Positions 1 through 64,000 of a DNA stretch of 64,000 nt are shown here, one piece after another. Numbering within the stretch: position 1 is the first letter of the stretch; each line of letters begins with the position of its first letter. Below the pieces are notes generated by a model that was given only the letters and a program-made list of their open reading frames with translations, was not told where the DNA came from and did no database searches. Where the stretch lies: positions 76,756,001 to 76,820,000 of the forward strand of contig OZ024747.1 in NCBI GenBank assembly GCA_964016885.1. Direction: 5' to 3'. The position numbers and the translations under genes were made by a program. The stretch is from Eledone cirrhosa (Eukaryota).

Positions 1-56
<56 letters not shown>

Positions 57-606
57 TACACACACACTCTCTCTCTCTCTCACACACATACACACACTCT
101 CTCTCTCTCTCGTCCGCACGCCTAGTGGTTAAGTTATACACAAAGTGGTGCGGTGTCATTCATGTCTTTCTTAATGTTATTGCTCCTACTTAAGGTCGAC
201 TTCTAAATCATTTGGGTGTTCCATAAACTACATCCTCGTTTTGTTTCATATCTATCTAGACTATATTTTAACCTGTAATCTATGTTTCATTTCTGTTGCA
301 CCTCATTTCTCTAACCCCCCCCCCCCCCCTATATCTCTCGTCCGCAAGCCTTGTGGTTAGGTTATATATACACATATCTTAGTGGAAGCTTTGGATTATT
401 TACTGGGACAAACACCTTTTGAAAAGTTGATTTAAGCGAAACCGATCATGTACGGAAATACAAAAACTATATATAGTTATATCTATCTACATGTATATAG
501 TTATATCTGTATAAATACAGAGTATGTAACTGAGACTGCAACAATGTATATCTAAATATATGCTTTTTAATGTGTAAACATGCCAGACTATAATATAATG
601 TAATAT

Positions 607-792
607 AATTGTTTCTATTTTTGGCACAAGGCCAGCAATTATCCCAGTGCATTACTGGTACTTTATTTTATCGACCCCGTAAGGATGAAAGGCAAAGTTA
701 ACCTCGGCGGCAGGATTTGAACTCAGACCGCAAAGGGCCGTAACTCTATGCTCCAATGCATGCCATCCGACCCTCTACCGATACTGCCAATC
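607..792 (-). mobile_element. tRNA-derived SINE family A
   Basis: A box tggcagtatcggta, B box gttcaaatcc, core aactttgcctttcatccttacggggtcgataaaataaagtacc; >12 copies in the window. Confidence 0.85.
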
Positions 793-1250
793 GAGGTGTG
801 CGTCTGTGTGTGCACTACCATGTTATATTCGATGGTGTGTGACGAGTGTAGTATATATTTTTTCCACGTCACTGACCTGCATTACATGTTATATTTCTAA
901 ATAATTTTTTATGTATTTTCAATAAACTATCACCATAGTCCGTTGCTTTATATCTTTTTTCCGTGCCTCGTTCTATTAACTACGCCTCACCACACTTATT
1001 ATATCGCTGCAAAACATCAGATGATCACGAATTTTCTGTCTTTGTTTTTTTCTTATTGTGTTTTGTCACATATTTACCTTGTTTCTGTGGTTAATAAATT
1101 CTCGTTTTAATCACGTAGTACAAGTTTTGATCAGCCCAGGCGCCATTTTCAGCATGTATGTGTCAACGACTGTAATTTCCAGCATATCGGAATATTCTGG
1201 GTGAAGTATTTGGATAGATGGTAACCAGGACGATACACCGTCGGATATAT

Positions 1251-1307
<57 letters not shown>

Positions 1308-1316
1308 AGAACGAGG

Positions 1317-1442
<126 letters not shown>

Positions 1443-1559
1443 TATATGAGTGTGTGGGTATGTGTATGTAGATGTTTGTGTATGTATGTAAATATATAAA
1501 TATGTATGTGCATGGGACGTGGAAATACTCGGTTTCTTGCCCAACATGGCAGTTAGCTC

Positions 1560-1810
1560 ACCGAGAGTGAGACCCCTACGTCTTGTTAGGACAACATTCT
1601 AGTTGAACGAACACTCTGATGTAAATCCTCTGACACGATGGCAGCCAATGATGTTTACCTGTTCTTTATTTAGGATACCTGTTACATTTGTTCAGAGAGT
1701 GGAAGTTGTCCAGTGTAAAATATCTTCAAGCACAGGCGTCACTTGATCTAAATGACTTTCACGTGTATAACGTGAACATGGTCTTTCCTTTTTTCTGTCG
1801 CTGCAGCATG
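1560..1810 (-). pseudogene. CR1/L2-type LINE RT C-terminal remnant, interrupted
   Basis: RYTRESHLDQVTPVLEDILHW ... HWLPSCQRI resembles the R..HITPVL..LHWLP..QRI motif. Confidence 0.5.
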
Positions 1811-1978
1811 ATGACAAGTATGATATTATAAATGTTCGGTGGGATTTGGCTGGGTTATATAAGGGACAAGGAGATGTGAGGAGATTCATGAATAGAATTT
1901 TGGTCACAACGATGGCGATAATTATGAGAACGGTTTATAAATACATATATGTGTGTATGTATAGATTCATACACACCC

Positions 1979-2029
<51 letters not shown>

Positions 2030-2113
2030 GAAAAATTGAACAGGGACAGAACAGAGAGGCAGTACGATAAATGTTTATTAAATTCACGCTCAGGAGAGTG
2101 GGGGCAGGTGGGG

Positions 2114-2144
2114 GACGACGTTTCGGGCATAAGCCCTTCTTCAG
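2114..2144 (-). ncRNA. Hammerhead-like core (helix I not evident)
   Basis: Reverse complement: CTGAAGA-a GGGC ttat GCCC-GAAAC gtc GTC, followed by AATAAA and (TA)n. Confidence 0.55.
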
Positions 2145-2679
2145 GTGAGAAGTGTGTGGGAACAGAGTTCAAAAGGTGTGTAGGGGAGTGGTGGAGAGAC
2201 ATATAGCGAAAGGAAACGGTGCGAATGAAAAATTAACAAATAAAGACAAAAATATAATAAATAATAAATAAAAATAAAGTATGATCAAAATAGAAATATC
2301 ATAAAGGTAATAACACAAGCGATCGTGAACAAAAAATCATAGAAATACAATTGTAAGAACACAGGCAAAGAATCTTATACGGAAAAAAAAGGGGTACGGT
2401 AACAAAATCAAACAGAGGTAATGCGTGGAAGGAAAGACAAAGTGTGGGAAGGTGTGTAAAGTTCGGAGAAAGGTCACGGCGGATTAGATCGGGGCCGAGC
2501 CGGATATATATATATATATCATAAAACATGTCTATAGAATCACTAGATAAAATATATACCGTTTCCTCTCCCAATTAGCATAATTAACCATATAAAAAAT
2601 CAATTAGACCAAGCTATAAGAATAAAGGCTCCTATGAAGAAATCTCCGACAAATAACCGAAAGCAGCCCCTTCGCGGCG

Positions 2680-2976
2680 GTTACGACGGAGTATTTATAT
2701 ATACGCAATGAAACATTCCCAGCATCGTTATGTAACTACCCTTACAAACAAGACCTGGCAACTGAGGGAAAGTAACCATCAATACACCCTGAAGGGGAAA
2801 AAATTATCGAACGCGCCCCATATCGGAGTGGTATGAGAAGCTGTCGATTATGCGACCTTGAGCTGTTCCACATCTTGAGTTCGAAGAATAAGTTACTCAA
2901 CAATAAAATCGAAAGATCAATTTATTGTAACCATAGACTCAAAGAGAAGTTTTCGCACTACAAATCGAACCCTTAA
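2680..2976 (+). pseudogene. Degenerate PLE GIY-YIG C-terminal fragment (different family)
   Basis: Manual translation with one frameshift near 2797: TTLTNKTWQLRESNHQYTLK / KIIERAPYRSGMRSCRLCDLELFHILSSKNKLLNNKIERSIYCNHRLKEKF; aligns by eye to TALSGVLWQLK..CDLCAEEIFFILKSKNSLN..CKHRL of the intact ORF. Confidence 0.8.
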
Positions 2977-3202
2977 CCTCTTACTACCAACTGACAAACT
3001 GCATATACTTAGACTTTATACCCTCTTGTTGTATCTAAACCCTTTTAATTACCCACAAAACCAATACATATATCCCCCACTTCTCCCTCATTCCTGTTCT
3101 ATTTCTTCGTTTTCTTCCTTCCCTCTCCTTCTTGGCTATCTTTTCTTTTCTTCTTTCTCACCCCATCTTTGCTTTTATTTTTGTCATTATTATCTTTATC
3201 TT

Positions 3203-3258
<56 letters not shown>

Positions 3259-3272
3259 CTCTTTATATCTCT

Positions 3273-3329
<57 letters not shown>

Positions 3330-3754
3330 ATCCCTCCCACTATGATCAATTTAATTCTCTTTAACTCACTACACTCCACGACATGAAGTCTGCTATCAAA
3401 ACTGACCAAGGAATCCTTCCACATCTACCCCTCCCTCCATCTCAGGTTGTCACTCCACTTCCTACCTCTTCTCCCTTCCTCTCTCTCTATACTATTCCGT
3501 TTGTCCTCTCACCTTCTGATTCCTCTCTCGCTATACTAGTACATACAATTCCAAATAAATGTTTTTCTCTATATATTAAGAATTATTTCAAGAGTAACTT
3601 ACTATTTTGAAAATTTGGACTGTGAACAACAATTATATTTGAGTGGCTGCTATTTGCAGTATAGCAATATAAGGTTGCACTTACCAATGAAACGGTCGTA
3701 AATACCTGGATAAAATCCTTCTCTTAATGTTTACCTGTGTTTTCTCTTTTATAC

Positions 3755-3826
<72 letters not shown>

Positions 3827-3840
3827 TATATATATATATA

Positions 3841-3889
<49 letters not shown>

Positions 3890-3899
3890 TGTATAAAAG

Positions 3900-3950
3900 A
3901 GATTCCTGATGATTTCTAAAGAATGAAACAGTTCTAGTCCTGTACAATCT
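3900..3950 (+). ncRNA. Hammerhead ribozyme in short PLE end (element ~3895-4033)
   Basis: agattc-CTGATGA-tttc taaa gaat-GAAACAG ttctagtc CTGTA-caatct. Confidence 0.75.
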
Positions 3951-4032
3951 CATCTATATTAAAACTTTTATACTCTGCTATGTATTGAGTACCTTACTTA
4001 CTGTGGTTACCTCCGATTCAACCCGGAATAAC

Positions 4033-4078
<46 letters not shown>

Positions 4079-4080
<2 letters not shown>

Positions 4081-4589
4081 CGATGGAAATGTGGTAAGGA
4101 ACCAGGTGGACCATAATGCACCAAAGTACTCAATACTTAGGGTAGTAGAGTGGGTAATAGGAACGAGTAGGACCCCGACGGCTGAGCTCAAGCCGTTTCG
4201 ACGGCTAATTCTGGACTAAATGAACATTTTTATGCTGGTATATGAATAGCCGAGCTTCTCATATATGATAAAAGTTATTGCTTCCATATATGGTAAAAGT
4301 TATTGTCACAAGGATTGGTCAAAAGTTTGTTGTTGAGACACATAATTCTATCATGGCAATTTGTGGAGGGAAGGGGTAGATGAACTTGCCAGTAGAAGAA
4401 AGAGAGAGGGGGAGTGGAGGAAACCCAATCGTGCGTTGATAGTGCCAACTACAGTTCAGAATTAGCCGTCGAAACGGCTTGAGCTCAGCCGTCGGGGTCT
4501 TACTTGTTCCTATTACCCACTCTACTACCCTAAGTATTGAGTACTTTGGTGCGTTATGGTCCATCTGGTTCCTTACCACATTTCCTTCG

Positions 4590-4591
<2 letters not shown>
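4079..4591. mobile_element. Inverted-arm element (arms ~4079-4219 / 4452-4591) in (TA)n; carries an HHR 3'-half-like motif and the bulged hairpin
   Basis: Arms ~140 bp, highly similar; GAAACggct..agccGTC; related fold-back copy at 9462-9655. Confidence 0.8.
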
Positions 4592-4655
<64 letters not shown>

Positions 4656-4697
4656 GGTATAGAAAACATTGTAGCGAAAAGCCAACAGTATTCCATA

Positions 4698-4743
<46 letters not shown>

Positions 4744-4747
<4 letters not shown>

Positions 4748-4846
4748 ATTAATATTAGAAACAAATACTCCAAATATTTGTCGAGTGCTTTTATATCAGT
4801 TATAAATATTTACTAGTTGTAACCCAACAATTTTAAATATAACTTT

Positions 4847-4849
<3 letters not shown>
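4744..4849 (+). mobile_element. Terminal fragment of the large PLE between (TA)n tracts
   Basis: 4765-4849 is a near-exact reverse complement of 38641-38725. Confidence 0.85.
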
Positions 4850-4897
<48 letters not shown>

Positions 4898-6030
4898 ACC
4901 AAACCTGGTCTCCAAAATTTAAAATATTCAACACTATTGCCCATCTTTGTTGATGGCACGGTTTCACTAGTTATATGAATAATTTATAAAACTATTTTCG
5001 TCAACGCTTTATAGTGACTTGCTTGCTAGGGAATATTTGTGTATAACATTATAGAAGAAGGTTAAAGTTGAACTTTTATATAGCCACAACTGTGATATTC
5101 AATACAACTGAATACATGCAATCTTTAATTTCCTTCCTTTATTGCAGAATTTGGAGGAGATAAATGGCAATAGAATAATAATTTGGAGGTTCATAAAGGT
5201 TGGTGTCAGGTGAGAGACATGTTCTAGTATTAAATATTTCAGTAAAAATTTTAGAATTAGCGACAACCACAGCAACTACTTTAAGATTGGCGACAAGTGG
5301 AAGAAGAAAGTTTAATGTCAGGGATTAGAACGAAAAGAAACGAATATAAATAAGCTGGTTTATATGAAATCGACGTTTTCATTAGTGGCTAGTGGGAGAT
5401 AATTCATGTGAAGATAGTTTTCTATGATCTCAATAAACTTCTTACTACTATATTTGGAAGATAAAGAAAATTTCGTTGAATTCACTCATGCATAATCTGA
5501 AAAATGACAAAGGCCAAATACTTGGAACTGCTGAACAGAATGGAGAATTATTTGATGAAATGTTATGTGCAGCAAATTGTACAATCTCTTTCATAGATGT
5601 GAACATTTTACAACAAATGTGTGGAAGACAATCAAAGTGACTGAATCAGTTTCGATTGTCAGCTTAAAACTATTGGTTTCATTTATACCCATAATTACTG
5701 TTGGTCGTGTTTAACATCGTCTTAGACGTCGATAAGACCTATCACTAAATATACGTTCCTGTTATAAACATTCCGTCTTTTTCTTTAGCCCGTGTGTCAT
5801 TAAATGTAAGAAGAATGGGACGACTTGAAAAAAATATGACTGCTATTTCTAGGAGGTTAAGCGACTGTGCAGACACTCCCCTGTTGACTTGAGACGCCTA
5901 TCATTCTTGCAATGATTTTACTTGTCAATACTGATCTAATTTTGCTCACTATCGCATATCAACCTTTACCTACATATTCGTTCTTCATAGTGAAATTTTA
6001 CTTGGAAATTCAACAATGTCTTTATTATTA

Positions 6031-6223
6031 GGGGTGGTGGATTGGCAGTATCGGTAGAGGGTCAGACGCCATGCTTTGCAACATACAGTTATGGCCCTTG
6101 CCATTCTAAGTTCAAATCCCGCCGAGGTTAACTTTGCCTTTCATCCTTACGGGGTCAATAAAATACAGTACCAGTAATGTACTGGTAATTGCTGGTCTTG
6201 TGCCAAAAGTAGAAACAATTATT
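6031..6223 (+). mobile_element. SINE family A
   Basis: Full-length copy with A/B boxes, core and gtagaaacaatta tail. Confidence 0.85.
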
Positions 6224-7229
6224 AAGCAATGCCTAAATTAGTTTCAATGGTGATGGTCTAATTGATCGAAACACAAGCCTGGACAGTTTAATATATCTAC
6301 TTTAGTAGTTCAATATTCCGAGATCTAAATCCTGTTAGTATTCTATACTAGTTGTGATAATTTCACTCCCTTTACATTATTAATAAACTCACACAATTCA
6401 TGAATGTTAAAATATTTTTCATTTCAAATCTTCAACTTCGTGTCTACGTAGGCATTCTACTTCAACATATAAGACATAGCAGACACATATGGCAACCGTT
6501 TGAAAGTGTAGATTCATTCTGAATGATAAATACTAACTGTCAAAAAGAAAAGAATATTTTATCTTTCATCTTTAAATTTGCAAATGGCGGCGGCATTACG
6601 TTAAGAATTCGTTTTATACGTATCTTTGAAGTCTTGAACAAAATCATTGTATGAAAATATGATATCCATAGGTGTCTTTAGATTCTTCAATGATAATCAA
6701 TGTGGAGAAAATTGAATATGAAATGGTTTCCGATAATTTTGTTTTTCTTTTTGTTCCATTGAAGTAATATCTTACATATTGAAGTAAAGAAACAATGAAA
6801 TAGAGTAAAACATTATATGATAACGGTTTTCTGGTAAATCATATTATCTTGCATAATGTTTAACTGATGAGAGTTTTCTGAAGTAATGGAGAAATAATAG
6901 TTGCTTTAGTTCGACTTTATGGTTTCATGTAGTAGTTTATAACATAATAGGCACTCCGTCGATTACGACGACGAGTATTCCAGTTGATACGACCAACCGA
7001 ACAGCCAACTCGTGAAATTAACGTGTAAGTGGCTGAGCATTCCACAGATACGCGTACCTTTAACGAGTTCTCAGGAGGATTCAGCGTGACACAGAATGTG
7101 ACAAGGCTGGCCTTTAGAATTTACAGGTAGAATAAATAAATTACAGGTAAATAAATTACAGGTAGAATAAATAAATTACAGGTAGAATCAATAAACCAGA
7201 AAAACAAGATAGATGATTTCTCCAGGTAT

Positions 7230-7551
7230 TGAACATGCGTTGATTCCGATGATGAGTGTTCCAGTGGTTCGATCAACGAAACAACTGGCTTGTGAAATAA
7301 ATGAGAAAGTAAGTAACTAATCTTTCCATAGACACATGTACTCTCGGGAATATGCAGTGTGGCACAGTGTGCCACACGGCTGACCTTTTGAATTACATTT
7401 ACAATTAATTTTAATATTCCTAATTGAGTGGACTGTCGCAGCGTGAAATAAAATATCTTGCTCAAGGACAGAACGTCCCGCCGACAATCGAACTACAACC
7501 AGACATACGATCGTGAGCCGAACACCCTAACCACTAAACCACCTGCCTTCA
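7230..7551 (-). mobile_element. tRNA-derived SINE family B (partial related tail at 6945-7130)
   Basis: Minus-strand tRNA-like head (gtggtttagtggttagg..gttcgatt) followed by ccttgagcaag..tttatttcacg. Confidence 0.7.
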
Positions 7552-8449
7552 TAAATAAATAAATAAAAAGATAAATAAAAAAATAAATAAATAGATAAAT
7601 AAATAAATAAATAAATAGATAAGTAGATAAATAAATAAATAAATAAATAAATAGATAAATAAATGACAAAGTACAAGATACATATTTCCGGTAAGTGAAG
7701 CATGATAACGAACCCATAATGAGGAAGGTGGTCGGTTCCGAATTCTGTTTCATATTTACTATTAAGAGAACTAGCAGATGGCGGGGGTTGGAGGGATCAT
7801 AGAATTGCTCTGCCTCCAGCAATACGTTTGAAGTGAGATGAATTAGTGTGAAAGAGAAACTGGAAGCTAAGACCTTAATATTCTCACGTTTGACACCGTG
7901 TAACATTGGTGGGGGTCTAAAGACAGGAGTAATCTTGCTTCATTGTTCACCATTGCTAGGCATGTTATTTATTCCACTAAACTTTATATACCATATGTTA
8001 TTTGATCCTGGATAGGAATCTATTCTTCTTTTCATTTTCGTTTCTTTTCTTTGTATTTTTCCTAGATTAATCTCTGTAACAAAGGTGAGAATAGCTATTT
8101 CTGTGTCTATATGTATGAACATATGTACGTATGTGTGTATGTGTCCATATGAACGCACTTAAACAAACAAGGATATATATATATATATATATTCCTTTAG
8201 CCGTCTGGATCTGTTGTTTGGGGTTGATTGTAGATGTATGATTTATTTACGTTTACTTAAGTTTGTGGTTGGGTTGGATTTAATTTTGGTTGTATTTCTG
8301 TAAAACGTATATAAGCTAGCGCTTAGTCTCTCTTCAGTACTGATGATAAATTAAAAAAATCCTGAAACAAGTGTGTGGCGTTCTCACTAAGCTACAGAGA
8401 TAGATGTGTCATGATCACACCTTAAATAACTTCAAGCGATACATATGTT

Positions 8450-8532
<83 letters not shown>

Positions 8533-8533
<1 letters not shown>

Positions 8534-9419
8534 GGTGGCGGACTGGCAACTATAAAAATTAAAAGATAGCATTCTATATGTAGGTGGACCCCTTCATCTG
8601 GCAAACAATATTTTTAGACTTTAGATTTTAGTCTTCACATTTATTGTTATTACTATACACACACACACATATAGTTTGAATCTAATTGACATGCAAAAAC
8701 ATATATATAGGAATGACGTATGCCCAAATTAACGAGGATGTTGTTTATGGAACACCCAAATGACTTAGAAGTCGACCTTAAGTAGGAGCAATAACATTAA
8801 GAAAGACATGAACGACACCACAACACTTTGTTTTGAAAATTTGAAACTAGGTTTATAAGTATGAATTTTCATAAGATTTTCATAGCTGTCTCTGTGGTCT
8901 AGCGGTAGGTACTAGAGACGATGGAGATCCTGGCTTTGGATTCAATCCTGGTCAAGAGGTACATGCAAACGTCTTCAGTTTTTATTTTACAACCAATAGA
9001 AAAAAAACTGAAAAGGTTTACCGGAAACCCTATCCCCAACTATGATCGAACTTCAGACCAGGATTACCACCGTCTGTGATTCCTCCGACTAGGCCACCGA
9101 AACAGCTACAAGAGTATGATGAAAATTGATAATTATAAACCTACTTTCAAAATCAAAGTTAAAAAGATGTGGTGGCGTTCATGGCTTTCCTAGAGCTATT
9201 AGTAATATTTAGGGTCGACTTCTGGTCATTATTGAAAGTCTCTGGATTTCGCAAAATACATAATATTTTTATTGGAGAAGGTAAGATATTTTTCCGCAAA
9301 AATTTATGTATTTTTCGAAAATGTTATTTATTCATTATAAAAATTAAATGATAGCATTCTATATGTAGGTGGGCCCCCTTCATCTCCTGGCAACCAATAT
9401 TTTTAGACCCTGTCCGCTA

Positions 9420-9422
<3 letters not shown>
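8533..9422. mobile_element. Composite MITE-like element: short TIRs (cggtggcggactgg / cctgtccgctaatg), ~70-bp direct repeats (8551-8620, 9337-9408), internal diverged palindrome
   Basis: Read directly; a related end cagtggcggactgg occurs at 51641; hAT-like by terminal sequence only. Confidence 0.5.
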
Positions 9423-9461
<39 letters not shown>

Positions 9462-9463
<2 letters not shown>

Positions 9464-9655
9464 CGAAGGAGTTGTAGTAAGGAACCAGATGGACCATAAC
9501 ACACCAGAGTACTCAATACTTAGGGTAGCAAAGTGGGTAATAGGAAAAAGTATGACCCCGACGCAGAGCTCAGGCCGTTTCGACGGCTATTTCTGAACTG
9601 AAATAGCCGTCGAAACAGCTTGAGCTCTGCTGTCGGGGGTCATACTTTTCCCTAT
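9462..9655. mobile_element. Asymmetric fold-back copy of the 4079-4591 family
   Basis: Long arm 9462-9598 and short arm 9600-9655 meet at ctatttc tgaact gaaatag. Confidence 0.8.
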
Positions 9656-9816
9656 ATTTTTTAATTTATTTATTTATTTATTTATTTAACTGCTCTGTAA
9701 AACAACTGATGTTCATACATTGAGCTATTTCTCTTACTGGTAATAAGGTAATTAAGAAATGACTGACCTTCTTGTTTATAGTTGTTTATACTATATACAT
9801 AACTATAAATATTATT

Positions 9817-9997
9817 TTGGCTGTATCAGTAGAGGGCTGGACGCCATGCTTTCTAGCATAGTTACGTCCCTTTACGGTTTGAGTTCAAATCCCGTCGAGG
9901 TTAATTTTGCCTTTCAACCTTACGGGGTCGATAAAATAAAGTACCAGTAATGTACTAGGTAATTGCTGGCCTTGTGCCAAATGTAGAAACAATTATT
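9817..9997 (+). mobile_element. SINE family A
   Basis: Similar to 6031-6223. Confidence 0.85.
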
Positions 9998-11304
9998 GTT
10001 ATTATATATATATATATATATGTATATATATGTGTGTATATATATATGTGTGGGGGTGTAAGTGTGTAGGGGTATTTGTGGTTAAGTGAAGATAGAAAAA
10101 TCTCTGAGTGGGGAGTACTAGGGTCAGAGTTAGTGATAAACCACTATCAACAATAACACCACTACAAAACGACAACAGCTAACACCAATAACAAAAACTA
10201 TCATCCCAACCACCACTACAATCTCTACCACCACCACTACTACAGCTACCACCACCACTATCACAATCATGAACACGAGCACCACAATCACTACAATCAC
10301 AAATACCACCACCACAATTACCACAACCATCACCGCAATCACCACAACAACCACCAACAACAACACCACAACCCCCATAATCACCACCAACAACCACCAC
10401 CACCACCACCACAACCTCCCCCCCCCCCCCCCCCCATCACCACACTACCACTAATAACACCAATACCCCCTCCCCCAGCAACACCAATACCCCAACCACT
10501 ACGTCCCCACCCCACCCCACCCCACCACCAACACCACCCCAACCACTACGACCACCAACAACACCAATACCACCACACTACACCCGCCCCCATCATTAAT
10601 ACCATCAAACTAAGATCTATGCTATTGTATGCCTCGTGTCTGATGTGTCTGGAATGCTGAATCACTAAATCTAATAATTACAATAGCAAAAGAAAAAAAA
10701 CAAACACCTACCCTCCTCCCTCCCTCCCTCTCTTACTTTCCTTTCCCCCCCCCTCTCATCCTTCTTACTTTCCTTTCTCTTCCCCTCCCCCTTCTACCTC
10801 CCCCCACTTCTTATTTTGATTTATAGAGTCTGTCATTCTTACACCCTCATCTCACCACCATCTACACTACCTAACATCTATTATTTCGTCCCCTACTTTC
10901 GTCGTTGTTGTTGTTGTTGTTACTGCTGCTGCTGCTGCTGCTGCTGTTGTTGTTGGTAGTGGTGTTGTTGTTGTTGTTGGTGTTATTGTGGTTGTTGCTG
11001 TTGCTGTTACTACTGTTGTTACTCTTGCTGCTGCTTTTGTTATTTGTTATTGTTTAACTCAAGGGTCGGCACACTGAACGAACAGACCTATGGACAAAAC
11101 AGCATTCCAGTCGTGACCATCACGTCTATTTATATTGATTCATCAGGGTCCTTAGCGTTAAATATCAGACTAACGCCAAACTTAACTGTGTGTGTGTGAC
11201 AGCTCACACCTATGCAGGTTTAGCTGGCCTCCTCCAAGGTATATCTTGTTGGAGGTGTCTTGGGTGATTTAATGATAGGGACCCCAATCCTATCATCTCA
11301 TTTC

Positions 11305-11441
11305 TACAGCTGAGTAGACTGGAGCAACGTGAAATAAAGTGTCTTGATCAAGGAAACAACACATCACCCGGTCCGAGAATTGAACTCACAACCTTTCGAT
11401 TGCAAGCCCGACGCTCTAAACACTAAGCCATGCGCCTTCAC
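11305..11441 (-). mobile_element. SINE family B (other partial copies ~28700-28790 and 61168-61276)
   Basis: Shared gagcaacgtgaaataaagtgtcttg.tcaagg and tRNA-like head. Confidence 0.75.
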
Positions 11442-11815
11442 AAACCCTAAACCTGTACCTAATCCTAACCCTAACTCTATTCTTAAAACTAACCCTAAAA
11501 CTACCAGTAAAACTACCCTTAGCCCTTATCAGAACGTTAATGTTCAGCTCTAAAACTAATACGTAACACTAACCTTAAACTTAACCCAAGCATTAACACC
11601 AATACTGGCGCTAAACCTAATCGAGTTGAAAATCCGTTAGGTGAAAGACGTGTCTCGAAGATGGTTTGCTAATTTGTTATAGAACTAACTTCATACCGAA
11701 CTCGTCCTATGGACAGAGTGCTCTACTTACTATGGATATAACCTCCCAGTGTTCTACCATATATATATAGTGACGAAACATAAGTCAATTGTATGAATTC
11801 ATAATCCTTTATTTA

Positions 11816-11869
11816 CCGCTATATATATTTCGATGATAGCCATTGTATGGCTATGACCTCATCAGGCAG
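11816..11869 (-). ncRNA. Hammerhead ribozyme related to the one at 21547
   Basis: Reverse complement: CTGC-CTGATGA-ggt.atagccat aca atggctat.atc-GAAA-tatatata-GCGG, followed by aataaa; stem II changes are compensatory relative to 21547. Confidence 0.85.
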
Positions 11870-11929
11870 TTAGTAAGTTCTTAGATATGCCAGCTCTGGG
11901 TTTTTGGTGTTGATGGTTTTAGAGCCTGG

Positions 11930-11972
<43 letters not shown>

Positions 11973-12198
11973 TTCAATGTTATCAACCCTTCGTGGTACG
12001 GTACGTACCGTAGATAGAAGTCAATGTATTCTGATAGCGAGTAATCCAGTGAAATCCATAGAAAGGTTCCGTGTTCCGCTGAGTCAATCACTTAGATACA
12101 GAGTCAATATGATCAACCCTCCGAAACGATCGTAAAACCATGATATGAATAAGTAAAATAACTTGACTTTGTTATCATTTTCATTGTTAAATTAAAAT

Positions 12199-12256
<58 letters not shown>

Positions 12257-12531
12257 ACGATCGATTGTAACGTCCAGTTACTGTTATGATGGTGGTAGTG
12301 TTTTTTTTTTGGGGGGGGGGGGGGCATATGATGATATTTATATTGTAGCTGCGATGGTGGGGAGGGATGAAAGGGGGAGTGTTTCATGGGAGGTTTCAGT
12401 ACTTTACGTAAGTGATATATCTGTGGCGCTGCGGTGGTTCTTGTTTTCAGTCTGGAGAGGGGCGGTGCTTGGACATTAATTCTGATCAACAATTGTATAC
12501 CTACACATTGTCATTTGACCATATAATACCC

Positions 12532-12587
<56 letters not shown>

Positions 12588-12714
12588 TCCCTGATCTCTC
12601 GCTCATCTCTCTCTCTCTCTCTAGACACACACATATACACACACACGGGTGTCTTTTGGCTATCATTTAAATATATATATATGTGTGGATATATATATAT
12701 ACAAACACACACAA

Positions 12715-12788
<74 letters not shown>

Positions 12789-13743
12789 CAAAAGACACCC
12801 GTTTCCAGTCTTTGAAGTACGATAGGAGACATTTTATATTTATATTCATGATGGCCGACAACAGATTTGCTGGCTCTCCTTCCGAACTACATCACTACTA
12901 TCGCTACAGCAGCGTCATGCAAATCAAAACCAGCTACAGACAAATAAATAACTAGGAAGAGACCACAAACAATATAATAGGAATATTATATCTAGAATAG
13001 GAGGAGGAGGAGGGGGGGGGGAGAAGAAGAAGAAGAAGAAGAAGAAGAAGAAGAAGAAGAAGAAGAAGAAGAAGAAGAAGAAGAAGAAGAAGAAGACAAA
13101 CACAATAACAAGAGCATCAGCAACATCAATAGCAACAATAAAAAACAACAATATCAACAATAAAAAGAACAACAACAACAAACACAACAACAAGAGCAGC
13201 AACATCAACATCAACAATAAAAGGAACAACAACAACAACAAAAACAATAAAAGGAACAACACAACAGCAACAACAACAGCAACAATACAACAGCAGCAGC
13301 AACATCAACCATAAAAACAACATCAACAATAAAAACAACAACAACAACAAAGGATAATAAATTAGCAGAAATGGCAAATGTCGTATTTGTTACCTATTAT
13401 ACAAAAGTACTGTTTGCTCTGAATAAATTTCTCACTTGTACTCCAGCTGCGTAAATTTTCACTTCATTGTGTGTGGTGTGTGTGTGTGTATGTGTGTATG
13501 TATGTGCCAGTGTGTGTGATGTATGGGTGAGTGTGTTTGTGTTTGTGGTGTATGTGTGTGTATGTGTGTGTATGTGTGTATGCATATGTGCGCGTGTATA
13601 GGCTTTTTTGTCTTTGGTTTTTCAAATATTTTTATGCATGCATGTGTTTTGTAGAGTCGTAATTTGACGTTTCTACAACAGCCAAATAATTGTGGTGCCT
13701 CATTAGAAATATATAAAGAGACAGACTGTCGCAAAAATAACAA

Positions 13744-13774
<31 letters not shown>

Positions 13775-13905
13775 GTAGTAGTAAATAACTTAGTGTAAAA
13801 GAAAAGTATATGCCATGACTCTCACAAACAGGTGAGATTTTGTCTTACCTGGAGCGACATGCTGTAATCAACTCTAATATTGGTCATTAGAAGAATATAT
13901 GTGAC

Positions 13906-14042
<137 letters not shown>

Positions 14043-14161
14043 CGCCAATAAAATGTAAACACACTTCAGGAAAAAATATATATATACATCATATTCAATT
14101 ATTCAACTGTATATTTTTTACATTAAGAAACTTCAACATGAAAATTCATCTTTTGTATGTT

Positions 14162-14197
<36 letters not shown>

Positions 14198-14201
<4 letters not shown>

Positions 14202-14473
14202 AAGTTTTATTTAAATTGTTGGCTTACAACGAGCAAATATTTATAACTGATATAAAAGCACTCAACAAGTATTTGGAGTATATTTACGATATTAAATCAA
14301 CTTTTTAAATGGAAGTTGAAGTGTAAGGTATGTCAAATCTATCTATTTATAAGACTGTTTATATTGTATTTTGTCTGATGAAGGCATACCATATTTTTAA
14401 TATGATATCCCTGAAATATATATAATGAAATAAATATGGTTTTATAAATATAGTTTCCATTTATTTAATATCG
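14198..14473. mobile_element. Short inverted remnant related to the large PLE (antisense terminal arm + sense HHR arm) in (TA)n
   Basis: 14198-14298 resembles 38641-38740; 14300-14473 resembles ~45975-46147. Confidence 0.85.
14367..14432 (+). ncRNA. Hammerhead ribozyme (same family as the large PLE)
   Basis: tattttgtCTGATGAaggcat...ccctGAAAtatatataatgaaata. Confidence 0.72.
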
Positions 14474-14501
14474 TATATATATATATATATATTTATATAT
14501 T

Positions 14502-14603
<102 letters not shown>

Positions 14604-14611
14604 CATAGAGA

Positions 14612-14684
<73 letters not shown>

Positions 14685-15466
14685 AGACAGAGAGGGTATT
14701 TAAACAAGTTAAATATTTATACAAGTTTTTTCTTTCCCTGAAGTACGTATACATCTTTTTGGCCGACTGTGATACATACATACATACATACATACATACA
14801 TACATACATACATACATACATACATACATACATACGTACATACATACATACATACATACATACATACATACATACATACGTACATACATACATACAGAAG
14901 ACATAGGTACATATATAATATATACACCACACATAGTTAAGTTTCATTCGTTTACATTTGACTTCAACTCTGTCAACGTATTACACTTATGTTACGCTGT
15001 GTTGTACTAAATATGTGTTCGTTCCTCAATAGATGTAATGTAGATCTACTTGATGCTTTATCTCCATTGTACAAGATTTCGACAAGGAATTGGTAAGTAT
15101 ACAATCTAAGCATATTCCATGTTATTTTGTATTTTTTAGGGAGGGTTGTCTCAAAGGTCTCCCACCACCACCACCACAACCACAACCACCACAACCACAA
15201 CCACAACCACCACCACCACCACTACAACCACCACCACCACAACCACGACCACCACCACCACCACCACCACTACCATCACCACCATCACACGCAATCTTCT
15301 CTTTCCTTCTTACATCATGTTCAAATATCAGATCCATTCTATAGAACTTAGTTTTACATCGTAAATTCTTGAATATACGCAAATGAAAAGCAAGGTAATG
15401 TTATTTACCAATACATGTCATTTACATAGATAGACACATAGATGTATATGTATGTTTATATATATA

Positions 15467-15503
<37 letters not shown>

Positions 15504-15549
15504 ATGTCTGTGTGGGATGTATGTATGAATGTATTTATAGATGGAAGAA

Positions 15550-15597
<48 letters not shown>

Positions 15598-16526
15598 CCC
15601 CCCACACACACACATATGCATATATATATATATACATTGAACTTACACACACATATATGCATGCATACGAATACTTATGCACTTAAAAATTACATGATTC
15701 AATAAGTATACATTAAAACCTAAAAATCAATACTGAACATTTAAAAAAAACAATTCATAGACATAACTATTACCGTTCACCATCAATTGCCTTTCCCTAC
15801 TCTCCCCTATTTTGAGGTTAGTTCTGTTGGCATCTTCGAATTTTGTGGTTTTCTTTTGGATTTAATGTTCTCTTCATTTTCTGTTCTTGTGTTCTCAACC
15901 TTCTTTTTCGCCTTCTACACACTATGTATTTGTTACTCCTAAAATGCTGTGGTTGGTACAGGCATCGCATCTTTCTAGAATTGATGCGATGTCAATATAT
16001 TGGCACCAAAATTCAATGCTATGGAAAGATTCGCAGAATATCTTCCAAGAACTGGTGCAAGTATAAGATTCATAACACATCTTCCAGGAATATATGCGAC
16101 GAAATGGAAAGCATGATAACTTAACTTCCAAAAAAGGATGCCATGATATGATTAGCATCATATCCTACAAGAATTGGGACTATTTTATGACAAGGTTAAC
16201 ATCACATCCTACAAGAATTGATACTATGACATACTTCACATCATATCTTGCAAGAAGTGAAGATATGACGATGTGATCACTGCATCTTCCAGGAACTGAT
16301 TCTATGACAAAATTTGGTACTACTTCTTCCAAGAATTGATGTTAAGACAATGTAAAATTGAGCTGCGATGCTACATTCTTGAATTTGTTACTCTCGAAAT
16401 GTTAAGTCGGCTATTTAAAATTTGTTACTCTTGAAAAAATGTTCATATTTACATGTATAGATCCCGTTAAGCGTGAAAGCAGCTTAAACTTTAATCTGTT
16501 ATTTTAATTAATAAATAAATAAATAA

Positions 16527-16664
<138 letters not shown>

Positions 16665-17041
16665 CTTCTAAAATTTCGATATTTTGTCTTTGAACTTTCC
16701 TACTATATTAAGTTTGAAACTAATATATCTCTTTATTGTATTCCATTGTCTATTGTGTTAACCTTTTGCATATATATATTTATATAACTTAGATAGTTTT
16801 TGGTTAGTATTGTCGGTCCAGGCCATGTCTAACTCGATACCACCTCCTAGCGAAGTCTTTCAAATTATGATTTGTACACCATGTAGAAAGTTCTTCTTTT
16901 CGGTGACATATTTAGGAATAAGGTGTTTATACGGTATTTCTTGGAGGAATTTGTCCAAAGACATTTTGAATTTTATGAGATGTGTTTCTGTTTTTCATGT
17001 TATGGTGTGATGTTAAAAAGAGCGGAAACGGTTGAGGTGAA

Positions 17042-17080
<39 letters not shown>

Positions 17081-17359
17081 CGTGTATGTGTGTGTGTGCA
17101 TACATACATCTATAAGAACACATTAACTATACAAAGGTTGCTAACAGGTCTAGAACACAAAGTATATGAGAGCCAGCGAGATAGCGTCTACGCCATCTCT
17201 CGGCTGCTAGAGGAAACTTCCTACAAATAACAAATTATTGCCTTAAATAAAAACAGAACATAAAGCATTTACCCATGAATAAACGGGATGGTCGTGGTTG
17301 AAAAGCCTTTAATCGACTATGAGGATGATGGTTATGATGATTATGATGAAGATGATGAT

Positions 17360-17547
17360 AATAATTGTTTCTACTTTTGGCACAAGGCCAGCAATTATCG
17401 CAGTGTATTACTGGTATTTTATTTTATCGACACCGTAAGTATGAAAGGCAAAGTTAACTTCGGTGGGATTTGAACTCGGACCATAAAGGGCCTTAACTCT
17501 TTGCTGAAAACCATGGCGTCCGACCCTCTACCGATTCTGCCAATCCA
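17360..17547 (-). mobile_element. SINE family A
   Basis: Similar to 6031-6223. Confidence 0.85.
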
Positions 17548-17732
17548 TGATAATAATGATGATGAAGATGATGATGATAATGATGGTGATGCTGGTGATG
17601 TCGACGACGACAAAGACGAAGACGAAGATGGCAGCGACGACAGTCAGGCTGGCGATGAAGACAGAAATGATTTCCTATTTCACCGACAACACCGGTAAGA
17701 TAACCAGACTTTTCTTCTTTCATTATCTTATA

Positions 17733-18250
17733 CTAGCAGAAAAAACATCCTTCGGGTGGTTTTCTGCTAGCATGTGTAGTGTGTATATTAATATTATACG
17801 CAAGTATATATGCATGTAGATATGATCAAATAAAATCGTAATTGACAATATACACAGAAATTTAACGAAAACTACCTTACACTCTCTTATGTAGTCAGTA
17901 ACGTAATCCATGATACATTAAAAAAGACGATATTATATATAAACTGCATTAGGGGAAAATTAGTGACAGAAATATATAAATATTTATTTAAACGATCACT
18001 AACCGGAAGTGTTGACATTTGAACATTTTAAAGAAGTGAATCTTTAAATAAGTAATAACATATATTTAATGAACAGACAATGTCTAGAGGACAATGCTTA
18101 CTGAACGTTTTTCCACTCACGAAATTTAGTGGATAAATTATGTAATATTCATTCATTATTTATTCAAATTAATCCAACTTATTTTACTAATGGGATGAAA
18201 AATTATAAACCGTACGCAGTCCCGCGCTCCTTACTTTATTATAGTTTAGA
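17733..18250 (-). mobile_element. Non-autonomous Helitron-type element
   Basis: Minus strand reads A|TC...CTAG|T with no TSD; subterminal hairpin 17733-17770 (ctagcagaaaa..ttttctgctag). Confidence 0.6.
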
Positions 18251-18489
18251 TACTACCGGATAAAAACCTTTTATCCGAGTTCCCAATAGTTTTAATGTTG
18301 ACATAATTCGCCACAAACGAAAAATTCCACAAAGCAAGTTGTTTCGTTCTTTTTCTGTTTTGGGCAAATACAGTCAATTATAAAACGCTATTTTTTTTAC
18401 AGGAAATTTGGATTTCACCACATGAAACCTATATGAGAGTATCGTGACTAACATAATTGCTTTATATATATGTTTACATAATTAGATTT

Positions 18490-18612
18490 TGGGAGAGGTA
18501 CTCTATATTTGTGGAGAAATACTCTATATTTCTGGAGAGATACTTTATATTTGTGGAGAGATACTCTATATTTCTAGAGAGATACTCTATATTTGTGGAC
18601 AGATACCCTATA
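18490..18612. repeat. 21-bp minisatellite (tatatttgtggagagatactc), ~6 copies
   Basis: Direct reading. Confidence 0.9.
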
Positions 18613-18682
18613 TCAATTAAACGTGTATATAATAACATTAATTTGTATCTTTTTGTTCGCTTTAAAAAAATTTTTAAATACA

Positions 18683-18767
<85 letters not shown>

Positions 18768-18881
18768 CGTTCCTTCACGCACAAGGCGCCAAGGTACGCA
18801 TGTACTCATCCCAGGAACAGTTTTTGATAGCGCTAGTTTGTGATTTAAATTCAGGAATTTTATATTCTTTGAATGAAAAGA

Positions 18882-18965
18882 ACCTTCTGACGAGAATCTT
18901 TCTTTGCAACGAAGGCCGTATGGTCTCCGTTTTATTTTTGGGATTCGAAACCGATCGGTAAAGGT
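18882..18965 (+). ncRNA. Hammerhead ribozyme with long stem II insert (element ~18761-19035 in (TA)n)
   Basis: ACCTT-CTGACGA-GAATCT...GGATTC-GAAAC cgatcg GTA-AAGGT; palindromic helix III ACCGATCGGT. Confidence 0.88.
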
Positions 18966-19032
18966 AACTATAGTAGGTAAAGTCAATTTTTTAAAATTTA
19001 TTTTGAAACTTTTTCATTATTTACTAAACCTT

Positions 19033-19098
<66 letters not shown>

Positions 19099-19180
19099 GT
19101 TATTCCGGGTTGAATCGGAGGTAACCACAGTAAGTAAGGTACTTAATACATAGCAGATTATAAAAGTGTTAATATAGATG

Positions 19181-19231
19181 AGATTCTACAGGACTAGAAC
19201 TGTTTCTTTCTTTAGAAATCATCAGGAATCT
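19181..19231 (-). ncRNA. Hammerhead ribozyme, same family as 3900 (element ~19098-19600)
   Basis: Reverse complement: AGATTC-CTGATGA-TTTC taaa GAAA-GAAACAG..CTGTA-GAATCT; all three helices pair; GUA cleavage site. Confidence 0.85.
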
Positions 19232-19669
19232 GGGTATCCAAAAATAAAAGTGGTTGCAGGTGGTAGGAGAGGGTGGGGAGTGGGATGGGTAGAGGTCATT
19301 GGTTGATAGAAAAGGGAATTCATTAAAAGCTAATTCTTTAAAGCTATAATTTATATTTAGAGTGACAAAGGCAGAAAGAATTCTATAAACAAGTTCAGAT
19401 TGGGGTGCCACTCCTTATTTTTAAGTTTCTCTTACGCTAACAATGCCTATATTTCAGGTGTCTATAAGATCGTTGGGGGTCGGTCATGGTTGAAGGATTT
19501 AAAGGAAAGGGAAATTCTTTAAAAGCTAATTCTTTAAAGTTCTACTTAGAGTGACAAAGGCCAAAAGAATTCTATAGACCAGTTCAAAATATTGGGTGTC
19601 TATCATATCATTATCTTCAAATTTCTCTTAAGCTATAATCCAGGTGTCAACAGACACATTCACAAACAT

Positions 19670-19706
<37 letters not shown>

Positions 19707-19942
19707 CATATGTATATATATATACACATATATATACATACACATACACATACACACACATATATATACATACACATACACATACACACACATATATATA
19801 TATATATATATACACACATACACATGTATATATATATATATATACATACATATACACACATACACATACATATACACATACATATATACATACATACACA
19901 CATATACACACATAGGTATATATACACATACACATACACATA

Positions 19943-20038
<96 letters not shown>

Positions 20039-20180
20039 TACATATATATATATACATATGCGATGAAATACCAATGATGGTTGGCAAAATCACTGATGAG
20101 GGACTAATTTTATAATATGTAATCCATGTGCAACCATGCAGTATTCTTCTTCCCCTTGTTTTTCATATATATATATATTC

Positions 20181-20211
<31 letters not shown>

Positions 20212-20293
20212 CATATATACACATATACACACACATACACATTTATATATACATACACACACATACACACATATATACACATATACGTATATG

Positions 20294-20480
20294 GTGGCTG
20301 CCAACTCGTTTTCGAGTACGGCCAATACTTTATATCCATGTATGAGAACCCCTACCGATGCGCTGAACGAGTGTGACTTTTTAGTCCAGTCAGCAACTTG
20401 AAAACTCTGGTACAAACACTGCACTTGTGACAATTATTGATACACAGTGCTGGGCCCATGGTATCATGTGACGACAAGTG
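20294..20480 (-). mobile_element. Second 3' fragment of the same RTE family
   Basis: Diverged reverse complement of ~31430-31617. Confidence 0.85.
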
Positions 20481-20679
20481 CAGAGAGATCTCCAGATATA
20501 AAGCAATGCCTGTGCCGTGGATCTTTTATAGTGAGTAAAGGAATTGCACAAAGCCAGTCCCACTCTCTTAACCAAGATGATATTTACCAAAAAGAAGAAC
20601 AAGTCAACATCATTGGATACCATCAGGGTTGCAGGTGTTATATCAGAGTTTTCCTTCTCCTAGAATTCTGCCTTGAACG

Positions 20680-20753
<74 letters not shown>

Positions 20754-20893
20754 TATATATGCATATTTATAAATATATATACATTTTAATGAATTCCCTT
20801 TTCTATCAACCAATGACCTCTACCCATCCCACTCCCCACCCTCTCCTACCACCTGAAAAGACCTATATATACCACTTTTAATTTTGGATACAC

Positions 20894-20944
20894 AGATTCC
20901 TGATGATTTCTAAAGAATGAAACAGTTCTAGTCCTGTAGAATCT
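20894..20944 (+). ncRNA. Hammerhead ribozyme, same family as 3900 (element ~20784-20960)
   Basis: AGATTC-CTGATGA-tttctaaagaat-GAAACAG..CTGTA-GAATCT. Confidence 0.8.
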
Positions 20945-20959
20945 CATCTATATTAAAAC

Positions 20960-20990
<31 letters not shown>

Positions 20991-21095
20991 ATATAGTTAC
21001 ATATATATATACATATGTATATATATATATACATGTATATATATATACATGTATATATATACATGTATATATATATACATATATGTATATGTGTA

Positions 21096-21227
<132 letters not shown>

Positions 21228-21231
21228 TTTA

Positions 21232-21653
21232 GAGTATATGTTGGTTGTATACCAACACCTCAGTATGCAGGCTGGAGCACTCGACGAAGTGCGCAGGTTG
21301 GTTTGGTTACTCCGGAGTAATGTAAAATAAAGTAAAATAAAAAGTCAAATGTTTAAAATTTAGCTTCGTTTATTACTGCTATATATATTTCGGTGACAGC
21401 CATCTTTGGCTGTGACCTCTTCAGGCAGTCCGAATTAGTGTGGTATAGACAAGTACATATGTTGTTGAGGTGTATAATTTTGTCAATTATTGACAAAATT
21501 ATACACCTCAACAACATATGTACTTGTCTATACCACACTAATTCGGACTGCCTGAAGAGGTCACAGCCAAAGATGGCTGTCACCGAAATATATATAGCAG
21601 TAATAAACGAAGCTAAATTTTAAACATTTGACTTTTTATTTTACTTTATTTTA
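21232..21653. mobile_element. Fold-back PLE remnant: perfect 331-bp palindrome (21323-21653, centre 21488) plus ~90-nt one-sided extension
   Basis: The same 76-aa translation on both strands reflects the palindrome; microsatellite flanks; one HHR per arm. Confidence 0.9.
21547..21601 (+). ncRNA. Hammerhead ribozyme (mirror copy 21375-21429, -)
   Basis: ACTGC-CTGAAGA-ggt.acagcca aaga tggctgt.acc-GAAA-tatatata-GCAGT. Confidence 0.88.
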
Positions 21654-21719
21654 TATATATATATGTGTGTGTGTGTGTATGTGTGTGTATATGTGTATAT
21701 ACGTATTTATATATATATA

Positions 21720-21862
<143 letters not shown>

Positions 21863-22039
21863 ATACAAACATAAATTATCGAGATTCGTATTTCGGCCCA
21901 CGAAATAACGAAAAACAACCTCCGAGATGTGAGGCAAGTGCTCAATGGTTCAGATGAACCAGAGCTATAACAAACGTTAAACGCCAAACACAATATATAT
22001 ATATATATAATTATATATATATATATATGTATATATGTA

Positions 22040-22116
<77 letters not shown>

Positions 22117-22741
22117 AGAGAGTGACGAGAGAGAGACGAGAGAGACATATATGTATATATAATACATGGTGTGTGTGTGCGTGTGTAATGTTTATAGTGA
22201 GACGGTTTAAGGTTTTAATATAAATAGCAAGTAATATTGTACATTTGGAAATGCCAGATTGAGATCTAAAATGAATGATAAGTCGTAGACGGGGGACAAA
22301 ATCTCAATTTAGGAAAAACGTTCAGTAAGCATTGTCCTCTAGACATTGTCTGGGACATATTGAAGCTGGGAATCTATTGCTTGAATCTCATCTAAGAGAA
22401 GGGTTTACAAAGATCAGATATACTACCTCTCCTCATCCTACACCTTCTCATGTCCAACGTATCAATAATGACGGTTTTTTCTTTCTTTTTGCTGTAATTT
22501 TTTAACTCCAAGTGAAACAGAACTTATTCTGACATAATACAATTCGCATTACAATATTGAAGGTGTCAGTCACTTCCTTGCCTTTTTTTATGACGATGGA
22601 GTAGGAATTCGGGGAAGATTTGGCTGTTATTTCTAACGGGTTAAGGTGATCCTTGATGATTAGAAATATTGTGTGTTTGTTTCTTTTGTTGTGTTTTATG
22701 TTGTTATTGTTTTTTTATATAGAAAAGTGTTTCTTTACTCC

Positions 22742-22948
22742 AATGGTGTTACTGTAACAGACGATACTGGTGTTACTGTAACAGACGATAATGGTGTTAC
22801 TGTAACAGACGATAATCTAATGGTGTTACTGTAACAGACGATAATCTAATGGTGCTACTGTAACAGACGATAATGGTGTTACTGTAACAGACGATACTGG
22901 TGTTACTGTAACAGACGATAATCCAATGGTGTTACTGTAACAGACGAG
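22742..22948. repeat. 24/29-bp minisatellite (tggtgttactgtaacagacgata..), 8 copies, with internal palindrome TGTTAC-T-GTAACA
   Basis: Direct reading. Confidence 0.92.
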
Positions 22949-23496
22949 AGCGTGTAAAGGTTATTGTCGATTTTGTTGTTGGGGAATTGGAAGTAAACCT
23001 GAATGAACTGTGTAAAATGAAAATAAATGTAAAAATAATAATAATAATATTAAATCAAATCAACTAAAATAATATAATATAATATAATATAAAATAAGGA
23101 GGAAGCATGGTTAGAGACTAGGATCGATGATAACAGGAAAACATTGGGTGAACATCTGAATATCTAAGTATTTTAGACAGAAAGGAGAAATGATGTGCAG
23201 CAAAAATGTCAAAGTACATGAAACAGGAAAGAAAATACTACTAATTCGCAAGCGTGATGAAAGAACTGAGAGAAGGGAAAGAGAACTGAAATAAGCAGAT
23301 TTCTGCCAAAATTAAATCGATACTGACAGAATGGCATGTTTAAGATTGAACGTAAGCAAGTCTGCTACAGAACAGAACAACAGATAAGGATTTCAACAGC
23401 AGAAGAAAATAATGCCAAGTGTAAGAAATGGATGCGATGGTTTATGTTGTTGTTTGTTTTGTATATTGTTCTCTAAAACCCAAGTCCAACAGGATC

Positions 23497-26180
23497 ACCA
23501 CAACACACACACGTAGTACAGCATGCTTGGAACAACACACACTTAGTTCAGCAGGTTCACTACAACACAAACACGTAGTACAGCAGGCCCACCACAACAC
23601 AAACATGTAGTACAGCAGGCCTACCACAACACAAACATATAGTACAGCAGACCCACCACAACACAAACACGTAGTACAGCAGGCCCACCACAACACAAAC
23701 ACGTAGTACAGCAGGCCCACCACAACACAAACACGTAGTACAGCAGGCCCACCACAACACAAACACGTAGTACAGCAGGCCCACCACAACACAAACACGT
23801 AGTACAGCAGGCCCACCACAACACAAACATGTAGTACAGCAGGCTCACTACAACACAAACACGTAGTACAGCAGGCCCACCACAACACAAACACGTAGTA
23901 CAGCAGGCCCACCACAACACAAACACGTAGTACAGCAGGCTCACTACAACACAAATACGTAGTACAGCAGGCCCACCACAACACAAACACGTAGTACAGC
24001 AGACCCACCACAACACAAACACGTAGTACAGCAGGCCCACCACAACACAAACACGTAGTACAGCAGGCCCACCACAACACAAACACGTAGTACAGCAGGC
24101 CCACCACAACACAAACACGTAGTACAGCAGGCCCACCACAACACAAACACGTAGTACAGCAGACCCACCACAACACAAACACGTAGTACAGCAGACCCAC
24201 CACAACACAAACACGTAGTACAGCAGGCTCACTACAACACAAACACGTAGTACAGCAGGCCCACCACAACACAAACACGTAGTACAGCAGACCCACCACA
24301 ACACAAACACGTAGTACAGCAGGCTCACTACAACACAGACACGTAGTACAGCAGGCCCACCACAACACAAACACGTAGTACAGCAGACCCACCACAACAC
24401 AAACACGTAGTACAGCAGGCTCACTACAACACAAACACGTAGTACAGCAGGCCCACCACAACGCAAACACGTAGTACAGCAGACCCACCACAACACAAAC
24501 ACGTAGTACAGCAGGCTCACTACAACACAAACACGTAGTACAGCAGGCCCACCACAACACAAACACGTAGTACAGCAGACCCACCACAACACAAACACGT
24601 AGTACAGCAGGCTCACTACAACACAGACACGTAGTACAGCAGGCCCACCACAACACAAACACGTAGTACAGCAGACCCACCACAACACAAACACGTAGTA
24701 CAGCAGGCTCACTACAACACAGACACGTAGTACAGCAGGCCCACCACAACACAAACACGTAGTACAGCAGACCCACCACAACACAAACACGTAGTAAAGC
24801 AGGCTCACTACAACACAAACACGTAGTACAGCAGGCCCACCACAACACAAACACGTAGTACAGCAGACCCACCACAACACAAACACGTAGTACAGCAGGC
24901 CCACCACAACACAAACACGTAGTACAGCAGACCCACCACAACACAAACACGTAGTATAGCAGGCCCACCACAACACACACACGTAGTATAGCAGACCCAC
25001 CACAACACAAACACGTAGTACAGCAGGCCCACCACAACACACACACGCAGTCCTGCAGGCCCACCACAACACACGTAGTACAGCAGGCCCACCACAGAAC
25101 ACACACGTAGTATAGCAGGCCCACCACAACACACACACGCAGTCCTGCAGGCCCACCACAACACACGTAGTACAGCAGGCCCACCACAGCACACACACGT
25201 AGTACAGCAGGCCCACCACAACACACACACGCAGTCCTGCAGGCCCACCACAACACACGTAGTACAGCAGGCCCACCACAACACACGTAGTACAGCAGGC
25301 CCACCACAACACACGTAGTACAGCAGGCCCACTACAACACACACACGTAGTATAGCAGGCCCACCACAACACACGTAGTACAGCAGGCCCACCACAGCAC
25401 ACACACGTAGTATAGCAGGCCCACCACAACACACGTAGTACAGCAAGCCCACCACAGCACACACACGTAGTATAGCAGACCCACCACAACACACGTAGTA
25501 CAGCAGGCCCACCACAACACAAACACGTAGTATAGCAGGCCCACCACAACACACACACGTAGTACAGCAGACCCACCACAACACAAACACGTAGTATAGC
25601 AGGCCCACCACAACACACACACGTAGTATAGCAGGCCCACCACAACACAAACACGTAGTATAGCAGGCCCACCACAACACACCTAGTTCAGCAGGCCCAC
25701 CACAACACACGTAGTACAGCAGGCCCACCACAACACACACACGCAGTCCTGCAGGCCCACCACAACACACGTAGTATAGCAGGCCCACCACAACACACGT
25801 AGTACAGCAAGCCCACCACAGCACACACACGTAGTATAGCAGACCCACCACAACACACGTAGTACAGCAGGCCCACCACAACACACACACGCAGTCCTGC
25901 AGGCCCACCACAACACACGTAGTATAGCATGCTTGGAACAACACACACACGCAGTCCTGCAGGCCCACCACAACACACGTAGTATAGCAGGCCCACCACA
26001 ACACACGTAGTTCAGCATGCTTGGAACAACACACGTAGTACAGCAGGCCCACCACAACACACACACGCAGTCCTGCAGGCCCACCACAACACACGTAGTA
26101 CAGCAGGCCCACCACAACACACGTAGTACAGCAGGCCCACCACAACACACGTAGTACAGCATGCTTGGAACAACACACAC
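23497..26180. repeat. 32/28-bp minisatellite (acaacacaaacacgtagtacagcaggcccacc), ~85 copies
   Basis: Direct reading; accounts for the repetitive 'WWACCTT' ORFs. Confidence 0.97.
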
Positions 26181-26326
26181 ATTGTCCAGCAGACTCCTCA
26201 CCACCACATACACGCCAAGGGCTGAAGTACCTCTTTCCGGTTTTCAAAACAACATATTCTAAAACAATATGCTTATAAACAAGCTTCGATTTTCACGAAA
26301 ATGTTCATTCTCTCTCTGTCTCCCTG

Positions 26327-26417
<91 letters not shown>

Positions 26418-27754
26418 GTGTGCCCGTGCCTATGTTAGCATTTATGTCTCTGTTTATATGTGTATGTCCTGTAGCTTATCGATTCCAGAAAGACCAAATG
26501 TGATACATGTACTAGCCTTGAATAAAAACGTTTTGGGATCAATATGATCGACTAAATCGAGACTGTGTCTCAACATGATCGAAGTTCAATGACTGAAACC
26601 AGTGAGGATAAAATAATGAAGTCATATCTTTTGTTTCTCGAATTAAACACTGAACTGTGAATACTTTGCTATTTAAAATCATATTTTTCATATTTCTTCT
26701 CTATATATTCTATTCTCTTTAAGTTAAAATTGCTTTCTTTGTGATATTTCCATCAACAATGTTACAAAAAATATGTCCTATACTTAGAATGTTCTCTTCT
26801 GCCAAACTCAAATGAGCTCTCATGCTGCAGGAACAGATGAGCGAGATTCCAGCTTTGCTCGCAGCCAATTTTATAGAGGATGCTTAAGAGTTAGAAACAG
26901 CCGCCCATCCAAAAGTATAAAATATTTTTATTTTTGCTCTTACTGGTTTAAACCAAAATATGTAATCCGAGGCACTGTCATGATATTGTTCAAAATTCCT
27001 AAAGCTATGATGAGTAGAGATTTAATAATATATAAGCTGTGATTCATCGCACATCTTAATATCATTTATTCAACGATACATGTATTGCTCCTGGCTAGTT
27101 CTAATATTTGGATGTGTGGTTTTCCTCTGTGTACTCCAGTTTCAACAGCTTACAAGAATAATTGTATTTCCAAGGGTGATTTGCCTCCCAACAATCCGGT
27201 TTCTATTCATTTTCAAAAGTTTCTAAAGATTTTCAAGAAAAAAGATGAAATATTTCTCACTAATAGTTCCAAAGATATTAGAGTCGTTTTCACTTTCACA
27301 TCTTGTTATTTAACACTCACAAACTTACTATGATGTTTACACTACTAAATTATGAAATATACTAATCTTACTGAACTTGTGTATGTAACACAGTGCATCA
27401 GGCCCCGGACTGATATAAACGCTTTGGAAAACAATTTCATTTCTTACATGGGACCCAATCGAGTTTTGTTAAACCAATTATATCTTCAGAAAGAACAATT
27501 GTGTTATATTTTTACAACTAGTTTTCAGGATGGGCAACACCAGATATTCTGTTAGGACTACTTTCTTTTCTTTGAAACCCCGTAACTCCCGAGGGCGTCT
27601 TAGAGGCACCGTATTGACATACGGGTTTTGTAGGGCATTGTTTTAAAACCTGGTGGAACCAATCTCCTCTCCAAGTCTGAATACAGCAGATTTCTTCCCG
27701 AGAAGGAGAGTGAGTGAGAGAATGAAAATGAGAAAGAGATGTGGACGAAGAATT

Positions 27755-27905
27755 GACCCAGTACTTCACTGGTACTTTTTTCATTGACCCCGAATGGATG
27801 AAAGGCAAAGTTGACTGCGGCGAGATTTGAACTCAGAAAGCAGAAAGCTGTAAAGAATACCGCAAAACAATCTGACGTTCTTACGACTCTGCCATTTCTC
27901 CGCCT
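27755..27905 (-). mobile_element. SINE family A, divergent subfamily (head ggcggagaaatggcag)
   Basis: Shares B box and core; different head and tail. Confidence 0.75.
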
Positions 27906-28265
27906 ACCATAAATCATTGGTCATGTGATAATTATCTGCAATATCTAAAGCATTATACGACAATAATGGAGTCTACAAATATCAGAGAATATGGTGAAGC
28001 CATAAAATTTGTGTCAGCTCAATAGTCAATGACGTCATAGCGAAATCATATTCTTAATATATTAATCTAATTAGTGTATGGAGTCACAAGCAATTTTAGT
28101 ATATATAGATGCAACAATATGCTATGATATTAATGGAATAAACAATGATACTTCCCTTTAGGTGTCATAATCAGAAATTTCTTAAATACAATATCGTACG
28201 ACCCATCAAGCCATTCATTTTCTTTATGAATCCGTCCTATAACGGAGATGGCTGACGTTATTAGT

Positions 28266-28459
28266 GAGGGTCGTATTGGCAGTATTGGTAGAGGGTCGGA
28301 CGCCATGCTTTGCAGCATAGAGTTACGGCCCTTTACGATCTGAATTCAAATCCTGCCGAGGTTAACTTTGCCTTTCATCCTTACGAGTTCGATAAAATAA
28401 AGTACCAGTAATGCACTGGGTAATTGCTGGCCTTGTGCCAAAAGTAGAAACAATTATTA
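28266..28459 (+). mobile_element. SINE family A
   Basis: Similar to 6031-6223. Confidence 0.85.
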
Positions 28460-28797
28460 GTAAGGCTCCATCATTAGTGATTCTGTCACAGACAAGGTAC
28501 ACCAGAACGATCGAATCTCGACACTATGAGCTAACGAAACAATTCTAAAAGTCTAAAGTCTGTCTCGAGACTGAGGGCTCATCAGGTCGGTGCTTATTCC
28601 TGTTTCCCTGATATGAAGAAGTGACTGAAAGTACAGGACTTCCACCCATTGGACAGGATACCAGTTAATTGCAGGGTTAAACCCTCATCTATGGCTGATA
28701 CTTATTTTCAGCTGAGTATACTGGAGCAACGTGAAATGTAGTGTTTTTCTCAAGAACACAACACACAACCTAGTCCAGGAATCAAACCTCTCTCCCC

Positions 28798-28896
<99 letters not shown>

Positions 28897-29774
28897 CACA
28901 GATATTAAAAGAGAAGCTATAACGCAAACAAAGGGGATCAATATATTGTGTGTCTATATTCCATTTTATGTATTCTATTATATTACCCGTCATGCACTGT
29001 ACTTCTCGCCACCAAGTTACTAATTACCCGATAGCAGAAATCATAACAATGTTACCTACACTATAATCATGCAGCCTCTCCAGGTGTACAATGATTTCTC
29101 ATCTATTTAATGACAATCTACAGAGATTTTATCCTCTCCTTTATAAGCTCCATGTGGTCCGCTAAAGTCACAAGATACTGCAGTAATTGGCGAAGCTAGT
29201 GATCACTCATCCGTGACATTTTAAAATTTATAGGATATTACTGCGTTCTGTTTGTATTCCATAATCATATCACGGATGAACAATAATTGTAATTCCTCAC
29301 AGCATCGATTCTGTAGACTGCTATTAGCATAATACACTTTTAGCACCATCTCACTAATAGACACCAATTACTCAAACAATGGAATTTAGATTCGATTCTT
29401 TCTCTACCGAAATTTGATGCTGTGCCAATTACATGACGCAAATATCGAAAGTTTATCATAATAATTCCTGTAAATGACAACCGATATTGCGTGTCTAAAT
29501 CAATGATTTACAACGTCTATAATACATTTTATTGGTAATGATGCAAGAAGTGTCGCAATGGGTGTGTGAGGAGAAATGGAATATTTTCTTTGTTTGACAA
29601 GGATATGGGAATTGGCCCATAGCTTATTTTTCAGCTTTCATGCCCAAGGGATGTTAGAAGAATTCGGTTAGGTAAATACGGGAGTCATTATAAAGTTCAT
29701 AGGCTGACCAAGATACTCTCATGGAATGACCAAATGAGGTATAATCTATCTAACATTTACACAAAACCAACATT

Positions 29775-29964
29775 TGAGTGGGTAGGGAAAAGTTGATTAC
29801 ATCAACCCCAGTACATGACTGGTACTTTATTTTATTGATCACAGAAATATGAAAGGTAAAGTTAATCTCAGTGGTATTTGAACTCAGAACGTGGAAGGCC
29901 ATAACAGAATAAACACTGCAAGGTATTTCGTCCGAAACACTAACGATTCTACTTACCCACCGCT
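29775..29964 (-). mobile_element. SINE family A, divergent subfamily
   Basis: Core and B box (atttgaactcag) recognisable. Confidence 0.7.
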
Positions 29965-30271
29965 AAAAAATTAGTTTACTAGGGTTGACTGAACGGTTCA
30001 TAGGCTGACCAAGATACTCTCATGGAATGACCAAAGGAGGTTTATATTTCAACATAGTCACTGGAAAGACACAATGCAGTTATTAATGTATACAAGCTTT
30101 CACAGCTCTAGCATTACTCCTTCATAGTCAAACTATGAACTTTTCAACCGACCCTTGTTCAGTTAAATGTCACTCTAAACTATTGCTAATGGGAGGCTGA
30201 GTGGCGGACAGGAAAAGTAAAAGCGGTTAACTCATTAAAATTTCATCATATACGGTTACATTCATGTTTCG

Positions 30272-30302
30272 TTGATGAGGCTTAATAAAGCCAAAACATG
30301 TC
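30272..30302 (+). ncRNA. Degenerate hammerhead core
   Basis: TTGATGA-GGCTT aata AAGCC-AAAAC at GTC (two core substitutions). Confidence 0.4.
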
Positions 30303-30538
30303 TGCTACACGTGTAGAAAGACCTCAAAGTAATATTAGTCAATACCAATATCTTGTAGTTTTAATTTGTTTGTTATTTTTATCACCACTTACATGAACTT
30401 TTCAAAAATGTAAAGATTCAAAATGTCTGAGTCTGTCATGTTATATATATATAAATATATATATATTTATATATATATAAATATATATATATATTTATAT
30501 ATATATAAATATATATATATATTTATATATATATAACA

Positions 30539-30653
30539 TGAGTTCAAATCCCGCCGAAGTTGACTTTGCCTTTCATCCTTACGGGGTCGATAAAATAAAG
30601 TACCAGTAATGCACTGGGTAATTGCTGGCCTTGTGCCTAAAGTAGAAACAGTT
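30539..30653 (+). mobile_element. SINE family A, 5'-truncated
   Basis: B box to tail. Confidence 0.8.
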
Positions 30654-30670
30654 ATATATATATATAAATA

Positions 30671-30738
<68 letters not shown>

Positions 30739-30740
30739 CT

Positions 30741-30853
<113 letters not shown>

Positions 30854-30867
30854 GTATGCATATGTTT

Positions 30868-31617
30868 GCCAGTGACATCGAGGCTCTGGACAGGAGTGGC
30901 TGCGATAGTGTCGAGTCCTTGATTTTAAACATCAGCTGCGCTGGACAGGCCATCTTGTATGGATGAATGACAAGCGAATGCCGAAGCAGCTGCTTTGTGG
31001 CGAGCCCCAAATGGGAAAAAGGAACGCGAGCAAACCCTAGATGCGTTTTAAAGACTGCATCAAGGGGGCGCTCAAGAAAAGTAACATCCCTTGTGAGCAC
31101 TGGGAAGCATGCGCTAGCGACCGATCGCATTGGAGGAAAGCAGTGGCTAGTGGCAAGAGTCTATTTGAGGAAACAAGAAGAAGGCTCGCGACACTAAAAA
31201 GAGATGTCCGGAAAGGAATCCATGTTGGCCTTCCCGAAGGCACTGACAGACGGCCTGACCTGACATTTGAGACCTGTAATAGGGTTTGTCTGAGCATGGC
31301 AAGTCTAAAGAGTCACCCGAGAGTGCACAAGAACAGGGAAGCAGGCACCTGTGGAGCTATAAGTGTTCATCAGACGACAACATGTAATGTTTGTGGAGGG
31401 GTATGCAGGACGAGTAGTGATCTCACACGACACCTTGGGTCACATGGTACCATGGGCCCAGCACTAGGTGTCAATAATAGTCACAAGTATAGTGTTTGTA
31501 CCAGAGTTTTCAAGTCGCTGGCTGGACTAAAAAGCCCCACTCGTTCAGCACATCGGTAGGGGTTCTCCTACATGGATATAAAGTAGTGGCCGTACTCGAA
31601 AACGAGTTTGCAGCCAC
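30868..31617 (+). mobile_element. 5'-truncated RTE-clade LINE (ORF C-terminus + 3' end), in-frame stop at 31038-31040
   Basis: [64 protein letters not shown] is a typical RTE C-terminus; ends with a ctcgaaaacgag hairpin before (TA)n. Confidence 0.88.
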
Positions 31618-31618
31618 T

Positions 31619-31780
<162 letters not shown>

Positions 31781-32128
31781 TATAAATTATGTCCTTAGAA
31801 TCATTTGATAAGATATATACTCAATTTCTTCTCCCAATTAGCATAATCAACCACACAAAAAAACAATTAAACCAATTATATATATATATATATATATATG
31901 CGTGTGTGTGTGTGTATATGTATATGTATATATATGTATGTGTGATTGAGGATTGTATCTCGGAGGTGATTGCGAAATAACCAGTTAAACAACGTAGTTA
32001 GTGAGTATATATATATTTTATATAGAAATGATTTCTACAGTTTTAGTCTAGTAGAAGTCTCATTTTCATTATATATATATATGTGTCTGTGTGTGTGCGT
32101 GTGTGTGTGCGTACGCACACACACACAC

Positions 32129-33759
<1,631 letters not shown>

Positions 33760-33922
33760 TCGGACGCCATGCTTTGCAGCAAAGAGTTTCAGCCCTATAT
33801 GATCTGAGTTCAAATTCCGCTGAGGTTAATTTTGCCGTTCATCCTTATGGGATCGATAAAATAAAGTACCAGTAATACCCTGGGGTAATTGCTGGCCTTG
33901 TGCCAAAAGTAGAAACAGTTAT
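33760..33922 (+). mobile_element. SINE family A, 5'-truncated
   Basis: Similar to 6031-6223. Confidence 0.8.
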
Positions 33923-33973
33923 TTGTACGTATGCATGTATATGTGAATCTATGTACGTATGTATGTATGTATG

Positions 33974-34007
<34 letters not shown>

Positions 34008-34725
34008 TGTATATATGTATGTATGTATACATGTGTGTATGTATTTATTTATGTATGTATGCATGTATGTATGTGTGCATATATGTATGTATGTACGTAC
34101 GTACGTATGTATCTATGTATGTATATATGTATGTATGTATGTATGCATGTGTGTATGTATTTATGTATGTATGCATGTATGTATGTATGTGTGCATATAT
34201 GTATGTATGTACGCACGTACGTATGTATCTATGTATGTATGCATGTATGTATGGATGTACGTATGTACGTATTATCTATGTATGTATGTATATATGTACG
34301 TACGTACGTATGTATCTATGTATGTATGCATATATGTATGTATGATTGTATGATTGTATGTATGTATGCTATATATATATGTATGTATGTACGTGCGTAT
34401 GTATCTATGTATGTATGCATGTATGTATCTATGTATCTATGTATGTATGCATGTATGTATGTACGTACGTATGTATCTATGTATGTATATATGTATGTAT
34501 GTACATACGTATGTATCTATGTATGTATATAAATATATGTATGTATGTACGTATGTATCTATGTATGTATATATATATATGTATGTATGTATGTTTAGAC
34601 GATTGCACATCCATGTTTTAAACATACAAGGTCAGATCTGGAATATTCTTAACAACATTTCTGTCATGATTCTCACGTGAAGCCGAGAGCAACCCAAACA
34701 AATGTACTCTAATATCATTAAATAG

Positions 34726-34769
<44 letters not shown>

Positions 34770-34828
34770 TTTATTATATTATATGTTAAAATATTAGATA
34801 TATATAAATAATGTATAATAGGCATAAT

Positions 34829-34877
<49 letters not shown>

Positions 34878-35075
34878 GAAAGGTATAGAAAGTATTATAG
34901 CAAGAAGCCAACAGTATTCCATAATATATATATATATATATATATATATACTTTTTTTTTCAGATAAGCAGCTAACATATATATGAAACAAGGGCTGTCA
35001 AATCTGAATTTGTAAATTTTAACTACATTATATATTATGTTTTATACACACACAAATATACACACACACGCATAC

Positions 35076-35201
<126 letters not shown>

Positions 35202-35247
35202 TATATATTTATTTGTATATTTATATATATATATATATGCGTGTGTG

Positions 35248-35285
<38 letters not shown>

Positions 35286-35594
35286 GGGAGAAGTGATATA
35301 TTCATATGAGTAAATTACACGTGTTCCTCTATGTGTCTTAGTGCAGGAGAGCACATATGCAATTGTATGTATGTGACTTAATGTCATCATTTCGACATGT
35401 TCGCTTTTCTTGTTGTTTTATATATATAACACTAAGGAGTATTAAATGTTGTTTCATATTCTACGATTCTGCTATTCTGCTATTCCAATTAACTCAGTTA
35501 CGTGCCCGTGATATCTGTTAGCAGTTTACACTTGGCCGTGCAACATTCAAAGCACAATTTCAGCTCATGTGTGTATATATGTGTATATATATGT

Positions 35595-35668
<74 letters not shown>

Positions 35669-35931
35669 ATATATATATATATATGTGTGTGTGTATGTAC
35701 ATACGTACACACACGCGCACAAATATATATATATATATATGTATGTACATGTGTGTGATTGTGTGTGCGTGTGTGCACGCGTGTAACTGCGTGTATGTGT
35801 GTGTGTGCATATATATATGCATATACCTATATATAGATGTGTATATATGTATCTATGTACGTATTTATGTATGCGTTAGTTTCTTCATTTCTACAAACTT
35901 CACTTAAATTTGTTTTTTTCTTACTCTCCTC

Positions 35932-36715
35932 TTTCTCAAGGGTGGTGGGGTGTCGTTCCTTTCTCTAGGGTGGTGGGGTGTCGTTCCTTTCTCTAGGGTG
36001 GTGGGGTGTCGTTCCTTTCTCTAGGGTGGTGGGCTGTCGTTCCTTTCTCAAGGGTGGTGGGATGTCGTTCCTTTCTCTAGGGTGGTGGGGTGTCGTTCCT
36101 TTCTCAAGGGTGGTGGAGTGTCGTTCCTTTCTCTAGGGTGGTGGGGTGTCGTTCCTTTCTCAAGGGTGGTGGGGTGTCGTTCCTTTCTCAAGGGTGGTGG
36201 GGTGTCGTTCCTTTCTCTAGGGTGGTGGGGTGTCGTTCCTTTCTCAAGGGTGGTGGAGTGTCGTTCCTTTCTCTAGGGTGGTGGAGTGTCGTTCCTTTCT
36301 CTAGGGTGGTGGGGTGTCGTTCCTTTCTCTAGGGTGGTGGGGTGTCGTTCCTTTCTCAAGGGTGGTGGGGTGTCGTTCCTTTCTCAAGGGTGGTGGAGTG
36401 TCGTTCCTTTCTCAAGGGTGGTGGAGTGTCGTTCCTTTCTCTAGGGTGGTGGAGTGTCGTTCCTTTCTCTAGGGTGGTGGGGTGTCGTTCCTTTCTCAAG
36501 GGCGGTGGGGTGTCGTTCCTTTCTCAAGGGTGGTGGAGTGTCGTTCCTTTCTCTAGGGTGGTGGGGTGTCGTTCCTTTCTCAAGGGCGGTGGGGTGTCGT
36601 TCCTTTCTCTAGGTTGGTGGGGTGTCGTTCCATTTTCAGGGGTGGTGTGGTCTCATTCTTTTCTCAAGGGTGGCGAGGTGTCGTTCCATTTTCAAGAGTG
36701 GTGGGGGTGTCGTGC
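35932..36715. repeat. 28-bp minisatellite (ggtggtggggtgtcgttcctttctcwag), ~28 copies
   Basis: Direct reading; degenerates at the right end. Confidence 0.96.
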
Positions 36716-36950
36716 CATTTTTTTCCTCTTTTCTCCATATCTTTTTATGGTTTTGTCAAATAGGAGCTGTTATCTGACGTCCATCATTGTTGTGTTATAT
36801 CTTTTAACCAGTTCATGTCCGTTATAAACCTTGTCTTTTCCTCAACGTCATTTTAAACAGACTTGAGCTTTGATAAGAAGTCACGTTCGGACTCTGAATG
36901 GGAATCTTTACTGAATTCTTAGATATGACTTTAAAGTAGAACTGTTTAGT

Positions 36951-37091
<141 letters not shown>

Positions 37092-37115
37092 GTGCGTGTG
37101 TGTCTGTGCGTGTGT

Positions 37116-37197
<82 letters not shown>

Positions 37198-37260
37198 GCA
37201 AATAGTGAAAACAATGAAATTAAACAAAAAACAGTTAATTCATAGTAAAATAATTCATAT

Positions 37261-37354
37261 TATTTTACGATCGTTTCTGGGGGGGGGGGGTAGTTCCCCG
37301 TATGTCCATTCTATTATTGATCTATGTAAAATATATTACAAATCTTCAGAAATA
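37261..37354 (-). ncRNA. Probable hammerhead ribozyme (stem II poorly defined)
   Basis: Reverse complement: TATTT-CTGAAGA-...-GAAAC gatc GTA-AAATA; ~65 nt from (TA)n. Confidence 0.6.
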
Positions 37355-37423
37355 CGGATTCTACATACGGATTACATTGAGTTCTTCATACGGCTTAGAC
37401 CCTACCATTAATTGGTGGGTTTA

Positions 37424-37472
<49 letters not shown>

Positions 37473-37492
37473 ATGAGTATGTGTATGTGTGT

Positions 37493-37535
<43 letters not shown>

Positions 37536-37910
37536 TGTGAATATGTGTATGTGTATTTGTATGTGTGTGTGTATGTGTATGTGTGTATGTGTATGTGTGT
37601 TTTGTATATTATTGTATTATGTTTGTTGCTGTTATTTTATGTTTAGGTTTGTTTTCGGTTTTTCTTCTTTGTGGAAATTGTTTGTTTTTTTTATTTAAAG
37701 AAAAATATTTTCTGATATATTTTCATTTTATTTAATTTTTTGTTTAAATACTATTTTTAGATTTTAATGTGTGTTGAAGTTTCATAAAATAACAGGGTGG
37801 AAGTTTGATATGATAACTGAGTTCAGGTTATATAAAACAAAATGAGTTGAACTTTCATAAAATAAAGATGTTTGACAATAAAGGTGTTGTGCTGAGGTTT
37901 GACTTATTAG

Positions 37911-38572
37911 AATATTGAGTGTTGATAATATAGTAAGTGGTGATAATATAGTGAGTGTTGATAATATATTGAGTGTTGATAATATATTGAGTGTTGATAA
38001 TATAGTGAGTGTTGATAATATATTGAGTGTTGATAGTATAGTGCGTGTTGATAATATATTGAGTGTTGATAGTATAGTGCGTGTTGATAATATATTGTGT
38101 GTTGATAATATAGTGAGTGTTGATAATATATTGAGTGTTGATAATATAGTGAGTGTTGATAATTTATTGAGTGTTGATAATATACTGAGTGTTGATAATA
38201 TAGTGAGTGTTGATAATATATTGAGTGTTGATAATATATTGAGTGTTGATAATATAGTGAGTGTTGATAATATATTGAGTGTTGATAATATATTGAGTGT
38301 TGATAATATATTGAGTGTTGATAATATAGTGAGTGTTGATAATATATTGAGTGTTGAAAATATATTGAGTGTTGATAATATATTGAGTGTTGATAATATA
38401 TTGAGTGTTGAAAATATAGTGAGTGTTGATAATATATTGAGTGTTGAAAATATATTGAGTGTTGAAAATATATTGAGTGTTGATAATATATTGAGTGTTG
38501 ATAATATAGTGAGTGTTGATAATATATTGAGTGTTGAAAATATACTGAGTGTTGATAATATACTTAGTGTTG

Positions 38573-38580
<8 letters not shown>
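37911..38580. repeat. 18-bp minisatellite (gagtgttgataatatakt), ~37 copies
   Basis: Direct reading; runs into the (TA)n that hosts the large PLE. Confidence 0.96.
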
Positions 38581-38644
<64 letters not shown>

Positions 38645-38772
38645 AAGTTATATTTAAAATTGTTGGGTTACAACTAGTAAATATTTATAACTGATATAAA
38701 AGCACTCGACAAATATTTGGAGTATATTTACAATATTAAATAAATGGAAAACTATATTTATAAAACCATATT

Positions 38773-38838
38773 TATTTCATTATATATATTTCGGGGATAT
38801 CATATTAACAATATGTTATGCCTTCATCAGACAAAATA
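38773..38838 (-). ncRNA. Minimal type I hammerhead ribozyme in PLE pLTR (copy 1)
   Basis: tattttgt-CTGATGA-stem II (catatt/aatatg)-GAAA-tatatata-atgaaata; helix I pairs; AUA cleavage triplet. Confidence 0.8.
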
Positions 38839-39198
38839 CAATATAAACAGTTTTATAGATAAATATATTCGACATACCGTAATAAACATCAACTTCATTT
38901 GAAGAGGTTTACTCTAGCAGTGAAAATACAGAGAGAAAGAAAGAGAGAAAGAAAAGAGGGAAAAAAGAAAGAAAGAAAGACAAAACGAAGAAGAGGAAGA
39001 AAAAGAAGAAAAAGAAAAAGAAGAAATGCATGGGACAAAATAGAGAGATGGAAAAATAGATAAAGCGAAGAGCTTCATGTAAAGAGACAGAAAGAGATAT
39101 ATATATAGAGAGAGAGAGGAAATAGAGATAGATACATATATATATATAGAAAATTAGGTAGTGGGAGGTCATTTTGAGTAAGTGTATCAATGATACAT

Positions 39199-39241
<43 letters not shown>

Positions 39242-40368
39242 GCTCAAGTATTAATGTAAGGGAGATATATAGAGAGATATAGAGAGATATAGAGAGAGAA
39301 AAAATTTAAAAATAGCCAGACATATTCGAGGCGTAGAAAACCCTATGTTTTAATGTATTAGTATTTATAAAACTTACACTATATTGTAAATATCAGTATT
39401 CCTGAATGAAACAAGTATTCACAATGTGTGAAAATTCATTATCTTATGTTTAGTTTTAAAAAATTCATATGTTTATGTGACAGCTACAAACATCAATGTG
39501 AATCCAACTGATTCACTCTGCAAACTTTTAGTTACCGGATAAACATTCTCAGTGTGGTATAAAAATTTGAGCGTATTATTATTCTTGCGATTACTCTACA
39601 AGATTATCTATCAAGCAGAAATAGAGAGCAGATTTCAATATACTAATCGAAAATATATATTATATTATAAACAAAGATAACAATAATAATAATAATAAGT
39701 AAAAAATATATAAAAATATAGAATAGAAAACTAAAAAAAATATATTACGAAAGAATATTACATAATAAAAATATTGCATATTAAAATACTACGTATTAAA
39801 AAATATTACGTATTAAAAATTTACATATAAAAATATTAAAATTAAAAAATAAAATAAAAAAATAAAATAAAAAATAAAAATATTATAGAATACTACAATA
39901 CTAAAAGAATAAAAATAAAAATAAAAATAAAAATAAAAATAAAAATAAAAATAAAAATAAAAATGAAAATAAAAATAAAATAAAAATAAACCACAAAGAA
40001 CAACCCTTCAAAGTTAATTGACAATATATTGCCAAGTTCATTACAAGACAAAGCCAAAAATTATCTATCAAATCACATCTAGCAAAGAATATCGCAAAAA
40101 AAGATTATGATGTCCAATAATGTCTACATAAGTTCCTATATTTAATATAGAAGTTTATCTAGTGTAAGGTTAATTCAAAAAAATTTGGAGCATCGGCTTT
40201 TAGGGTAGCTTAATTTTTCATGAGGAATGTTTAGATAAAAAATAATAAAAAATAAAAATAAATAAAATAAAATAAACAATAGAAAGAGTAAAAAGAGGGA
40301 ATCAAAGATTTAGGAATCAAAAGATTTATCGGCTAGTTCTCATATAAATATAAATCAAACTAAATATA

Positions 40369-42582
40369 CTACATTTTAAATTTAAATTTATATTTAAACG
40401 TTGAGTTTAATCTATGTTTGCAACAACTGAATAAATTTGTCCGTAGGTTAAGGGAATTTTTAGATTTTAGTATAAAGAATATCTCCTCTGCGCAGAGGTC
40501 ACATGTCTCAGAGGATGAATTAAAAGGAATCCCTCTTGAGACTATATTCCAAGCCGTCGAATATCTAACGTTATCTAGCTTAAGTTGCCAGAGTACCCCT
40601 GATAGTGCCGTTGAAGATTTTTTATTTGGATCTGTGAAAGAATTCTTGTGGTTATTATAGCGAAGTTTAAATTCCGTCGATGTGGAACCGACGTAGTTAA
40701 AAGAATTAGAGTCAGTATTAACATTACAATTGTATACTATATTTTTAACTAAGCAGTTGTTATTTAACGGACATTTAGATCTATCTCTACAGTTACATTT
40801 GTTAACTTGTATATTATTTATGCTATTATCAGTAGGTTTTAAGTTCCTATTATTTATTCTATTAATATTTTGTGCTAAATTTTTGGTGGATGAGTAGGTT
40901 AATTTAATTGTATGCCTATTGAAGATTGAGTGATACCTATGTGTTCTAGGGAAGCGATTATCAAGAGCTTTGAAAAATAATTTAGCGATGTGGGTTTTAA
41001 TGTTTAGTGAGAAAGGGGGGGCAAACCAAATTATGTTCCTAGTTCTATTTCTTTTTTGTCCTTTGGAATTATTGTAATGCTTTCTATTATAGTTGTTAAT
41101 GTTGTTGCCGTAATTAAAAAAGTTGTTACTTTGTTTAGTTTGTCTATCATTATCTATGTACACAATCTTATCAGCATACCCTGCCCTAGCTAGTGCATCA
41201 TTATAGTATTGGGCCTTTTCGTCAAAAATCTTTCTATTCGACGAAATCCTAGAGATACGTTTTTGGACTGAGTTTACTATAGTGTTTTTGACAGATCTGG
41301 GGTGGTTAGAGTTAAAGTTGACATAGTTTAAGTTTTCATTCAACTTGTGAAAAGGATAGTGGAGACATGTGTTGAGATTTAATGTTATATCTAGGAAATT
41401 GACTATTCTATGGTTGTTCTCAATTTCTATTTTAAGGTTAAAGTAATTAAAAAATTTTGTAATTTGTTTACATTTTCTATTTAGTTCAGGGTTATTATTA
41501 TTAATAAGTAAAAGCATGTCATCCCTATATAAACCTCCGGTAGTACCAGGTATTTTCCTATGTAGCGAATTGATTAAAAATAAGCCCACAAGGTCAGTTA
41601 CCTGAGCTGAGTCGGAGGATCCCATAGTTATGTCAAAATTGCTATCTCTATCTGCTCTGGTCCATAATTTGTCATTAAATTCTATCAAAGTTTTCCTAGC
41701 CGATAATATAATATGCATTTCTTTGCTAGTTAGGTCCGTATGTTTGAATGCGTAATTTAGTGCCTTATTTAGTAGACTAGGGGTAATAGAAGAATAATAG
41801 TTAGCTATATCAAGTTGAATAAACCTATTATTATTGTCATATTTAATTTGCCTAAACCACTCAACAACCTCTCCAGTTCCCTTCCACAAGCTCAGGTTAG
41901 ATACACAATCCAAATTCTTAATTTGCAGTATCACCCTGTCAAGAATGTTTTTGCTTAATTTGCCCAGGTCCGATTTTGAAGGTGCGATCAATCTAACTGG
42001 CAGGTCATTTTCAAAATTCCTCTTGTGGTCCTTCATATTGATCTTCGGTTTCCTGGGCACGAAAGGTTGTGTTCTGTTCTCAATTTCCAACTCATGCATT
42101 ATACAAGATGCTTCCACATTCATTTTCTCAAGTTCGGCCTTATCTGCTACCTTGTATTTTTTCCTCAGCTCTTTCAGTATGAGGCCATTATACATGTCTT
42201 TCCGCACTCCATAGAGGTTGTTAGTCTTGTCAGATTTCACCAAGATCTTCTCAGTTTTCTCTAAGCTCTCAATGTTATCCTTAATGCCTATCAGATATTC
42301 CTGGCCTTTAAAGTATCTCTTGAATTTGACCCCTTGTATGATAGAAATTATATCGTTTTCAAAGTCAGATAAAAGTTTGTTAGTGGGTGGATTTCTTTTA
42401 GATTTGAAAACTTTGTTTAAGTCCGAGATATTTTCGTCTGCATTAGATTTATCAAAGTGGAATGCACGCCACCTGATTCTCCTTATAAAAGAGTCAGATT
42501 TATCTATTAGTTGTTTTACAAAGTCTTTGTTTCTAGGTAGAGGTATGTCTTTTAGAGAGGAAGTAATCTTAAAGAATTCCAT
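40369..42582 (-). CDS. Penelope-like retroelement polyprotein: reverse transcriptase + C-terminal GIY-YIG endonuclease (737 aa, uninterrupted)
   Basis: N-terminal PLE-type SLKDIP...RIRWRAFHF; RT motifs ILVKSDKT, QLDIANYYSSI, ITMGSSDS, GLYRDD, VNFLDITL, SNHP; Cys-rich linker CNCRDRSKCPLNNNC; GIY-YIG equivalents NIVY..YVGST..FKLRYNNH; C-terminal CDLC..E...LN..CKH. Confidence 0.96.
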   Translation of the reverse strand: MEFFKITSSLKDIPLPRNKDFVKQLIDKSDSFIRRIRWRAFHFDKSNADENISDLNKVFKSKRNPPTNKLLSDFENDIISIIQGVKFKRYFKGQEYLIGIKDNIESLEKTEKILVKSDKTNNLYGVRKDMYNGLILKELRKKYKVADKAELEKMNVEASCIMHELEIENRTQPFVPRKPKINMKDHKRNFENDLPVRLIAPSKSDLGKLSKNILDRVILQIKNLDCVSNLSLWKGTGEVVEWFRQIKYDNNNRFIQLDIANYYSSITPSLLNKALNYAFKHTDLTSKEMHIILSARKTLIEFNDKLWTRADRDSNFDITMGSSDSAQVTDLVGLFLINSLHRKIPGTTGGLYRDDMLLLINNNNPELNRKCKQITKFFNYFNLKIEIENNHRIVNFLDITLNLNTCLHYPFHKLNENLNYVNFNSNHPRSVKNTIVNSVQKRISRISSNRKIFDEKAQYYNDALARAGYADKIVYIDNDRQTKQSNNFFNYGNNINNYNRKHYNNSKGQKRNRTRNIIWFAPPFSLNIKTHIAKLFFKALDNRFPRTHRYHSIFNRHTIKLTYSSTKNLAQNINRINNRNLKPTDNSINNIQVNKCNCRDRSKCPLNNNCLVKNIVYNCNVNTDSNSFNYVGSTSTEFKLRYNNHKNSFTDPNKKSSTALSGVLWQLKLDNVRYSTAWNIVSRGIPFNSSSETCDLCAEEIFFILKSKNSLNLRTNLFSCCKHRLNSTFKYKFKFKM

Positions 42583-42761
42583 TTTTCAGTTATAATATAA
42601 AGCGCTCAACAGTATTGGAGCAAGATACATGTAAAGTTATATTTAAAATTGTTGGGTTACAACTAGTAAATATTTATAACTGATATAAAAGCACTCGACA
42701 AATATTTGGAGTATATTTACAATATTAAATAAATGGAAAACTATATTTATAAAACCATATT

Positions 42762-42827
42762 TATTTCATTATATATATTTCGGGGATATCATATTAACAA
42801 TATGTTATGCCTTCATCAGACAAAATA
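42762..42827 (-). ncRNA. Hammerhead ribozyme in PLE pLTR (copy 2)
   Basis: Identical to 38773-38838. Confidence 0.8.
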
Positions 42828-43187
42828 CAATATAAACAGTTTTATAGATAAATATATTCGACATACCGTAATAAACATCAACTTCATTTGAAGAGGTTTA
42901 CTCTAGCAGTGAAAATACAGAGAGAAAGAAAGAGAGAAAGAAAAGAGGGAAAAAAGAAAGAAAGAAAGACAAAACGAAGAAGAGGAAGAAAAAGAAGAAA
43001 AAGAAAAAGAAGAAATGCATGGGACAAAATAGAGAGATGGAAAAATAGATAAAGCGAAGAGCTTCATGTAAAGAGACAGAAAGAGATATATATATAGAGA
43101 GAGAGAGGAAATAGAGATAGATACATATATATATATAGAAAATTAGGTAGTGGGAGGTCATTTTGAGTAAGTGTATCAATGATACAT

Positions 43188-43226
<39 letters not shown>

Positions 43227-44350
43227 GCTCAAGTATGTAAGGGAGATATATAGAGAGATATAGAGAGATATATAGAGAGAAAAAAATTTAAAAATAGCCA
43301 GACATATTCGAGGCGTAGAAAACCCTATGTTTTAATGTATTAGTATTTATAAAACTTACACTATATTGTAAATATCAGTATTCCTGAATGAAACAAGTAT
43401 TCACAATGTGTGAAAATTCATTATCTTATGTTTAGTTTTAAAAAATTCATATGTTTATGTGACAGCTACAAACATCAATGTGAATCCAACTGATTCACTC
43501 TGCAAACTTTTAGTTACCGGAAAACATTCTCAGTGTGGTATAAAAATTTGAGCGTATTATTATTCTTGCGATTACTCTACAAGATTATCTATCAAGCAGA
43601 AATAGAGAGCAGATTTCAATATACTAATCGAAAATATATATTATATTATAAACAAAGATAACAATAATAATAATAATAATAATAAGTAAAAATATATAAA
43701 AATATAGAATAGAAAACTAAAAAAAATATATTACGAAAGAATATTACATAATAAAAATATTGCATATTAAAATACTACGTATTAAAAAATATTACGTATT
43801 AAAAATTTACATATAAAAATATTAAAAATAAAAAAATAAAATAAAAAAATAAAATAAAAAATAAAAATATTATAGAATACTACAATACTAAAAGAATAAA
43901 AATAAAAATTAAAATAAAAATAAAAATAAAAATAAAAATAAAAATGAAAATAAAAATAAAATAAAAATAAACCACAAAGAACAACCCTTCAAAGTTAATT
44001 GACAATATATTGCCAAGTTCATTACAAGACAAAGCCAAAAATTATCTATCAAATCACATCTAGCAAAGAATATCGCAAAAAAAAGATTATGATGTCCAAT
44101 AATGTCTACATAAGTTCCTATATTTAATATAGAAGTTTATCTAGTGTAAGGTTAATTCAAAAAAATTTGGAGCATCGGCTTTTAGGGTAGCTTAATTTTT
44201 CATGAGGAATGTTTAGATAAAAAATAATAAAAAATAAAAATAAATAAAATAAAATAAACAATAGAAAGAGTAAAAAGAGGGAATCAAAGATTTAGGAATC
44301 AAAAGATTTATCGGCTAGTTCTCATATAAATATAAATCAAACTAAATATA

Positions 44351-45280
44351 CTACATTTTAAATTTAAATTTATATTTAAACGTTGAGTTTAATCTATGTT
44401 TGCAACAACTGAATAAATTTGTCCGTAGGTTAAGGGAATTTTTAGATTTTAGTATAAAGAATATCTCCTCTGCGCAGAGGTCACATGTCTCAGAGGATGA
44501 ATTAAAAGGAATCCCTCTTGAGACTATATTCCAAGCCGTCGAATATCTAACGTTATCTAGCTTAAGTTGCCAGAGTACCCCTGATAGTGCCGTTGAAGAT
44601 TTTTTATTTGGATCTGTGAAAGAATTCTTGTGGTTATTATAGCGAAGTTTAAATTCCGTCGATGTGGAACCGACGTAGTTAAAAGAATTAGAGTCAGTAT
44701 TAACATTACAATTGTATACTATATTTTTAACTAAGCAGTTGTTATTTAACGGACATTTAGATCTATCTCTACAGTTACATTTGTTAACTTGTATATTATT
44801 TATCCTATTATCAGTAGGTTTTAAGTTCCTATTATTTATTCTATTAATATTTTGTGCTAAATTTTTGGTGGATGAGTAGGTTAATTTAATTGTATGCCTA
44901 TTGAAGATTGAGTGATACCTATGTGTTCTAGGGAAGCGATTATCAAGAGCTTTGAAAAATAATTTAGCGATGTGGGTTTTAATGTTTAGTGAGAAAGGGG
45001 GGCAAACCAAATTATGTTCCTAGTTCTATTTCTTTTTTGTCCTTTGGAATTATTGTAATGCTTTCTATTATAGTTGTTAATGTTGTTGCCGTAATTAAAA
45101 AAGTTGTTACTTTGTTTAGTTTGTCTATCATTATCTATGTACACAATCTTATCAGCATACCCTGCCCTAGCTAGTGCATCATTATAGTATTGGGCCTTTT
45201 CGTCAAAAATCTTTCTATTCGACGAAATCCTAGAGATACGTTTTTGGACTGAGTTTACTATAGTGTTTTTGACAGATCTG
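44351..45280 (-). pseudogene. 5'-truncated duplicate of the PLE ORF (RT thumb + GIY-YIG), with a 1-nt frameshift in the G run near 45000
   Basis: Translation matches the C-terminus of 40369-42582 with one substitution in the 219-aa track ORF; the G run is one base shorter than in copy 1. Confidence 0.9.
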
Positions 45281-45644
45281 AAGTTTGCAGAGTGAATCAG
45301 TTGGATTCACATTGATGTTTGTAGCTGTCACATAAACATATGAATTTTGACAGATCTAAAAGTTTGCAGAGTGAATCAGTTGGATTCACATTGATGTTTG
45401 TAGCTGTCACATAAACATATGAATTTTTTAAAACTAAACATAAGATAATGAATTTTCATACATTGTGAATACTTGTTTCATTCAGGAATACTGATATTTA
45501 CAATATAGTGTAAGTTTTATAAATACTAATACATTAAAACAGGGTTTTCTACGCCTCGAATATGTCTGGCTATTTTTAAATTTTTTTCTCTCTATATATC
45601 TCTCTATATCTCTCTATATATCTCCCTTACATTAATACTTGAGC

Positions 45645-45679
<35 letters not shown>

Positions 45680-46039
45680 ATGTATCATTGATACACTTAC
45701 TCAAAATGACCTCCCACTACCTAATTTTCTATATATATATATGTATCTATCTCTATTTCCTCTCTCTATATATATATATATCTCTTTCTGTCTCTTTACA
45801 TGAAGCTCTTCGCTTTATCTATTTTTCCATCTCTCTATTCTGTCCCATGCATTTCTTCTTTTTCTTTTTCTTCTTTTTCTTCCTCTTCTTCGTTTTGTCT
45901 TTCTTTCTTTCTTTTTTCCCTCTTTTCTTTCTCTCTTTCTTTCTCTCTGTATTTTCACTGCTAGAGTAAACCTCTTCAAATGAAGTTGATGTTTATTACG
46001 GTATGTCGAATATATTTATCTATAAAACTGTTTATATTG

Positions 46040-46105
46040 TATTTTGTCTGATGAAGGCATAACATATTGTTAATATGATATCCCCGAAATATATATAATG
46101 AAATA
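46040..46105 (+). ncRNA. Hammerhead ribozyme in inverted PLE arm
   Basis: tattttgtCTGATGAaggcat...atccccGAAAtatatataatgaaata. Confidence 0.8.
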
Positions 46106-46143
46106 AATATGGTTTTATAAATATAGTTTTCCATTTATTTAAT

Positions 46144-46202
<59 letters not shown>

Positions 46203-46214
46203 TAAATAGATATA

Positions 46215-46646
46215 TGTAGAAGTTGCATATAATTTGTTGGAAGTCCGACAAACATAAATGTTTATAACTGATTTGGAGCACTCAACAAGTTACTGGAGTA
46301 AATATTCAATGATATTAAATAAATGGAAACTATATTTATAAAACCATATTTATTTTATTATATATATTTCAAGGGCAACCAAGACACCATTGGTGCGCTT
46401 TCATCAGATAAAATACAAAGTTTGTTTTATAAATAGAGACGTACCCATGAAAATCATACCTTATCGGTTGACTATCCAGTGAATTTCCAACCGATAAGGT
46501 ATGATTTTCATGGGTACGTCTCTATTTATAAAACAAACTTTGTATTTTATCTGATGAAAGCGCACCAAGGGTGTCTTAGTTGCCCTTGAAATATATATAA
46601 TAAAATAAATATGGTTTTATAAATATAGTTTCCATTTATTTAATAT

Positions 46647-46651
<5 letters not shown>
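46215..46651. mobile_element. Fold-back PLE remnant (sister family): 164-bp inverted arms (46307-46470 / 46488-46651) plus ~92-nt one-sided extension
   Basis: Arms are reverse complements with 3 mismatches seen; 3' region similar to the large PLE pLTR; TA-rich flanks. Confidence 0.88.
46543..46607 (+). ncRNA. Hammerhead ribozyme (mirror copy 46351-46415, -)
   Basis: TATTTTAT-CTGATGA-aag..cacc/ggtg..ctt-GAAA-tatatata-ATAAAATA; perfect 8-bp helix I. Confidence 0.82.
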
Positions 46652-46736
<85 letters not shown>

Positions 46737-47375
46737 TTGTGTATGTGTTTTTGTACATGCGTAAGAGTTTGTTTGTTAGTATGTGAATGTGTATGCAAAT
46801 GTATGCGTAAACGTGCATGTGTGTGTATGTGTTTGTGTCTCTGTACATGTTTCCGTCTATTGGGGCCTCATTATTATACAATCCTCTACTCACACATTCT
46901 TAATTAGCTGATGACAAATTTTTACATATAGGAAAGAGTTCCGAATAATTTTTGGCAATAAAATTTACATTTTTTTTTTTTAGAAAATGAGATAAGGGGA
47001 ATAATTGAAATAAGCCAATGGCATGAATTTAGATTGAGTAAAGAGCTGGAGTATGGAATGGTGTACATATAAAGAATAATAATACATTTATTGAAATTTC
47101 TCTCTTAGCTGGAAGAAGAAGACATCAACCTAGCGGCAATTGTTGAAAGAGAATAATGAAATGTGTAATCACCACAGCATGGTTGTTGGTTGAACGACAG
47201 TTCAATATATACATATATATACATATGCGTGCGTGTTTGTGTGTGTGTGTGTGTGTGTGTGCGTGAATTAAAAGGGACAAGGTGGTGATGGTGTTGGTGG
47301 TGTTGTTGTTCTTGCTGGTGGTGGTATTGGTGGTGGTGATGGTGGTGGTGGTGGTGGTGGTGGTGGTGTTGGTGG

Positions 47376-47427
<52 letters not shown>

Positions 47428-48481
47428 GGTGATGTTGGTGGTGTTGTTGTTGTTGTTGGTGATGGTGGTGGTGGTGGTGTTGGTGGTGTTGTTGTTGTTG
47501 GTGGTGGTGGTGGTGGTGGTGGTGTTGGTGGTGGAGGGAGTAGGGGTTGCTTGAACGACGGTAATAATACTGAAGGTGGTGGTGGTGGAGGGAGTGGAGT
47601 TGGTGCTAGTGGTTGTGATGGAGATAGTGGTTGTTGGTTGAACGACGGTGGTGTTAGTGGTGGTGGTGGGGGGGGGGGGGGGGGGGTGTTGTTGTTGTTG
47701 TTGGTAGTGTTGGTGGTTGTGGTGGTGGTGGTGGTAGTGGTGGTGGTGGTGGTGGTGGAAGTTGTGATGGAGGTAGTGGGGTGAGTGCGGCTGGTGGAGG
47801 TAATTGTGGTAGTAATGATGGGGAAGGGTGGAGGTGATAGAATGGAGGGGCATGATGAAGGCGGGGTTTCTAAATATACTAATGCAGCTTAGTGACGGAG
47901 ATATTGTGGAGAAAGAGAAGCATAAGAATGGTGGTGGTGATGGTGGTGAGGGTGGTGGTGGTGGTGATTATGGTGGTGGTGGAGATGGAGGGGGGGGGGG
48001 GGGGGGGTCATAGTAATAATGATAATGAGTGGTGATGGTGGTGGCGTTAGTGGTGGTAGTGATAATGGTGATTGTGGTAGTGGTGGCGATGGTGGTGATT
48101 CTCGTAGTGGCGGTGGTGGTGATCGTAGAGAAGGTGGTGATGATGATGATGGTGATTGTGGTAGTAGTGATGATGATGATTGTAGTGGTAGTGGTAGTGG
48201 TAGTGGTATTGGTATTGCTGGCCCCAGTAATAGGAGTGATAGTACTTCTAATCAAACAGCACTGTAACACTAAATCATAAATGATACAACGGTATGCTGC
48301 CGATCCAACAATTAACAACACCCCCACCAAGTCCCCAGTTACCACATTATTACAGAAGATGTTAGGATTCTATCACTCATGCATGCATCACTGCTTACCT
48401 TTCACACATTTGATTTATTGGGTTTCCAACGATGTGAGTGACAATATATATATAGGAAAAATAACAAAAATAATAATAATA

Positions 48482-48670
48482 ATAATTGTTTCTACTTTTG
48501 GCACAAAGCCAGCAATTATCCCAGTGTATTACTGGTACTTTATTTTATCGACCCCGTAAGGATGAAAGGCAAAGTTAATCTTGGAGGGATTTGAACTCAG
48601 TCCGTAAAGGGACGTAACTCTATGCTAGAAAGCATGGCGTCCGACCCTCCACTGATACTGCCAATCCACC
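48482..48670 (-). mobile_element. SINE family A
   Basis: Similar to 6031-6223. Confidence 0.85.
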
Positions 48671-48750
48671 AATATATAATGTTAATAAGTTTTCGTTATA
48701 AACCTTATTGTTTGTCTTATTAGTGTCGTTACTGTTTATAATTATATTGT

Positions 48751-48929
48751 TTTGCAGCATAGAGCTACGGCCCGTTACGGTCTGAGTTTAAATAACGCCG
48801 ATGTTAACTTTGACTTTCATACTTACGTGGTCGATAAATAAAGAACCAGTAATGTACTGGGGTCGATTTAAACGATTTTCACTTCACCAAAAATTGCTGC
48901 CCTTTTGCCTAAAGTAGAAACAATTATTA
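48751..48929 (+). mobile_element. SINE family A variant with longer tail, 5'-truncated
   Basis: Core, extra ggggtcgatttaaacga segment, gtagaaacaatta end. Confidence 0.75.
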
Positions 48930-48959
48930 TCTTTATCATCGTAATCAGCATCACTACTG

Positions 48960-48994
<35 letters not shown>

Positions 48995-49125
48995 GCTACT
49001 ACTACTAGTACTGCTACTACTAGTACTGCTACTACTACTGCTACTACTACTACTACTACTGCTACTACTGTTACTACTACTACAACTACTACTGCTACTA
49101 TTACTACTACTACTACTGCTACTGT

Positions 49126-49192
<67 letters not shown>

Positions 49193-50632
49193 GTTGCTGT
49201 TGTTATCAATTCTCTCTCCTTTCTCCCAATTGTCTATTCTGATCATTTCTCTGTTTTAGTTTCTTCCCCTCCGCCTTCCCCTTCAGTCTCAACACTTCCA
49301 CTTCACCACCACCATGACTGCTACCACCACAACTACAACACCCACTACAAACACTACCTCAACAACTTCTAGGACCACAACCACTACAACCAACTCAACC
49401 ACTTCCAACAACCAACATCACAACCAACACAACACTACCACCACAATACTACCACCACCACAACACTACCACCACAACCACTACGACGACTACCATAAAC
49501 ACAACCACTACTACCAACACCAGCACCATTACCACCACTACCACCAGTAAGACCACCACCACAACACTACCGCCACCACCACCAACAACAGAACCACAAC
49601 CACTAGTATCACCACAACCTCACACAACACCACCAGTACAACCACCACCTACAATACCGCCAACACCAACAAGACCACTACCACCACCACTATCACAACC
49701 ACTATAACCACCACAACCACTACCACCACCACAACACCACATCCACCACCACTACCACCACCACTACAACCACCACAACCACTACCACCACCACTATCAC
49801 AACCACTATAACCACCACAACCACTACCACCACCACAACACCACATCCACCACCACTACAACCACCACAACCACTACCACCACCACACCACCACATGCAA
49901 CACCACTACCACAACCACTACAACCACCACAACCACTACCACCACCACTACCACCACTACTACCACCTCTATCCCTACTACCACTACAACCACTACTACC
50001 ACCACTACCACCCCACCACCACAACCACCACCACCACTACTACCACCTCTACTACTACCGCTACTACCACCACCACTACCGCCACCACTACTACCACCAC
50101 TACCACTACTACCACCACCACCACTACCACTACCACCACCACTACCTCTACTACCACCACTACCACCACTACCACCACCCCACCACCACAACCACCACCA
50201 CCACTACCTCTACTACCACCTCTACCACTACCTCTACTACCACCACCACCACTACAACCACCACCACCACCACTACCACCACCACTACCACCACTACTAC
50301 CACCTCTACCCCTACCACCACTACAACCAATTTACTATTCCGTTCACTTCTCTAAATTATATTTTTCTATCTTATATGTTATGTTTATTTCTTAGTATGT
50401 TTCTGCTGTCATGTCGGCAGTTTTACTTTTTATCTCACACAATCTTCCCACTTTTACTTCCCTTCTATTTTCTCTTATTTTTATGTTATGTATGTGTATT
50501 ACACATATACACACATATATATACATATATATACACACACCCACATATATATATATATATAAATATATATACATATATATATATATATACACATTTATAC
50601 ATATATATACATATATATATAAATATATATAC

Positions 50633-50703
<71 letters not shown>

Positions 50704-50807
50704 CACATACATATATAGATACACACACAAATATATATATAAATATATATACATATATATATACACATATATATACACATATATACACATACATATATAG
50801 ATACACG

Positions 50808-50883
<76 letters not shown>

Positions 50884-51543
50884 TATATAGAGAGAGAGGG
50901 GGGCAGATGTGATGTGGTGTGTGTGGCTTTCATTTCACTTTTTTTTTTATTTGTCTTTGGTCCTTCTCCCAGATATCAGTTATACAATTGGCAATAAAAC
51001 TTCGTGACACGTATTTAAAATTCCGACAAAGTTACGTTGGAAGGTTTCTGACGAAAATTTCCGCAATGAATCCGGCATACTAATGTGCTGCTTTAGCGAA
51101 AGAATATCTATTTAAAGTCAGACACAAAGCTTCTTTTTTTTTGTCAAGAGATAGATGAAACTTAACAGCAGCCAACACTGAAATAAATTGAGAACAGAGT
51201 TAATTATAAGGGTGGGGGACAAACGTATCCCCTTCCTGATTTGCTAATCGCTTATGTGGAAAATTGAATAATAATGATTTCTTAGACAGTCTCAATGCTT
51301 TAGATTTATAGAAAAATGCAATTTGAGAATGTTTGAATGCCATGGATGTCTGAAAGGGGTATTAGCGATATCTAATGAACGGCCTCATACAAAGTCGTGA
51401 ATGTGTTGCTTGGAAAAAGACGGATTTACTAATAATGCGTGATCTGTTTTTTTTCCATAAAATTGTATATACAGGGTGTCCCAAACAAATGTATACACAC
51501 TTCAACAGCATTCTAATAAACATTGCCTGTACAGGTAATCAAA

Positions 51544-51643
<100 letters not shown>

Positions 51644-51933
51644 TGGCGGACTGGCCAGGCTGCTAGGTTGCCCAATGGCAAAGTCATATTTAGGGTCGAA
51701 TTGTCAATCTTTTGGCTCTTTGGTAATATCACAGAGAGAAAGATATATATATAGAGAGAGAAAGAGAGGGGGAGATAGAGGAGGGGGGAGGTGCAACAGA
51801 AATGAAACCTCACAATTTTAGGGGTCTACCTATGTGCCGGATCGACTTGTACGGCGGTATATACGGTATATATATATATATATATATATATATGATATAT
51901 ATATATTGTTATGCTTTGGGAGGGTCATGTTGC

Positions 51934-51974
<41 letters not shown>

Positions 51975-52045
51975 ACGTGCTTGCCGGCTGTATGAAAAGA
52001 GTACTCAATACAAAAGTAGGGTTTTCATATTCATTTTATTATATA

Positions 52046-52100
<55 letters not shown>

Positions 52101-52802
52101 TCCATTTCTATTTTTAACCTAAATACTGTTGGTGTCACTCGTGCTGTGAAAGTTACCACTGATTTCATATTTAATGTTCAACTTATGGATCTTATCAAGT
52201 GTCCAGTCTAATAGCCTAAACGTTACCACTAACACTGCTAAAACATTATGGTCGTTAGTCTTATCCAATATGGACACTTCTAGCCTCGTTTTCGAATCTT
52301 GCTGGGGTATTATTTCTTGGTCACTTCAGCTTTACTCACATTTTGATAAATATTGACCTTGGGGTTGAACTACAATAACAACACAAACACTATTTACTAA
52401 GTAGCATACTACAATGATATCACTCTCACAAACTAACTCACACGTACACTTATACACTAACATACACACATACACACAGGTGCACTTACACACGCGCACA
52501 CATACACACATAAAGGTGCACATTTACACACATACACACGCTCATGCACTGTAACACACACACACACGCACGCACACTAACACACATTTGCACATATACA
52601 CAGGTTGTCTCAAACACACACACATGCACACACGCACTCACTCACACACATACCCAAACTCACACGTACACATGCTCACAGACACACATATACATACAAG
52701 CACGCTCACATATGTAACAGAACACTATAACACACACATATGTACACTAACACCCCCCCCCCCACACACACACACACACTCTCCTACTCTCTCTCTCACA
52801 CA

Positions 52803-52860
<58 letters not shown>

Positions 52861-53160
52861 CACGCAGTCACGCAGGAAGCCAATGGCCATTATATTCTTA
52901 TCTGCTCTAGTTTCTTTCTTCTATGACACTAACTAATCCAAGATTATTGATTCACCTTGTAACATCGGCAAAAGGTGCTGCGATGTCTTTCATCTGTCAG
53001 AAAGTATATTTAGTAAGACTGATGTTTGGCCAGATGTCAATAGGTCAAAGATTAAGTAAAGAACTATCAGTAAATCTATATTTAATTAAACAAGTCTTCA
53101 GGTTTTGTGCTAAATCCAACGTATGTATATGTTTATATGTTTAAATGGGCGGACACTACA

Positions 53161-56100
53161 GCGGCGAATTAGTTGGTGACGAATTGGTGGTGAATTGGTG
53201 GTGAATTGGTGGTGAATTGGTGGTGAATTGGTGGTGAATTGGTGGCGAATTGGTGGTGAATTGGTGGCGAATTGGTAGTGAATTGGTGGCGAATTGATGG
53301 CGAATTGGTGGTGAATTGGTGGTGAATTTGTGGTGAATTGGTGGTGAGTTGGTGGTGAATTGGTGGTGAATTGGTGGCGAATTGATGGTGAATTGGTGTC
53401 GAATTGGTGGTGAGTTGGTGGTGAATTGGTGGTGAATTGGTGGTGAATTGGTGGCGAATTGGTGGTGAATTGGTGGTGAATTGGTGGCGAATTGATGGTG
53501 AATTGGTGGTGAGTTGGTGGTGAATTGGTGGTGAATTGGTGGTGAATTGGTGGTGAATTGGTGGCGAATTGGTGGTGAGTTGGTGGTGAATTGGTGGCGA
53601 ATTGATGGTGAATTGGTGGCGAATTGGTGGTGAGTTGGTGGTGAATTGGTGGTGAGTTGGTGGTGAATTGGTGGTGAATTGGTGGTGAATTGGTGGCGAA
53701 TTGGTGGTGAATTGGTGGTGAGTTGGTGGTGAATTGGTGGTGAATTGGTGGTGAATTGGTGGCGAATTGGTGGTGAATTGATGGTGAATTGGTGGTGAAT
53801 TGGTGGTGAATTGGTGGTGAGTTGGTGGTGAATTGGTGGTGAATTGGTGGTGAATTGGTGGTGAATTGGTGGTGAATTGGTGGTGAGTTGGTGGCGAATT
53901 GATGGTAAATTGGTGGTGAGTTGGTGGTGAATTGGTGGTGAATTGGTGGCGAATTGATGGTGAATTGGTGGTGAATTGGTGGTGAATTGGTGGTGAATTG
54001 GTGGTGAGTTGGTGGTGAATTGGTGGTGAATTGGTGGCGAATTGATGGTGAATTGGTGGTGAATTGGTGGTGAATTGGTGGCGAATTGGTGGTGATTTGG
54101 TGGTGAATTGGTGGCGAATTGATGGTGAATTGGTGGTGAATTGGTGGTGAATTGGTGGTGAATTGGTGGCGAATTGGTGGTGAATTGGTGGTGAATTGGT
54201 GGTGAATTGGTGGCGAATTGGTGGTGAATTGGTGGTGAATTGGTGGCGAATTGGTGGTGAATTGATGGTGAATTGGTGGTGAATTGGTGGTGAATTGGTG
54301 GCGAATTGGTGGTGAATTGGTGGTGAATTGGTGGCGAATTGGTGGTGAATTGATGGTGAATTGGTGGTGAATTGGTGGTGAATTGGTGGTGAATTGGTGG
54401 TGAATTGGTGGCGAATTGGTGGTGAGTTGGTGGTGAATTGGTGGCGAATTGATGGTGAATTGGTGGCGAATTGGTGGTGAGTTGGTGGTGAATTGCTGGT
54501 GAGTTGGTGGTGAATTGGTGGTGAATTGGTGGCGAATTGATGGTGAATTGGTGGTGAATTGGTGGTGAATTGGTGGTGAATTGGTGGTGAATTGGTGGCG
54601 AATTGATGGTGAATTGGTGGTGAATTGGTGGTGAATTGGTGGTGAATTGGTGGTGAATTGATGGTGAATTGGTGGTGAATTGGTGGTGAATTGGTGGTGA
54701 ATTGGTGGTGAATTGGTGGCGAATTGATGGTGAATTGGTGGTGAATTGGTGGTGAATTGGTGGCGAATTGGTGGTGAATTGGTGGTGAATTGGTGGCGAA
54801 TTGGTGGTGAATTGGTGGTGAGTTGGTGGTGAATTGGTGGTGAAGTGGTGGTGAATTGGTGGCGAATTGGTGGTGAATTGATGGTGAATTGGTGGTGAAT
54901 TGGTGGTGAATTGGTGGCGAATTGGTGGTGAATTGGTGGTGAATTGGTGGTGAATTGGTGGTGAATTGGTGGTGAGTTGGTGGCGAATTGATGGTGAATT
55001 GGTGGTGAGTTGGTGGTGAATTGGTGGTGAATTGGTGGCGAATTGATGGTGAATTGGTGGTGAATTGGTGGTGAATTGGTGGTGAATTGGTGGTGAGTTG
55101 GTGGTGAATTGGTGGTGAATTGGTGGCGAATTGATGGTGAATTGGTGGTGAATTGGTGGTGAATTGGTGGCGAATTGGTGGTGAATTGGTGGTGAATTGG
55201 TGGCGAATTGATGGTGAATTGGTGGTGAATTGGTGGTGAATTGGTGGTGAATTGGTGGCGAATTGGTGGTGAATTGGTGGTGAATTGGTGGTGAATTGGT
55301 GGCGAATTGGTGGTGAATTGGTGGTGAATTGGTGGCGAATTGGTGGTGAATTGATGGTGAATTGGTGGTGAATTGGTGGTGAATTGGTGACGAATTGGTG
55401 GTGAATTGGTGGTGAATTGGTGGCGAATTGGTGGTGAATTGATGGTGAATTGGTGGTGAATTGGTGGTGAATTGGTGGCGAATTGGTGGTGAATTGGTGG
55501 TGAATTGGTGGCGAATTGGTGGTGAATTGATGGTGAATTGGTGGTGAATTGGTGGTGAATTGGTGGCGAATTGGTGGTGAATTGGTGGTGAATTGGTGGC
55601 AAATTGATGGTGAATTGGTGGTGAATTGGTGGTGAATTGGTGGTGAATTGGTGGTGAATTGGTGGTGAATTGGTGGTGAATTGGTGGCGAATTGGTGGTG
55701 AATTGATGGTGAATTGGTGGTGAATTGGTGGTGAATTGGTGGTGAATTGGTGGTGAATTGGTGGCGAATTGGTGGTGAATTGGTGGTGAATTGATGGTGA
55801 ATTGGTGGTGAATTGGTGGTGAATTGGTGGCAAATTGGTGGTGAATTGGTGGTGAATTGGTGGTGAATTGGTGGCGAATTGGTGGTGAATTGGTGGCGAA
55901 TTGATGGTGAATTGGTGGTGAATTGGTGGTGAATTGGTGGTGAATTGGTGGTGAATTGGTGGTGAATTGGTGGTGAGTTGGTGGTGAATTGGTGGTGAAT
56001 CGGTGGCGAATTGATGGTGAATTGGTGGTGAATTGGTGGTGAATTGGTGGCGAATTGGTGATGAATTGGTGGTGAATTGGTGGTGAGTTGGTGGTGAATT

Positions 56101-56520
56101 GGTGGTGAATCGGTGGCGAATTGATGGTGAATTGGTGGTGAATTGGTGGCGAATTGGTGGTGAATTGGTGGTGAATTGGTGGTGAATTGGTTGCGAATTG
56201 GTGGTGAATTGGTGGCGAATTGATGGTGAATTGGTGGTGAATTGGTGGTGAATTGGTGGTGAATTGGTGGTGAATTGGTGGTGAATTGGTGGCGAATTGG
56301 TGGTGAATTGGTGGCGAATTGATGGTGAATTGGTGGTGAATTGGTGGTGAGTTGGTGGTGAATTGGTGGTGAATTGGTGGCGAATTGATGGTGAATTGGT
56401 GGTGAATTGGTGGTGAGTTGGTGGTGAATTGGTGGTGAATTGGTGGTGAATTGGTGGTGAGTTGGTGGTGAATTGGTGGTGAATCGGTGGCGAATTGGTG
56501 GTGAATTGGTAACGAATTGG
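53161..56520. repeat. 11-bp satellite (ggtggtgaatt), ~305 copies
   Basis: Direct reading; 3360 bp / 11. Confidence 0.98.
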
Positions 56521-56666
56521 TAGGATTGAGAAGAACGTCGAATATGATGCTATTTGGTATTCGTTCCGGCTCTATGCTCTCTGAGTTCGAATCCCGCCGA
56601 GGTCAACTTTGCCTTTCATCCTTTCAAGTTTGATAAAAAAAAATGTACCAGTCTAGTTCTGGGGTC
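56508..56666 (+). mobile_element. SINE family A (divergent subfamily) fused to the 11-bp satellite
   Basis: gagttcgaatcccgccgaggtcaactttgcctttcatcc. Confidence 0.8.
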
Positions 56667-57007
56667 CATTCTTCCTCTATATCTCTTTCTCACTTCATTT
56701 CTTCCGCCTTCTATCCTTTTCTTGTAGAAGGTTGTTGTATTCAGACGTGGCTCCTGCAGGCCATATGTCAATGTGGCACCCCTATGACTCCACCGGGAGT
56801 TACAATCATAGTTGAATAGTTAATATGTTCACTCACGCCATAAAACTAAGGTCCCTGGTTTGATTACACTGCCTGATATCTTGTGCAAGTGACGTGGATT
56901 GACCCAAGTTTTGTTTGTGGAAATTGCGTAGACTGAGACAATAGGTGTGGGACATTTCAGTTAATAGGTCACCTGTGTGTTTTAATGGCATTATTTGGTA
57001 GTACCTG

Positions 57008-57201
57008 AGGGTGGTGGTTTGGCAGTATCGGTAGAGGGTCGGACAACATGCTTTGCAGCACAGAGTTACGCTCCTTTCTGATCTGAGTTCAAATCCTGCC
57101 GAGGTTAACTTTGCCTTTCATCCTTACGGGGTCGATAAAATAAAGTACCAGTGATGTACTGGGATAATTGCTGACCTTGTGCTAAAAGTAGAAACAATTA
57201 T
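57008..57201 (+). mobile_element. SINE family A
   Basis: Similar to 6031-6223. Confidence 0.85.
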
Positions 57202-57472
57202 TTGGTAGTACCCGTTGCTTTGATTTAAGAAATAACACAAAGAATACACACGTTTGCGTAAAACAGATTTAATATAGACGCGAAACGACAGCAACAAAAA
57301 CAACATTAACGTCAATAAGATCTTCCAATTTAGACACAAGATCTGGTAACTTTGATGCTGTAGAAAGTAAATTGTATCTATTTCAGTATTTGATTACTTT
57401 ATTTTATCGACCCCCCCAAAATAAAGTAAGGCAAAGTCGACTTCCGCAGGATTTGAACTCAAAACGTAGAAT

Positions 57473-57642
57473 CGTTTCTGAATATTACTCAACACATTCC
57501 GCCAAAACTTAAAGGTGCGGTTCTACATACTATACTAACAATTATACCAAAACCTAAAGGGCCGTTTCTAAATACCACTCAACCAATTATACTAAAATGT
57601 AAAAGGCCGTTTCTAAATACCACTGTACTAATTCTACAAAAC
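57473..57642. repeat. Diverged 45-bp tandem repeat, ~4 copies
   Basis: cg(t/g)ttct recurs at 57473, 57518, 57563 and 57608. Confidence 0.8.
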
Positions 57643-58810
57643 GGACTGCTCGAATCGTTGAGGATTTAGAAAGGAAAGTAGTTAGCTGTTGAATTGTGTG
57701 GTCTTCAGTCAGTTTTCCATTCATAAAATGTTGTCTACCTTATTATAAACATGCACTGTATTAACACAACATGTTTACTTGTCTTCTTCATACTTGAAAC
57801 TCTCGCTGAAATACAAATTGATTAAGTATCTCGGAAGCTGGTACATCAATCTGCCCTTATCTATTGTGAGGTTGATTACGTATTTCAACTCATAAAGTGT
57901 AGAGGAGAGAGACAGTGTGTAGATGCGATGATTAAATAGCACAAAGGAATGGGAATAAAGAGATGCTTAAGCGTAGAAATGGGATGATAATTGCTGTATA
58001 AGAGAAATCTGTAAACTGAAGAGAAAAGAGAAAGGGGGGAGGGTGAATCTACTTATAAATGTAGTTAATAGTAGATGATATAAGTAAGGTTGCTTCAATA
58101 ATCTCCAGTTGCTACGGATGTAGGCTGGAGACGGAAGGGAAGCGAGTGGGGTAGGAGTTAAATACGGTTCATGTCACGAAGGTCTCAGTTAAGTGTTGCT
58201 GGAAAAGAAGCTAGTTAACTCGAGGGTAGGGCTCTAAATTGATTGATACGTTTTTCAGTGTTCACAAAAGGAACCCTAATGGGTAGAAATAAGCGAGATA
58301 ATTAAGAGGGTATATCTTATAAACAGGAGGTAAATAATTGTTGATGGATATCTGTTGATGTGTGTACAGCTGCGGAAAATGGTCGCCATTGGTGTTGTTC
58401 TTGTTCATGTTGTTCTTAATGATGATGATGGTGATCATGGAGGTGATGCTGATGGTGATGATCATGGTGGTGATGTGGATGATGATATTGATGATGATGG
58501 GAATGATGATATTTAGTCATAAGTCAGCTCTGGTCGAGCAAACTTAAGATCCTAAAGTCATTCAACGAAGGTCATACCGTGATATTTGTTGTATTATGTT
58601 TTGTTTTTTGTTTTTTTGTCAGATTTAGTGTACACAGGACTACATGTGTCCCCTTTTTAAGACGATTCGTTTTCTTTCGGAGGGATTGAAAACCCAGGCA
58701 CTACAGACATAACAATGACAGGCACTTCTTTTTTTTTATTTGGTGGGTCTGGAGGAAGGGTCGGCGCACATGAGCATTGCAGGCCCTCCGAAACCAATGA
58801 GAATAATACT

Positions 58811-58904
<94 letters not shown>

Positions 58905-59175
58905 GCACAAGAACACACACACATACATACATGTATACATACATACATGCATACATACATACATACATACATACATACATACATACATACATACATACAT
59001 ACATACATACATACGTACATACATACGTACATACATATGTACGTACATACATATGTACGTACATACATACATACGTACATACATACATACGTACATACAT
59101 ATGTACGTACATACATATATAAAGAGAGAGAGAGTTTCAAAACAAATTAGCAAACCATACTCGAGTATGTTTTAC

Positions 59176-59259
<84 letters not shown>

Positions 59260-59559
59260 TTTATTATGACTAAGTAATGAGTCGTGTTGAGATAGGGTTT
59301 CACAGGATCATCAGATGAGACTGAAATTTCAATAATAGAGACAGTAGCAATAGGGAAAGACTCGGGGAGGAGTGGGGATGCATTTTATACTTTAAAGAAT
59401 ATGTTGGTTAAAAAAATATTGATAGAATCATAGCGAAAACATTTTACCAGTAAAATCTCTTAAAATGGATTAGATTTATATTGAACAAACACCTGTTAAA
59501 AATTTAAGGCCGAAAAAAAAATTAAAATTTCTGTTTCAAACCTAATACTATAATCCTAA

Positions 59560-60340
59560 AATTTGAATCCGGCATCCTGGGATTCAATTTAAGTAAATCC
59601 ATACTCAAACGTTAATCATATTAAACTCTAATGAAATTGAATCATCACTTTAGCCCTGCTATTGAAAACTGGACTGTTTAACAGGCTGAATTGCTAGAAT
59701 GCTGTGTTAAATCATTGAATATTTAACTAGTCTCAGTTCTGCTAGTTCAGTTAACTACCATTCCGTACGCTAGAAGATATATATGCCTGATTGCATTGTC
59801 TCCGACCATTCACTGCCTTCTGCTAATCCCACACTTGCTGATCAGTCTGCCACATTGCATTGTAGGAATGTTGTAAGAGCAGCTTTTCTTTTTACCACCG
59901 AACCATGAAAATATTTTCCAGGGCCCTTTGTGCTCGTATGAATGCAAGTTAAAGCCTACTGGGTTAATTATATCAAGGATGAATCTTTCTAAATTGTTTA
60001 AAAGTGATGGGAAACTTTGATGTTCACTGTGGTTTTGGTTTGTCTTTACAAACCAAATTCTATTCCTGCTTTTTTTCCAGATTCTCGGAACTTGGCAGTG
60101 TTAATAGGAATAGATGTAGATCCTGGAATGTGCAATGATTTTTTCAGAACTTAGCTATTTGTGATGTTTGTCAAGCATAGAGGATTTTGAGTTTTCGAAT
60201 ACCTCTGTGGATTTTCGCTTGACAGGTGGAAGAAATTGGTTAAAATCCCATTCCATATAAAAGTTTCATATTCTTCTTGAATTTCTGTTTTATTTGTGTG
60301 AGCTTTTGTGTTTGGTTTTGCTAAAATAATTAAGACCATT
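59560..60340 (-). pseudogene. Possible highly decayed PLE RT-thumb/GIY-YIG remnant
   Basis: Fragments TNFFHLSSENP..NPLCL, QDLHLFLL..ENL and VNGRRQC resemble PLE motifs; many stops and frameshifts; weak CTGATGA..GAAAC downstream near 59300 before (TA)n. Confidence 0.4.
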
Positions 60341-60716
60341 TGTTTGACGTAGTAGTAGAGATACTACGGATACTACTACAACACACTGTATGGTAATGTT
60401 ATTATTGTTGCTGCTGCTTCTTCTGTTCTTCATTGTGTTTGCCAAAATGTTTTTAGAACTATCACGGCGTAAATGTTTTGTCTGATGATAATTTCTTTAA
60501 TTCCACAAGGATGTTCGTATATTATTGTAACTATTCTTTCATATCTTTGTGTTGTTTACAAGGTTTAATTTTATGTTGTTTTACATTCAAGTATGAAACT
60601 CTGCCAATGTGTTCTGGGCTGATCTAGAACGTAGGTAAGTGGGAGTAACAGAGCAGTAACTTCAGAGCAGTGGGTGTGTAGTTTTTATTGTTCTTCTGAT
60701 GATTTGGAGAGTGGTG

Positions 60717-60870
<154 letters not shown>

Positions 60871-61290
60871 CGACAGTTGATCGACAATATCCCAGACCTT
60901 ACTTATTCGCTATAAAAATAATGGGATTGATGAGTTAATATCTGTATACAACAACTACAACGGCATGCGATGGGGCCCCACCTACAGCCCCGGCGGACAG
61001 AATGGAGAAGGCGTTTCCCCGGAGGACGGCAAGGGAGACGCGCTGGAAAAGCCACTCCAACTCGCTTAACGAGTGGGGTGGAGCTCGTCAAATCGGACCG
61101 AGGAAACAATCTTTCCATTGGTCTTTCCAATTCCTAATACTATCTATTGGTCACAAATCCAGGTAGAAGGAGCAACGTGAAATAAAGTGTCTTGCTCAAG
61201 GTCATAACGCATCGCCGGTCAGGGAATCGAACTCACAACCTCACAATTCTCTAGCCACTCAGCCACGTGCCTTCACTATATATATATATG

Positions 61291-61492
61291 TATGAGGGTG
61301 GGCTGAAAAATTCATAGGCAAACTATGAAGGAGTGATGCAAGGGCTGTGAAATCTTACATGCGTTAATTTCAACTCTTCTTATTAATAACTGCATTGTTT
61401 CTTTCCAGGGATTACCTTGAAAAATAAATCTCATTGGGACATTCCATGAGAGTTTCATGGTCAGCCTAACAACCTTTCGGATGACTATCGTA
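61291..61492. mobile_element. mariner-type MITE (related copies 29977-30159 and partial 29677-29745)
   Basis: Degenerate TIR ta(c/t)gagggtgggctgaaaa.ttcataggc; TA flanks; internal sequence shared with 29977-30159 in reverse. Confidence 0.65.
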
Positions 61493-61676
61493 TGCTTGTA
61501 TATATATATATATGTAGGGTAAAGATCTTATTCGGTTATTAATGACCAGAGGATTTTCGCAGGCGAGACAAGTCAAGCTTATGGATGTTATCCAAACATC
61601 TTGCTCTGGGTTTCCTGTCGTTTGATTTTGCCCATAGAATCTGTCCAGCGATTCTTTCCTGAGATATTCTAAGTCC

Positions 61677-61854
61677 ATTTGGCAGTATCGGTAGAGGGTC
61701 GGACGCCATGCTTTGATGCATAGAGTTACGGCCCTTGCTATTCTGAGTTCAAATCCCGCCGAGGTTAACTTTGCCTTTCATCCTTACGGGGTCGATAAAA
61801 TAAAGTACCAGTAATGTACTGGGTAATTTCTGGCCTTGTGCCAATAGTAGAAAC

Positions 61855-61860
<6 letters not shown>
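61677..61860 (+). mobile_element. SINE family A
   Basis: Similar to 6031-6223. Confidence 0.85.
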
Positions 61861-61940
<80 letters not shown>

Positions 61941-62003
61941 ATAGCACACATACTACTACATAATTGAATTCTAAAATATATACAATACAACAAACAAGTA
62001 CAC

Positions 62004-62053
<50 letters not shown>

Positions 62054-62502
62054 TAAAGCCCCAGTCTGTAATGTGATGCGCCATTTTATGAGGCTGTGTT
62101 ATTCTGTTATAAAAATGCACTTCCACCACTCCAGCTCACCTCAATCCCCTGTACAAACACAATACATAGATACAATATATATATATATATATATATAGTG
62201 CGTGTGTGTGTGTTTGTGTGCTTGTAAATATGCATGAGTATATGTGTACATTTTTTTCACTGTAAATTATATATATATATATATTATACACACACACGTA
62301 TACATATATATATTTCTTTTCTCTATCTCTACCTACCACATCAATCCACAGCCATCCCCCACCATCTCACTTCATTGCCCTGTACAAACACATACTCTCA
62401 ATATGTATATATATCTGTGTGTGGGTGGGTGTGTGTGTGTTATGTGTGTGTGTGAATATGTATGCATTTGTTTGTGTGTATATTTTTTATCATTCGCTTT
62501 AG

Positions 62503-62543
<41 letters not shown>

Positions 62544-62548
<5 letters not shown>

Positions 62549-62626
62549 AGATGTTCCAAGAAATGTATATACACTTTCATTAGAATATTGTTGAAGTGTG
62601 TATACATTTTTGGTGGACACCCTGAA
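62544..62626. mobile_element. Short Tc1-like MITE (related end at 51470-51520)
   Basis: TIR-like cagggtgtcc..aaatgtatacacactt on both strands. Confidence 0.55.
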
Positions 62627-62944
62627 TGTGTGTGTGTATATATATATATATATTATTTTCTCTTTCTCTGCCCACCACCACCATCCCCCCATAACCCCCT
62701 CCCTTCAACACATCTATTGAATATTCATGAACTGACCTATGTACAGTAGGGCCAATTAGGTTCCAATTTTTCAAATCATGGCTACTTCCGGTTTTACGTG
62801 AGATCGTGTTGTGCTTAAGGATTAGATGGAGCAGACGATATCTAGCTGGGATTTAGTGTTGTTGTTGTTGTATGTTGTCGAGTTGGGTTTTATGTTTGTT
62901 GTTGTTGTTTTTGATTTCTGTTTTATATGGTTCTCCTAAAGGTT

Positions 62945-63278
62945 TTGTTGGTGATGATGATGATGATGATGGTGATGGTGATGGCGAAGATGATGGTGAA
63001 GATGATGGTGAGGATGATGATGATGATGATGGTGATGATGGTGATGATGATGATGATGGTGATGATGGTGATGATGATGATGATGGTGATGGTGATGGTG
63101 ATGATGATGGTGGTGGTGATGGCGAAGATGATGGTGAAGATGGTGGTGATGATGGTGATGATGATGATGATGGTGAAGATGATGATGGTGATGGTGATGG
63201 TGATGATGATGGTGGTGGTGATGGCGAAGATGATGGTGATGATGATGATGATGGTGAAGATGATGATGGTGATGGTGA

Positions 63279-63310
<32 letters not shown>

Positions 63311-64000
63311 ATGGTGAAGATCATGATGGTGATGGTGATGATGATGATGATGATGATGGTGATGGTGATGGTGATGGTAAAGATGATGATGTGATGATGA
63401 TGGTGATGATGGTGATGGTGATGATAAAGATGATGGTAAAGATGATGGTGGTGATGATGGTGAGGATGATGGTGAGGATGATGGTGATGGTGATGGTGAT
63501 GGTGATGATGATGGTGATGGTGATGATGGTGGTGGTGATGATGATGATGGTGATGGTGATGATGATGATGATGGTGATGATGATGGTGATGATGATGATG
63601 ATGATGGTGATATTGCTGTATTATTGTTGTTTTATGCGGTTCTATTGAAGCTCTTCTATGTTGTATGCCTGTTGTTGTTGTTGTTGTTGTTGTATGCTTA
63701 TTGTCGCATGTTTATTGTTGTAGATGTTGTTGATGTTGTAGTATTGTATTGTTGTTAATGTTGTAGTTGTTGTTGTTGTACTGTTGTATCTTCGTTGTTG
63801 ATGTTGTTGTTGTTTTTATTGTTGTATGCCAGTTGTTGTTGTTGTACTGTTGTATGTTTGTTGTTGATGTTGTTGTTGTTGTTGTTGTTTTTGTTGTTAT
63901 TGTATGCCAGTTGTTGTTGTTATTGTTGTATGCCAGTTGTTGTTGTACTGTTGTATCTTTGTTGTTGATGTTGTTGTTGTTGTTGTTGTTATTGTATGCC
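62945..64000. repeat. (GAT/GGT)n and (GTT)n compound microsatellite
   Basis: Direct reading. Confidence 0.92.

Follow-up and report, generated by a model that had tools for sequence, protein, structure and literature searches.

Inserts of a Penelope-like element (PLE) in the genome of Eledone cirrhosa end at two fixed termini, here called L and S, and they are almost always asymmetric, with one arm beginning at L and the inverted arm at S. An earlier note on this DNA had reported the asymmetry and asked whether L/S pairs exceed what random L/L and S/S pairing would give. The observation is confirmed and is not chance. Among the ends listed for family A over about 248 Mb of C1, all 61 convergent pairs are L/S, with 0 L/L and 0 S/S (binomial P 3.4e-19), and the 72 family A inserts read through in sequence, a set that partly overlaps the 61 pairs and is enriched for long inserts, are L/S without exception, far above random. 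The pairs were drawn from all 100 L ends listed and from those 88 of the 100 S ends listed that lie in the same part of C1 (0-247.9 Mb). Convergent partners had to be neighbours no more than 12 kb apart; 66 ends had none among the ends listed, and two neighbour pairs that did not converge were set aside. The window, that is the whole stretch of 64,000 nucleotides analysed, is C7:76,756,001-76,820,000, and positions given without a sequence name refer to it.

Architecture and class of the insert at 38641-46147

The insert at 38641-46147 is a three-part Penelope-like insert of family A between two (TA)n runs, the left of which, the (TA)n target, occupies 38576..38640. It consists of a full unit of 3,989 bp in antisense orientation (38641-42629, minus strand), a partial tandem formed by a second pass of the L arm over unit 1-2659 (42630..45280, minus strand), and an inverted S arm running from unit 891 to 91 (45281..46147, plus strand), at whose joint 68 bp are duplicated. 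The tail, from the L terminus at 38641 to the S site at 38729-38731, is found on one arm only (38641..38730, minus strand). The full unit holds an intact ORF of 737 aa (40369..42582, minus strand). Arms commonly stop at unit 277-286, with the mode at 281 (38921; 38918..38925, minus strand), a putative RNA 5' end. A type I hammerhead motif, found with a regex scan and read by eye, lies at 38773..38838 (minus strand) with a cut predicted after 38781. The order along the RNA at a family A junction is the putative start (unit 281), the hammerhead, S, the S hairpin, L, the L hairpin and the AUG. Elsewhere, at C7:78450400-78472000, full-length units are arrayed head to tail, more than three of them, with their ORFs intact.

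To which group does family A belong? Its single ORF joins RT motifs to a C-terminal GIY-YIG-type region, as in EN+ PLEs, and the copies show the partial tandem that forms pLTRs, the adjacent inverted 5'-truncated copy and the one-sided tail. The traits described for the Hydra clade in the text of Craig et al. 2021 (PMC8557442) recur here: the domain order, DKG modified to DKT (at 118), RW(K/R) (RIRWRAF in this protein and RWK in several homologues), the CxCX5C linker, CxxC and CxH (CNCRDRSKC, CDLC and CKH in the alignment), the lack of CCHH, the (TA)n target and a hammerhead in the pLTR. The last, identified by motif and of putative activity, has a CUGAUGA...GAAA core with palindromic stem III and stem I. 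Judged by these motifs against the published description, family A is an EN+ Penelope-like retrotransposon of the Hydra clade. Its tail of 88-90 nt, like the 42-115 nt of the families in the window, departs from the 30-40 bp usual in EN+ PLEs, which is a typical size and not a defining trait. The closest named protein relatives of the ORF are from the octopod Argonauta hians; Pfam and a PDB sequence search gave no hit. An Rfam search did not report a hammerhead; its only matches, to hairpins, fell below threshold and lay at an inversion centre. Stem II of the family A hammerhead closes with an A-C mismatch (38823 and 38793), where family B has AAG/CUU, and the family A hammerhead may be a weak ribozyme.

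Two sharp termini

The ends of inserts are not spread continuously along the element. At the loci examined, 152 direct joins of (TA)4 to unit -59..400 of family A fall 77 at L, 73 at S and only 2 elsewhere, so that 150/152 form the two sharp peaks that the earlier note had proposed to look for. All 73 S junctions are at unit 91, and the L junctions divide into 44 at unit -1 and 33 at +2; L is thus two micro-sites 2-3 nt apart, and S a single site. Exact-pattern counts over the whole genome are nearly equal, with 1,535 L ends and 1,522 S ends. Both kinds of junction join (TA)n via 1-2-nt TA microhomology, and the nick geometry and target-site duplications are masked within (TA)n. In a de novo scan for inverted inserts, the TA run inside the hammerhead interfered with the (TA)4 threshold.

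The termini read in the window agree with this picture. Position 38641 directly follows (TA)n, as had been claimed for the start of the large insertion. The end of its inverted arm had been put at the equivalent of 38729; this stands within the ambiguity of the TA microhomology at 38729-38730, and the end at 46147 itself matches C38731. The older family A insert at 14198..14473 is L/S as well and uses the same two positions with an offset, and thus a tail, of 89.

Several further families had been said to share the design, and all the offsets named for them were reproduced within 3 nt. The tail is 92 in the L/S insert of family B at 46215..46651 (given as ~92, at 46215), 87 in the L/S insert of family C at 21237..21652 (~90, at 21232), 77 in the L/S insert of family D at 9463..9655 (~77, 9462 vs 9655) and 115 in the S/L insert of family E at 32227..32980 (~115, 32980 vs 32227). 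For family F it is 71 (~74, 4033 vs 20960), read from L and S ends that face each other at 19098..20960 with other material between them; this is probably one insert. A further family, H, which had not been named, has a tail of 42 (33055..33660).

Some observations on these families and their surroundings may be added. The tandem unit of family E is non-coding, 532 bp long and retrozyme-like (window 32227-32980; C1:178960530-178962964). Family E resembles family A in its L hairpin but has another stem at S, all it shows of a hammerhead is a core-like motif with wide spacing, and it probably moved in trans. In families B and D, (TG)n or (GA)n often lies between (TA)n and the element at L ends, which were found with a search pattern that itself selects for such flanks; these repeats could be due to RT stuttering at the start or to later microsatellite growth. 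The window also contains many copies of a ~190-bp SINE-like repeat (605-790, and about 12 other places), an old palindrome of 70% identity without (TA)n ends (8759-9230), and a frame of 172 aa (31041-31559) that is probably a LINE remnant and whose weak hits to C2H2 zinc fingers stay under the Pfam cut-off.

Pairing of L and S outside family A

Does the pairing hold in other families? Family D (n=41) has 33 L/S, 1 L/L, 0 S/S and 7 unclassified inserts, two of the L/S rows being near-duplicates. Family B (n=29) has 14 L/S, 0 L/L, 1 doubtful S/S, 2 other and 12 single, and family E (n=13) has 7 L/S, 1 L/L-like and 5 unresolved. The L/L-like exception in family E is at C9:22685192, where the right arm begins at L and, after unit 38, continues from the S position.

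Two L/L cases had been reported in the window, and only one of them survives. The segment 32645-32980 is not an L/L insert and was rejected as such, because 32645 lies inside the S/L insert 32227-32980, at a tandem junction that 40/44 listed matches run across. The family D insert reported at 4079-4591 is truly L/L (4080..4590), but its arms bear the signatures of two different subfamilies, unlike the arms of L/S inserts of this family, which mostly agree in signature.

Relation between the two arms

In 26/72 family A inserts the S arm extends into the element beyond the end of the L arm by more than 30 nt, the L arm reaches further in 23/72, and the arms are level, with ends within 30 nt of each other, in 23/72. 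The tail is present on the L arm only. Since the S arm often outruns the L arm and only the L arm has the tail, neither arm is a copy of the other, and copying by fold-back, in which one arm is the template for the other, is excluded. Either arm can enter a second pass; S arms do so in 3 inserts.

The two arms of an insert are related all the same in their source. Variants that differ from the majority are common to both arms at 6.9/kb, against 1.1/kb (maximum 2.5) in 500 permutations (63 inserts). The stops of the two arms also agree: both are near unit 281 in 17 inserts, both are long in 37, and 2 are mixed (Fisher 1.7e-12, with 16 inserts with a shorter arm set aside). The two arms thus share a source locus. 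This fits one RNA molecule but does not require it, since two RNAs transcribed from that locus would give the same picture, and later gene conversion between the arms could also have produced the shared variants.

What is the stop near unit 281? In a sample enriched for long inserts, 42/144 family A arm ends fall at unit 266-296, at an Inr-like site. The motif there is TCA+1CT at unit 281 (38921), which we take to be Inr-like by consensus. Only 2/23 second-pass arms that reach unit 266 stop at 266-296, so the stop is not an intrinsic pause, and the long and tandem copies would come from RNA without an end at unit 281. Unit 281 would be an RNA 5' end, and the long and tandem copies likely come from multimeric or circular RNA.

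Short inserts are numerous, 21/61 paired inserts being 400-500 bp, and palindromic joints around CTAG are common among them. No two inserts need have the same joint, joints being variable, and arms end anywhere between 57 and more than 6,000 nt.

Predicted bulged hairpins beside the two termini

A bulged hairpin with a covarying inner stem is predicted 6-7 nt 3' of S, and in family A there is one 3' of L also. In the sense RNA of family A, the S hairpin (38704..38723, minus strand; second copy at 42693-42712) reads ACUC-[inner stem-loop]-UC-GAGU, that is an outer stem, a 2-nt bulge and an inner stem, and lies 7 nt 3' of S. The L hairpin (42604..42621, minus strand) lies in the 5' UTR 6-9 nt 3' of L, reads GCUC-[...]-UU-GAGC, and occurs solely at tandem junctions. 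The L-site motif is thus the S-site motif with G-C replacing A-U, and the two predicted hairpins are 88 nt apart on one RNA. As a separate observation, the L context (42585-42629) resembles the S context (38690-38731) over about 45 nt, which suggests that the two start signals may have arisen by duplication.

The ACTC/GAGT motif matches 11/35 tail groups, some of which are related to each other or are false inserts, against a shuffle mean of 1.3. In the register with the 2-nt 3' bulge, 35/39 inner-stem cells pair over 13 distinct motif instances, with C-G, U-A, G-C and A-U pairs all in use. Other registers pair 8-14/39 cells, the shuffle mean is 24.8 and 0/10,000 shuffles reach 35; the 13 instances were picked by their outer stem, and the statistic ignores relatedness. 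This motif-anchored count was used in place of a MAFFT alignment of 8 sequences, in which covariation was not above shuffles.

Several points count against start sites set by a hairpin, namely the partial motif coverage (11/35), the odd stem of family E at S, the MAFFT null and the weak folds. Isolated hairpins have only -3 to -10 kcal/mol, and the minimum-energy fold forms the outer stem at S and L of family A and not in B, C, D, E-L or F. The L hairpin was read in families A and E only, and several families are without the motif. Pattern searches for tandem junctions in families D and B found none, only host or microsatellite flanks.

Mechanism of integration and its alternatives

How are the two ends of an insert primed? 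The earlier note had proposed two programmed sites on the RNA, one for each strand of the cut (TA)n. The results support this proposal, and we infer that each end uses the one RNA. Priming at two sites is very probable. The full scenario, in which two RTs on matching hairpins of one RNA junction prime the cut (TA)n ends at L and S, seems reasonably probable.

This one-RNA scenario would run as follows. The endonuclease would cut both (TA)n strands, for which another PLE gives an in vitro precedent, and each 3' end would anneal to UA/AU, 1-2 nt of the RNA that lie 5' of a bulged hairpin at a distance of 6-9 nt. For this step junctions, microhomology and covariation are observed, and the hairpin is predicted. 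Two enzymes, one per hairpin of one junction, would each take one cut end, and both RTs would copy toward the RNA 5' end. On an RNA starting at unit 281 both would run off and give stubs of ~470 bp; on a longer, multimeric or circular RNA they would stop at scattered places, and either arm might enter a second round. Here the arm ends are seen, and we infer the templates. At last the two cDNA ends would join head to head by microhomology or short fillers, a presumed repair route to joints that are themselves observed.

More generally, PLE integration might be a programmed twin priming, in which an RT-endonuclease dimer holds two homologous bulged hairpins of one RNA and assigns one cut DNA end to each hairpin. 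The length of the tail would then be set by how far apart the hairpins are, and an RNA circle made by the hammerhead would be the template of the full-length and tandem copies, which roll off it. This wider idea is tentative, slightly less likely than not.

Some points weigh against the one-RNA scenario. It requires strand displacement to copy the same stretch twice, and the anole PLE of Frangieh et al. 2024 uses its start sites in vitro without a difference between strands (PMC11167929). Another explanation is that the same two RT start sites are used on separate RNAs from one locus, with an asymmetric complex forcing one L and one S. It would avoid strand displacement, and it accounts for the two sites, the pairing, the shared variants and the concordance of stop classes if one locus supplies the RNA of the cell. 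But it has to add a rule against L/L and S/S, the two hairpins 88 nt apart sit on one RNA, and the only L/L insert of the window (4080-4590) is precisely the one whose arms come from two subfamilies, which would speak for one RNA. We consider separate RNAs unlikely.

Could an endonuclease make the asymmetry afterwards? According to the view in the text of Craig et al. 2021 (PMC8557442), the structure is resolved by endonuclease: both arms would begin at L, or one would be made by another route, and one arm would be trimmed at S, guided by a hairpin in single-stranded DNA. However, S joins (TA)n by the same TA microhomology as L and at nearly the same distance from its hairpin, RT start at both sites is described in vitro in PMC11167929, and trimming exactly one arm in 61/61 pairs needs an asymmetry of its own. 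This makes trimming quite improbable.

Self-priming on an antisense template, discussed in PMC3846280, would have one cDNA turn back and copy its own strand as far as S. The CTAG palindromic joints of short inserts and the 23 inserts with level arms are in its favour, but the 26 with a longer S arm, the restriction of the tail to the L arm and the 3 S arms with a second pass largely refute it for long inserts; it is very improbable as a whole and could survive only for some stubs. A single asymmetric master that is copied as a unit, in the manner of a MITE, or an assembly artefact can hardly be believed and was rejected. The 400-500 bp inserts do look alike, but joints vary across copies with no identical ones seen, and several subfamilies and unrelated families obey the same rule.

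Comparison with known systems

Twin priming is familiar from L1, where both target strands prime cDNA and a head-to-head inversion joined by microhomology results. In L1 the internal site taken by the second primer varies and there is hardly any overlap of the arms, whereas family A has two fixed sites and a wide overlap.

A closer parallel is PAc, the Poseidon element of Anolis carolinensis. According to the text of PMC11167929, two internal RT start sites bound the tail in vitro, and the protein cleaves and extends both target strands; the hammerhead is dispensable, and a dimer is predicted. Family A is like it in that the spacing of the putative start sites equals the tail, a stem-loop is predicted at the start region and the target is AT-rich. 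PAc differs in belonging to another clade, in having its start sites inside the ORF and not upstream of it, and in one AC-rich stem-loop being described instead of twin bulged hairpins. The text of that paper gives no L/S pairing rule, while the rule is strict in family A.

The Pen2/Pen2a elements of Adineta vaga, as described in the text of Arkhipova et al. 2013 (PMC3846280), share the head-to-head inverted pLTR, a tail on one arm (31-bp) and an Inr-like TCACT in the pLTR. Their tail is called optional, and their TSDs are visible while those of family A are hidden in (TA)n. The inversion was ascribed to self-priming, which the arm lengths of family A contradict.

The inverted arm, the one-sided tail and the tie of the tail to two RT start sites are therefore already in the published texts (PMC8557442, PMC3846280, PMC11167929), and the L/S rule is a sharper form of this known PLE tail phenomenon. 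A literature search of mainly open-access texts found no pairing count, no twin bulged hairpins, no tails up to 115 nt and no argument from arm lengths, parts of which subscription papers and the supplement figures of Frangieh et al. may hold. Nothing on termini came from a retrozyme preprint or from a paper on Octopus repeats.

Why does the rule matter? The origin of the inverted repeats and one-sided tail of PLEs is incompletely explained, with endonuclease resolution, self-priming and two RT start sites all in print. The 61 pairs without exception, the arms that are not copies of each other and the hairpin at a fixed distance from each start narrow the options to one testable model, and the window supplies an intact ORF for testing it. 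In this model, RNA signals would fix the two ends of an insert together, in a single step, a point that matters for gene insertion with retrotransposons.
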